DNA of 62,035 bases, counting the filler, from Rhabdomonas costata (lineage: Eukaryota), in NCBI GenBank assembly GCA_019059605.1. It is 27 parts of 27 records of this genome, joined end to end, with 100 filler letters (N's around TTAATTAATTAA, not from the genome) between each part and the next. Parts side by side here need not be neighbours in the genome. Positions count along the whole stretch, not along the records: positions 46,035 to 48,234 come from JAHMHO010004890.1; 26 more parts are not named here. One strand, 5' to 3'. A model generated the notes under the pieces. The model saw only the letters and a list, made by a program, of their open reading frames with translations. It made no database searches and was not told where the DNA came from. This document shows positions 1-62,035 of the stretch, piece after piece. Every line of letters begins with the position of its first letter. The stretch's first letter is position 1. The position numbers and the translations under genes are program-made.

Positions 1-633
1 TTGCTCCATTGCGGCTCAGGTCTCTGCGATTCCACTCTCCTTCCTTGGGGGGCTGGGGTCTTTTCTCGTGGGAATGCCCCTTGGAGCTTTTCTTTCGGAT
101 GGGTGAACGGGCAGCACCGGTATCTGCTTATGTTTTGGGCACATAGCGCGCTGTGTGTGTATGTGTGTGTGTGTGTTTTGGGCGCATTGCGCGCTGGCTG
201 TTGCCTGGTTGCCTGGTTGACTGATTTCTTGCGATGCTCGATCGTACGCTTTTAATCCTGCGCACTGGGTCCGTCTCAATGCTCAATGCGGGTTCGTTCT
301 AGGTGCTCCTCCCTCGGGTGCGCGAAGGGATATCTTTGGAACTTGCATGCCGTCCCGTGCCGTCCCGTCCCGTGTGTGTGTGTGTGAAGAATCGCCTCAG
401 CGTTTTTTGGATTGCCAAAAACCAGAACCTAAAAAGTAAACTAACCCGCGAGTGTACAGCAAAGCCACAAGCTAAATAGCGTTCCCGACATGTTGCAGCA
501 ATTAGGCAGAAGCGCCCCCCCCCCTGCGAACCGCTTTGGTTCACTCCTTGACCCACACGCAGCTTTTATCTAAAGGTGTATTGGGAGGAGGGGTGAGAGG
601 TGTCGGAATGCAGAGGAGCGGGCTGGCGGCAAC

Positions 634-1948
634 CTGAGCATGGGTTGGCAGCGCCGCCGGGGCAGGTCAGCTGGCAGGTCGCCCCACGGTACCCCGGAAG
701 GCACACGCAGGCCCCGGTGCCGTTGACGCCCTGGTCACAGCGGCCTCGAGTGGCGCCCGAGCAGGCCCGGTTCGCGTTGGGGGGACACGCCGAGTCACAT
801 CCCACACCTGGCACGCATATCGTGCAATGTGGTCGCTCATTGTCAACTTGGAAGAACCGTTCAGAGAGGTTCCGGGAGGGCAGACTTAACGCAAAGCACG
901 TTCTTGACATGAGCGAAGGAGGAGGAGGGGGGTCCTTTGTATCAGATTGTAGGTACACAAACACGCACACTGGCATTCACACCAACACACAGACATGCAC
1001 GCGGACTCAAACACAGCCTTTTTCCACCACACCGTAGTAATTGGGATGGCAGATGCACTTCGCCGTGGTGAAGTCACACACGCCGTGGCCTGAGCAGCTC
1101 TGGTTGGTGCTCGGGTCCAGCATCGGGCACAGCAGGGAGCAATCCGCGGTGACATATCCAGGGCTGCACAGGCAGGCCCCCGTGCCTGTAACGCCCTGTT
1201 CCGAAAAACCCGGTAGCAAAAGTGTAACTGTGCTAAGGCAGCACAAAGCCCAGCACGTGCGTCGCCTCAGGGACGGCTGGGCTCATAGCAACAAAAACAC
1301 ATCCGCAAAGTAGACATGCACCGACACCTTTTTCAGACACCCTAACCGGGAACCCGCAGAACACAGACTCATCGCCCGCAAGGGGACGAAACGGCGGCAA
1401 GAGCAGTGAGCCTGGTGACAAGACAAAAGATGTCCAAACGAGCACCATTCACCATTCCAAAGGATGGTAGATGCAGGATTTTTTGCTTGACTTTTATGGA
1501 CCGTTATGTTGCCTGTTCGCGTCGGTCTATGTTTACGAAGTGAAAATGAAGGTAACACATACATACATGTGCACAAGAGCGGGGATAAAAAGAAACATTG
1601 CCCCTATCCTATCGCATGCCCAGCCTGGGGTTGCTCGCACCGAGGAGACTCGACAGCGGTGACGCGAATCCTAAACGCCATGCAAGAAGACGTGACGTGC
1701 AGAAGGCAACTGCTGAAGCGGGCAGTTGTCCAAGCAATTTCTCCATTTCATCGCCATTTGCTACCGGAGCCTCGTGCAAAGGTGAGGAAGAGAAGAACGA
1801 AGCGGACTTCATCACAGGTGCCGTGGCCACTGCAGGGCACGTCCGAGGAGTTCCGCATTCCCGTGCACAGGTGGGTGCAGGCCGCGCCCCAGGTGTTGCG
1901 GGGGCAGATCACGGGGCACGTCTCGTTACACGCCACCCCGCACATGTT
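634..1948 (-). CDS. EGF/laminin-like cysteine-rich repeat protein, internal exons (1948-1808, 1195-1033, 807-634)
   Basis: GT-AG splicing joins the exons in phase: ...PCSGHGTCDE|GVTGTGACLCSPGYVTADCS...CHPNYYG|VGCDSACP...GTGACVCLPGYRGATCQLTCPGGAANPCSG. Repeated CSGHG-C-C-C EGF motifs. Confidence 0.88.
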
Positions 1949-2205
1949 CTGCAAGGGACCACACAAGAAAGAAAGGTCTGTATAAACACGAACTAAGCGA
2001 AAAGGCTTCGTTATCGCATTGCCCTCGAACAAGTTCCAGGGCGGGAAAGAGGGAAGGTATTAATCCTGTCCTGTGGTGCCATTCCGGTGCACCTAAAGGT
2101 ACCTTTCCACGACTCATGATTTACGGACTTTTTCAAGGGATGTCCGATGTCACTGAAACACTGCCATGTACACTATTCGGCTCTGCTGAGATTCGGGGGG
2201 GGGGG

Positions 2206-2305
2206 NNNNNNNNNNNNNNNNNNNNNNNNNNNNNNNNNNNNNNNNNNNNTTAATTAATTAANNNNNNNNNNNNNNNNNNNNNNNNNNNNNNNNNNNNNNN
2301 NNNNN
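2206..2305. other. Artificial contig-joining spacer (44 N + TTAATTAATTAA + 44 N); first of 26 copies, about every 2.3 kb up to 59736-59835
   Basis: The same 100-nt block recurs 26 times. TTAATTAATTAA puts stop codons in all six frames, and genes are truncated at the spacers. Confidence 0.98.
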
Positions 2306-4613
2306 TTGTGGTGTTTTTGAACAGTATTTGCATGCAGTTTTTAACAAATTTGCATTAGGCATAATCATGTTCGCAAAGTAAGGCAAGTTTGTTTGTTGTT
2401 TGTCGCGTTTAGAGGACAATGGACTTTATTCTGGATGATCAGAGAGATGCAATTGATTTTAAGTGGATAAAGTCTTGGTGCACACGCACATTTTGGTGAG
2501 AATTTGAAGATTAATCAGGTTAAAATTTATATTTTAGTTTTTTCATATGGTAATATGGAGCATTTATACGAACCAGTATGGTTCTTGGAACAAAGTAGTA
2601 CCTAAAGTGTGTACTATTGCCACATTAAAGATCAGTTTTGTACAATAACCATATAGCGCTGGATTCAAAGACACAAAAACATAAACACGGATGTGTAGAT
2701 CAAAATTACTCAGCACTGTAAATTGGCAAAGCAGTGGTAATAAAACATTCAAGCACTAAAGAGGAGATATGTAAAATAAAAAACAAGCGCAGAACAACGG
2801 AAATTTGAGAGCAAATGTGATTAGAAAGAAAGCCAAGGCACAATTGTGAAAATAAAACATCTTAGTGACTTACTTCACAGAACTGGAGCAACTGGAGCAG
2901 ACTGAATAAGCCATTAACAACAGCTAACACCAACCACATGATACTAGGAAGGCGGTGTTGCACGAAAAAACGTGGTTGCGGTGGGATTGTGGAAAGCTGA
3001 TTTTGTGTCTTTGTGTTTTTGCAGTGTGGTGGATGTGGTACTGGCTCTAGTGGTTCTGGTTTGTGTTGTTGCTGTTTGTTGTGTAGCGTAGTGTTTTACA
3101 TTATTCCATTCCATGCTTTTCTTGCTTAGGCTTATGGCCGTGTGTGTCTTTGAATTTATATTTTTGTTAATAGTAGGCATGGTTTCCAATGGAGTGATTA
3201 TCTGGATAGATGGTGGAGTACAACCAGTCGCAATGTGAGAGGTCATCATCAGTGTGCTGGTCGCGTGTTATGACTGACGCTTTCGCTTGTATGGAATTAA
3301 TCGACTTTAGATAAAAGGTTCTTGCGAGTAATTGATGGCAATATGACACGTAGGTGTCTTCAGTTGTTATACGCGCTAATCCTGTTCGTTTTTTTTAATA
3401 GTTGCAGGTACAAAGACTTACAGTGACACACTTACAGTGACACAGTGTTATCCAACAACTTCCTGGACTCAGTGTTAGAAGAATCCCATCTTCTGTTGAC
3501 TGACTTGTGTAAACCAGACAATCTGCGGCAATTTTCAGGTGAATGTGATTTTGTTGGAATAAGCGTCTGCAGGTTTACTGGTGTTAAACAACCCGATTTA
3601 TATTTTATGTGCCGATGGAGAATGTCAGAGCGTTTGTATCGGATGGATACAAAAAAGGTGTATAAAGAACAGTGTGGCTAGCGAGAAAAGAGCTCCATGT
3701 GCGCAAAAAAGACGAGAACGGAAGGATAAGTGGAAACAATTCAGAGCGCGGCGTGCGGCGCGCAGCGCTAAGGTGTCCCGTAACGAAACGATGGTGCATG
3801 CTTCTGCCAATATGGATTACAACTACCTCGATGGAGGGATGAACCATCCCCGGTTTGGCGCTATGGCAACCAAAACACCGAATTACCACTTTTCCCAAGA
3901 AACGTTCCCTCATTTTCACTCCTTTTGAAGCTCTTGTGGACGCCAAAAAAACCACTTTTCAAGGCATTTGCCCCCAGAATCCGTTCACAGAGCCTCAAAA
4001 ATCCCTCAAATTGTCATGAAAACGCGTTTTTTTGGAACCCACGACCTCACAAACGTCATGTTAAGTCGATTTCTGTAGGGTCGATTTTTTCACCCCAGAC
4101 ACCCCATTTTCGACCCTTGCATGGTACCACCGAGGCAGGCCTCAAAAAGGTCCTAAATTCGGCCAAAAGCGGTGTTTTCAGCGTCAAGATGGTCAACTAA
4201 AAGCACCAAACCGCGTTTTTTGTGTTTTCCGATCAGAAAAGTGAGAATAGGTCACTTTTTCCGAGCTGTAATCGAAGACTACTTCGTTCTATAGTCCAAA
4301 AATACGATCTTCAGCGTTTTTGGAGAAACAAAATTCGGCAATGTCCGCGGGCCCGAAATCAATTTTCATGAGGGTTTATTAGGTTCGAAAAATTTAAATC
4401 GTAGAAATTTTGCCCCGGAAGTTTTCCATCTGATATTCCACCCCCACAAACCTGGGCTTGAAGGCCCTACGGAGTCTTGAAACGCCTACTTCTTCGCTCA
4501 ACAAAAAANNNNNNNNNNNNNNNNNNNNNNNNNNNNNNNNNNNNNNNNNNNNTTAATTAATTAANNNNNNNNNNNNNNNNNNNNNNNNNNNNNNNNNNNN
4601 NNNNNNNNGTGTG

Positions 4614-6677
4614 TTCTTTCTCGCGGCGCTTCGCGTCCTCCCACGCGGCTTTCTGGATGGCGAGGTTGCGCCTGACAAGGAGGAAGGGGCAAGTATACAG
4701 GAAGGTTTGGAAACGTGCGGCTGGTTTGACCTTTTTATTTGGCGAATCCATCCCCCTCATTTGCGTTCGATAAAGTGAAATTTCATTCCCTTTTCATATC
4801 TATCAAAAAGGCAAACGATTGTGCTCTTCATGACCTATTTTTTCTTCAAAAAGTAATGGAAAAGCCACGATAAACATGGCTTTGAAACAGATTCAACTCA
4901 AAATACAGTTTAACTCAAAAAGAAGTTTGAAGCAAAATATGTGCACGCTTATGCTTTGTTTTGCCCGATGTTTCTGTCTCCGTCACTTGCAGCACTTGAA
5001 GGAATTACCACAAAGAATAAGAGCATCCGTACCGCGGTATACCACTGGTAAAATACCAGATGCACGGAATGGCCAAGCACTGAAATTCCAGGTCCGTTCC
5101 CTTCTCAGCTCGAAAAATGAACTATACGGATCTTTCGCGTTCTCCACAGTGCGGGTTCTGTCCTTTGACCTGTACCCACAGTCCGGTGGAGAGAAAAAAT
5201 AATGACGAAGGAATACCTCAAATCCTCATTCATGCGCTTGGTGCGCTCGAGGTCGTCCTGGGCCCGCTGGATTTTCTTCAGCCTCTCCTGCTCCCACATC
5301 TCGCTGAAGATTTGGTTGTCTGGCGGCAGCGCAAACAGCAGACGCAAACAACGGGAAAAAAGAATAACCTAAGGGCGGCGCAAAGTTCCTCATTCCTCAC
5401 CACGACAACTGAAGTGAGCTCGAGTGTGAAAAAAAACAAGTGCCAGCAACCCAACAGGCGGACTCAATGCATCAGAACGTGACAGAACGCGTTGCTCGCG
5501 TTGAGATGCATTTGCGTTGCGGCTCTTCTTTCTGAAGTGTATGATTACTCTCGAGTTTTCATTGGTGGTTTATCCATACTTTTGAATGAACATCTATCAG
5601 TGACCGATCATAATTTCCTCGACGACCTGGAAGGTCTTCCACATGTATGTGTGTGGGGAATGTCCAAACCTCCCTCTCTCTCCTCCTCGACGTACCAAGT
5701 GATAACGAGTCCCGTATGTGAATAGTTACGTATGCTCAATCATCTTTATGTCACACTCTTGATTTACCTTATTCCGTCAACCTTGCAGTTCATTGCAAAA
5801 TCTGAGTGAAGATGAGAATGAGCAAGGCCTTCCGCCAAAAAATGCCGCTGGGGTGGGAAAACTACCTTCTCGCTCCTGTCGTTTCTTCTCCTCGTTCCAG
5901 AGGATCTGCTCTCGGCGATCTTCAGCCACCTGCAACATGAGCAGAGATGTGTCGGCGGCAGAGGGGGTTTACTTTGTACATAAATCCTGGAACAGAACAC
6001 AGAGATTCACTCTCTTCACAAACAAAGGTGGCGGAAAACAGAAATGCACAAAGCTGCCACGGCGGTGAAGTGCCGGCCCAGGGTGATGGAAGGAGGAGGA
6101 AAAGGACCTGCAGCACGGTGTTCTTGCTGACGGCTGACCGGAGCTCGTCGCACTGGTCCCTAAGCAGTGACGGAAGTTGCCTTGGGGTTGGGGATTGGGC
6201 GATAATCCCTTTCGGCTTCATTCAAAATCAAATCCATATGAATATGATACAAAATGTCGCGCCACACCGCCCCCTAAGCAACAAGATGGGGTGTAGTCAG
6301 GTAAGGCTGCAAAGCTCCAAAGCCTCGGGGAAAGGAGAGAAAAAAATCGAGCGAAAGCATGTTTTGTCGAGATGATGGTGAGATGTCACCAGTGTTTAGG
6401 AGAAAAAGCGAAGGTGACAAAAAGAGGAAACAAAAAGAGTGTGTCACGGAGCTGCGAGACAGAGGAAGATTATGTGGATCTTGTATTGTATGAATCTTGT
6501 GAGAGTAAGGATAGGGAAACAAAGGGGTAAGAAGGAAAACGATGGCGAGGATAGTGATGTCACGCATGTTGGGCAAAATAGTCATGGTGGTGGTGATGAA
6601 TGTGAAAACCGGAAAGCCCGCTCAAGTCTTTCCTCAGCCTCAGCCTTGCGCTTCGCCTCGCGCTGCTCCTTCAGCTC
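4614..6677 (-). CDS. CFAP53: Cilia- and flagella-associated protein 53 (CCDC11), partial; exons 6677-6610, 6159-6108, 5929-5866, 5319-5217, 4671-4614
   Basis: The spliced product ELKEQREAKRKAEAEERLERAFRDQCDELRSAVSKNTVLQVAEDRREQILWNEEKKRQEREDNQIFSEMWEQERLKK matches the recalled CFAP53 pattern FR..C.ELR...Q.V.E.R..QI..NEE..RQ....Q.FS..WE..RL.K. All junctions are GT-AG and in phase. Confidence 0.82.
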
Positions 6678-7276
6678 CTGTGTGGTGGGCAGTGGTGGTT
6701 CGTATGTCAACATGGAGTGAAGAACATACATCTGCAACGCTTATCTGTCACCTATCCCATCGCTATTGCCCAGCAGTGTATCAGCCCATGGGAAGAAGAT
6801 TTAATAGCTTTNNNNNNNNNNNNNNNNNNNNNNNNNNNNNNNNNNNNNNNNNNNNTTAATTAATTAANNNNNNNNNNNNNNNNNNNNNNNNNNNNNNNNN
6901 NNNNNNNNNNNTTGTTGTGTTGTCATGGGAGGTGCGTTGGTGGTTAGGGTTCGTTGTGCTTCTGTGGGTCCATGAGGGTTCAGTGTCACGGGTTCGGCGA
7001 AAGGGGTCAAGTTGCGTGGTTCTTCGGTGGTCAGGGGCTGGGTTCAGTGTTGTACGTGTAGTGGTTGTGCGCTTGGGTGTCGAGGGGTTTCTTTGGGTGG
7101 TGTTTGTGGTGCAGAGAGAGGCTGGTGATGGTGCAGGAGGGTAATGTGTGTTGGAAGTAATTGGGTTGCTTTCTTGCGTTGGGTGGGTCAGACATTCGGG
7201 GTCGGGGTTCTTGAGGTAGGGTTCGGTATCCGTGTCGATGGTTTGTTTGTGTTGGGTTCTTCGGCGTGTCTTCCTC

Positions 7277-7334
7277 TTACCCATAGGTCTTAGTGCATTT
7301 GGGTTTTACCCATAGGTCTTAGTGCATTTGGGTT
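7277..7334 (+). repeat. Perfect 29-bp tandem duplication inside a G/T-rich low-complexity block
   Basis: TTACCCATAGGTCTTAGTGCATTTGGGTT occurs at 7277-7305 and 7306-7334. Confidence 0.9.
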
Positions 7335-8441
7335 CGTTTGGCCTTCGTCTCTGGGTTCGTTTCCGGGTTCGGGTTACTGTCTCCGTTGTTTGCTGGGTTC
7401 TTTCGCTGTGTTGCAAGTGGTATTGAAGAGGACGTATAGTACGACGGCGTTGTTGTCTCCAGGATAGTCATTGGGTTCTGTGCAGGAATGGGTGTTGGTG
7501 TGCAATTGTCTACGGGGTTTGTTCTAGGTGTTTGTATTGTCCTTCTCCCGAGTGAGCGTTTTCGAGTGTGGTGGCTGTTGGTTGTGAATTAGATGCTGGG
7601 GTGGTGTTGCGCGGTCTTCATGCGAATGTTGTTTCTGTGTTTTTCATGTGCGTGTAGTCTCATATGATCCGTTGTTTGTTGCATGGCTCTTCGTTGTCTC
7701 GTGGTGCAATCTGGTGTATTGGTGTGTGGATCTGGTTATTGCTGTGTTGTGCTTGCTTTACGGGGTATTCGTTGGTGTAGGGTCAGATGTATCTGTGGGC
7801 TTTGGTGGTGATTAGCTCTCTGTTTACGACGCTTCCTGTGGTTGGTGTAAAAATCTTGAATTTGTTGTGAGGTGGTTTGGTGGTGTCTGGTGTTACGGTA
7901 AATAGGTGTTTTAGCACTGCGTAACGGAGCATCGCCCACCCCATGGAACGTTCCAACCCAGCCCTACGCTCCGGCTGCGCCACGAACTGACCGTAGCCAC
8001 GAAAACAATCTTGTCCCCGTTGCCTGTCAAATCCTATCAATTCCAATTATTCGCATTTAACTGGGAATGCCCCACTCCAAGCACAAGCGTCTCCATGCTA
8101 GCTGCTGGCTGTCAAAGAGGGCACTCGAGTGGCAAGTTTCTTTTGTTTTCATGGATGGCTTCCACGCCACCCAAGATAAAGCAGATTATCACTAGAACTT
8201 CGTCGCCGTACGGTTTGGTTTTCTCCTTTTGCTCGCAGTCCTCAGTGGTTCTGGGTTGTCAGGAATTTCCCCGCACTCCTTCATGCAAAGAAGTTTCAAG
8301 TCATCACAGTTGAATGGCCTCGTTCTGTTGCTGTGGTGTGTTGTGCTTTGTTGCTGCGGAATGGGAATGGTGGGTGAGCACATGGGCATTCACCCCCTCA
8401 CAGCGAAGACAACATAGCTTTCGTTTCGGTTACGTTCCTCA

Positions 8442-9105
8442 GACTTCTGATCGAGTGGTTGGTATACTTCGGGAGTGAGTTCGACGTGGAGAACAACGTC
8501 GTACATATCACCCGCTTCAACACCGCTACGCGTGCGCGCACCCACCGTCACCCTTTTATCTGCTTCCCATTGTCTACTTCTCGGCCTGCCATTGTCTTAC
8601 ATTTTTCCAAAATTCGATGTTTCCTCCATGTGAATCGGTATTAATTCCCCGAGTGTGTTATGCCCACCAATCCCTTCTTCCCTGAAAAATAAGCGTACTA
8701 TGCGTCTCCAACTGCTACGGCGGCCCGCGATAACATGAAAGAGGACTCCATTGGAAATATTCTGGGGAGCGTTTTCGCGACCTCTTGACCGAAACCTTCG
8801 CGTGTTGCGCAGCAGCGTCGGCTTTCAGTTAGCTCACAGTCCGGCGAGCTGGGCGTTGGCCTTTTGCTGTTTCCCTTGTTTGTCGCTTGTTCCCTTGTTT
8901 GTCGCTTGTTTGTCGCTGCAGCACATGTGTAAAGCCTAAAATCTCCTTCTCCGCGTATCACGTGGTGCCGCCGGTCGCTAGAATATTAGCTCTCTCTATT
9001 ATTCTGGTTTGCTTTGGCATTTCCCTTCCTTTTGCGCAGAGGAACTGGAGGACCTTCCGAAGCGCCAGAAAGGCTGGCGGCACTTTGCGCTAGCCGTGGA
9101 GGACC
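8442..9105 (+). CDS. Hypothetical protein, two probable exons (8442-8531, 9040 to contig end)
   Basis: Pyrimidine-rich CAG acceptors. The phase-1 join gives LLIEWLVYFGSEFDVENNVVHITRFNTATQELEDLPKRQKGWRHFALAVEDP. No family recognised. Confidence 0.35.
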
Positions 9106-9212
9106 CCCACCCNNNNNNNNNNNNNNNNNNNNNNNNNNNNNNNNNNNNNNNNNNNNTTAATTAATTAANNNNNNNNNNNNNNNNNNNNNNNNNNNNNNNN
9201 NNNNNNNNNNNN

Positions 9213-10224
9213 TGTTGTTGGTCACCGTGCTCCGCAGCTTTGCGAAAGAGCTCCAAAGCTTTATCCAGATCCTTGGCAACCCCCTCGCCATTTTTGAAAC
9301 ACAACGCGAGGCTGTTCTGAGACGGCGGGTGGTCTTGCTCCGCAGCCTTTTGAAACCACTCGAAGGCCTTCAGGGGGTCCGGTCTAACCCCATGACCATT
9401 CCTGTAGCACAGTGCTAGGCAGTGCTGTGCAGGCGCGTGACCCTGATCTGCCGCCAAGCCGTACCACTCGAAAGCCTTGCGAAGGTCCTTCTCCGTCCCT
9501 TCGCCACAAAGCAGACACTCCGCGAGGTTGTACTGCCCCGACGCGTCGCCCTGATCTGCAGCCTTGCGGAACAGGTATACCGCCTTCTCGGCATACTTCC
9601 CGACCCCATCGCCATTCTTAAAGCAAAGACCTTGGCGGCACTGCGCCCGTGCCAGGCCCTGATCGGCAGCTTTGCGGTACCACTCATACGCCTTCCTGGG
9701 ATCACGGCTCGTCCCTTGAGCAGTTCGAAAGCATTCCGCAAGGTTGTACTGAGCTGGTGCATAACCCTGGTCGGCGGCCTTCCGAAACCACTTCACCGAT
9801 CTGGGGAGGTTAACCATGACGCCCTCACCATGCTGGTAGCAAAGCCCGAGGCTGTTCTGCGACTGCGCATCGCCCTGATCCGCGGCCTTATGGAACCACT
9901 CGAAGGCCTTTCCATGATCTTTCTCAACCCCCTCGCCATTGAGATAGCACTCTGCCAAGTTGTGTTGAGCGGGGGCGTGGCCCTGATCCGCCGCCTTGTG
10001 CAGCCACTCTGAAGCCTTCTTTGTGTCCTTCTTCACCCCATCCCCATTCTTGAAGCACAGCGCAAGGGCAAACTGAGCCTGAGCGCAGCCATGCTCTGCG
10101 GTCTTCCGGTACCACTCTACGGCTTTTTCCAAGTTCGCGTGATCCATCCCGCGGCCCAGCTTGCTCGGCTCAAACTTGGCGCTGTGACGCACACAGTGAC
10201 CCAAATTAAAAAACCATGGTGCAT
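9213..10224 (-). CDS. Sel1-like repeat (SLR) protein, partial, single long exon
   Basis: Eight complete 36-aa repeats of type AQYNLAECY.NG.GV.KD..KAFEWF.KAADQG, plus one degenerate N-terminal repeat. Runs off the contig end. Confidence 0.95.
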
Positions 10225-11520
10225 CTGCAGCCCGGGTGACCTCGAATAAAAAAGGGAAAAGTGGACGCAATCAGAAATCAGAATAGTTCGTAAAAAAAAT
10301 CAGGCGCAACCAGTGTCGAATTGGAATTCAGTCTTTACCCCACCCGGTTAGCTGAGTCCGAAATTTCCTCGGGACTGCATCATGGACTGCACAAAAAGGC
10401 TGCGAGGCCGTCCTAGCACCCCCTGGCAGTGGCCCTTCAGGCGGCTTTTTTATCTCTCCCACTCCCTTGCCCTCGCAGCCTGAGGATCTGACACAGCAAC
10501 CCCACGTCTGATTATTTTGGTGCACAATCTTTGAGTTGCGCACTTTGAGATGATGTGAACAATGCAAGAACTGACTTTTTTCAATGAACAATGGAGAAGA
10601 ATTTCGATGACTAAAGGAGCAGTTTTTTCGCGCACCTGGAAGCTCCTGTAGAGAAGGCCCTTTGAGCTGGCATGGGCAGGATGGCGGAGTCTGAGGCGGC
10701 CATCAGCGAGGAAGACCAAGTTGGACGAGTACGAGAAGGCTGCACCAAAAGAGATCAAAGACCGAATCTCCATGGATACTGTAGCGGTCGGACATTTTTA
10801 AGAGTATCACAAGTGCCGCGAAGCTGGGCTCATCAATTTTGTCGCTATGACGTTTCGAGGGACCCCTCCTCTCCCCTGTGTTCGTTTCGATTGTAAAATG
10901 GACCACATCACTTCAAGGGGCGATGCATGTCCCCTCGGAATGATTTACTGCTTCTGTTACCCAAATCAGAGGAGAAACCAACATTAACAATGGGAGCACA
11001 GGACCGATTTGAGACCATGGCCCTGATCTTCAAAATTAGATGCAGCACGCAAAGGAGGCGAGGGTACCTCTGTAAGTGGGCTGGCTGGGAACGCGGGCTG
11101 TGAAGGAAAAGTGGGGCAGAGTGGAGGTGGGGTTGAGAGGTTCACAAAGGAACCCCTAAAACCCACAACCAAGTCATTATTAAAGTGATGAAAACCTTTT
11201 GCCACAGATTCAGGTTGCCGTCAAGCTTTGTTTGTTTAGCCTGCTCCCTAACGCTGCAGCGCAATCGACAATGGTATGCACAGGACACAGGAAGCACAGT
11301 AAGAAGCAGAAATTCAGATGAGCTATCCGACTACTCCAATGTCAGCATGGAATGCTGGGGGCGCCAAGCCGTTCGGGATGCAGAAAGGCCCCAGTACGAC
11401 ATGGAACCCACACANNNNNNNNNNNNNNNNNNNNNNNNNNNNNNNNNNNNNNNNNNNNTTAATTAATTAANNNNNNNNNNNNNNNNNNNNNNNNNNNNNN
11501 NNNNNNNNNNNNNNGGGTGG

Positions 11521-11823
11521 TTGTTTCCTCTCCACGCAGTGCATTTTAGTGTCCCCCCACCCTTTGAAGACCTGCGTTAACGGTACACGAAGTTCTTCAC
11601 GTTTCGCCCTTCGAGTGTGATACCGTGAATCATGCGTTCCATCGAGTGGTACAAATGTGCGAGCTCGCCGCGTTGCACACAAAGAGACCTTTGAATAACA
11701 TTTCAAGTAACCAGACAGGTCTCCAGCAATTCGAGGTCGAAACGTGAAGAACTTCGTGTACCGTTAACGCAGGTCTTCAAAGGGTGGGGGGACACTAAAA
11801 TGCACTGCGTGGAGAGGAAACAA
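11521..11823. repeat. Perfect 86-bp inverted repeat at contig start (probable amplification fold-back)
   Basis: 11521-11606 is the exact reverse complement of 11738-11823, with a 131-nt spacer. Confidence 0.9.
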
Positions 11824-11850
11824 GCACCTTCCGCTCCATGGGTAGACGAC

Positions 11851-13717
11851 CTGCCAGGAGGTGAGCAGCATCGCGGCATACATGGACGCCTGCAAAAATG
11901 AGCAGGAAATCTCCCCAAACGACGCGAAACACCAAACACACCAAGTATTTTGCGTCCAAAAGGTATTCGCTGGCCTTCCCTATAGGACGGCTTCCTCCTG
12001 CTCCGGATGCTGCCAGAAAGCTGGTGTGCCTGGTATTATAAGAACGGGGGGTGGTTGGAGCCAAACTGGTCACAACTATGTAGGGGTAGAAAGAATGCCA
12101 CCGTATCATTGAAACAATCTAAAGATGCGAAATCGAAAGCTGCACCCACAGTTAAGCTGACCAGAAGCTTCGAATATCAGTCCACCACAAACCAGTCCCT
12201 CCTTCCTCCCTTCTGGTCTCACCAAAGCCATCACAACGTGGGCGAAGGTAAAAGTTCCCAGCTTGTTCAGATCCTCAGTCTCATCGTTGCCGTCGGCCGA
12301 TGCATCTAAAAAGCAAGAAGTCAACAAACGCATGACACCAAAAAAGCAACATGGGTAGAAATGGCAATACGCCATGAATATGGCAAGTGAATATGTCGAA
12401 AGCTATATTTTCGGCGTACCAAGTGTGAAGGCCCGCTTCTGACTCGAGGAACTGGCCGTGGTGTAGCCCAAAACAAAGGCGGCAACCACGGCTTGCTGCA
12501 CAATGATAGAAGAACCATACAAAAAAGTGAAAAAAAAATAATCATGTATGGATGAATGAGCGGACCAGCCGCGGCAGCTTGCAACATATGCGCATAAGCG
12601 GTGCGGTGAGCTCAGCTGAAAACTCTCCATTCTTCGCAATTCAATGAACCTAAGTAAGTAAGGTTGCGCAGCTGCACTCATTGTAAAAGGATTAGTCCGT
12701 AATTCTGGATGAGAGAGTGAAGACCTCGAGCCACGAAGAACAAGATCGAACAGCTGCACAAGAGAAGCCTTGGGTAGTTAGGCGTCCGCCAGCACACCAC
12801 ATATATGCTCCACCGGGAGTTTGACGAGGGCATGGTGCTGCAGGTCAGGTCATCTCCTCCGCTATGGAACGTACCGTAGCAACGGAAAAGACCTCCAGCT
12901 TAGAAAAGATAGTGAGGAGGAAAGGGCTGCGCAAAAATACATGTACCTTAGCAGTGAGGAGAAGCACAGCCAGCAGCAATAGAGGCAGACTGCGCTTGTC
13001 GGGAACAATGAGGCATGCTCGAGCTGTGAACGAAAACAAGAGACTCACATCGCCATTTTTTTCCATTTTTTCCAGAAGCCATCGCACGTACAGCAGAAAT
13101 TCACAAGTCGCAACAAAAAACAGACACACATGCCCCCAACCGGCAGGGGAGGTGTCGACGGTACCTTAAGGCTGAGCAAGGAGAGCACCACCGTGGCCAC
13201 AATCGTGACCACACCAAATGCGACTCCCACACCACAACTTTTGAACCACAGCTGCGCGAAGAAAAAGCAGCGAAAAATAAATGGTTGGTTCCCGGTTGAG
13301 GCGCTTGGGGCGGGAGTGCAGCCATAATCATCGGTGAGCAACGAGACCCCCAGACATTGCGAACGACACATCGGACAGCGGCGACATTGCGAACCGAATC
13401 GATTGCTCGGACCATCGCTCCAAGCGCAATGGCCATATCTCAATCCAGATTAGTTGAATCCTATGGAAACAGCCTACCCTGACGAGCACCACCATCCTAC
13501 CGTATTCAACACGGGCACCACCGAAAAACACTTCAGGCCCTGACACACCACAACAGTATTTTTGCCTTGTTTCCTCAGCCAGTATCCCTGCCTAGTTTCC
13601 TCAGCTCAGACACAGCCAAGGCAAAACGCAGACACACACACGCGACACACACAAACACCATTATGAACACGATCAGGACAATCGCAGCGCAGTAGAAGAG
13701 GGTCAGAAACCCCAACA
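11851..13717 (-). CDS. SERINC: Serine incorporator (Serinc/TMS1) membrane protein, partial; exons 13717-13659, 13251-13165, 13023-12947, 12861-12798, 12495-12420, 12305-12223, 11889-11851
   Basis: Spliced product: LGFLTLFYCAAIVLIVFIM|LWFKSCGVGVAFGVVTIVATVVLSLLSLK|LEHASLFPTSAVCLYCCWLCFSSLLS|GGDDLTC...|QAVVAAFVLGYTT...|FTFAHVVMAL|ASMYAAMLLTSWQ. F.H...ALASMY.AMLLT.W is the Serinc hallmark. Confidence 0.88.
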
Positions 13718-13929
13718 NNNNNNNNNNNNNNNNNNNNNNNNNNNNNNNNNNNNNNNNNNNNTTAATTAATTAANNNNNNNNNNNNNNNNNNNNNNNNNNN
13801 NNNNNNNNNNNNNNNNNAACCCGCACGAACATGCAAATGCCGCGACCTGGGGGGGGTGGCGGGAAGTGAAGCGTGCAGCAAGCTTTGCAGCGATAGGGGT
13901 GCTTGCGCGGGAAGGAGTGCTGCAGATAC

Positions 13930-14514
13930 CGAGGAGGGCCCAGGATAAGGGTGAGCCGGCCTGGTCTCAGGGTCCCCGTGAGGTGGTTCAGGACAAACCG
14001 CGGCACCTTCTTGGGCCGCACCCATGGCGTCAGCAGCTGCAGACACGTGGAGCCCACGTTGGGGATCTTCACCCGGTCATCGGGTACGAGGTCTACAATG
14101 TAGGTGAGATCCTCGAAGCGCACAGTGTAGGTGTTGGGCAGGGTGGGCAGCAACCCCCGAATCTGCGCAAGCGCACAAAGAACGCAATGGCAGCCACACG
14201 AGAATGCAACAAATACTTGTTAGCAGCACTTGGGCAACGAACTCTTGATTGCAACATTTCCTCATTTCTCCCTTTTTCTCTGTCGCTTTCTTTCACACTC
14301 AGAAACCCAATACAGCACAGTAAAATGAGAGTGGAATGACAGGGGAAGAGCAGTTGGAGCTGCGGAGAAGGAGTTACGTGTGTCTGGAAGAGATAAGCGC
14401 GACACAAAAGCGACAAAAATAGCGTGGGGAGGAGGGGGAGCAAAGAGGGGACCTTAAGCAAGAGCTTCTCCAGCCCCTGCACCAGAGCCTGGTCAACGCT
14501 GTCAAAACTCACCT
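13930..14514 (-). CDS. ABC transporter G family (PDR-type), N-terminal region up to start of Walker A; exons 14514-14453, 14162-13930
   Basis: LP...VRFEDLTY.V.......IPNVG....VLNHLTGTLRPGRLTLILGPP is the typical PDR/ABCG NBD1 lead-in. Confidence 0.88.
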
Positions 14515-17500
14515 CTGGAACAGGCTGCAAACAAGCAGAGGTTCAGCAAATTCACTTTGGAGGGCAGTCCTTAGCCAGCAATGCGGGCTCACACATACCC
14601 CCTCCCCCGAAAGCAGGAACCACTCGCACAACACCTCAATTCCCTTCCAGGCGCAAAAAAAAAACAGAAACTTTTTCGCTGGTTGCCGCTGGTACTCCGT
14701 TCGGACATTCAAAACCCGCATTTGTTTAACCCCCTTGCTTTTCAGCTGCCAACACAATTCCCTTCCTGGAAAACGCGCATAAGAATGCCTGCTCCAGCCC
14801 GTTCGCAGTGCAGAGAGTGGGCAATAGCGGGGTGTTGGGCACGGTGAGATTGGACCCGTCTGCCGCCCACTGCAGCACTCGAGTCCCGAACACTTCCGCC
14901 ACACGGTGCTGAGAAAGAACACGCATATTTAACACCGACCCCGCCATTAGCCTTTCCCGTGCATCCGACGACCAATAGTTCACCCCACGGTGCCAAGAAA
15001 TCAATTGAGTCTTGAGTCTGGCAAACAGAGTCAAGCGCAGTGCCTCCATGAAGACGGTGGCAACTCGATGAACGTGAAGCATTGGGTACACCGCAATGGG
15101 AAAGGCTGGTTGCGCCATGCAGAAACAGCGCTAATGCAGATTCAGCAGACCCAAGCCAGCGCACGTTCATAGAATAATAATTACTAAACCACTACGCGCA
15201 GCGTGAACAACGATGTGCAGAACAGTATGGGTCCTGACCACTCAAATATCAACCGCACGATAGCTTTCCACACGCCTCAGCCCCTGGCTCAGAGAAATAC
15301 AAATAACCACTTTCAGTGTCCGAAGCGATTCTTGTTTGAGACTGGCTATGGGGTGGCACACTTCACACCTGAAGATCGTCATCATCGTGATGGTCCAGAA
15401 GCCAGTTCAACACCTGAAAGACAGGCGCAACAATAAAAGGTTCCGTAAGTCAGAGCAAAGACCACACAGTGTTCCGCAGTGTCTGGTACAGAGACAGAGA
15501 GGAAGAGAGGAAGGAATGGGCGGCAGGGTGGGAGCCCCTGGCAGGAAAAGGCAGAAGACGTGGAAAGGAGAAAGGCAACGGGAACAGGTATATCCATGTG
15601 AGGTAAGAGAATGATGATGGTTCACACCATTGATGGATCTAGATTTCGATATCACATTATCCTCAGGTTGGCTGTGAGAAGCTGCATACACTCAGGTGAC
15701 TGCTCTTGCAACCAGGTGTTGCATGCAGCCGACGTGTGTTTGGTTTCAAGGGCACGAGTGATAGCTCTTGAGCTTCGTTGCAACCCATTCAGAGGTGCGT
15801 AAATGTGGGCGGAATTTCTCTCTCGCTCTGCTTCTCTGCTTTTTTGTTTCGTGGACCATTGGACAATTTGAGTGCTGACAATGCCAACGTCCTTCTGTGA
15901 GACTAAGTTCAAGTACTAATGTAAAAGTCCGTCATGTGTGCATCGGACAATGCGGACCTCTGTTCCTGCAGTGATGTTTCTGCTGGGAGTCATTTCGGAA
16001 ACATTAGGTCACAAACAACNNNNNNNNNNNNNNNNNNNNNNNNNNNNNNNNNNNNNNNNNNNNTTAATTAATTAANNNNNNNNNNNNNNNNNNNNNNNNN
16101 NNNNNNNNNNNNNNNNNNNGCGTTTGTGGGTATCTCGGCTTTGGGGATGGGTTGAGGGACGCGCTGTCCCCACTAGGCTTCTGAAGGTGGGCTACCAAGG
16201 CTGTGATCACGGGAGGAAAGGGAGGAGGGTGTAGAGAGATCTCTCTTAGAATGGACCAAAGAAGGGACAATTGTAACGTTCGGACATTGTGGATCGATTG
16301 GGACAACATTAGTTTAGGGGCCAGCCGCTGCGGCGGGGCGTGGAAGCCAGAGGAGGGTGAGTGCGTTCAGGAGCACTCAGGTGGTCAGCTGGTCCTTCAT
16401 TTACCACAGCAAAGGTGTGTCGTTTTCAGCAAGGGGGTGAAAACAAACATTGTTTCCCATTGCGTAGCCAAAAAGAAAAAACATTCGATGCTCCTCAGCT
16501 GTGAACAAAGGAAGGGATCAGCAAGTGAAAAGAGGGAAAGCAAAAGCAAAAGCATGCACCTGTGGGGCTGGGCAAAGTGGTGTCCATTCTTCCTTGACAC
16601 ACGTCAGGGGCGTCTAAACCCAAAAGAAGTGCCGAGCACACGAACGAGCAAAAAATTCAAATAATGACACAAAAAGAATGTGAAAGGCTGAATCGAGAGA
16701 ATGCAAAGGCCTCAGGACAAGGCCATCCCACCCGTTCCATCAATAGCACCAGTTGATGTTGCAAATGTGATGGCATCCTGCGTTCGATGGGTGGGGGTGG
16801 GGAACCAAAATAACAACTCACACCACACACAGCGCCCATAACTTAGAGTCACCGAGCTCCCCTGACCTGTGGACTATTCCAATCGCACGCAGAGCGGAAA
16901 GTACAGGGGGTGTGAAGAAAGAGTGGGGGTCCCATAGAATAATGATTTGCAGGTGTGTGCGGATCGCATTCACAGGTAAGGGGTTGCGGCGAGAAGGCAA
17001 TTGCCAACTCACACGAAAAGAGAACAGTAATAGTGGCACCATGAGGATGGGTGCCATACCCCCCACACACACGCACACAAATTCACGCAAAAACTACTTG
17101 AAGTGGAAACCAAGCATTATGTGCCTGCCTCAAGCATCGAAGTACACCCGTCAGGCCACGCTTTTGCCTGAGGGCGTTGATTTGGTTTGTCTGGGGGTTT
17201 TTCAGTGCTATATTAAGAATCATCGCGAAAAAATGTGTGAAATGTCTGGGAGAGCCGCGGGGGGCAGCTGCGGCATCGCTATCTGCTGGCGGCATTCCGG
17301 ACCCCTGAAGTATCGCAAAAAAAATTTCCGCAATGCATGCCGACAATCGGCAACGAATGTTCAGGCCCTCAACCTTTGCAGTGGGCAAAACAACACACGC
17401 GCGGGCGCAGCCGCTCACTAATTCCATTCCAACACGGCAGGGGAGGGTTCACGCCGATAGGGTGCCAAACGGACGCGCGCAACACACAGAAGGCTTTGGG

Positions 17501-18183
17501 GCCTGGGGTGAAGGCTAAGCTGGGGAGAATGGAAGGCAGCATGGCGGTCGCACACAAAAATAAGCTTGCCAAGCACAAAGTCATACAAGCCGGGAGGACG
17601 ATCACGAGTTTACAGAAATATCCCTATCACATCGGTGCCCCACCAGCACGCGGGCAGAAGCAATATCAACAGAGCACAAAACACTACACAGTTCAGCTAT
17701 CGTACATCCGCGCCGAAATCACATAGTTCAAGAGGGACAGCGTCCACTTCGGCTCAGCTCACTGTGAGCGAAGAGTGCAATGAAGCAGGGCAGGCTTGCG
17801 TCGAAAAAAAAGGAACCAACCAATCAGACAAAGCCCTTGTGAAATTTGAAAAGCGCCACCCACCACCACCATCGCCTGCGCTTTCGGATCGAGACGACCC
17901 TGAGCACCCCGTGTTTTTTTAATCAACTCACACAGTTGGAAAGAGGTCCTCCAAAGCAAGCACGTGTGCACAAACAAAAATCACAGCAACAAACTCTACG
18001 TGCACAAGGCATGAATTTGGTGGAGGATTTTTCTTTTCACATGCACACCCATACGAGCCTCGTGTCTGGCGGTGTGGCACTGTAGGCACGATGCGGCCCA
18101 AGTACGTACACACAAACACACACCACTCCACACACAAACGCACATACACCACACAAACGCACCGCTTTTTGATTGGCGGTGAC

Positions 18184-18312
18184 CATGCGGAGCAGGGCGG
18201 CGACCACGTTGGGGAACTCCTGGCGCGGTAGGTACCCCGCGCGGCCGTCGTTGGTGCGCGAGAAGACGCGATGCAGGTCAGAGCGGGAGAAGGCCTCCCC
18301 CATCGCAGCCGA
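18184..18312 (-). CDS. Possible degenerate EF-hand-containing exon of a hypothetical protein
   Basis: GC3-rich codons. MGEAFSRSDLHRVFSRTNDGRAGYLPRQEFPNVVAALLRM resembles a helix-loop-helix EF-hand and ends at a GT donor. Confidence 0.35.
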
Positions 18313-18962
18313 AAACACCAACNNNNNNNNNNNNNNNNNNNNNNNNNNNNNNNNNNNNNNNNNNNNTTAATTAATTAANNNNNNNNNNNNNNNNNNNNNN
18401 NNNNNNNNNNNNNNNNNNNNNNGTTGGGTGGGGGTGAAACAAAGTGAGTCCAGGCGAAGCGCAGGCTGCTGCAGAAGAAAACATTCCAATCAATCTCGAT
18501 GACGGATTGCAAGCAAGCAGCTATGTTGCTTGAATGTCCGTCCCATTTTTTTCAACAAACAGGATCATATGGCTGAGGGCAAAAGGTCCGAAGCAGACCC
18601 GGGGTCCCTTCAAAAAAGGGTACTCGTTCTCTTACATGATTGAAGAAGTCACAACTCTGAGTTTCTCTCACATGCCCGGTAACATTGCACCATAAAGTAA
18701 CCCACCTAAACAACGATTAAGTGCAGCTATGGCACTGGCACACTGCCCCATATGTGATGTCCCAGAGGTGCGAGAGGTTGCAACACACCCACAAAAAACA
18801 AATCACACACAATCTTCACAATCTTCAGCAACCAGATTTTTGCAACTCCGCACTTCCGAGGGCGTGATAAACCGTCCCACGTCCCACGTCCTCAAACACC
18901 AACCTTTCCGTCGGATGGAATACCGAATTCTAGAATTCTAGAGAGAAGGAACGCGCACCCAC

Positions 18963-19987
18963 CCGTGAGGGCATTGTGCCCGAGCTGAAGGTCTGCGAGG
19001 CGCTTCAGCTTCCGAATTGCGGAGGGCAGCCCGGTGAGCTGGTTGACGCTCATGTTCAGCGTACCCAGGTTGAGGCAGTGGCAGAGCATCAGCGGGAACT
19101 CCGTGAACTTGTTCCGGGAGAGGTTAACAGTCTATACGACGGTGACGATACACCACCTCGAACCGACCAAGTTGCGTGTCGCAAGTGCCTCCAATTTAGC
19201 GTATTAGCCACTTTGCCACTTTTTAAATCTCCCCACAGACAAAATTCACTGGCCGTCCAGCGCTGAACCGACGGGATGAACGCCCCTGCTCCTTGCATCC
19301 ACGGGAAAGCTGCCGGTAGGTCTGGAATGTCATAAACAATAATCTTCCGCCTCCCCGTCCCCAAAGTGCATGACTCTGTCCTCACCCGAACAAACGCTAT
19401 TCACGAAGTTCAGAGACAGAAGGCATCTTCACAAGCGACTCCCATCCAAACGCCTATCGGCTGGAGTGATTTTCGATGTATTTGAGTAAGACAGTTCTTC
19501 CATCCGCTCCTCCACCCATATGTGTTGTGATATAGCCCGTGCCATGTCGAAAGAAAGAAGGGAAACTCCAGCCAACATAGCACACACTATTTAAAGACAT
19601 ATTTCAAATAAACGAGCTTGCAATTTACAAAATAGCAACCATGTGCTCACAATGTTTTCTACGTGAGACGATTTTACAATCACCAAAACTCCTGTTTGTG
19701 GAAATTTTGCAACACCTTTTAACTCTCATGATAAAGATGGCAGAGACTATGGCATCACTTGCAAGTACATTTAGGATTACTGGGCTGGCGAGATCAACCC
19801 CTTTTTTCGCGAGGTGCAGAGGGGTGGACCTGCAGCGCGGAAAGGTTAGCCACCGAGGGGGGCAGGCTGACCAGGGCGTTGCCCTCCAGGTCCAGCACTC
19901 GCAGCAGGCGTAGCGTCCCCAGCTCAGGCCCCATCGCCGTCAGCTTATTGTTGGACAGCAGAAGTTCCCCCAGCTGGGCTAGCTCCC
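18963..19987 (-). CDS. Leucine-rich repeat protein, internal exons 19987-19830 and 19131-18963
   Basis: 23-aa LRRs L..L.LS.N.LT.LP..I..L: LGELLLSNNKLTAMGPELGTLRLLRVLDLEGNALVSLPPSVANLSALQ|TVNLSRNKFTEFP...LNMSVNQLTGLPSAIRKLKRLADLQLGHNALT. Confidence 0.92.
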
Positions 19988-20848
19988 CTGACACCACCCA
20001 AAGGTCCGTTGCAACAGTTTGTGGACCTCTGTGAGAAACTTGGGATAAATGCAAAGACTTCCATACAATTTTCATTGTCGTGTCCAGTTACAAAAAAGCG
20101 ATGCTGCGCCCATCGGCATATTAGGCAATATTGGAAATAAACAACGCTTAGAGTGGAGGGGGGGGGGCTCCTAAGTTTAAGAGATGAAAGTGCGACAATT
20201 TGAACGAAAACGCAGAGGATGCGAAGTAAAATACAAACAGAGCCCCTTCCGAAACTAGTCCGTCAATGTCCGTCTACCCCTCCCACAACCGGCCAAAATT
20301 ACCGACCGGGAGGAGGATAATTCGGAATTGCACGTCCATCCAGTTCCCATGCCAGCAATGGGAACTGCCAGGCGAGCGCAGGCCCTTCCGGTGGCCAATA
20401 AAAGGGGGTTAAGCCATGAAAGAAAATACCCTAAGCACAACCGATGGATAATAAAAAGAATCTGCAGCACCCAGTTGTGTGCAAGGAACTTCATTGCATT
20501 TTCTGCCTTTTTTCTATGAACCCCTTCTGTGTCCCTTCAATCCATGACACGGAGTGCATGCACCCAAATCCAAATCCAAGTCCAAGTCCACATCCACGCA
20601 CCACCCACCCCAAACACACCAACNNNNNNNNNNNNNNNNNNNNNNNNNNNNNNNNNNNNNNNNNNNNTTAATTAATTAANNNNNNNNNNNNNNNNNNNNN
20701 NNNNNNNNNNNNNNNNNNNNNNNGTGTTGGGTGTGTGGTAAGTGGGAAAATGAGACAGGGAGCCACACAATGAACGTATATGTGAAGCGTTGGGGCATTG
20801 CTTCGGGACCCCTCCCCAAAAAAGAGCAGAGGGGGTGGAGGTGAACAC

Positions 20849-22664
20849 CATAGCAATCTCCTCCAAAGCGGCGTTGCCGGCTCGCTCGCCGATCCCATTG
20901 ACGGTACACTCGACCTGTATGGGGGAGACAGGGATGCAGTCGCGTCGTGGTTGTAGAGAGCCGTGATGAATGATGACGGAGATGAATAACAGGTACAAAA
21001 ATTTAGCAGAATGTTCTGAAAGCATTGTGTTTTTTGGATGACCATGCAATACCCAGATATTTCTATAGTTGCGGCACGTAGTCAGTGCACTGGCGCATCC
21101 CAAAAGTGCTTCCTTGGGTTAAGGCGTTTCGATGAGGCAAGCTGCTTGCTAAGACCGTTGGTGGGCTATGGCGGAGGACAAAACAACACTCATACTCACA
21201 CTCACACCACTTGATGTCATCTTCCGATTATTGCGTGAAACCAAGAAGTGGGCAAAGACCTGCAGAAGATTCTCCTTATTTTTCGAAACCTCTTTCAGTC
21301 GCTTCAGTTGATCCACGGGAGAGATGCACGGAACACAATTCGTTTGGAAGGGAAACAGACGGACACGCGGGAGGGTGGGCGACTCAGAACCTGCCGCGCG
21401 CCCGCCATAATTCCCGCCAAAGTGTTCGCAGTTGCCAAGCCCAGATCATTGTGGCAGTGCAGGGACCATGTTACCTGTTTTTTGAAGAAAAAAAGCAAAG
21501 ACTCTCCCGAAAAGAGAAAAGAAGGTCGCAGTCAGTATTTTGCGTTTTCGAAAGTGGTGGGAATTGAGCATGCTATGAAGCCACAAATAAAAAAAGGACC
21601 GCTAGTACTGTGGGGCGGGAGAGGGGGTGCTTTTGTCTTTTAGCTGTTGAAACGGCTTTGGAGTTGCTTGGCTTCCAAGTGGGAGCGATGAGTGGAACAG
21701 GTGTAAAGGCGGAGGCCGCAGTGGGGGGAGGCCGGAGGTTGTATGTGGCGAAAAGGCGATTTTATGTTCAGTGGTGCAAACGACCAGAGCTGCAGAATCG
21801 CCAGAACACCACAGAATATCCAAATGTGTTATTGGAACAGTGACAAAGGGGATGTATGTGTGTATGTGTTACCCGGTCGGCGCCCTTGGTGTTCTCAATG
21901 AGGTACTTCATCCGCTTGAAGTACTGGTCTGGCGTGGTGTACCCCACGGTGTCGGGGATGTTCAGAGTGGTGGCCCCAGCCTCAATCACTCCGGACAGCA
22001 CCTGAGAGAACCACATCGGGAGCCAGAGACAAGAAGGCCTCAAATGGATAAGCTTAGGCGTTGGAGATGCTTTTCTTCGGCCAAGCAAGCTCACACAAAA
22101 ACAACTACATACTACACCGAATCGCCTCCATCCCCAATATTCACGCCCAACCGAAAGCGTCCCCACACCTTGCTTGCCTCCGTCAGCCAGCGCTGCAACT
22201 TTAGGAGTCTGCGATGCGTGTTCTTACTCGCTTACCTCCTTCCTACCCATCCCCACACCCCAATTATTGCCCGCGTCACCTCAAAAGTGAGAATTTTGCT
22301 CGCTTTGCATTAAACGAATTCAGACTTAAGAAGGAAAAACGTGTTCTAAAAACCACGCGTATAATTGGGTCAAGATGCGCAGACGAAGGCCATTCACCGT
22401 ATCTCGCCCCCCCCCCCTCGCCGAAAAAAAACGGTGCCTGTGCGAGGAACTCCACGTCGCTGCGTCCCGCATCCTCGGGCGAGAACTGCACGTCGTCGAC
22501 CAGGGTGCGGGCATACTTCACAGCCCGCGCCGCAGTCTCCACGCACTGCTCGCGGCTCATCCGGAGCTTGTGCTTCAGGTGAATGTCGCTGGTGGCCAGG
22601 AAGGTGTGCACGCGGTGCAGAGGGGCGTGCTTCACAGCCTGGCTGCACCGCAGGATGTCCTTCT
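20849..22664 (-). CDS. leuA: 2-isopropylmalate synthase, partial; exons 22664-22438, 22001-21873, 21474-21391, 20914-20849
   Basis: Diagnostic motifs [58 protein letters not shown] and [19 protein letters not shown]. Confidence 0.96.
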
Positions 22665-24678
22665 CTGCACGGAGCAACCATCATTGCTACCCTCGGAAAA
22701 AACTGATACCATTGCACGCCTCACACAAAAAAAAGAGAGAACTGAGAAATGCCCATCAGTTACCATCCAAAAATACAGGCTCATGAATTTGAAGTATGAA
22801 CTATTGGAAACATTGCCGTTGTCTTTCAGAAAAAGCGAAACCATGAAACGCAATCCACCTATGAAAGCGTAAAAATCCAGAAGGCTGCTCCTTTATATGA
22901 CCTTTCCTGATTTTTCGACTTAGAANNNNNNNNNNNNNNNNNNNNNNNNNNNNNNNNNNNNNNNNNNNNTTAATTAATTAANNNNNNNNNNNNNNNNNNN
23001 NNNNNNNNNNNNNNNNNNNNNNNNNGGGGTGTGTGGTAGTTTGGAATACATTGGCGGTGGTGGTCACGCCGGGGTGCCATTTCCGGCCTGGAGTTGGATC
23101 GGTACTTTCGGCAACGGGGCGACCGTTGTCCCCGCCGGCGGCACAGCAAGGATAAGACCAGGAGAAAGCCAAAGGGACGAGGGCAGTTCCATTTTTCAAG
23201 GCGGCCGCCGCCGCGATTACGAAGCCGGACGGAAGTGCCGGACCACGAAGCTCGAGAAAGCCGAAGAATCACCATGACGCAAAAGGCGGAAGAAGAATAA
23301 GACCGGGATGGGAGCGGGACGTGGGCGCGCCGGACCCTGAGCCCAATTTCTTTCAATCGGCGACATCACCGGTATCTGCCGGGAACTTGGTATTTTTGTT
23401 TTGCTTCGGCTTTCCCTGTATTCTGCGGAAAATAACCATTGAAAGGATTGACACCTGCATTCGTAAGATCGCGCCGGTTGGGAAAATCTCCGGGAACATG
23501 GCGTCACACAACTGGCCCCGACCCCTTGGATGGCAGTCACTCTGCCCCAAGCCGTCTGCCCGCAACCACTTTGACGGATGACCGACAGGAGACCGACACC
23601 CGCCAAAAGCGTTCCATTTCGAAGGCACAAGCAGCTAGCAAAAACTGTACAAACGGCTTGGGCAGTCTTTCGGTTCCTGCGGCTGAGCCTGGACCGTGTT
23701 TGCGGTGTGTTCTCTCGCGGTTTTCCCTGCTTGGAGGCGCTGGACAAAAATAATCCCCTTGGCATTGGCAGAAAGTACGGCATACCGAAAACTTCTAGGG
23801 CAATAAAGCATCGAGAAGAGAGCGAGCGAGAGAGAGAATGAGACAAGGGGGGGCACACACAGAAGAAAGTTGCCAACACGCGAAATTTGACATGGAAAGT
23901 TCGAGCGCTGACTGCACGAGTCCAGTTTTTTCGCACCCGATGTGGAGAGAATGCACCCACATACATGTACTCTCGAGGTTGGGCACATTGATTGGGGGTA
24001 CTGCTCCACTGAGAACTCAGCTTGCACAGAACACATTTTTATATGCCAACCGTTACGCTAGCATGATGCAATCCAAGCCTCCTGGGTTCGAACCAACTTC
24101 CACTTTCATCGCCAAAAGTGTTCATGTTGGGCAAGCAAAACCACTTCAACTGCCCTAGAGAAATAGCTATAAAGTTCTGTGAAAAACTCGGGTGTTGACT
24201 TGCAGTGTACGTTGCCACTGTTTAACCCCCTTCCATCGCAAAATCCCTTTTTTTCGCAGCACCCAACCCGTGCTTCTACTGGTAGCGTCGAGGACACACG
24301 CGGTCCCAACGTTCACTATTTACAGCTGCTGTAAAAAAGGCGTGCGCACACAAAGCCCTGGGGCTCTGGCAGCATCACAACCCCAAAGCATAGCAACAAA
24401 GAACGCCCAAGTACAGCATCCGAAATGGGTGCGCTTGAGGAGCTATTGACAGGGATGGTGCGAAACCCGTAGAAACCGTAACAGTCCAATGCAAAGTGGA
24501 TGAGAAAAAATTCGGTGTGTGTGAGGGGGGGGGGGCATTGCGAGCACAAAGAAAAGTGGACATGCGATGACGGAGCACACCTGAGCAAAAATGGCGCAAA
24601 TGAATGCACAGTAGTAAGGTAATACCATGAAGGAGTTTTGGTGCATTCCAGACAAGCCTTCGGAGGCCTCTTGTGACG

Positions 24679-25218
24679 TCATTCCAGCCCAGAAAAACAC
24701 GTGCAAGAACTGTACGTACACCAAAAACGACGGTAAGCTGCAAACTGACGCAAGCACATCACCACAAAAACAACCACTTGAATTGCATTGACAGCGAGCA
24801 TCAAAGCCATGTGTATGTTGATGGTTCTTGGTCCGTACAAGACGGTATCCAAAGACCCAACGAGCGCAGAAGTGAGCAGCCATGCACGAAAAGGGATGTA
24901 ATCCAGGTGGATCCATTCCATGTAGTCATTCTCGATGCTCTTGGAAAAATAGAGTTTAAAAGGGTTCAACGAAAGCCTGAACTTGTCGGGAAGATCCATC
25001 GGTAAATCAGACAGTCTGAGGACGGCGTTGACACCCGAGTGTTTTGGTTCCCCCAAACAAGCGGAGCTCTCGCTATCTTCATCTGCTTCAGCAATTTCCG
25101 GCGCTGACCAGGCAGAAACGGTACCTTGCCCTTCAGAGCGTAGAGCGCACGAGCTTCGCGAAACCATGCTTCGGTTCCTGAAACAATCGGAAACCAACAA
25201 CCCAAAAACAAACCACAA
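24679..25218 (-). CDS. Hypothetical membrane protein exon
   Basis: The ORF has LNPFKLYFSKSIENDY followed by two hydrophobic segments, loosely like the membrane region of nucleotide cyclases or sensors. Exon limits are uncertain. Confidence 0.35.
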   Translation of the reverse strand: MWFVFGLLVSDCFRNRSMVSRSSCALRSEGQGTVSAWSAPEIAEADEDSESSACLGEPKHSGVNAVLRLSDLPMDLPDKFRLSLNPFKLYFSKSIENDYMEWIHLDYIPFRAWLLTSALVGSLDTVLYGPRTINIHMALMLAVNAIQVVVFVVMCLRQFAAYRRFWCTYSSCTCFSGLE

Positions 25219-27686
25219 GCAGAACNNNNNNNNNNNNNNNNNNNNNNNNNNNNNNNNNNNNNNNNNNNNTTAATTAATTAANNNNNNNNNNNNNNNNNNN
25301 NNNNNNNNNNNNNNNNNNNNNNNNNACCTTAGGAACCGAGTAGCACGCGGAAGAAAAAGGGAACAAAGAAGGCAACTCCATATTTATTGAACGCATTTTT
25401 CTCAGCCTGCTTGAGTTCTTGTTTGAAGTCTGGGGCGAGAACCCAAGGTCACCCAGACGCCCTCCTCAGTGAATTGAGGCTCCCAGGTGTTAGCAGTGTT
25501 AGCAGGACACGAGGGATATGCCATCTTTTACTGCGCAGGCTCAATCACTTCACACAAACGCAACAGGCGCCTAACGAGCATGCACATCACTATATTTTAC
25601 CAGAAACCGGTCAAACAAAATAGAAAAAAGGTATAGAAACATACAGCATCGCCGGCATTTTTAGGATTCTGTTGCGCTCGAGAAAGCAGGAAGGCACAAC
25701 CTTTTTTAACTGCACCCAGATGAGCCAAGATTACACATGTCAATTGAAGGTTTTGGGGTCCTGCATCAACTCTTCAAAGGAGCTTTTTCTTTTTTCTGCT
25801 TTTTTTTTTGCCCTTTCAGCGCTGAAAAGCCTTTTTCCAAAAGTTTTTGTCATAAAAAACACTCTTTACTATTAGTATTTGGCTTTCCTTCTGCCCGCCA
25901 TATGGCAGAGGAGACGCGGGCCTCTTTCCTATTAATCTTCGGTCCTTTCTTCTGCAGCAGGTCAGTGTTGCGGTACCCGAGGAGCGCCGCCGTGCCTCAG
26001 AGGTCAGGAGAGGTCTGATGAGGAGTTGGGTCACACTAAGCGTGGTTCGGGCAGCGACTAGCGCCCAAAAAAAGTGCATTTCCAGCCAAATTCTTGGGAG
26101 GGGTCGAAATTGCAAATCTTGCAGGTTGCACTTTTTCCCGGCCGTGCCTCTTTGCCTTTTGTTTCGTGTGTCTGTCCCCTCACCTGCGTCTCTGCTCGTG
26201 CGCCTTCCGCGAACAATGGTACTATTTTTGGTGTAGCATCAGTCATTATTCAGTTCTGCTGGGCACTGCCACTCTTCCGAGTTTCACTCAGCTCTCCTCT
26301 CCGTTCTTTCATTTCCAGAACTTTGGAGCCTGATTCTTCTAGCTTCTTTGTCCCCCCCCATACGGTCATCGAACTTTCTGCAATTTCTTGCCGACCGTTT
26401 GCATCGGACTACGAGTCCCTATCTATCAGATCTATGAGTAGGTCACCGCCTAGAGTCATATCTGTCAGTCCCTACGGGCCCTATTGAGGAAAACAATGGA
26501 TTGGGAGTTCGGGAACTTTTAATTTTGAAAATGTGTTTTATGTCTTGCTTGAAAAACCACGCTCTGGAACCTTTTGAGCAGTCCTCGCTGTTTTCTCGGC
26601 GCTGCACATAAACAGCAAAACAGTCCAGTCCAAAGGCCCCCACACAAACTGCCACGCACTCTCGTAAGTTACCAGTCAGGGCAGGGGGCCCCTTTTGCAA
26701 AAACTGTGTCTGGCTTCCGCGGCAGCCGCAAGCAAGGTGCAACAGGCCAGGTCCTCTTCTCTGCGCCGGAAGGCTGGGGGGGGGGGTTGGTAAAACATTA
26801 ATTTTGGTTTCTGGGATGAACGATGCCAAAAAGTGTGAGTCCGAAAATTTTAGGTTTTTCCTTGTCAACTTTTTGGCCGTATTGCGCAACTGCTGGACAG
26901 AGAGCAGTGCTCCTCTCCTCTTTCTTGCAGTGGTCTACCATTTAGATATTCCCGTTCCTCCCCCTGTCTTCCGGGTTGTTGCCTTTGCCCCCGGACGTGT
27001 TAACCGCTTTTTCAGTTCATTTCCAGCCAAGTTCTTGGGAGCGCTAGTCGCTGTTTCACCGGTGCCAGAAAGCAATTGTTTCAAACAGTTATTCATTGGT
27101 CAACTTCCCCTACTAACTTCCCCTACTTGCTAATCCTCAACTGCGCTCGTGCTCAATCGACTTCAAAGCTGATTGTGTTCGAAATTTGGGAAATTCAGAA
27201 AATAAGTATGATAGAAGACGAATCATGCAATGAACACTGAATTGCAAGGAGCACTAAAGAAAACGGAAGCTTTACACCAAGTAATTGAGTGATTGGGTGG
27301 CTTGTTTTACTGGTGGTTTGGTCCCCAGTCCAGTGTGTGGTTAAATAAACAGCGCTGAACCAAGTGTAACTAACTAACTGACACACTTCATGGAAGGTGT
27401 ATTTCTTTTGCCATTCGCAGTCAAAAGTGTCACACTTCAGGTTTAGACACTCAGATGTCATGCAAGGCGTCAAAACGGCAGCCAAAGGTATTCAACTTGG
27501 GCTTTATCTCCATGACACACAAACCCNNNNNNNNNNNNNNNNNNNNNNNNNNNNNNNNNNNNNNNNNNNNTTAATTAATTAANNNNNNNNNNNNNNNNNN
27601 NNNNNNNNNNNNNNNNNNNNNNNNNNTCGTTGCCATCCCGAGGGAGGAGATCTCCCGAGAAGAGAGCGGAGGTGGTGGTGGCCGGA

Positions 27687-29784
27687 ATGGCAATGGCTGA
27701 GGCTCCGAACTGGTCGCTGCTCTCCACGCTTGACTTCCAGGTTTCTCAAGGCCCTCGCCCCCCTTTTGGCTTGGCTGATTCCTGGAACTTCGCCCTCTTC
27801 GTCCCTACTGAGCCCTGTCGGAACATTTTCCTTTCATGCGTTGATGCGGGTGAGTTTAGGTTTCAATCTGTGCTGATGCCCTTGCTTCTTTGGTCTCCGC
27901 CTTCTTTCGGTTGCAGGCCATTGACGAGATGGATCCTTCCCTCGCAGACGGACACCGCATAATTTATGACAGGGAGGTTCCATTTGAACTCCGAACCCAG
28001 GTTGCGTCACCCCAAACCCCCCCGCCGTCGATGCATTGCTTCCCTGATCACTTCTTTACTGTAACAGTCTAAATTAAGGACTTTCGTTACCTGCGCTGAA
28101 GCACAGGTTGCCAAGCGGATCCAAGCAATCCCGTTGCCCGCTGCGGCAGGGTCAGTATTCAACTTTTAGCGCTGATGTTGCCAACCCATTTATCGCCCGG
28201 TCTTTGTTCCGTGCTGGCACACACATACCCACACCCTTTACTGCTCGCCAACTAGTTTAAATTTGTGTTCTCTCCTTTCCTTCTTCTCCTATTTCTTGCC
28301 TTTTTGCGCCGCTTGAAAACGCAGTGCCTTGCTCCTGAAATTTGATGTGCAGTTTGTTCACTTGTGGCGATTTCGTGGTGTTGCTTTTCTTTTCGTGGCA
28401 GTTAATTTTCCTGTTTTTTTTTCACCGGTACTCCTCTCCTCTTTACATCTGTATTACCGTTGAGTGCGCCGGACTTTGAAGAATGTTCCTGTTTTGTTTT
28501 GTTCAGGAGAATGCGGATCGGCCCCATGAGCTGGGGACGATGGAGGGGGTGAAGGTTAAGATCTTGACCCTGGGCGATGACCGGCAGCAGGTCTCGCTGC
28601 GGGTGGAGCTCACCACGGAGAGCGACCTGTTCTTCCACTACACCTGCAGCGTCAACGGGGCGGGGTTCCGGCAGCTCAAGGAGGAGCAGAGGCTGGTGTG
28701 CGAGTTCCCGGAGTTCTCCAGCTTTCTGGTCAAGCTGCTGAACCGCTGCATCAAGGCACCCCGCACACGCATTTCGCTTTTTGCTTTATCTTTCTTGTTT
28801 GGGGTGTGCAGCACTGGAACTTGCTTAAAAAGAATAGCCTGCGAAACTCGCCAGAAGGGAACTTGGATGTTTTGAATAGAGGTGGGTTGACCTACTGCAA
28901 TGTATTACGTTCGTGCGCGTTGACTCCTGCCAAGGGCCCGGAGAAAAAACCGATAGCGCTTTTGTCTTTTCTAGTTTCCACAGTTTGGTTGAGAGGAGGA
29001 CATACATACACTTAACGCCGTCACGAGAAAACTGAGAAACTGTCTCTGGTTTGACGAGAAAGAAATACTGGGTCTGTAAGCACTTTCAATTCTCTGTAAT
29101 GGTCTGTCTCCACAGCTCAGGTATGGGGTGTTTTTGGTCTTTCGCCGTCGACATCCCCTTCCAATTTTGCCCGTCCCAGAAAAGTTGAAATCAGAATTCT
29201 GGATCCCACATTGTTGCAAATGCGCTAATCATTCGGGACACTTGCCTTTTTGAAACCGTGAAAAGGCATCGGGAACTATATGCTCTTTTCATTTCTCTTG
29301 TTTTTGGGTTAGAGCGCGATGCAAGCGTGATTCTGTCCTATTTTGTGCTGTTTCTGAGGTATCTGAGAGAAATGGTAGATTTCGACCCCATTGTGGCTTG
29401 TGCTTTTTTGCGTAGTGGCTTTTCGTTGTTGTTCCAGCCCCACTATAATGCGTTGATTACTTCCGGCATTGTGTCGAGCCTTGTTGATCACGTCACGCGT
29501 GGAAAAAAATAGGAGCCTTTTCGGAAGGCATGAGGTGGGGTTTGTATCCCTATTCCGACACTCAAGTCCTTTCCCAAAGGATGAAGTACCTTTTTAGAAT
29601 GAGTTTGGTTTCGCTTTGCAATGCTCTGTTGGCGTTTTGAGGTCAGAAGGCATGGACAGCACTTCTGTTGGGGTTGCCCACCTCTCCATCTTCTTCTCAG
29701 GAGCCTCAAAACTTCCTGGCCGCGCTGATCGTCACCAGCGACGGCAATGCTGTGCTGGAGTTTGTGCAGAACATGGAGTACAAG
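27687..29784 (+). CDS. SAS6L: SAS-6-like protein (SAS-6 N-terminal head domain); exons 27687-27740, 27917-28000, 28507-28755, 29701-29784
   Basis: Spliced product: LDFQ|AIDEMDPSLADGHRIIYDREVPFELRTQ|...LRVELTTESDLFFHY...LKEEQRLVCEFPEF...LLNRCIK|EPQNFLAALIVTSDGNAVLEFVQNMEYK. It has the PISA-type motif and the DPS.ADGH..YDREVPFELR N-terminus recalled for SAS6L. Confidence 0.88.
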
Positions 29785-30147
29785 GTTTGCCCTTCCCCTA
29801 CCCCTTCTCGTGCCATCTCGGTACTCNNNNNNNNNNNNNNNNNNNNNNNNNNNNNNNNNNNNNNNNNNNNTTAATTAATTAANNNNNNNNNNNNNNNNNN
29901 NNNNNNNNNNNNNNNNNNNNNNNNNNGTGGTTGGTGTGTAACTTTCTACCGTTCTGCCCGCGGCCTGCTCGATGTTTTTAACAGCATGGAATGATAGTAT
30001 CGAATTAAGTCAGGCGCCCTTTAGATTATCTGGCAGTTGAGTTGTTTTTCTCTTAAAGGACCAGTGACGATGCCTGGCAGCCGTTTTGACATGCTCGCTA
30101 AGGTTCCAGTTGCGTGGTCGGTAACGTGTGGTGTTTTTCTTTTGCAG

Positions 30148-32110
30148 GTCAGACTACTCTCACGGTTGCTCGGGTGACTCGGAAGACGGATGGCGAAACT
30201 TGCTCCGTCAGCATGCCGCTATCTTGTTCTCCAAGTTCAGGACTCCGAAAACCATCGCGGACTGTGAGATTCCAGAAGGGCTGGAGGTGGCGCAGCACCA
30301 GCCAGGCACCGTCCGATTTTCCATGTACGGCCTGTCCCGCTCCGTCCCTGGAGAGTTGTCCCGGTCCCCGCTGTTTGCAAAGGATATTCAGAAATTACTG
30401 CCTAAGAGCTTCCTGCGAACACTGGTCAGGCTGGTCTTTGCGTTATTTCCGAAGGAGCCCGCCAGCGGTTCGTCGTGCAAGGGCTCATTTCCCCTTCCTG
30501 AGCCTGTCCTCCTCATGGGGCCCACCTCCTACAAAAGTCTCTTGGTGGAAACCTTGGCGCGAATCGTATTTGTTAATTGGCAGTATGCCCTGAGAGTGAT
30601 TCCGCTGTCCCCCAAAACGGAGACCGACACGATAATCGGGGCCCTCCAGCCCTTCACGTGGCGCAGACTGCTTCTTTACATCGCAGTGGTGATCCGCAAT
30701 GCCGCCGCTGCCGCCATTACCACAACCCCAGACTTCGCTGCACTTGTGGAACGCCTCACGACGACCTGTGAAAAGCTGGAACGCGCGTACTTCTCCCAGC
30801 AGAAGGCCAAAGCTACTGAAGCAGAGCACGGCATCCCGAAGGAGTCCCAGCAGAAGGCCGGAGCTGTGGATGCTGTTTCTGCGCTCGTAGACCCAATTGC
30901 AGAAGCAGAGCGAACTCTCGTAAAGGAGATTCGTGAAGTGCGGGAAGGTTTAATTTCTCCCCAGCTGCAGGCGTTGGCCCGGAATTTTCCCGAGACCGAG
31001 GAAAAGTACGAACAGCACAAGCAGCACTACTGGTTCCGCGCGAGCCCCCTAGTGGAGGCCGTGCATTCTGGCGGGCTCGTGGAACTGCAGGACATGAATT
31101 TGGTCAACTCAGCCAACCTGGAGCGGTTGAATTCTCTGCTAGAGGTGGACCCAGTGCTGACGCTTAGTGAAGACCCCGGGTCGAGGGCCGAGGGAGTTAC
31201 GATTTCTCCCTACTTTTGGGTTGTTGCGACAGTTCGTACCCGTGGAGGGGTGGCGACGCCCGAGGTGGCGGAACCCTTTGCATCACGAATGACCACGATC
31301 CTTGCAGAGTACGACGACTGCGAGCTGGCAAATGTGCTGGAAATTGCAGCCCGCCTTGAGATTCGAGCCAGCCATTTGGCCTTTGATGAAGAAAAAGCAG
31401 TGAAAAGCCTCCGCGTCCTCCATGAGGGCTATCGGAACATCAGAGCAAGCTCAGATCGCCAGTTGGCGATGGGTGAACTGACTGTGAGTCAGCTGGTGCG
31501 TTGGCCCCTCTTTCTTCGAGTTCGATTTCACAATGTTGCTCACAATGCCATAGAAGCTGCGCTTCTTCTCGGCATGCGCTTCTTGAGTTTCGACTCGCTT
31601 CCTTCAACCGGTGCCTCGCCCGACCTGATCAAGGAGATTAGTAATCAACTCATATCACAATGTCTTCCTCAGGCGTCCCTCGCATGGGTTTTTGATAATC
31701 CTGCGGAGGAAGACTTGAAGGATCCCTACCGTCACGAAAAAGCTACGATCTTCTTGTCATATTTGAATATTGTCATTCCCAACAGCGGCAGTGTCGCGAA
31801 GCTCCCCGCCCATGATGAGCTTCAGATGGTGCCTTCTCTGCTGCACAACCTTGCCCGTGGTCTCTGCGCATTCTACACTGGCCTCCCGCTGCTTTTGAGC
31901 GGTCCCTGTGCGACAGGGAAGACTGTTTGTGTGAAGGAGCTGGTACGCCTCATGGGCGGCACGGTGGTTTCCATTCATTGCTCTGGCGATTTCACTGAGC
32001 ACGAGTTCAAGGGAAGCTTTGTGCCAGTTGGAAACAGCTTCGACTGGCAGCCTTCCGTCCTGGTGGAGGCCTATGCCACCCATGCCAACGGGGCTGCGTC
32101 ATTCACAATC
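30148..32110 (+). CDS. Midasin/dynein-related tandem AAA+ (AAA_5-type) ATPase, partial 2-kb exon
   Basis: Two consecutive AAA modules: PVLLMGPTSYKS...IIGALQP...SPLVEAVHSGGLVELQDMNL...LERLNSLLE...SRMT, then PLLLSGPCATGKT...FKGSFVP..FDWQPSVLVEA. Confidence 0.85.
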
Positions 32111-32289
32111 GACACCCCACCACCAACNNNNNNNNNNNNNNNNNNNNNNNNNNNNNNNNNNNNNNNNNNNNTTAATTAATTAANNNNNNNNNNNNNNNNN
32201 NNNNNNNNNNNNNNNNNNNNNNNNNNNGGGTGTTGGTGATTGAGCTTCCACTTTGAGGAAATTTCCTTACCTGCAACATTTATTCACAG

Positions 32290-33851
32290 TTTGAACTTGT
32301 CCCACCCCTGGAAACGCGCCATGCTGTTGTGGAAGCGGCCAGGCACAGCAAGTCCGACGCCCCGGAGAGGCGACCTGGACTTCACGCGGTCGCTGCTCAG
32401 AGCTTCCGCCCCGGCGGGCGAGCAATTCATGGTGCAGCTGTTCTCTAGCTACTGGAAGCTTTTCTTCGGTGACATTGAGAGCACCTTTCCAGGGTGGCGA
32501 ATGCTGGCAAAGGGTCGCTGTGACGGGGCAGTTTAGCAGTGCGTGCCAGGTAAGGAAAGACAAACGCAATCGGCATGGGGAAACATGCCCACACCTCAAT
32601 ATACACCAAGCATATACACCGTGAGGTAACCGAAACTACCACCAATGACCAACATCATAGCCCTTACCCTACCAGCCCATGCCAAACACATGCTCACTCA
32701 CTCACGTTTCTTTACTTTGCTCTCCAGTGTACACTTTCAGTGCTTTTTGTATTTGTCTGTAACTACACACATATCAATGGACTGCCACTCTGTTACCTTG
32801 AACAGGGTTTGGGTCCAAGCCACCCGCGTGAAGCAGAACCGCCACAACCTTCACATCAATACCCAAGGAGTTCCCAGACGTCCTTTACTTCGACTTTCCC
32901 CTAGGGACGTGGGACCAGCGGGGCTTCCGAACTTCCAGACGGACGATTTTGCCTCCGAAATCCTACCCTGGCTTTATCTTGGTAGCGCGAAAGACGCCGC
33001 TGACTTCGATTTCCTTATGAGGCATAACATTCGCTACATCGTGAACGTGACCAAGGAAGTGGACAACAGCGAGGTTGAGGCCAAAGGATTTCAGTGCGTG
33101 AAGCTCAATCTTGACGACACGTCGGACTCGCCCATCGCGCAGTACTTCGAATCAACCCGTCGGCTGATTGAAGATGCCCGTTCAAGGCATTGCGCTGTGC
33201 TCGTTCACTGCAGGTAAGAATTATGTTGGTTTTGTGTGCCCCAATACCTCATGATTCTTCGCTTCGTGTCGAAAGGTGTTTCTTCTACTCTGGTTATTTC
33301 CCACCATCCTTCTGGTTTGCTTTGGTTGCTGTTGCTAAGGCGGGGCATCAGTCGCAGCGCAGCTCTGGTGATTGCCTACGTGATGGCTCACATGAGCACG
33401 ACGTTTGACGTGGCCTTCGACTTTGTTAAGAAGCGTCGAGGTATCGCATCTTGTCTTGAGGAGACGAAAAAGCTCCAAATAAAAATGTGAAGTGGCCACA
33501 TGGGTCAACAAAGCGAAGGTCCCGATGGGGCATGCTTCCGTCAAGGTTTCGGACGCAGCATGCACTGTAGGGGGCACAAGGCAAGAATTTTCCCCAATTA
33601 GACTCCTTTCGATTAACCGGTCGCCAGGAACTCTGTCAGCAACTTTACAGATTAGGAATTGGGTTGTTTTGCTGCTGCCAGAGTTGGTTCTGTCCTCTTC
33701 AGGCATCATCAACCCGAACCTTGGCTTTGTGTTGGCCCTGGAATCACTGAGCGCGAGAGGGGAAAGCTCTCCGACCTCCTCGATGGACTCCCAGGATGAC
33801 GGGATATCCTCCGAAGACTCCCGAGACGGCGAGGGTGCTCCATTGAGCTAA
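32290..33851 (+). CDS. Dual-specificity protein phosphatase, C-terminal part; exons 32290-32493, 32905-33213, 33340-33440, 33703-33851
   Basis: Motifs SEILPWLYLGS, IRYIVNVT and catalytic VLVHCR|RGISRSAALVIAYVM, then KKRRG|IINPNLGF and a stop at 33849-33851. Confidence 0.95.
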
Positions 33852-34833
33852 TGAATGGCCGGGGGGGGGGGTGTTTATTCCATGCGCATTCTCGTTGTGC
33901 CCCATTGTAACCTATCTCCTCCGTCACCCCACGCTCTTCTCGCTCCACCTGCTTTCCTTGGTCATCCACACGCATCCGGGCTCTGCACATCAACGATCTC
34001 GTTTGTTGTCTCAGCGGTTCCAGGCGTTTGAGAAGTGGAAGCAGCAATTGGTGACGCGTGGATGAGGAATCTAGGAAGTTTTGGCGAAAGGGGGAGTCGA
34101 GCGACATAAATGGAGAGTGAGTGTGGTCCCAAGCCAACGCACGGAGAGGGTGAACGTGGTGTGCCCAGAAGTAGCTCAAGGAGATAGCAGGAAGATCTGG
34201 GATGTTCACCACCACCCATCAGCAGAAACAAACCCGAAATTGGCAAGGATGCTCTCTTTCCCACCATCAGTCGCCGAAGATGCTTCATTTAAGTAAATAC
34301 CCCACCACCACCACATCAGAAACACAATTTATTAGTTAGTGTTTCCATGATGTCAACGTCTTTTGATCAAATGGAGAACCCCCCAACCAAAACACCAAGT
34401 TTGTGTTATTTCCTCCCTCCCCCCACCCNNNNNNNNNNNNNNNNNNNNNNNNNNNNNNNNNNNNNNNNNNNNTTAATTAATTAANNNNNNNNNNNNNNNN
34501 NNNNNNNNNNNNNNNNNNNNNNNNNNNNGTACGTATACTGCAATCAAAACAAAAGAAGCATGCGGTGGAAAGGAAACGGAGAGCTCGCACAGAGCTTCGG
34601 AGAGTGAAAACGCACAGAAGAAAAAGCGCTGAGGCAGGATAAGGGGGGCAGATTGGGGGATTCACAGGTGTAGGCATAGGTGAAGAAGGTTGGCAGGGGC
34701 GTGAAGGTTGGCGTTGTGTTTGTGTGGGTTGTGTTTGTGTGTGTGTGTGTGTTGAGCGCAGAGCGCACTGGCTGGCGTTGTAATGTCGAGTCTCCTCTTC
34801 AATGCGGGCAGTAGGTTGTGCGGTTTTCCGCAG

Positions 34834-35718
34834 ATTTGCCTGAAGCGGGACTTGCCCGTGACGAAGCGGGTGAAGCAGCTTCTGGATCGGTCGCGGAATC
34901 TTCGTTTGAAGGAGACCGAGACAGGGGAGGCGACCAAGCAGGAGGTCGCCCCTCGCTCGCACCTTCTCAACTTGTAACGGCTGTGTCCGACCCCAGCTGT
35001 AGTCAATACACAAACACATTTCACCCTATCTCACTTCACACCCTTGACACAAATTCCAGCAATCATTTATATTTTTGTGGCCACCCCCGCTTCCCTCGAT
35101 CGCGAACCGGAAATGAGGTCGCGCGTACTGCGCACGTGGACAACAGCGATGAGTGATGTTTCGAGACACTGCCTTTTTGTGGAAGGAGACGGACGTTTCT
35201 GAAGGAAAGGGTAAGTTTTCAGCTGACATAGCGCCCCCCCCTCCCTCCCTGCAGCCAGTCACATCTCGACGGGAGAGGTTATTTAGACCTCAAGGTATCC
35301 CAGTGTTTAGCTGTAAAATCCACCCATTTCAATCAACTGGGTTCCAACACCCGTGGAGGAGGAGGGGGAGGAGGTAGTTAGGTCATTTTTGTTTGTGAGC
35401 TCATGGCTTTTCACGTTTATTCAGTTGCAGTTTGGGCAGGGGTAGATCTTCACAGGGTTCTTGCAGTCTTGTTTTCATTGGCCGTGGTTTTTTTCGGAAG
35501 AGCACTAAGTATGGTGATCATCGTGGCGTGCTCCATGTAAACGTACAGGATTGCTCCCTCCTTTCATTTCTCTTCTCTCCGTCCTCTGGGCAGTTTGATG
35601 CGGGGAAGATGATCAAGAAGGTCGTGTGGACCCCTGCCAGGCTGTCTGAGCTGAAGTTCGAGAAGGACTTTTCCGAGAGCACTCTCCGACCTGTAGCTAG
35701 AAGCTCCAAGGCTATTCA
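34834..35718 (+). CDS. Hypothetical protein, probable exons 34834-34944 and 35594-35719
   Basis: GC3-rich, charged segments flanked by CAG acceptors and GT donors. No family recognised. Confidence 0.3.
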
Positions 35719-36119
35719 GGTGCAACCTGGCTACCATCTCTGGTTACTTGGGTTACCAGTATTCTTGGAATAGGAATAGGCAAAAACTCGTAGCAAGAGC
35801 AAAAACGAAAGCTTTCAAGCAGTCAATGAAGGAACACACTGGTGAAACAAGACAACAGCAGCAACTACAACCCCCAGAAACGCCCACACACTCCGGCCGA
35901 GGCCCCACTGGGAACCTCCCGAACTTGTCGGGAGTCTCAATGTGCTGAAGGCAAAGAGTTAGGAAACAACAACAAACCCTGGAGGGGAAGCATTGGTCCA
36001 GTGGTTGGTAGAGTTTCCGAGTGGGAAGAAGAGAGTGGCCAAAGGTCGGGTGTCACCAACTGTCCTCGTCTCCAGCCCTCGGCTTCGATTTAGGCTTAAG
36101 GTGCGAATAGCATTGCCAA

Positions 36120-36340
36120 ATGTCAGCATCCTCATCATCAGCGCATCTTCGCCAGCATCCACCATCAGTGTCGGTCCCCACAGTGTCTACCGGGCATCCA
36201 ATCTCGCCCTTGGCATCGCCAGCAGACCCGTGCGCGAGCCAGCCTGATGAAGACCAGGCCGAGGCAGAGTCCAGGACCTTCCACACTGCAGTGCAAGCGA
36301 TGCTTTCCTATGAGGCACACTCCATGGCGGTCTTGGAAAG
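36120..36340 (+). CDS. First exon of a possible carnosine N-methyltransferase-like (N2227) protein
   Basis: ATG, an S/P-rich leader, then DEDQAEAESRTFHTAVQAMLSYEAHSMAVLER, reminiscent of the N-terminal helix of CARNMT1. Ends AG|GT. Short and tentative. Confidence 0.3.
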
Positions 36341-36995
36341 GTGTGATTTGCCTTCAGCGGTTTTGGTTCTTCCCCCCACTGTCTGTGTGTTTCCTCAGCA
36401 ACATGGGATAACTGTAGATACTGAAAGACCTCTACAGCATCTGAGCCTCATTCACGCACTGTGTGTTCCAGTGTGCCTTTTCTTCGTCTTGTTTTCGTTA
36501 GGGTGAGCCCTGGACCGAAGTTTTCGGTTCGTGGTAGCACAATGACGCTGTGCCTTGTGCTGCGGTTTCTGTGACGTAGAACGTACACGACTTTTACTTA
36601 GTGCACTGCAATTGAGACAAAACCATCGGTCTTCTTCCCGACGAGTGTTTGTATGTATCGAAAGCAAACCTTTATGTTAAATACACACATACATCCCCAA
36701 CATCCCCAACATAAATCCCCAAAATCANNNNNNNNNNNNNNNNNNNNNNNNNNNNNNNNNNNNNNNNNNNNTTAATTAATTAANNNNNNNNNNNNNNNNN
36801 NNNNNNNNNNNNNNNNNNNNNNNNNNNAAGGGGGAGGCGCTGTCAGCTGCAAGTTGGTTTCATCTTTCGAGGCTTTTCGTCTGATCATGCAAACACCACA
36901 AAACGAGAACGTAAATGCTCAGAATGCAACTGCATTTAATTCCAGGTGCTGTGATTGGTTTTGGCTGAAGGTCCACTTCTGATTATATCCCGCAG

Positions 36996-38688
36996 CGGTG
37001 AGGGTCACTTCGAAGGGGGACTACGAGATGGACGTCGTCACGCTGGTGTTTTCTCATGGTCCCGCCTCGAGAACTCCCGCGAGAGTAGCTGAGAATGGGC
37101 CGTCCGGCCAGTCCGCTGCCCCAGAGCTGGTGTACTCCACCACAGCAGTGTTCCTGATCCGCGGCCCCAAGCGAAAGGAGCCCAAGCGGAAGCCTACATC
37201 CCCAACCCCAGCTTCGCCACTGTCCGTGCCTGAGCAGGTGCGAAGTGGGAATGGGTGAATGGGATGGGGTGGGTGGTCTGCTCATTCGCTGTCCTCAAGG
37301 CCATATTGGTTCAGATCAAAATTTTGGGCTTCCTTTGGGCAGGCTTGGCAGGATAGCATCGTGTCATGGAAGGATTTGTACGTTCCTCGCGGTGGAAAGG
37401 CGGGGCGGTTTTTTTGGAAAGGGGGGAGGTTTGTATCTCCAGTCCCAAATTATTCGCATTGTTGACATCGTTATATTAAGGTTTCCGTTATACACTGCGA
37501 AAGTTGGCCTCCTTGTTGCGAAGTATTCAAAGGCTGGAAGCTTGAACTTCTTGTTTAATGAGCTGTGTGATGGTAATTTTCCTTGACCATTGCTGCCTTG
37601 CATTGGATCGGGTCAATCGTATTGGGGGAGGAGGGGAGCGTCAAGAACTAAACGTTTTTGGCTTTTGCGATTTTCCGAATTGTTGTTGCTAGACTTTGAT
37701 TGGTGATTAGATTTTTTTGGGTGCGAAGACCAACACCACGGAGGGCAAACCGCGGCGTGGCCCGAGTGGGTGGATGGGTTGGGACGTTCCATGGGGTGGG
37801 CGATACTGCGTTTACCACTGCGGTACCAAACGTAACACCCCCGGAAAAAATACAATAGGTCCCGCAGGTTCTCGATTACCTCCCTTCTTCTTTATTGAAA
37901 AAAAGAGGAAAGAAAGTTAACGTCAGAATGAATCTTGGAGTGGCAAGTAAACTACACTTGGCCTTCTGACATGCGCCAGCATCTGATGCATTGCTTGAAA
38001 ATCGGAGATGCCTTCTCATTTGCACCATTCCTGGACTATGATGATGACCCATTGTTTAAGGATTGTCCGATGGGGCTAGGGTAGTTTGGGATGAATTTTT
38101 GACAGCGCCATCAACGGTGTCACACCCCTCATGTCCCTCAAAAAGCACCATGGATCGTCAACTGCTATGCTGTGCGGCGTGAACCGCGTCTCCCTCTATC
38201 TTGCAAAACCCCTTCGTTCCTATTCCAATATTCCAATGGAGGTTCTTCGCCCACCCTGCAGTGCACTGGCTATCAGTCACGTATGCTGACCAGATGAGTC
38301 AGATACAGTATTTGGGTAGTATTTGGATAGTTCCATCGCAACGGAACCCCCTATGCTTACCGAAGGGAGTCCGGGGATTTTTGGGTTCCGAAAGGGGGTG
38401 AAATGTGTCCTTTGGGAACATGTTGATAAGCAAGAGCTAGCGAGCGATTTCCAGGGCGGGGGCCGGTCTCAGGAGTTAGTGGTTCTGCAAAAGCTTCGGC
38501 TTCCGGAGCACTTCGGGCGCCTGTTTGCGAGCATCTGCCGGGACTACAACCTGATTCACATGTGGCGACTCACTGCGCGGCTATTTGGGTTCTCTCGGCC
38601 AATCGCCCATGGGATGGCGCTAACGATGCTCGCCGTGGGGTCCGCCGAGAGGAACTCCAGCGTGACGGGGCTCCCTTCCCTCGCTAAG
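36996..38688 (+). CDS. MaoC/PhaJ-type hot-dog (R)-hydratase / acyl dehydratase, partial; exons 36996-37237, 38455-38688
   Basis: GRLFASICRDYNLIHMWRLTARLFGFSRPIAHGM matches the MaoC motif D.NP.H....A...GF..PIAHGM. Confidence 0.88.
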
Positions 38689-38915
38689 GTGCAGGATCTG
38701 CGCGCAGAGAGGAAGAGGGAGTAGGCCCTTCTCGAAATACGTACAAGAGATGCAGAGTACAAAGTACAGAAAGACATCCTAACCGTTTCAATAGGGAAGG
38801 TGACGAAGACCGGGTCAACAAAAACTGCACAACAGACAGCAAGTACCCTGCAAAAAGCAAAGCCCACTTTTGTTGAAGAGTACCGTTGAACAACTTCCGC
38901 ATTTTGAGTTCTATA

Positions 38916-39018
38916 TGGCATACCTGCACTAGCCCGGCACACGGAATACAAAGGATCACGGTAGTCCACACTCCTTGATCCTTTGTATTCCGTGTGCCGG
39001 GCTAGTGCAGGTATGCCA
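38916..39018. repeat. Perfect 43-bp hairpin at contig end (probable fold-back artefact)
   Basis: 38916-38958 is the reverse complement of 38976-39018, with a 17-nt loop. Confidence 0.9.
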
Positions 39019-39128
39019 CACAAAACCNNNNNNNNNNNNNNNNNNNNNNNNNNNNNNNNNNNNNNNNNNNNTTAATTAATTAANNNNNNNNNNNNNNNNN
39101 NNNNNNNNNNNNNNNNNNNNNNNNNNNC

Positions 39129-40399
39129 GATCTGGATTGCTGGCGTACCCGATGGATGTGCTACTCCCTGGGCGGGGCCTGGTTCTGCTACCTTCTCGTC
39201 GGGTACCACAACTCACTCACTCACTCACTCACTCACTCACTCACTCACTCACTCACTCACTCACTCATTCGCGCTCTCTCGCTCAGAAACCCACGCACAA
39301 AGACTTGCACGTGTGCCAACTCTAGCAGCCCATAACTCTCTTCTTGTGCAAAAGGCTCACTTGCCCTGCTGTGCAGCAGAGCATGCTCGCGGTACCGTGC
39401 TCCGCGACCAGCTAGAAAAGGATATTGCCGAAGTGAAGAGAGAAAACTTCCGGCAAGAAGACAAGAAGGTGGACACGTCAAGGGCACTGTATCGAGCTCG
39501 GGGACGAGCACGATGTGCGAATCCCATCAGCTTGAGATCCGCTTCGTTAGTTCTGTGCACCCCAAGGGTGATGCATTTTCTTACGTGCGTTTTGCACCTG
39601 CACTTACCCCGCATTCACACTCGCTCACGCACATTCAGTGCATACACATGGATTGAAATGCACCACCCTGCCTTCCCTCTCCTCCGATTTACCATTCACC
39701 TCAGGCTCCATAGCCTTCTGTGTGTGCGCGGCAGGTTTCCTCCGCGGCAGGTCAGCCACGTCCGCCTGGACGAGCCCATGTGGGGCAAGGAGCGGTACAC
39801 CGTAGCGGTGTCGCTCGCCATGCTGTGGGTGTTCTACCTCGGAATGCTCGGGCTGGTCGTCATGGTGTGTGTGTGGACTGTATGTATGTGTGTGGTAAGT
39901 GAGAGAGAGAGAGAGATCTTTCTCTGGCATCTTCTCAGCTTTTACGACTGCTTGAGACTTTAGCAACTTATGTCCCCAACCCGAGGCACCTGCTGGCCCC
40001 CATGTTTCACAGCGGAACCCGTATGCCAAAGTGAGACCAGCGTGTGGTAGACCGTGAGTGTACGTAGTAGATTCGATCCGATTTCCGTGTGTGACAATAT
40101 CCGTACCAGTGTTTACCCTTCACACCCAGCTCAGCGTGCGGCAAGTATGTGTATTTGGTGGTTTGACTGCAGTCGATTGGAGTCTGTGGAATATGCGTGG
40201 ATGTATGTGTAATGCTGAGTGCATATGTATGGGGCAAGGTGCGTTGGCCAGTTTCAGGTTTGAGTTCTGGCTTGTTCCGTTGTGTGCAGTGGTGCGGGGT
40301 GGCCGCGTGGCTGCTGTACTACTTCGCCCCCTTGTACGTGTTTGGCTCGATGCTGGTCATCACGACCTTCCTGCACCACAACGCGGATGACACCGTGTG
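39129..40399 (+). CDS. Methyl-end (delta12/omega-3) fatty acid desaturase, internal exons 39129-39202, 39735-39864, 40290-40399
   Basis: Spliced product: GGAWFCYLLVG|FPPRQVSHV...|WCGVAAWLLYYFAPLYVFGSMLVITTFLHHNADDTVW. YY..P..VF...LVI.TFLHH is characteristic of the family. Confidence 0.9.
39211..39267 (+). repeat. (ACTC)n microsatellite, about 14 units, at the start of an intron
   Basis: Directly visible. Confidence 0.95.
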
Positions 40400-41657
40400 G
40401 TGAGCGTGCCTTGCCCCCCATCCTTGGACACAGTCACGCAATGGCACTGCAAGGGTAGACGTTGGGTGGAAGCCTACTGAAGCTGAAAAGTGCTAATTGC
40501 CAGCCCCGCAGGAAAGCAAGCAATCCATTAGATGTAAGGATGAACCACCACCGTAAGTGGTCATAGTGCTCATACATGTATTTGATTGTGATGTGCAGAA
40601 TGGTTCAAAATAAATAAAAGGCGCGACGATTTCAGCATCACCGACGCACAGAAACGTTACTGTTGCCAATTCGGTTTGCCACACTTACGGCGTGGGAAAA
40701 TATTTTTGGGTGAAGCGATCAAAAAGTGATCAACATGATCGATTACGATTTGCTTGCTCAGGCCGCTTGTCATCACGACGAGGGAGACCTCTTGCCCCTC
40801 ATCCAGTCAACTTTCAAAGAGCAGTTAAGCAGTGGGCGGAACACCACATCACACTCACCGCAACCGCAACTGAAATGTGCACTGAGAGGTGCTCGTGCAA
40901 TGATTGAAAAATGTCCAAACGCATTCAACCCGATCAGCGAGTTATTAGAGATAAAACGGGATCATTTTGCACCACTCAGAAACTTGCCACGTACCCCCTT
41001 CCCCAAAACCTATTAAGTGAGGTTTGGAGGTTTGGCACACTGCTCAGTTATCCCAAAGGACGTGGGGTGCCATGTCCGCCTTCGCTTTTTTATCACTAGA
41101 TCCCCCCTGCCCTCTCTGCGTGTGGTGCGGTTGAGTGGTGCGCCACACTGCTCAGGTATGCGGGCAACAATTGGAACTATGTCCGGGGCAACCTGAACTC
41201 TGTCGACCGTGACTACGGTGCTTCCTCCAACACTCCTCTTGTTCCCCTTGCTTTTCTTCCTCGCCGTAATACCGCCGAGTGACCCCCATTCCTCCGGCAA
41301 AAAGGATGGGAATAAAGAAAAATGCGGTTTTTGGNNNNNNNNNNNNNNNNNNNNNNNNNNNNNNNNNNNNNNNNNNNNTTAATTAATTAANNNNNNNNNN
41401 NNNNNNNNNNNNNNNNNNNNNNNNNNNNNNNNNNGGGTGGGTGTGGTCGTTGATATCGCATGAAGTGGTCGCTAACTTCTGCCTTCTGCTAACTGTTTGC
41501 ATTCTCTTTGCAATACCGGAATCTTGGTTCAGGTTTCTTTTTTTTGTTTTCATCAACTTTTTGACCTCATTTCCGTTTTGTTTCCATTTCCGTTTTGCTT
41601 CTTGTATACCGATCGGACTTTCCGTTACGCGCGTCCGTGCGCGTGGTATCTTTTCCC

Positions 41658-43460
41658 ATGGAAGTCTCCGAGCTCCTCTCGATGGCCTTCAGCTTTTTTC
41701 CCGCGGCGTTTCTGGTGCAATCGCTGCTGAAGCGAAGCCAAGCTTTTGGGACCAGCAGTGGTAGCGGGAGTGGCAGTGAAGGGAGGTCTGAGTTTAGCGC
41801 CACGGAAGGGGGCTCGGAGAGGGACTTTGGGGAGCAAACCCGAGTTCTGGACAAGCTTTGCTACATGCTGGGTGTGCTGGATGTAGCGCTGACGGCTTTT
41901 TTAGCTGGAAGCTTGCCCACCCGGTTCTATCTGTGGCACACCCCCAAGGCAGTGGTGCTGACTGCGTTGCGGTGGTACTCCTTCCGGAAGCAGCGGCAGC
42001 ACTACCTGCTATACGATTTCTGCTACTTCGCCAATGCATTGACGCTGTGGTACATCTGGATGCGGCCGCATGATGCGGTGTTATTTCAGGTTTGCGCCAC
42101 CCAAAACTCTCCTTTCTTGACTTCGTGTGCAGGCCTCTTGCGCTCGCATATCGTGATTTCTGGTGTGGGGTGAGGCCGCTTTGCAAATCTGACCATTCCG
42201 TCTTCAACTTTGATGTTTCTGTAAACGTGAATGAAGAATCGGTTGGTCGACACAATGGGGATGTTTAGGCCAGAAAAAGGTCGGTGTGTTTTTGGCTGGC
42301 TTATGTTAGTGAAGGCACTCCTGCTGCCCTACTATTGCACTTCGGCGATATAACAATTTGAGACCAACGCTGCATTCACTTTATTGATTTTTTGGACAAG
42401 GAATCTGTTGAGATCTCGAAGGAATTTTGGGAAGCCCCACGTCCGTTTCTGGAATTTTGGGGAACGGGAACTCCCCGAAGCCTTTTCCCGGAACTCCCCC
42501 TTCGCTCTTCCCCCCACGCAGGTGATGTTTGTCGCTGCCTTTGGGCCGCTGGCGTGGGCCTCGTTTGTGTTTGGGCACTCCGTGATCTTCCACTCGTACT
42601 CCCACATGACCTCGGTGTTCATCCACGTCAGCCCGATGCTGCTTGTGTTTGGGCTGCGATGGCATCCCACTCCGGATTTCACCGTCTGCGACGACTACCC
42701 CGCCTGCAAAGTCTCTATGTCGTCACTGGTGTGGAAAGGGCTGTCCCGGTTCTACATCTGGTGGATCGCGCTGTACTACATCTGGTACATCACTGTGTGC
42801 ACATTTTATTTCATGTGTTCGTTTTGTAATTCTTGGGTGGCTTTTTTGCGTGCATGTTTTCTCTAAGATCGCGTTTCGCAATAGCTTGGGCAGTGAACAT
42901 ATCGGCTGCGCTCTTCCACTGCTTGCCTGCCATGCGGTGGAAGAGAATTTCTGTCCTTTGAATGCGGCTAGGAAATCGTTCGTTGTACTTATCTTACTTG
43001 ATTTATGTGCATTGCTGTCCTTTAAGCCATTGCCTTCCCGGGGTGCGTTCTGCAATGATTGACCATTCCAAGAGCATTGGCCGTTTCTTCCGGTTTTTAG
43101 CATTCGTAGCGGGCGAAAAAATACCTACCCATAAATATCTCAATGGCAAATTGGTCACAAAGTGTCCGCGCCTCCCGCCCGCAGATGCTCATTCCAGAGG
43201 CCTTTATTGTTCCCAAAATTCTCGATAACGCTCAAGGAAATACAAGCATGCGGGATGATTCTTTCATGATTTTCATAATTTGGTTCGTGTGCAATGCTGA
43301 TCTTTGACCACTGCCATTCCGGTCGTTTTTTCTTCGCAGGGTGTTTGTGGTGCTGCACCACCGAGTTCAGTCCCGGGGCTACCAGACTCTGTTTGACCGC
43401 GTCGTGGCCAAGCAGATCAAGTGGCTTGCCACGATTCACCCCAACCTCTTCGTGCAGAAG
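41658..43460 (+). CDS. GPC1: Glycerophosphocholine acyltransferase (GPC1/DUF2838), partial; exons 41658-42089, 42522-42784, 43340-43460
   Basis: Motifs DKLCYMLGV, HYLLYDFCYFAN, GPLAWA...SVIFHSYSHMTSVFIHVSP and RGYQTLFD. Confidence 0.92.
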
Positions 43461-44102
43461 GCATCGTGCACCCTCCGTTCTGCACTTCATTGTTTTCTCT
43501 GTTTGGCTTTGTTTTCTGCATGTTTTCTGTTGTTACTGTCGTAATCAATATCGATTTCGATAGGTATGTCTCTTTTCTCGTTCTGCTCTCGTGCTTTCGG
43601 TCGTTTCCCCAATGCACCTTTTCACACACCCAACNNNNNNNNNNNNNNNNNNNNNNNNNNNNNNNNNNNNNNNNNNNNTTAATTAATTAANNNNNNNNNN
43701 NNNNNNNNNNNNNNNNNNNNNNNNNNNNNNNNNNGTTTTGAGTAACACCCCTGATGTGCGATGCAATTTGGCTGTGAGTTGGTGACTCATCTTCTGGCGG
43801 TGAGGACTTTTGCAAGCTATGGAGGGTTTTTTTTTGGGGGGGGGGTAACGGTTTCCACTAGAAACCGTCACCAATCACTGGTCAAGGCTGCCATTCGCTA
43901 AGCTGCTTCGGATTCAGTTCACTTGGAATGAAAACTAGGTCGCCATGTCACCACTACTTCCACCACCGAAAGCTACCTCGTCAAGACCGTGTGGGGTGTT
44001 GAAATCACAGTCGGTTAGAATCGGGTTGTGGTTGTGGTGGTTGTCGCAGACAAAATATGGGAAAGCGAAAGCGGCCGAGAGCACAGTTTTGTATGCTTCC
44101 AG

Positions 44103-45531
44103 ATGAGCTCGCTGTTCAGCGCGCAGCCCGAGAATGTGTTGAAGACCGAGCGCGTGGACAAGCTCATGGCACACATCCACCAGTCCAACCTCTGGCCGAT
44201 CCAAAGCCGGTGTGAAAGCCTAAACACACCCACGCCAGAGCCCCTGCATTTGATCATTTAAAGAATTCCCATGTAGCAAAAGATATGTCTGCCCATAATC
44301 AAGCTGACACAAACTTTTCAGGAGGAGCTTTTTGTGTGTGTGGCGGTGGACTGTCATTAGAGGTCAGTTAAACACCCAGAAACATAAGGAGCCTTCTCAT
44401 TTTATGGCCGTCTTTATTTTTGCATCCCAGTGAGGCCCTGGCGCGCAAGCTGATCCGACAGCTGGACAGCAGGACCCACCTGGAGTACTGCGGCAAGGTG
44501 TGCGGCAGCCCAGAGGAGCTGGCCGAGCACAAGGAGTCCTGCCACATCCGCCCCATCCCCTGCCCAAACACGGGCTGCAAAGAGGTGCGCGAGAGCCTCT
44601 CTTTTCGCCTCTCGCTGGCCCTCTCGTTCGGGATGGCTTTTCACCTTTGCATTGGATAGCAAAACTGACCTTCTGCTCTGACCACCTTGTGCAGTGTAAA
44701 AAAGCTGTTGAAAACGAAGAGCAGCGTGAAAACTTCTCACGAGAGGAGTAGAGGCTATGGCAACGAACTGCAACCAAAACGAAGGGTCACGTTCCTGTGA
44801 GAGGAGATTCTGCAATAAAAAGCGTCGATATGGTTCCCTGCATTCAGTGGTGTGTGGTTTTGCTTGCTTTTTCGAGTTTGCTCACGATTTCGTCGTCCCA
44901 CGAGGCCCGTGATGAGATGTGGTTTGACTTGTTAACGATTGCTAACAACGCTTGACAGTCGATAACACAGCTCTTGATTGGAACCGCGCGATTCCTGGTG
45001 TCCCCGTGGACTTTCTGGTTTATCACCCTGTCCCGAAAGGCTCTATGGTTTTCAAATCTTTCAAGACTTCACCTTACCAGAACACTACTTCGTGAGATCC
45101 ATTGTGCGCTTATCGCATTTAGTTGGTGTATGTTTACGGTGTATGTGTGGGTAGGTGTGTGTGTGGGTTGTTGGACGGACAGAAACCGCACCTGCATTCC
45201 TTACAGGTTTGCACCTGAAGAAGTTTGTCCTTTTTTGTTGTGGTTTTCCGTGGTCTTTTCCCCGCGGAAAGGACTAGAACAAATTGTGTGGGTGGTGTCT
45301 CTGTTGTTTCTGTTGTTCAGCGAGCTTCTCTCTTCTGCTGTGTAGATCTTCAGCGCGCTGTGCCTGGACGCGCACAACTCCGTGTGTGAGCACCTCCTAC
45401 TGCCGTGCACCCAGGGCTGCCCCGAGCCCGTGCCCCGCGGGCAGATGGCCGCGCACTGCGCCACCAGCTGCGCCCGCAAGATCGTCGGGTGCCCATTCTC
45501 CCTCTCCGGCTGCACCGCAGTGGTCTACCAG
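44103..45531 (+). CDS. TRAF-type zinc-finger protein, partial; exons 44103-44209, 44431-44584, 45346-45531
   Basis: Tandem TRAF fingers H...C..RPIPCPN.GC, H.SVC....PC.QGC...V.R..M..HC...C..KIV.CPF...GC, preceded by W....REALA..L...D. Confidence 0.88.
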
Positions 45532-45773
45532 GTCTGCGTCAAGCTTTACTCAGCCCTACCATGGCCATTTGTGATCCATTTACGGCTTTCGTGAACATGG
45601 AAACACTGGCAGTTGGACAGCCACAACTAATGCAGAATTCGCTCGGTCGAAACCCGTCCTGCTTTGGATGTGAAATATTTTTACCTCTGTGCTCTGTGGA
45701 AGGTGAAAAACTTTTGCCTTCGTTTGTCTCTTACGAGCCGCACATCGAACCACAGGTGTGCCGGGCAGCGGAA

Positions 45774-45924
45774 TGTTTACGACAGCACCCATAACATATT
45801 TTACAAAGAAACCACCCCACCCACGCCGAAAGGGGCAACTGAGTCTTGGCCACCTGCAGTCCCCCCTTTCGGCGTGGGTGGGGTGGTTTCTTTGTAAAAT
45901 ATGTTATGGGTGCTGTCGTAAACA
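45774..45924. repeat. Perfect 62-bp hairpin at contig end (probable fold-back artefact)
   Basis: 45774-45835 is the reverse complement of 45863-45924, with a 27-nt loop. Confidence 0.9.
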
Positions 45925-46590
45925 CCCCCAACACNNNNNNNNNNNNNNNNNNNNNNNNNNNNNNNNNNNNNNNNNNNNTTAATTAATTAANNNNNNNNNN
46001 NNNNNNNNNNNNNNNNNNNNNNNNNNNNNNNNNNGCCTTCCCTCCTGCGAGCCCAAAAAAAGAATGGAGGGAAAAAGGGGGTGCTCGCATCCTGTTTCCT
46101 ATACTTAGGGCTGAGGTCGTGATGGAGGGGTACTTTGGTTAGGCGGGGGGGGGGTTCTCGCTCCGTAACCCACAGCTTTGCAACCTTTTCTACGAGGCTA
46201 GCTGCAAATCCATTTATTGATTCGCCTCCTTTACACTGCACTGCTCAAACCCATGCGTGTACTCGTGTTTTCGCCGATGCCACAGGCCTGAATCCAAATT
46301 AGAGTAATGATACAAAATGAAACCGAGGAACATATGGTGTAGAGTTTGGGGGTTCTGAGTTCTTCACGAAATCAGGGGTCAATGGGGTCAGTAGCCAGCG
46401 TTGAATATCCACCACGTAGAACCGAGGCACAAAGACAAAGAGGAGGAGGCGGACGGAATTGGAAAATTCGGCTAGCTCGGCGATGCGCACGTGCGGGCAT
46501 AACATAGGCAAAAAAGAGATCAGGGGCGTGTGCGTGAGAGAGAGAGAGTAGATAGTTGTGGAACTGAATGAAACCCACAGAGAAGCAGAC

Positions 46591-48234
46591 CACATCTCCG
46601 ATTCTTCGCAAAGAAGAAAAAAATGCGCTTCATTCTCGGCCAAGACCAGGCTCGAAACTCTGGAAAGCAGCGCGCGAAAATCAAAACAACAGCACATAAA
46701 GCGAAAAACAAAAAGGCAAAACGTTGCAATGGCATACCGCATTTCCCAATCCTCTTGCACCAGCAGGCCTCGAATTGCGTCCTCTTGCCAAAAAAGCTCC
46801 GGCATGCACATGAAGACCCTGGAACGCATGCGTGATCGGAGGGAAGAAGACCTTCTTTCACTTCCCATCTGCCACAGTTGACACAACGGCAACGCAAACC
46901 GAATTTCAGCCTCGTGCCATCCCGCAGTACGTCGTACTGAATCCTCATGGCTCACAGCAATGCCAATCCTGAACGACACAAAGAAGACGAAGCAAGGCTC
47001 GATAACCCGCTCCGAAGCAGTAGCAAGAGGGACATATCACAAATCACAAATCCCCCCAAGCACTGACTAGGGAAAAGCAGACCGCATTGATTCTTCGACT
47101 GACAAGATGGAAGTCAGTGCTTGTGCAAGAATTGCAGCCCTGAAAAGCAGCACCCAAGAACACGCCAAAGGAGAGGTAGGTGGTGCGCAAACCAAAAAGG
47201 ATAGGGCCCCTTTCCACATAAAATGACAAAAAGGGTATGAGTTGGGGTCTTGACAAAATACAAACCACTTTCTGCGCTCTCTTTCCACCAGGAAAGGTCG
47301 GATTGCATTCTCTTCCCACACAAGTGCTGGGACGAGGATTTCCATCCTGAAAGGAAAGTTTCAGGCTGAAACATCGCAAGCTCCAACTTGACCCCGTAAG
47401 CTAAACAGAAAACCTTTCAAAAAAAGCTATCTAATCGCAATGAAAATTCGCGGACAAGGAGTTATTTTGGAGACTAATTCAAAGGCCCGCCGTTTGCGCT
47501 TCGGTGCTGCGCTTGCGGCTGATTCGCAAACAGATAAAGCAGACCGAGGTTGCGACTCATCTCGGACAAGATAACGTCGACGTGTTCTCTCGGCAGAGGC
47601 AAAGATTTTAATCCTGTTGGAAAAAGAAGAAAAAGTGAGGGTACGAGAATCCAGAGATATACAGCAAGCTGCGGTGCAAGCGTACGCCAAATGACACACC
47701 GCCTTCTCCACTCGTCTTCCACAAGCAGGCCTTGAATGGCGTCCTCCTCCCACAAAACCTCTCGCATAAACAAGGTGTAACTGCAAAAAAAAATTGCGCC
47801 ACCACACAAAATGAATGCAATGTCAATCAGAAGCGAACGCAGCCGTTCACCAGCGAAGTTACCCATCCACCAGAAAGAAGCAAACCGAATGTTCGATTCC
47901 TCTTGGAGAAGAAAACGTCGCAGTGATTTCTCCTCGAACAGCAGTATTGGGGTCCTACGGCAGACAATAACGGTGAAACCCCCAGCAAACCCGACTCCAG
48001 CGACATGAAAATGAAGGATCGACGCAGACCGCGAGTCGAAGCTTTCCCCAACTAAAAGCAGTCGCATTGCGCTCTCTTCCGACAATTGGATCGAAACCCT
48101 GAAAACATCACGTATGAGAAAAAAAGACTCGACGGAAAACGAAGTCATACGAATGAATAGCTCGGATACCACGTCTGGAATTCCTCCACGGCGAAACGTC
48201 GACGGATCGTTTCTTCGGTGGACCAAAACAAACC
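46591..48234 (-). CDS. Repeat protein built from homologous phase-2 microexons: (48234)-48170, 48098-48030, 47954-47886, 47780-47700, 47613-47545, 47346-47266, 47139-47083, 46968-46900, 46818-46738, 46659-46591
   Basis: Each complete exon has a pyrimidine tract with a YAG acceptor, ends CG|GT or TG|GT, is 57, 69 or 81 nt long and encodes a hydrophobic-EE...R...L..EE...R unit. Confidence 0.82.
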
Positions 48235-48347
48235 NNNNNNNNNNNNNNNNNNNNNNNNNNNNNNNNNNNNNNNNNNNNTTAATTAATTAANNNNNNNNNN
48301 NNNNNNNNNNNNNNNNNNNNNNNNNNNNNNNNNNTGTGGGTGTGCAG

Positions 48348-48973
48348 ACTGGAGCCGTATCCTGAAGCTCTTCCCCCGCCTGACGGTGGAGCCCTTGGCC
48401 ACGTACTATGGGCGCCGCGGTGATGCTTATGAATTTGTACGCGAGGTTCTGCTGGCGCATTTCAGCGCTGCGGAGCTGGCCTCAGCCCAGAGGCTGGTCA
48501 GCGGAAGACCTATTGGGAAACCCTTGCTGGCGGAGCTCGAGGAGATGATAAAGCTGTTCCGAGGTTTGCGGCAGATCGTGTTGCACGAGGTTGGGCTGCC
48601 TCGATCCTGGGAGCCCTCGCAAGACCTCGAGGAGTTTGCGCGGCAGTGGGTGGCGTCAGCCTCGGAAGACCCCGATGTGTGCACAGATGTCCGGGCCATG
48701 GTGCCTGTCCTGTACAACGCACAGACCGGCAAGCACAAGGTATGGTGCATGCTCGGGTATGTATGCAAGTTGGCGAGTGTGTCCTTCGAGGCAGCCCCAA
48801 AGAAGCAGGCCTGGTTTTGCAGGGTTCGCCCAAAGTGTTGGTTCCCGGGGTACCTGAGTCCCGTGGTTGCGGAGCTGTGGACCCGCCGGCTGCTCTCAAG
48901 AGAGGAGTTCCGGGCACTGTGCGATGAGCACAAGACCTTGCCAGCAATAAAGGAGGCGGTAGAGAGCCTCTGA
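48348..48973 (+). CDS. C-terminal part of an uncharacterised protein resembling a bacterial hypothetical family (possibly DUF3160-related)
   Basis: Uninterrupted GC3-rich ORF with motifs P.LTVEPLATYY.RR...Y.FVR.VL, DPDV..DVR.MVPV.Y...K.KVW..LG and LL.REEFR..CD..KT, recalled from bacterial proteins. Confidence 0.7.
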
Positions 48974-48987
48974 GCGCCCTCTGGGTG

Positions 48988-50415
48988 TCAGGACCTCGAC
49001 GCTGGGCACCGTGCCTGAGGGTTTGCGGGTTTCCAGAGGCCGGTTTCTTTCCTTGAGAGCCGGGGCTCTATTTTTTGTTGGCAAAGAGATGGGTCGGTGT
49101 GGTTTCTGCGTTGTGCCCACGGGCTTGTCATGATGTCTGCGCCCATTCGCTTTGTGACCCTGGACGGCGCGACGATCTGCGAGGGAGGGATGTATGTTTG
49201 GTGCCACTGGGGGGGTGAGCCGGCTTGAGCGATGCGGACGCGCTCTGGACTTCTGAGAGTAGTGCTGATTGGCCCCTGAGAAAAGCCGTTGCTGGGGATC
49301 ACAATGTTCAATGCAAATGAGAATGTTGCCACGTCCGCATCTTTGGCCGAGGCAGAGGATGCTGGAAGTCCAGGTGATGTTGAGTTATACTGATGTTTAA
49401 AAGTAACGGAATTGGAAGGGTTAGATGGCGGAGGACTGGAGAAGATGCACTTCACCCCGGGATCGCCGGATGCGTAAACTCCCGTTGAAGGGCGGTGGGG
49501 GGGGACAGCTCCTGGGAGATTCGACGGCGGCACCACTGGGTCACCTTGACCTTCAACAGAATGAGGCCGTGAGTCGGAGAATCCCAACAGACCTTGTGAT
49601 GTGGGGAGTTCGGAGAAAACCACTGCAGAGGAGGCCAATCCAGGGGGATCCAGGTCAACTCCCTGCAGAATTGCGCGATCATCCGCTTCAGCGGGTTTAG
49701 ATTGGAAACCTGCGGAGCCACCCATGGGACTTAGGGCCAAGGAAAGGTGCCCAGATCTCAGCCCGTAGCTCAGCCCATCTGGAAGCGGACTAACCGAAGC
49801 AAACCCTAAGCACAACCTCTCGGAAGGGAATCTCCGAAAAACTCCAATGACCACCGAAAGCACTGCTATTAACGTGGCGGTGAGTGGGAGTGAGAGGGCA
49901 ATATCATTGGGCAGACACGCCACGGAAACTACAAGAGCAGTAACCGAAGGAAGAATGCAAGCAAGCGAGGGCATCTCCAGGACCTGACACCACAAAAGCA
50001 TCGCGGCGGGCAAGCAAGGGCAGACCACTACAAGGGCCAAGCGCAGTGCAACTCCGTATACCGCTATGGCAAGGCAAACACACACGGACAGCAGCCAATC
50101 GGAGGCGGCGTATGCCCCCGCACGGCGGCTGCACACCGCACCCAACCCAACGGTACCCAGAAGGCAACTTAGAGGAAAAAAAACGGGGAGGAACAGCCAG
50201 GTTTTCGCTGAGGATGCTGCCACGCAGAACTGCAACGATAGTGCCATGCAGCAGCAGCCACAGAGAACGTGCTGCAGGCTTGGGTGCGACACGGCTAACT
50301 TTGCCACCCAATTCTTCAGAAAAGGCGTCAAAACGCACATTCTTCGGCAACGTAAAAGGAAAAAATGGAGCTTGCTGAACCCGTACAAGTGGTATCTATT
50401 TCGGCTCCAACACAA
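48988..50415 (-). CDS. Hypothetical multi-pass membrane protein with S/P-rich tail (long ORF)
   Basis: 475-codon ORF with several hydrophobic segments followed by a low-complexity region. The start is uncertain. Confidence 0.55.
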   Translation of the reverse strand: MCWSRNRYHLYGFSKLHFFLLRCRRMCVLTPFLKNWVAKLAVSHPSLQHVLCGCCCMALSLQFCVAASSAKTWLFLPVFFPLSCLLGTVGLGAVCSRRAGAYAASDWLLSVCVCLAIAVYGVALRLALVVVCPCLPAAMLLWCQVLEMPSLACILPSVTALVVSVACLPNDIALSLPLTATLIAVLSVVIGVFRRFPSERLCLGFASVSPLPDGLSYGLRSGHLSLALSPMGGSAGFQSKPAEADDRAILQGVDLDPPGLASSAVVFSELPTSQGLLGFSDSRPHSVEGQGDPVVPPSNLPGAVPPHRPSTGVYASGDPGVKCIFSSPPPSNPSNSVTFKHQYNSTSPGLPASSASAKDADVATFSFALNIVIPSNGFSQGPISTTLRSPERVRIAQAGSPPQWHQTYIPPSQIVAPSRVTKRMGADIMTSPWAQRRNHTDPSLCQQKIEPRLSRKETGLWKPANPQARCPASRS

Positions 50416-51000
50416 ACCCTGCTTTCACAAAGCACGCCGTCTAATGCCGCGATTATCTTAAAAAAAAGCATCTTCCATTTCGAGAGAATACAACAACAAG
50501 CGAAGAACTGCTATTAGCAGAGGTTCACCCCACCCNNNNNNNNNNNNNNNNNNNNNNNNNNNNNNNNNNNNNNNNNNNNTTAATTAATTAANNNNNNNNN
50601 NNNNNNNNNNNNNNNNNNNNNNNNNNNNNNNNNNNGTTTTTCGGTTGGACGGTGTGTCTGTGTATACATACATGTGTTGTGTATACATGTGTGGTGTGGT
50701 GTCCCTCGAAAGAATGGGCCCCTTTTGGGGAGTGCATGGGGGATGGGGGGTGGGTGAGTTACTGTTTATTCAATTGATTGATATACCGCAGGTAGAAACG
50801 GCACTGGAAGCCGAAATGCTTCATTGGAATAAATCCATCAACAGACACTGCCTATGTTCCGGAGAGGGGAGTTCCCCCCCCCAAAAAAAAACAGATGCAC
50901 CCATAACCACAACTATGTGTTAATGCGTTGCCGGCGTTGACAGGTGATCCTTGCTCTCAACTTCTTCCTTTCCCTTTTGTGTGCTGTCATTTTCATGCAG

Positions 51001-51567
51001 AGCGTGTCGTTATTTTTCCCAGGACTCAATCCGACCTCCCGGTCCATTGGCAACAGCCCCTCAGTGCTGCTGGTACAGCGTGGCAAGGATCCCAGCAAGG
51101 GCTTATGGGCTCTTCCTGGGGGCAGCCTGGAGTTTGGAGAGACCTTGCTCGAATGCGCTGAGCGGGAGCTGATGGAGGAGACTGGACTCAAGCTTTGCCC
51201 AGGCCAACCCTATCGAACGTATACTGCCCTGGACGTGTTTCAAAAGGACCCCAAGAATCCAGGCACGCAGCTGCTGGTTTCCAGGGTTTCCACCTTGGCA
51301 CTGGTTCTTCCACTTTCTGCATTGCGGCTGCATCTTCGCGTTTGTTTAGGAGGGCCTCCTCTTGGTCACTTTGTGCTGGTTGTTGTGGCTGGATTCTCCC
51401 GTGGAGACCCTGTCCCTGGCGACGATGCCCCGGCAGCACGCTGGGTACCCTACGATTGCATCCCCAGCCTTTCCGAGGGTACTGTGCCAAACCTTGTGAA
51501 AACAATTGATCATGCACTGGAGCTGCTCTCTTCGAACCTCCTCAGTGTGTTGCCTTTGAAGGACTGA
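51001..51567 (+). CDS. Nudix hydrolase (ADP-ribose pyrophosphatase-like); probable intron 51263-51349
   Basis: VLLVQRGKDPSKGLWALPGGSLEFGETLLECAERELMEETGL contains the Nudix box, followed by HFVLV...PGDDA.AARW. Confidence 0.93.
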   Translation, partial: SVSLFFPGLNPTSRSIGNSPSVLLVQRGKDPSKGLWALPGGSLEFGETLLECAERELMEETGLKLCPGQPYRTYTALDVFQKDPKNPGTQLLVSRVSTLALVLPLSALRLHLRVCLGGPPLGHFVLVVVAGFSRGDPVPGDDAPAARWVPYDCIPSLSEGTVPNLVKTIDHALELLSSNLLSVLPLKD

Positions 51568-53210
51568 CGGTTTCTGGGAAGCAGACGTTGCTAACCTTTT
51601 GAGTGTAATGAGCTGTCAACGAAATCTTCCCCACATCCCGGATCGCAGGTTTTCGAACCCCGGTTGGGAACTGGCGGTTTTTGGGGGTCTTGAGACAACC
51701 ATGGTTTGTCCAAAATGACACGCCACCTTTCACCTCGTATTCCATCCTGTCTGCCGCAAGGACGCCCCTTGTCCCCGCGTTCTTCTCAATGGCCGCGCTT
51801 TTACGCGCTGGGTTTATAGTGACACGGCTCGGCTTGCAATCGCACCGCTCAAATGCAACCCGCTCAGCGGTATCCCGCCGATGCTTTCACCGGCCCCGCA
51901 TAACGCCGACCGGTACGGCATTGAGCACTTTCGTCCGGGACCGCCTGGCGTTCAATAAAACGAACGCCGCACTTTGGACAGGCAGTTCGTGCACTTCGTT
52001 CGTCCTTGAAATCCCGTCCCAATAATAGGTGGCGTCTGCGCTGCGCAATACGTTCCATTAGTGCTGGGCGCTACTATGATCTTTTGAAGATATATTGAAT
52101 TCATTGGTTCTTTTTTTGGGGGGGAGGGGGAGTATAAGATGTGATTGCGCCCTGCCGCAGTGAAAACGTTATGAAAGTCGAACGAGAGAGGGGTAAGGGG
52201 AGATGTGTCCGTGTGGGAATGCGCCACCTTTTTTTCAGCTCCGAGAAGTCTGGGTCGCTGGGAAGTCCCCCCACCGTAGGTGGGGGCGGAGCCCCCCCGT
52301 CGTGCTGCGGGGAGGCATTCGGGAGTGCCGGCACCACTCCAACGGTGGCTGTGGATGGGCCTCAGGAGGGGGGAGGCTTCCACCGCGACACCGCTGGCGC
52401 TAAGGCTGGCAAGCTGTAGGCCCGTGGGTGGGTGGGCTTTCCTACCCCAATGCGGACTCCCTGCCCTGCCATGCCCTGCCCTGCCCTGCCCTGCTATGCC
52501 CTCCACCTACCTCCAATCACCACACCTGTGATCATCTGTCTCGGAACCTATCTCATTTCATTGTGTTCTAGAAACCCTTACCGCCCGATGTCCCATTCTC
52601 GCTATTTTTTCCCCCACACTCACCACTGTGTACCATTGACTATTGGCTGGGCATGATGCCGGACTATGGAAGTGGATGAAAGTGGTCCACTTTGCATTTT
52701 GTTATGTGTCTGTTTTTACCGACAAAGAGCGCTTTTTCAGTGGCATTCTAAAAAAAACACGCCCTTTGGTGTTCCAATTTTGCCCCGCCAGGAAACCCGA
52801 CTTCCGTTAGCTCGGTGCAAATTGTCCCCCCACCCNNNNNNNNNNNNNNNNNNNNNNNNNNNNNNNNNNNNNNNNNNNNTTAATTAATTAANNNNNNNNN
52901 NNNNNNNNNNNNNNNNNNNNNNNNNNNNNNNNNNNGGTTGTGGAAAAACCAATGTGGAACAATAAAACCCTGAAAACAGGCGATTTTTCTGCAAACAAAA
53001 GGGTTACAGTCATGTTCAAAAACGTACGAAACAAGTGTATACTTTCGAGGTGCGTTAAGTTTACGCAAAGTCTCTTTGTTGCTTTGTCCTCTTCTTTTAC
53101 AAGTTTGCATTGTTTGGGGTTTCTTTTTAATGAAGGCGGGTTCGAGTTTGTTCACATCTTGCATTCAAGCGCAATCGTGAATTTCACGCCCCTTTTTTGT
53201 TTACCTCCAG

Positions 53211-54689
53211 ACTACGGTGTTCGAATCTGGAGGAGGGTTTCCGAGCTGGCGGAGCGTGACGCGGTGCTATTTTCGGGCCGCGCGAAGCCCTCTCTTGAGG
53301 GAATCGTGCTGGGGGCGGCCAACGACTCCGTGGTGCTGGCATCGTTGTCCGAGATCCTGCGAGCCTCGTCTGCTTTCAACCCTTTGGCCGAGGCGATTTA
53401 CCCGCCCAAGTTGAACCCAGCTGGAGTGTATGTTCCTATCTACCCCTTACACATGGTTGTGGAGCTATCTGAAGACAACGTTGTTGCGGCCTCGCTTGCT
53501 TATTTACGCCACCGGATGTATTTTTAGTTACCAGTGGTCACTAAAGTTGTAAAGTTGACCAGACACATATAAAGAACATGCCTGTTTTGGGCTGAGCGCA
53601 AGATGATGCGCTGCTCGTTTCGCGATCACATTGGACCTCGTCACTCTCCTCTCCCGTGATTGTGTTATTGATGTGCTTTTCCCCTCTGCAGGTACAGTGT
53701 GCGTTTCTACATTGATGGGAAGTGGAGATATATCCTTGTGGATGACTGGATCCCTTGTGACGAGCAAGGCCGCGCTGCATTTCTCCGCCCCACAAAAGGT
53801 TGGTGCATATGCGTACACGCACTCTCCGAGTCTCTCCTTGCTTGTTTTGCTTGCCTTTACTTTGTCTATGCCTGCTGTACTCTCTAACAGCTGTGCTGCT
53901 TCGCTGTGCTGTGAAGCGTAAAGATGCTGGAAATGAAAAGCGCGACTTTTGTTTTCAAGGGTCTGAAGTGTGGATTTACTTGCTGGAAAAGGCTGTGGCC
54001 AAGCTGTATGGCTCCTATCAAGCTTTGGACAGCACTGCACTTCGGAGTCCTGATGATCGCTCGGTATGAAAGCTTGGACCTCACCGCTTATTTTTCAAGA
54101 GATGCTACACCTACAACCTCATCTGAATGCTGTTTTTTTTTCGCAGGTCAGCTCTGCTATCCTTATGAAGGATTTGGTGTGGCGCTCGGTTTTCTCCGCT
54201 GATTTTTTTGTACGGTTGTATGTTTTAATTCCTTGTAATGCCTTGTTCGGCACTTGGTTTCCACAGACAGCTGGAGTGGGCATCAGCCGGGATCTCAACC
54301 ATGCCGAGTTTGAGCCTGACAAGTGGTGGCTGACTCTGGAAGACATTTCGTCCCGAGGGTACGTTAGAAAGACTGGCTTGTGTTCATCTCCACTGATCGC
54401 CACCAGGTTTGCGGGGTGCATTTCATTTCTCATTCTTGCAATGGGGTGTGCCAAATTTCAGGGCTTTGTGCACGACGGACTGTGCGGCTTCTGAGAAGGC
54501 AGAGAAGGCCGCGTTGGGACTCAGCGCAGTATGCATTTTCTTCTTTTTGAGAAAATGATATGATGTGAAGAGAAGGTCTTCACTTGTCTCCTTTTTCTTT
54601 GTTGCAGGGGACCACATACATCTTGAAATCCGCTCAGTCGGTGAATGGGTTCCGGCTGGTGTATCTCCACAGTGACTGGGTTGAGCAAG
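53211..54689 (+). CDS. Calpain-like protein (CysPc domain, catalytic triad substituted), seven exons
   Basis: Motifs WRRVSEL, NPAGV|YSVRFYIDGKWRYILVDDWIP, EVWIYLLEKAVAKLYGSYQAL, DL|TAG and VNGFRLV. Confidence 0.92.
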
Positions 54690-54691
54690 GC

Positions 54692-54698
<7 letters not shown>

Positions 54699-54723
<25 letters not shown>
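54699..54723 (+). repeat. (CT)n microsatellite in an intron
   Basis: Directly visible. Confidence 0.9.
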
Positions 54724-55935
54724 TTCTAAGCTCGTGCGTCCGTGTGTGTACGTGTGTGTATATGCAAAGCTGTGATAGGTGTATTGCTGTTCCAGTTGAT
54801 CAGTTCTAAAACAGTGGTCGCGGAGGCGACCAAACGGCTTCCGAATACATTTCTGTGAAACAAACAGTGGGAATGTAATCCCCGTCGGTGAAGCTTTGGT
54901 TAATACATGCCCCTGATGTCCGGTCACTCGGGGACGCCAGCACGCCGATGTCCTATCAGCAATATTCTCACACACGGGAGTGAGCGAGCAAGCGAGCAAG
55001 CGAAGTCCGCGCTAATGCTGAGATTGAGTTCTTTCAATGATGACTTTTGGGGGCAGTACCTTCTGGATTATTATGTGAGGCACTTCTTGTGTCCGCTGGT
55101 TGAAAGCCAAGCGTTCAGCCAGCGGACACAAACCCNNNNNNNNNNNNNNNNNNNNNNNNNNNNNNNNNNNNNNNNNNNNTTAATTAATTAANNNNNNNNN
55201 NNNNNNNNNNNNNNNNNNNNNNNNNNNNNNNNNNNTGTGGTGGGTGTGGGTGGTGGGGTTGGGCGGGTAACGGTTTATCGTTGTGGTGTCAAAACGCGAA
55301 TCTGGTCATTCTGTTGAACTGATTCGAACTGATTCGAACGGTGTTGCGATGACTGAAACAGCGGCATTCGTGAGTGCGGCAATGCCCATTGAATTCCAAG
55401 CGCAGTGCAATGAAAATGAGGGCATGTATCACATGCACAGCCCGCGACCGGAACAAGCGTAGCTGTATTCTGGTGCCTTTGACCAGATCCACCCTGTCCC
55501 CTGTGCATCAGTTGGCCTTGTGTTTTCCCTCTATATTACTTCTGTGTTAAATTGGGTTCTGGTTGCACCATCATGTTGGGAGTGCCACTTCCGCTTTCAA
55601 CGTCATGGCATGCAGCACGAGTTTCCTCTTCAATTTCAATTATTAATGCTTCCGTACTTTTTCCTAAGCTTCCGAACTTTCTGAAGTAGCAACATCAAAG
55701 ATTTGAAAAAAAACGTCCGTCATGAACCAGAATGTGCATTCTGGAAGTCAGGGCTCGAATGGACCCCTTGCGCAGCCGTTGTCGACTTGCAAGGGCTCCA
55801 GCGTACGAAAGGCAGGGCACTAGTTACAGGAGCACTGGAATAAACGTCACGAGACTCACACAGAAGCACACTGGGAAAGGAGCGCGCCAAAACCCAAAAG
55901 AAAAGCCGGGGTGGGGATTGAGTGGGGTGGAGCGC

Positions 55936-56077
55936 TCATTCATCCTTGTCCTCGACCCGCTTCCTGACCTCCTCGCGGGCGTTGAACTCCTTCAGATAGG
56001 AAAAGTACCGGAACCCCACGAGGCACAGCAACAGCCCGGGAGCGGTTTGGAAGACGTACCGCTGCCATGCGTAGAGG
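55936..56077 (-). CDS. Terminal exon of a small single-pass membrane protein (possibly cytochrome bc1 subunit QCR8-like)
   Basis: A CAG acceptor precedes LYAWQRYVFQTAPGLLLCLVGFRYFSYLKEFNAREEVRKRVEDKDE*, which has one TM helix and a charged tail. The family guess is tentative. Confidence 0.4.
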
Positions 56078-58240
56078 CTGCGTGTGCGAAAGGGTGGAGG
56101 TGTGTGGTGTGTTAGAGAGAAAGGACGGGAAATGCAGATCAGCATCACCCTCCAACCCTTCAAAGGGTACCACTTGGGACGTAGCAGCACGACCCCCCCA
56201 CACATGCATCTCTTCTCTAAAATAGCCTGTCTAAAAACTTTTCAAAAAAAAAGCAGATCACTGAGGTCAACGGCATGGTGTGTTTCGCGTTAGGCCCCGG
56301 ACGACTGATGCAGGTCCGGGGGCTGGCTTTATAGGCTAGACAGACCCATAAGGAAGGACACTTAGAACAACGATAGAGAAATTACAGTAAAAATAAATCG
56401 AGCAATCAATGGCACCGCAGACTTGCTGAGCTGACTCGTGCCCTGAACATCAGTGAAACTCACACTTGTTTGGCCTTGAAAACGCACAAAAACGTTAGCG
56501 CACCCCCCCCCCCCCCGCCGCAAAAATGCAAGTGCTTCAGCAACTTCCGACTCCACGCTGACGCTGCACTTGTGACTTTATCCCCCGCATCTGTGTTCCA
56601 AAAACATTTCCAGGCGCTAAGGAACTTGACACACTTGAAAAAGCCAATCCAGCAAAGGGGTAGGGTCAGAACATAAAGAGCAGAAAACCTGATTTTAGTC
56701 AACACCAGGTCCTCAGCATTTCCGGGGGACGCAATGTGCAAGAAGAGGACTTGGATCATCGCCTAGCGTATCGTACAAAAAAAGAAATAACACGGATGAA
56801 GGGGGTGGGGGTTAAACTGCGATGCACATGCTCCAGAGAATTGGGGTGTTAGATAGCTGCGTAGTGTGCGCCGTATGCTGGACCGAGCCTGTCAACCAAT
56901 TTTTTTACATCTGCGTTTCATCTGCAATTTGCTCAGACTCAGCATAAGATCCATCCACCAGTTTCACTCGTGCAATGTGTGCTCCATGCAGTTGTTTTTT
57001 ATGATGCAATAAGCCGTGGTCTCTTCTGCACGCAAAGAATCCCCCAACACCCTGTGGGGCTGTCCTTTTGCCCTCGGCCGGTGTGGTTTCCAATTGGAAG
57101 CGCTTCTTTTTTCTGAAAACAAAAATAAAGTGCTTTGTCTCTTCTCTGCGATATGCATAATTCTTGGCATGTTAGTCAACGTGGCTGTCTTTTTTTTTTG
57201 GACATTTTCGCTGCGACACGGGTCATGAGTCAAGTTCCCATGAGCCATGAGGCTGTTAAACAACAACCGTGGATATGTATCCATGCTTTTGGTTTTGGAT
57301 CGTTTTGATGGGTCTTGCTTTATGGGAGGCAAACGAGAATATTTGCGTTGGCAGCACGACGGTCTGTCCGCATCAGGGAGATTTGAAAAAGTCCGACCAC
57401 GGCCAGCGCTGCCGACTGCAGCATCACCACGGCAANNNNNNNNNNNNNNNNNNNNNNNNNNNNNNNNNNNNNNNNNNNNTTAATTAATTAANNNNNNNNN
57501 NNNNNNNNNNNNNNNNNNNNNNNNNNNNNNNNNNNGGGTTGTGTGTTTGAGCCTAATGCTAAGTGTCCCCACCAGCACAGGTTGTCACGCTCATCTTCCC
57601 ACCCTCTCCCGTTACCGAGGAGCACACTGTTTTTCTTTTTGTTGTACCGTGAATGAGTTCCTGTGCTTCACTTTTCCCACTTTCTGCTGAACTCGGGCTT
57701 GCCACGTACAATACTTACAATGGCAGGTATGCAAGAGGGAGCTGTTTGGATTTGGATAGACTTCAGGTTCGCGCCGGTGCTCTCCCCATGAACTTTTGAG
57801 GCAATTGGAAATCCACGAGAGCTTTGGGGGGGATGGGTTTTCAATACGTATGCATCTTCGCGCAGACGTGTGCTCATGGAATCGCTGTCGGCGGCGTGTG
57901 CTCGTGCAACGAAGGCTGGGCTGGGCTAACCTGCTCAGTGCCTTGCCCCACTTACGCAGGCATGCCTTGACTTCGAAGAGCCCCTGTTCTCATCTCTTAC
58001 ATTATTGTTTGTTTTTTTTTGGGTGGTTATAAAGCCTTAACCTGTCTCTCAATTCTCCGTACATGAGTGTGGCAACGTCTTCTGCATTCCTAGCATCTCG
58101 ATCAATCCCAATTATGACTTTTCTAAAACGATATTTGGGGGAAGGGATGTTTCGGAAAGGGACGTTGATGGGGCAGTACGACGGAAGGTTGCTGCTGTTC
58201 TGCTTCGCACTGGTGCTAGGTTCATTCTCCCTCACTTTAG

Positions 58241-59154
58241 GGTTGGTGTGCGCGGGCCATGGCTCGTGCCTGGAGGGACCCCTGGGCAGCGGTGCCTGCG
58301 TGTGTGAGCCTTCTTGGTACTCATCGGACTGCTCCGCTTCATGCGACGCTGACAAATGCTTTGGGGGTACAGAGGGGACCCACGCCGTGTGCAATGCCAC
58401 CACAGGTCTCTGGCAACCCTCCTCCCTCTACCACATTTGTTTTTGAAACCTGAGTTTTCTCATTCTTGATGAAAAGCCTGGTATTTTTTTTCCTAATCTC
58501 CTGGTTGTGTGGCTTTGCGTCAGGAAAGTGTCAGTGCCTCTCCGACTCGACATTTGGGCACTGGGACCTCAGCTCCAACTGCACCGTGTGCGCAGCGGGG
58601 TGGTGGGGACGCTGGTGCACCCTGCAGTGTGACTACTGCAATGGCCGCGGCATGAGCTTCATCTTTTACCTGTTTAACCTCGTCTCCTTTTCCGTTGCCT
58701 TGCTGCGGGAGCTGAGATCCCCTCATCCTCTCCTTTCTTTTGCTCCAATAGAATTTCGAAACTTTGCGGTGTCAGAAGCCTCCAAAATGGGTGGTAAACA
58801 CCTGGGCTTCCACAACTGAAAGGCGGTGGCAAATCTTCACGGGGCAGGCGCTTAGGATTTTCGCTGTCGTCGTGAAACATGAATCTGGTGCCAATTGCGG
58901 CCTGCAACAGGAAACTCGGACGTCAGCTGGTGCCCCCCAATTCGTCGTCATGGCTGCGCTTTCAGTTCCGCTAATTTTGCAGTGTTTGTAATTTTTTCCG
59001 GGTGTGAATGTAGGGGAGGAGGCTTCTTTCATCCGGGGCGTGGTCGTTTGACTTGATTTGCTTTTTGGTTTTCTGCTCAGGAACGTGTGACCCGGCAACG
59101 GGTGGGTGTATTTGCAGCGGCAACTTCACGGGAACTGCCTGCCTCTTCTGCAAG
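58241..59154 (+). CDS. EGF/laminin-like cysteine-rich repeat protein, internal exons 58241-58405, 58524-58649, 59081-59154
   Basis: Spliced product: VCAGHGSCLEGPLGSGACVCEPSWYSSDCS...CNATTG|KCQCLSDSTFGHW....CTVCAAGWWGRWCTLQCDYCNGRG|TCDPATGGCICSGNFTGTAC. Confidence 0.9.
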
Positions 59155-60382
59155 GTGGGTTCCCCTCCCCTCTGCTGCGACCTGGCTCTTGGCTGGGGCT
59201 TTCGGTGTTGGTCCTCATTTTGCCTAATTCCTGTCAGTTCTCAATTCCCGCATTTGGGAGTGGAGGGACTTTTTTAGCAGCGCCATACTCTGAGCACCGA
59301 TAAGTGGGCAAGATTGTTGTATCCCACCAATAGAATATGGCAGGCGGCTTTTCTGATTGGATCAGGGGTACGCTGGAAAAGTTATTTCGCCACCATTTAC
59401 TGAACGGATCTGTACCGTGTTTGGTAGCTTGATATTGATCAAGTCCACTACCGCTAAGTGCCTTTCTCCCCCTTTCCACCAAAGCTCACTTTTAAAGTTA
59501 TATCAAAACATTCTCCTTGTGGTGTGTGTGTGTGTGTACCCATGGCCCCGCGTACAATGTGGATTGGGGGTCACATGGGGTAAACCAACCCTACGTGACA
59601 AGTAAGCGGGACAACGTACCATGGGCTGACAAGGGTGTGAGGCCCAATGGGCCCATGCCCCATCGAAAGGTGGGAGCCCAGGGGGGAAGTGGACCTCGAG
59701 TCCTCCCCAGAAAAAACTCATCCTTGCCAAGTGCANNNNNNNNNNNNNNNNNNNNNNNNNNNNNNNNNNNNNNNNNNNNTTAATTAATTAANNNNNNNNN
59801 NNNNNNNNNNNNNNNNNNNNNNNNNNNNNNNNNNNGGGGGTTTGTGTGTGCGGTGTGAGAGTATGTGGGAGTATGTGTGTATGGGGCGGCACACTTGTGG
59901 GTCGCCCGCAGAAAGCAGGCGCAATCGCTCTCTTCATAAGTTCTTAGAGAAGGTGTCGTCGAATCTCCTTTTTAGGGCATCAACGAGACCTTTGAGTCAG
60001 TTCGAAGCTCACCATTTTCTTCAATGGGTGAATTAAGGATGGAATGGGGTGGTCTTTAATATCCTCAGCGACAGATGAAATGTAGATGCTGCATGTGCAC
60101 ATACGTGTTGCTCAATAATTCTTTTGGTCTTGATCTTATGCAAGTACCCATGAGTATGAGTAAATTTCCTTGTTTCAACCTGAAACCGTTGAGTGCTTGA
60201 GAGAGGGACTCACACAACGAATCCGTTTTGCCCTAAAATCATCACACTGTATGATGATGCATGTATCTGCCCTATTTTTTTCTGTGCCAGGCAATCCCTT
60301 GTATTCGGTACTGAAAACGGCTTTCTTCCCGTCGTTTTCCTTCACCTTCACCTTCACTTGAATTTCTTTGTTATTCGAGTTC

Positions 60383-61893
60383 ATGATGGCAATGAGGCAG
60401 CTTCTGCGCCTCCGCTGCTGCTGGACTGCCGGCTGCCGGGCAGGCTTCCTTCGTTCTCGGCAGTACACCTCCGTTCCAACTCCTCCCAAAGATTTGGGGT
60501 GTGCGCTGCTCTTTGTTGACGTGAGTATTACGCCGTGTGGCACTTTCACGGTGAAGGCGTTGAGCTCATTCAGTGTGCGGCACAGCCAGCTCCGCGTTCA
60601 CAGATTTTTGCACTCAATTGTTCACACAAACTGTCCGTGTTAAGTATGACCCAGGTAACTGGGTCGACTCCTCTACCAAGCCCACCCAGTGCTTTGCTTT
60701 TCGTTTGGGAAATTCGCCTTGATTACTTTCTTCTTCATGTTAGTTACACGTAAGTTCAGAACCATGCTTTTTAGTTGTAGGCCGAATGAAACATGACATT
60801 GGAAGGCCTTCAGCATTCATTTCGGAGTGTTCTCAAGACTTCGAAACCAAGCACTTTCGAGTTTCGACATTTTAGCGTTCCTTGCTCTTACGACGAGCAG
60901 TAGTGATGATGTATTCCTTCCTGTTAGTCAGACATTGTGCAAGCGAAGATGTTCACCAGGCTCCACTCCTTTGGAGGTATGGGGAAACGGGGTGACGTTT
61001 GGTTTTCCCAGCGATGAGTGCTCGATGACGTTCATAATCGCCCGCACGAAGGAGAGCAAGACGGTGGTTTGCCGCGAGAACCAGACTCTGTTGGAAGTGG
61101 CTCGGATGCACAACATCCCTCTGGAGGGCGCCTGTGAGGGGGCCTGCCGGTGCTCTACGTGCCATGTGCACGTTCAGCATAAGCATCTCTTCGAATGGCT
61201 GGAGACGAATAAGGCACGACCACGGGCACACATAACGCAATTTAGAAATGGGCAGTTGCACACGCACGCACGCGCACGCGTATAAACATTCGAGACTCTT
61301 CTTGTTGAGCCCTAGTACACTTGAATTTGGCCCTTAGTTGTGGTGTCGGAACCCAATCTCCACTCGTTCTGCCTGATATCGTCATCCGCTGGGGACAAGG
61401 ATCTTGCTCATGAGGATCAGGAAGGCAATACCCCTTGGACCAGTGTTGTTGGTGGCCTTCTGCGGAGCCAGAGTTGCACTTATCGTTCCAGGAAGGACGT
61501 TTCCAAGGTTTCCAGGTTTCCACTAGAACCCTCTTGTTTCCTCACAGAACGCGGTTTATAGGTTAGCGTTGGTTTTTTTGCTTTTGTAAATGCTTGGGTC
61601 GGTCTTCTTTTTATCTATTTATATTATCGTTGCTTCCCCCGACAACGGTAATAACCACCGAATTGAGGGCAAACGTTTGATCAGCTCCGGGCTCCCCCCT
61701 CCCGTGCGCCACATCCTCAAAGCCTCCGACCGACGAAGAGAACGACATGCTGGACCAAGCCTTTGACCTCCAGTCCAACTCCCGGCTTGCCTGCCAGGTG
61801 GAGATGAAGCGAGCCCTGAATGGGCTCGTGGTGCGCATCCCGGAGGCCACCCGAAACTTGGCCGTGGACGGCTATGTCCCTTCCCACCACTGA
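60383..61893 (+). CDS. Mitochondrial [2Fe-2S] ferredoxin (adrenodoxin/Yah1 type), complete; exons 60383-60498, 61012-61213, 61723-61893
   Basis: Arg-rich presequence, then LEGACEGACRCSTCHV, EENDMLDQAF...SRLACQ and PEATRNLAVDGYVPSHH*. Confidence 0.96.
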
Positions 61894-62035
61894 CACTGCA
61901 GCAGTGCTGTACTTTTTTGTATTTGTGAAAGCAACAGTGGGCTTCACCAGTGACATTGCAGCATTGCAAGTGCAGCAGTGCCGAGAAAAATCATTTCTGC
62001 TCTTGTAGGAGTGGGAAAGCCGTTTAACCCAACCC

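Follow-up and report, generated by a model that had tools for sequence, protein, structure and literature searches.

Introduction

A single contig of the draft genome of the euglenid Rhabdomonas costata carries, on its minus strand, a run of ten short homologous exons that share one phase. Does such an array serve to generate different proteins by exon choice, or does its regularity merely reflect the way in which the gene grew? A preliminary description of the locus took the first view and read it as a combinatorial splicing cassette, any subset of whose exons could be joined in frame. The same description held that a single constitutive isoform would leave no more than a repeat gene of the usual kind, enlarged by duplicating its exons. 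We conclude that the second view is likely correct: in this heterotrophic euglenid, the contig appears to carry the mid-part of a nuclear gene that has grown through exon duplication, codes for an orphan repeat protein and, in the one transcript on record, is spliced with all exons included.

As a transcript-verified euglenid gene enlarged by the duplication of blocks of short symmetric exons, the locus would be a clean case. Genome data for euglenids are fragmentary, and their introns have been studied chiefly for the unconventional types (PMC8219788); all nine complete introns described here are conventional GT-AG introns. A literature search on exon duplication in euglenids found no relevant work.

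Nine complete exons and one truncated exon on a single contig

The window, that is, the whole stretch of DNA that was analysed (62,035 nucleotides, filler included), consists of 27 contigs of ~2.2 kb each, chained through N44-TTAATTAATTAA-N44 linkers. It represents several loci rather than one, so the neighbours of the exon-array contig, a single 2.2-kb assembly contig (2200 bp) with N44-TTAATTAATTAA-N44 linkers at both ends, are unrelated to it. The draft was made from amplified DNA and is highly fragmented (N50 1194 bp, no contig longer than 8093 bp), with a GC content of 51.6%; its report further describes a genome without gene prediction, proteins predicted from the transcriptome, a published protein set that the authors reduced to non-redundant form, and manually inspected introns of the GT/AG type (PMC8219788). 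When the exon-array contig was searched against Rfam, no match was returned at E <= 1, and Tandem Repeats Finder picked up no array here, since the DNA of the units has diverged too far.

The exon map recovered what the preliminary description had listed, namely nine complete minus-strand exons of 69, 69, 81, 69, 81, 57, 69, 81 and 69 nt, one truncated exon and every peptide quoted from them (Table 1). Every exon codes for a single ~23-residue unit. All nine complete exons (9/9) begin and end in phase 2 and have lengths divisible by 3. The donors are also those claimed (GTCTGC four times, GTTTGC twice, and GTATGC, GTATCC, GTGTGT and GTTTGT once each), and those of nine of the ten exons fit the pattern GT[C/T/A/G]TG[C/T]. 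A pyrimidine-rich tract followed by AG precedes all nine complete exons and GT follows each; the splice sites look uniformly strong. There is one phase-2/phase-2 exon per unit, and the intron invariably interrupts the codon for the final Arg or Trp as (C/T)G|N: the 3' end of the exon is CG in seven of the nine complete exons and TG in two of the nine as well as in E0, and each of these ends, joined to the base that opens the following exon, gives Arg or Trp.

Donor hexamer counts from the other 26 contigs (GTCTGC, 33 observed versus 30 expected; GTTTGC, 36 versus 51.5) are uninformative on the genome-wide donor. On another contig, one likely CAG|GTTTGC donor lies where a DUF2838 match ends.

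Table 1. Positions of the contig, exons and introns, counted along the window
Feature	Position	Strand	Description
Contig	46035..48234	.	From the N-run table; everything beyond belongs to unrelated contigs
E0	48170..48234 (exon 48232-48170)	-	Truncated at contig end 48234; 17/18 residues equal P0001 210-227
I0-I8	within 46660..48169 (span also contains exons)	-	Nine complete introns; conventional GT-AG
E1	48030..48098	-	69 nt; phase 2-2; unit VSIQL...FDSR; identical to P0001 228-250
E2	47886..47954	-	69 nt; phase 2-2; identical to P0001 251-273
E3	47700..47780	-	81 nt; phase 2-2; 27-residue sub-class; super-repeat counterpart is E8
E4	47545..47613	-	69 nt; phase 2-2; exon map and P0001 match
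E5	47266..47346	-	81 nt; phase 2-2; 27-residue sub-class; 3' end is a split Trp codon
E6	47083..47139	-	57 nt; phase 2-2; 19-residue unit type; exon map and P0001 match
E7	46900..46968	-	69 nt; phase 2-2; exon map and P0001 match
E8	46738..46818	-	81 nt; phase 2-2; DNA 72% identical to E3
E9	46591..46659	-	69 nt; phase 2-2; 3' end is a split Trp codon
Intron 9, start	46035..46590	-	GTCTGC donor; 556 nt in contig

A transcript-derived protein contains the exons in genomic order

A profile built from the window's own units, searched against proteins of 71-2000 aa, recovered P0001 (E 1.9e-92), a transcriptome-derived R. costata protein of 739 aa (EP00906_Rhabdomonas_costata / RCo053153, EukProt). 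Residues 228-442 of this protein reproduce the translation of E1-E9 exactly and in the order of the genome, uninterrupted over 215 consecutive residues, and every E0-E9 junction of the exon-intron model is confirmed by it. Because R. costata proteins come from the transcriptome, the genome being without gene prediction, the junctions have cDNA support. P0001 contains none of introns I0-I8, and its 739-residue frame is open throughout. Its N-terminus falls within a repeat unit and has no evident leader; the protein is probably 5'-partial.

At the truncated exon, E0 and P0001 210-227 show one E/K difference, and the first 12 nt of the contig disagree in frame with the transcript product, a mismatch that a 1-nt indel close to the contig end would explain. 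Given this one-residue difference and the unfitting first 12 nt, the transcript may not have been copied from exactly this sequence: the contig may represent an allele or a paralogue, or its end may be prone to error. The conflict at the contig end, in a very fragmented draft made from amplified DNA, could also be taken to mean that there is no working gene here, the pattern being due to chance, to faulty assembly or to a pseudogene array. We find this scarcely credible, given that 215 consecutive residues over nine junctions equal the product of an independently assembled transcript, that the 739-residue frame is open and that the three codon positions are conserved in the manner usual for coding DNA.

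The one product known from a transcript includes the nine complete exons, all of them arranged as in the genome, and lends no support to the proposed combinatorial cassette. Searches of proteins of 71-2000 aa, proteins of 406-1294 aa and 1.84 billion representative proteins yielded no exon-skipped, shorter or shuffled form; P0001 was the sole match from the same organism in those searches, and its 90% cluster has one member. Exon inclusion thus looks constitutive, as judged from one assembled transcript. The lack of isoforms is weak evidence, because the protein set was made non-redundant and minor isoforms would escape notice.

The idea that any subset of exons can be spliced together held for the reading frame but not for stop codons: of the 45 exon-exon junctions that are possible, 43 yield a sense codon, whereas the other two (E0-E9 and E5-E9) would yield TGA. 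The sense codons at these joins, along with the shared phase 2 of all ten exons and their lengths divisible by 3, would suit a locus at which varied subsets of exons are skipped, yielding proteins that differ in length and sequence. Such a cassette is nevertheless quite improbable. Every exon stands in order in the sole transcript-derived protein, the protein searches gave no second form, and splice sites that look uniformly strong, nine of the ten donors fitting one pattern, likewise speak against it. Symmetric phase, moreover, is what exon duplication would be expected to leave behind.

Exon conservation and a five-exon super-repeat

The units are homologous, as had been proposed. Their alignment shows 40% mean column identity and one nearly invariant Glu, and the DNA of E3 and E8 is 72% identical (z 15 against shuffles); a repeat search reported E3/E8 as a direct repeat of 83 nt with 77% identity and 962-nt spacing. 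Along P0001 the unit profile matches 29 stretches, including units that lie outside the window and were absent from the making of the profile. Self-similarity of P0001 peaks at offsets of 119, 357, 23 and 238 residues (z 10.5, 9.3, 7.6 and 7.3, respectively), and the super-repeat comprises 119 residues, encoded by five exons (27+23+27+19+23) in ~962 nt of DNA. The three 81-nt exons sit in this super-repeat, which bears out the earlier suggestion of higher-order duplication. The 19-residue unit type, represented in the contig by E6, occurs four times in P0001 (198-216, 351-369, 459-477 and 578-596, placed by eye).

A comparison of exon with intron divergence, which the preliminary description had recommended, separated the two clearly: pairs of 81-nt exons scored z 4.3, 15.4 and 6.0, versus -0.5 to 0.4 for the flanking introns. 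Second codon positions are the best kept among the 81-nt exons (19-20 of 27). Because the introns have lost all similarity while the exons are still recognisable, with second codon positions best kept, the peptide units are under purifying selection.

One unit per exon, uniform phases, exons more conserved than introns and a super-period in both DNA and protein are the marks of a gene built by exon duplication. This anatomy suggests that the gene would have grown by tandem duplication of exon-plus-intron blocks. In the latest visible round, a five-exon block (119 residues, ~962 nt) would have been copied, after which the copied introns drifted past recognition while the exons were held by selection. 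Equal phases and divisible-by-3 lengths are demanded of any exon duplication that survives, and they are not a device for choosing isoforms. The gene is otherwise unremarkable: exon duplication brings equal phases with it, and a regulated isoform generator is unsupported.

An excess of introns with lengths divisible by 3

Introns I0-I8 (71, 75, 105, 86, 198, 126, 114, 81 and 78 nt) are T-rich and A-poor, and their mutual similarity is limited to splice signals. Intron 9 extends over 556 nt or more; in every frame of its 556-nt stretch, we found no unit-like sequence and no next exon, which would encode P0001 from residue 443. A check of the introns and the opposite strand with the unit profile revealed no hidden or decayed units.

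Seven of the nine complete introns have a length that is a multiple of 3 (binomial P = 0.0083, post hoc), and five of these seven have no in-frame stop, where ~2.4 would be expected from their own composition. Because such introns are divisible by 3 and stop-free, open frames of 252 and 245 residues run across E0-E3 and E7-E9. The excess of divisible-by-3 introns is the remaining oddity of the locus and is unpredicted by plain duplication and drift.

These two counts would accord with a design that tolerates splicing errors or retains introns, in which stop-free divisible-by-3 introns would let unspliced or partly spliced mRNAs go on coding for a full-length protein, or would give isoforms with hydrophobic inserts. 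We regard this as unlikely, since the pattern emerged only after the fact, in no more than nine introns, and A-poor, T-rich sequence has few stops anyway. In addition, P0001 retains none of the introns, whose translations look like pyrimidine-driven filler rich in F, L and C, with no match to the unit profile. The broader notion that nearly all splicing outcomes at this locus are in frame, whether to give length variants by skipping or retention or to buffer errors, also has little probability in our estimation. If it were true, an orphan euglenid repeat protein could come in many length variants or could at least be buffered against splicing errors. In ciliates, stop-free introns of length divisible by 3 are reportedly avoided, and a locus in which everything stays in frame would be the reverse.

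Composition, predicted role and relatives of the repeat protein

A rough consensus of the unit reads V-[S/P]-I-L-L-S-x-E-x-A-I-R-[R/P/G]-F-L-V-x-E-E-x-x-x-[R/W]. E8/R12 and E19/R23 are conserved, giving an i/i+4 pair of E and R in each half-unit of 11-12 residues, and the boundaries of half-units are often Pro or Gly. At the last profile position, 16 of the 20 units that reach it have Arg and 4 have Trp. The ~11-12-residue charge periodicity mentioned in the preliminary description is real, being evident from both the self-similarity of P0001 and the unit consensus.

P0001 is rich in E, L, R and A and has a net charge of -32 over its 739 residues. The product may form a chain of short amphipathic helices, and hence an extended scaffold whose length would be set by the number of repeats. 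From composition and periodicity, we tentatively propose a structural scaffold of amphipathic helices, if so probably a cytoskeletal one. AlphaFold2 run on P0001 without an alignment gave an unusable model (mean pLDDT 32), and a complex prediction with two copies of P0001 228-442 gave a score of 0.00, which speaks neither for nor against self-association.

The array could instead dock a centrin- or calmodulin-type EF-hand protein, in the manner of Sfi1, ciliate centrin-binding proteins or IQ lever arms, with one light chain per ~23-residue unit. The length of the unit and its pattern, hydrophobic15/16 - x3 - F/W20 - x2 - W/R23, would resemble the pattern of Sfi1 repeats. Sfi1 repeats have a conserved Trp followed by Lys/Arg and are basic and amphipathic, and the targets of acidic EF-hand proteins are basic amphipathic helices. 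P0001, in contrast, is net acidic (-32), and only 4 of 20 units end in Trp, 16 of 20 ending in Arg. Furthermore, the Sfi1 and IQ models of Pfam are absent from the P0001 matches at E <= 10, and no PDB chain matched the unit profile at E <= 10, all of which makes a docking array very improbable.

Since searches of Pfam, the PDB and 1.84 billion representative proteins revealed no relative, the 23-residue repeat is, on sequence criteria, a putative lineage-specific family; that no known family could be recognised had already been stated in the preliminary description. In Pfam, P0001 gave only sub-threshold matches to Tfb2_C (E 0.06) and CEP76-C2 (E 0.11), and three frames that read through introns matched no family at E <= 10. 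Sequence searches of the PDB returned no chain for P0001 at E <= 1 and none for the unit profile at E <= 10. The ESM Atlas contained no usable match to the whole of P0001 or to residues 274-511. Among proteins of 406-1294 aa, a search with P0001 returned P0001 itself alone, and the 252-residue read-through frame matched nothing among proteins of 138-441 aa. A metagenome scan with P0001 yielded 12 pattern matches, 0 of them confirmed.

When 1,835,955,588 proteins were searched with the unit profile at E <= 0.001, only the Trypanosoma cruzi proteins P0002-P0006 were matched beyond P0001. These DUF1663 'Flagellar Member 3' proteins have in common with the repeat an E-E-D-A-x-R-G-x-L-V-x-E-E-like motif, and the two organisms share the phylum Euglenozoa. 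We rejected them as relatives, the match being spurious: a single 18-residue, 12-bit match is counted five times over identical 65-residue copies. BLASTP of P0001 against P0003 gave E = 10, and the DUF1663 Pfam model matches P0002 (E 1e-127, 427 bits) and P0003 (E 3e-230, 766 bits) but not P0001 at E <= 10.

Comparison with known exon arrays

The array had been likened to schistosome micro-exon genes (MEGs) and to Dscam cassettes. In MEGs most of the coding sequence lies in symmetric micro-exons, and the proteins vary through differential exon skipping. The micro-exons are quoted as 3-81 bp long, and the introns as up to 5 kb (10.1101/2023.06.21.545858). Runs of short, symmetric, divisible-by-3 exons are common to both systems, those of R. 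costata (57-81 nt) lying at the upper end of the 3-81 bp range. However, MEG introns are long, whereas I0-I8 are 71-198 nt each. MEG products are secreted and have a signal peptide; P0001 shows no evident leader, but its sequence is probably 5'-partial. Unlike those of MEGs, the R. costata exons are mutually homologous repeats, and the one product on record includes every one of them.

Dscam-type arrays also consist of tandem homologous exons of equal phase that arose by duplication. Each of their mRNAs takes up just one exon from a given cluster, whereas P0001 carries E0-E9 consecutively.

With the vertebrate nebulin and titin PEVK genes, the locus has in common one module per short exon, a single phase and super-repeats. 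Neither has a sequence relationship with P0001 (Pfam, PDB and 1.84 billion proteins), and the unit of this euglenid protist has ~23 residues, versus ~35 or 28 in nebulin and titin PEVK. The vertebrate genes are known to use exon skipping. Like them, the R. costata locus encodes a long array, here probably structural, with a super-repeat that would have arisen by block duplication.

Transcript support for the exon junctions

Reading the minus strand, translating it in three frames and locating all the peptides quoted in the preliminary description, we recovered the exon array that it had proposed: nine complete exons and a truncated one, of the lengths claimed, with the same donor hexamers as listed there and an Arg or Trp codon split at all junctions. 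Every complete exon has a pyrimidine tract and AG upstream and GT directly downstream; each opens at codon position 3 and closes after position 2 of another codon, the final two bases being CG or TG.

Positions of the ten short exons in the window
Exon	Position	Strand	Length or remark
E0	48232-48170	minus	tenth exon, cut by contig end
E1	48098-48030	minus	69 nt
E2	47954-47886	minus	69 nt
E3	47780-47700	minus	81 nt
E4	47613-47545	minus	69 nt
E5	47346-47266	minus	81 nt
E6	47139-47083	minus	57 nt
E7	46968-46900	minus	69 nt
E8	46818-46738	minus	81 nt
E9	46659-46591	minus	69 nt

A profile built from the ten encoded units (A2) was then searched against longer proteins. This returned a single protein, P0001 (739 aa, E 1.9e-92), whose cluster carries the label EP00906_Rhabdomonas_costata and the source name RCo053153. 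Residues 228-442 of P0001 are identical, without gaps, to the products of E1 to E9, and E0 shares 17 of 18 residues with it (tblastn). According to PMC8219788, the quality of the draft genome did not permit gene prediction, and the transcriptome was used to predict proteins. Nor could a 2.2-kb contig have yielded a predicted 739-residue product. P0001 is thus independent cDNA-level evidence for use of all nine E0-E9 junctions as predicted.

In-frame agreement with P0001 is lost in the 12 nt at the contig end (48223-48234), and a single E/K exchange separates E0 from it. Frame 2 of the contig gives F-V-L in place of the S-V-L of P0001. Judged against the P0001 protein sequence, most of the mismatch would disappear with an indel of one base close to the contig end; besides such a contig-end error, an allele or a paralogous copy of the repeat is an equally possible source. 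The mismatch may also account for the assembly break at this point.

Apparent constitutive inclusion of the exons

The array had been put forward as a candidate combinatorial splicing cassette system. We found no support for this idea: P0001 includes all exons of the array together in genomic order, and no skipped or rearranged form was seen among proteins of 71-2000 aa or 406-1294 aa, or among 1,835,955,588 representative proteins, of which 2 matched at E <= 0.001. P0001 is also the sole member of its 90% cluster. The missing isoforms are weak negative evidence, because the published protein set was made non-redundant, according to the relevant portion of PMC8219788. One small adjustment applies to the associated claim that every subset of exons would splice in frame: 2 of the 45 possible joins (E0-E9 and E5-E9) would create a TGA. 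As far as is known, the gene to which the locus belongs is spliced constitutively. A single all-exon product, the outcome for which the preliminary description itself had reserved the simpler reading, reduces the locus to a repeat gene that expanded through exon duplication and encodes an orphan 23-residue repeat protein of R. costata.

Schistosome micro-exon genes resemble the array in their short symmetric exons, but their introns are long and their products secreted. In Dscam-type arrays a single exon of each cluster is included; the joint presence of E0-E9 in P0001 contradicts such a scheme. The nearest analogues in kind are genes such as nebulin or titin PEVK, in which each exon carries one module and super-repeats occur. 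The R. costata locus adds a member to an already known type of gene architecture.

Probable origin of the repeats by duplication

In P0001, 29 stretches matched the unit profile; among them are good matches to units that lie outside the window and had no part in building the profile. The whole known product is thus built of the repeat. When P0001 was compared with itself, similarity peaked at shifts of 119 (z 10.5), 357, 23 and 238 residues, the first corresponding to the five exons E3-E7 (27+23+27+19+23 residues). E3 and E8 are the two copies of a direct repeat of 83 nt (77% identical) spaced 962 nt apart in the DNA. The 119-residue and 962-nt periods bear out the suggestion of higher-order duplication drawn from the 81-nt subclass. 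Pairwise alignment of the three 81-nt exons scored z 4.3-15.4 relative to shuffles. In the comparison of exon with intron divergence that had been recommended, the 70 nt of intron on each side of these exons scored at the level of shuffled sequence (z -0.5 to 0.4), whereas the exons were similar. Codon position 2 is best conserved in the 81-nt exon pairs (19-20 of 27). A search for decayed or hidden units in the introns, the 556 nt following E9 and the plus strand (46035-48234) found none. These findings agree with old block duplication and selection on the peptide: ancient tandem duplications of exon-plus-intron blocks would have built the array, with purifying selection subsequently acting on the peptide and the introns drifting freely.

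Intron lengths

The introns are 71-198 nt long, T-rich and A-poor, which explains why long stop-free frames cross them; intron 9 is at least 556 nt, because the transcript's next exon is absent from the contig. Seven of the nine complete introns (46660-48169, minus strand) are divisible by 3 in length (binomial P = 0.0083, calculated post hoc on a small sample), and five of these seven have no in-frame stop, with ca. 2.4 expected from composition. This bias is not what plain duplication and drift would predict, since no similarity is left among the introns. It could be chance, or it could mean that the gene, which has dozens of short introns, tolerates splicing errors. Genuine retention isoforms could also produce it, but P0001 retains none of the divisible-by-3 introns.

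Relatives and protein features

Neither a Pfam family nor a protein of comparable length matched the frames that read through the introns. Searches with P0001 gave no significant Pfam family, PDB sequence relative or usable ESM Atlas neighbour, and the unit profile matched no PDB chain at E <= 10, in keeping with the initial impression that no family could be recognised. Besides P0001, the search of 1.84 billion proteins yielded one match (49.5 bits), to a T. cruzi protein that bears the annotation 'Flagellar Member 3' and comes from the same phylum as R. costata. We rejected this relationship: the score arises from counting one 18-residue match of 12 bits in each of five identical copies of 65 residues, BLASTP of P0001 against the longest member of the T. 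cruzi cluster gave E = 10, and the 'Flagellar Member 3' proteins belong to Pfam DUF1663, to which P0001 has no match. The Sfi1 centrin-binding repeat has a 23-residue spacing resembling the unit, but an Sfi1-like reading fails, with no model match, rare terminal Trp and an acidic net charge.

P0001 is composed of 13.8% E, 12.9% L, 10.1% R and 8.5% A, with a net charge of -32. Fourteen units are exactly 23 residues long. All of them have Glu8, and Arg12 (12/14), Leu15 (10/14) and Glu19 (12/14) are strongly kept; position 23 is Arg in 11 and Trp in 3, Pro or Gly occupies position 13 in 5, and Pro occupies position 2 in 4. Judging from sequence, the unit resembles a pair of half-units, each 11-12 residues long and carrying an E-to-R pair at i/i+4; these fit the charge periodicity of ca. 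12 residues in P0001 and uphold the E..R periodicity (about 11/12 residues) claimed previously. AlphaFold2, run on P0001 with no alignment given, returned a pLDDT of 32. From its composition the protein may, with low confidence, be pictured as an extended scaffold made of a series of short amphipathic helices.

Composition of the window and other contigs

Fifty-four runs of 44 N, paired around TTAATTAATTAA, cut the 62-kb window (1-62035) into 27 pieces of ~2.2 kb each, apparently ordered by length. The window is a set of concatenated contigs and no chromosome segment, so any feature that seems to cross an N44-TTAATTAATTAA-N44 linker is a concatenation artefact. The exon array is confined to a single piece (46035-48234), flanked by unrelated contigs. 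Assembly figures in the portion of PMC8219788 that reports them (N50 1194 bp, longest contig 8093 bp, 51.6% GC) fit a window of 2.2-kb contigs.

Other contigs hold a 352-residue open frame with 8 Sel1 repeats (9215-10270, minus; Pfam PF08238, E 5.8e-96), a 667-residue frame that reaches its contig end and has a dynein-related AAA_5 domain at its own end (30125-32125, plus; PF07728, E 3.4e-12) and, in the neighbouring contig, a 478-residue frame with no Pfam match at E <= 0.001 (48991-50424, minus). In a frame with DUF2838 (41565-42170, plus; PF10998, E 7.2e-23), the Pfam match ends before the profile end, near CAG|GTTTGC at ~42087-42095. This is probably a donor of the type found in the repeat gene, a hint that GT[C/T]TGC may often serve as donor in the R. 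costata genome. A frame with a partial NUDIX domain (50941-51564, plus; PF00293, E 1e-15) is probably one exon of a split gene.
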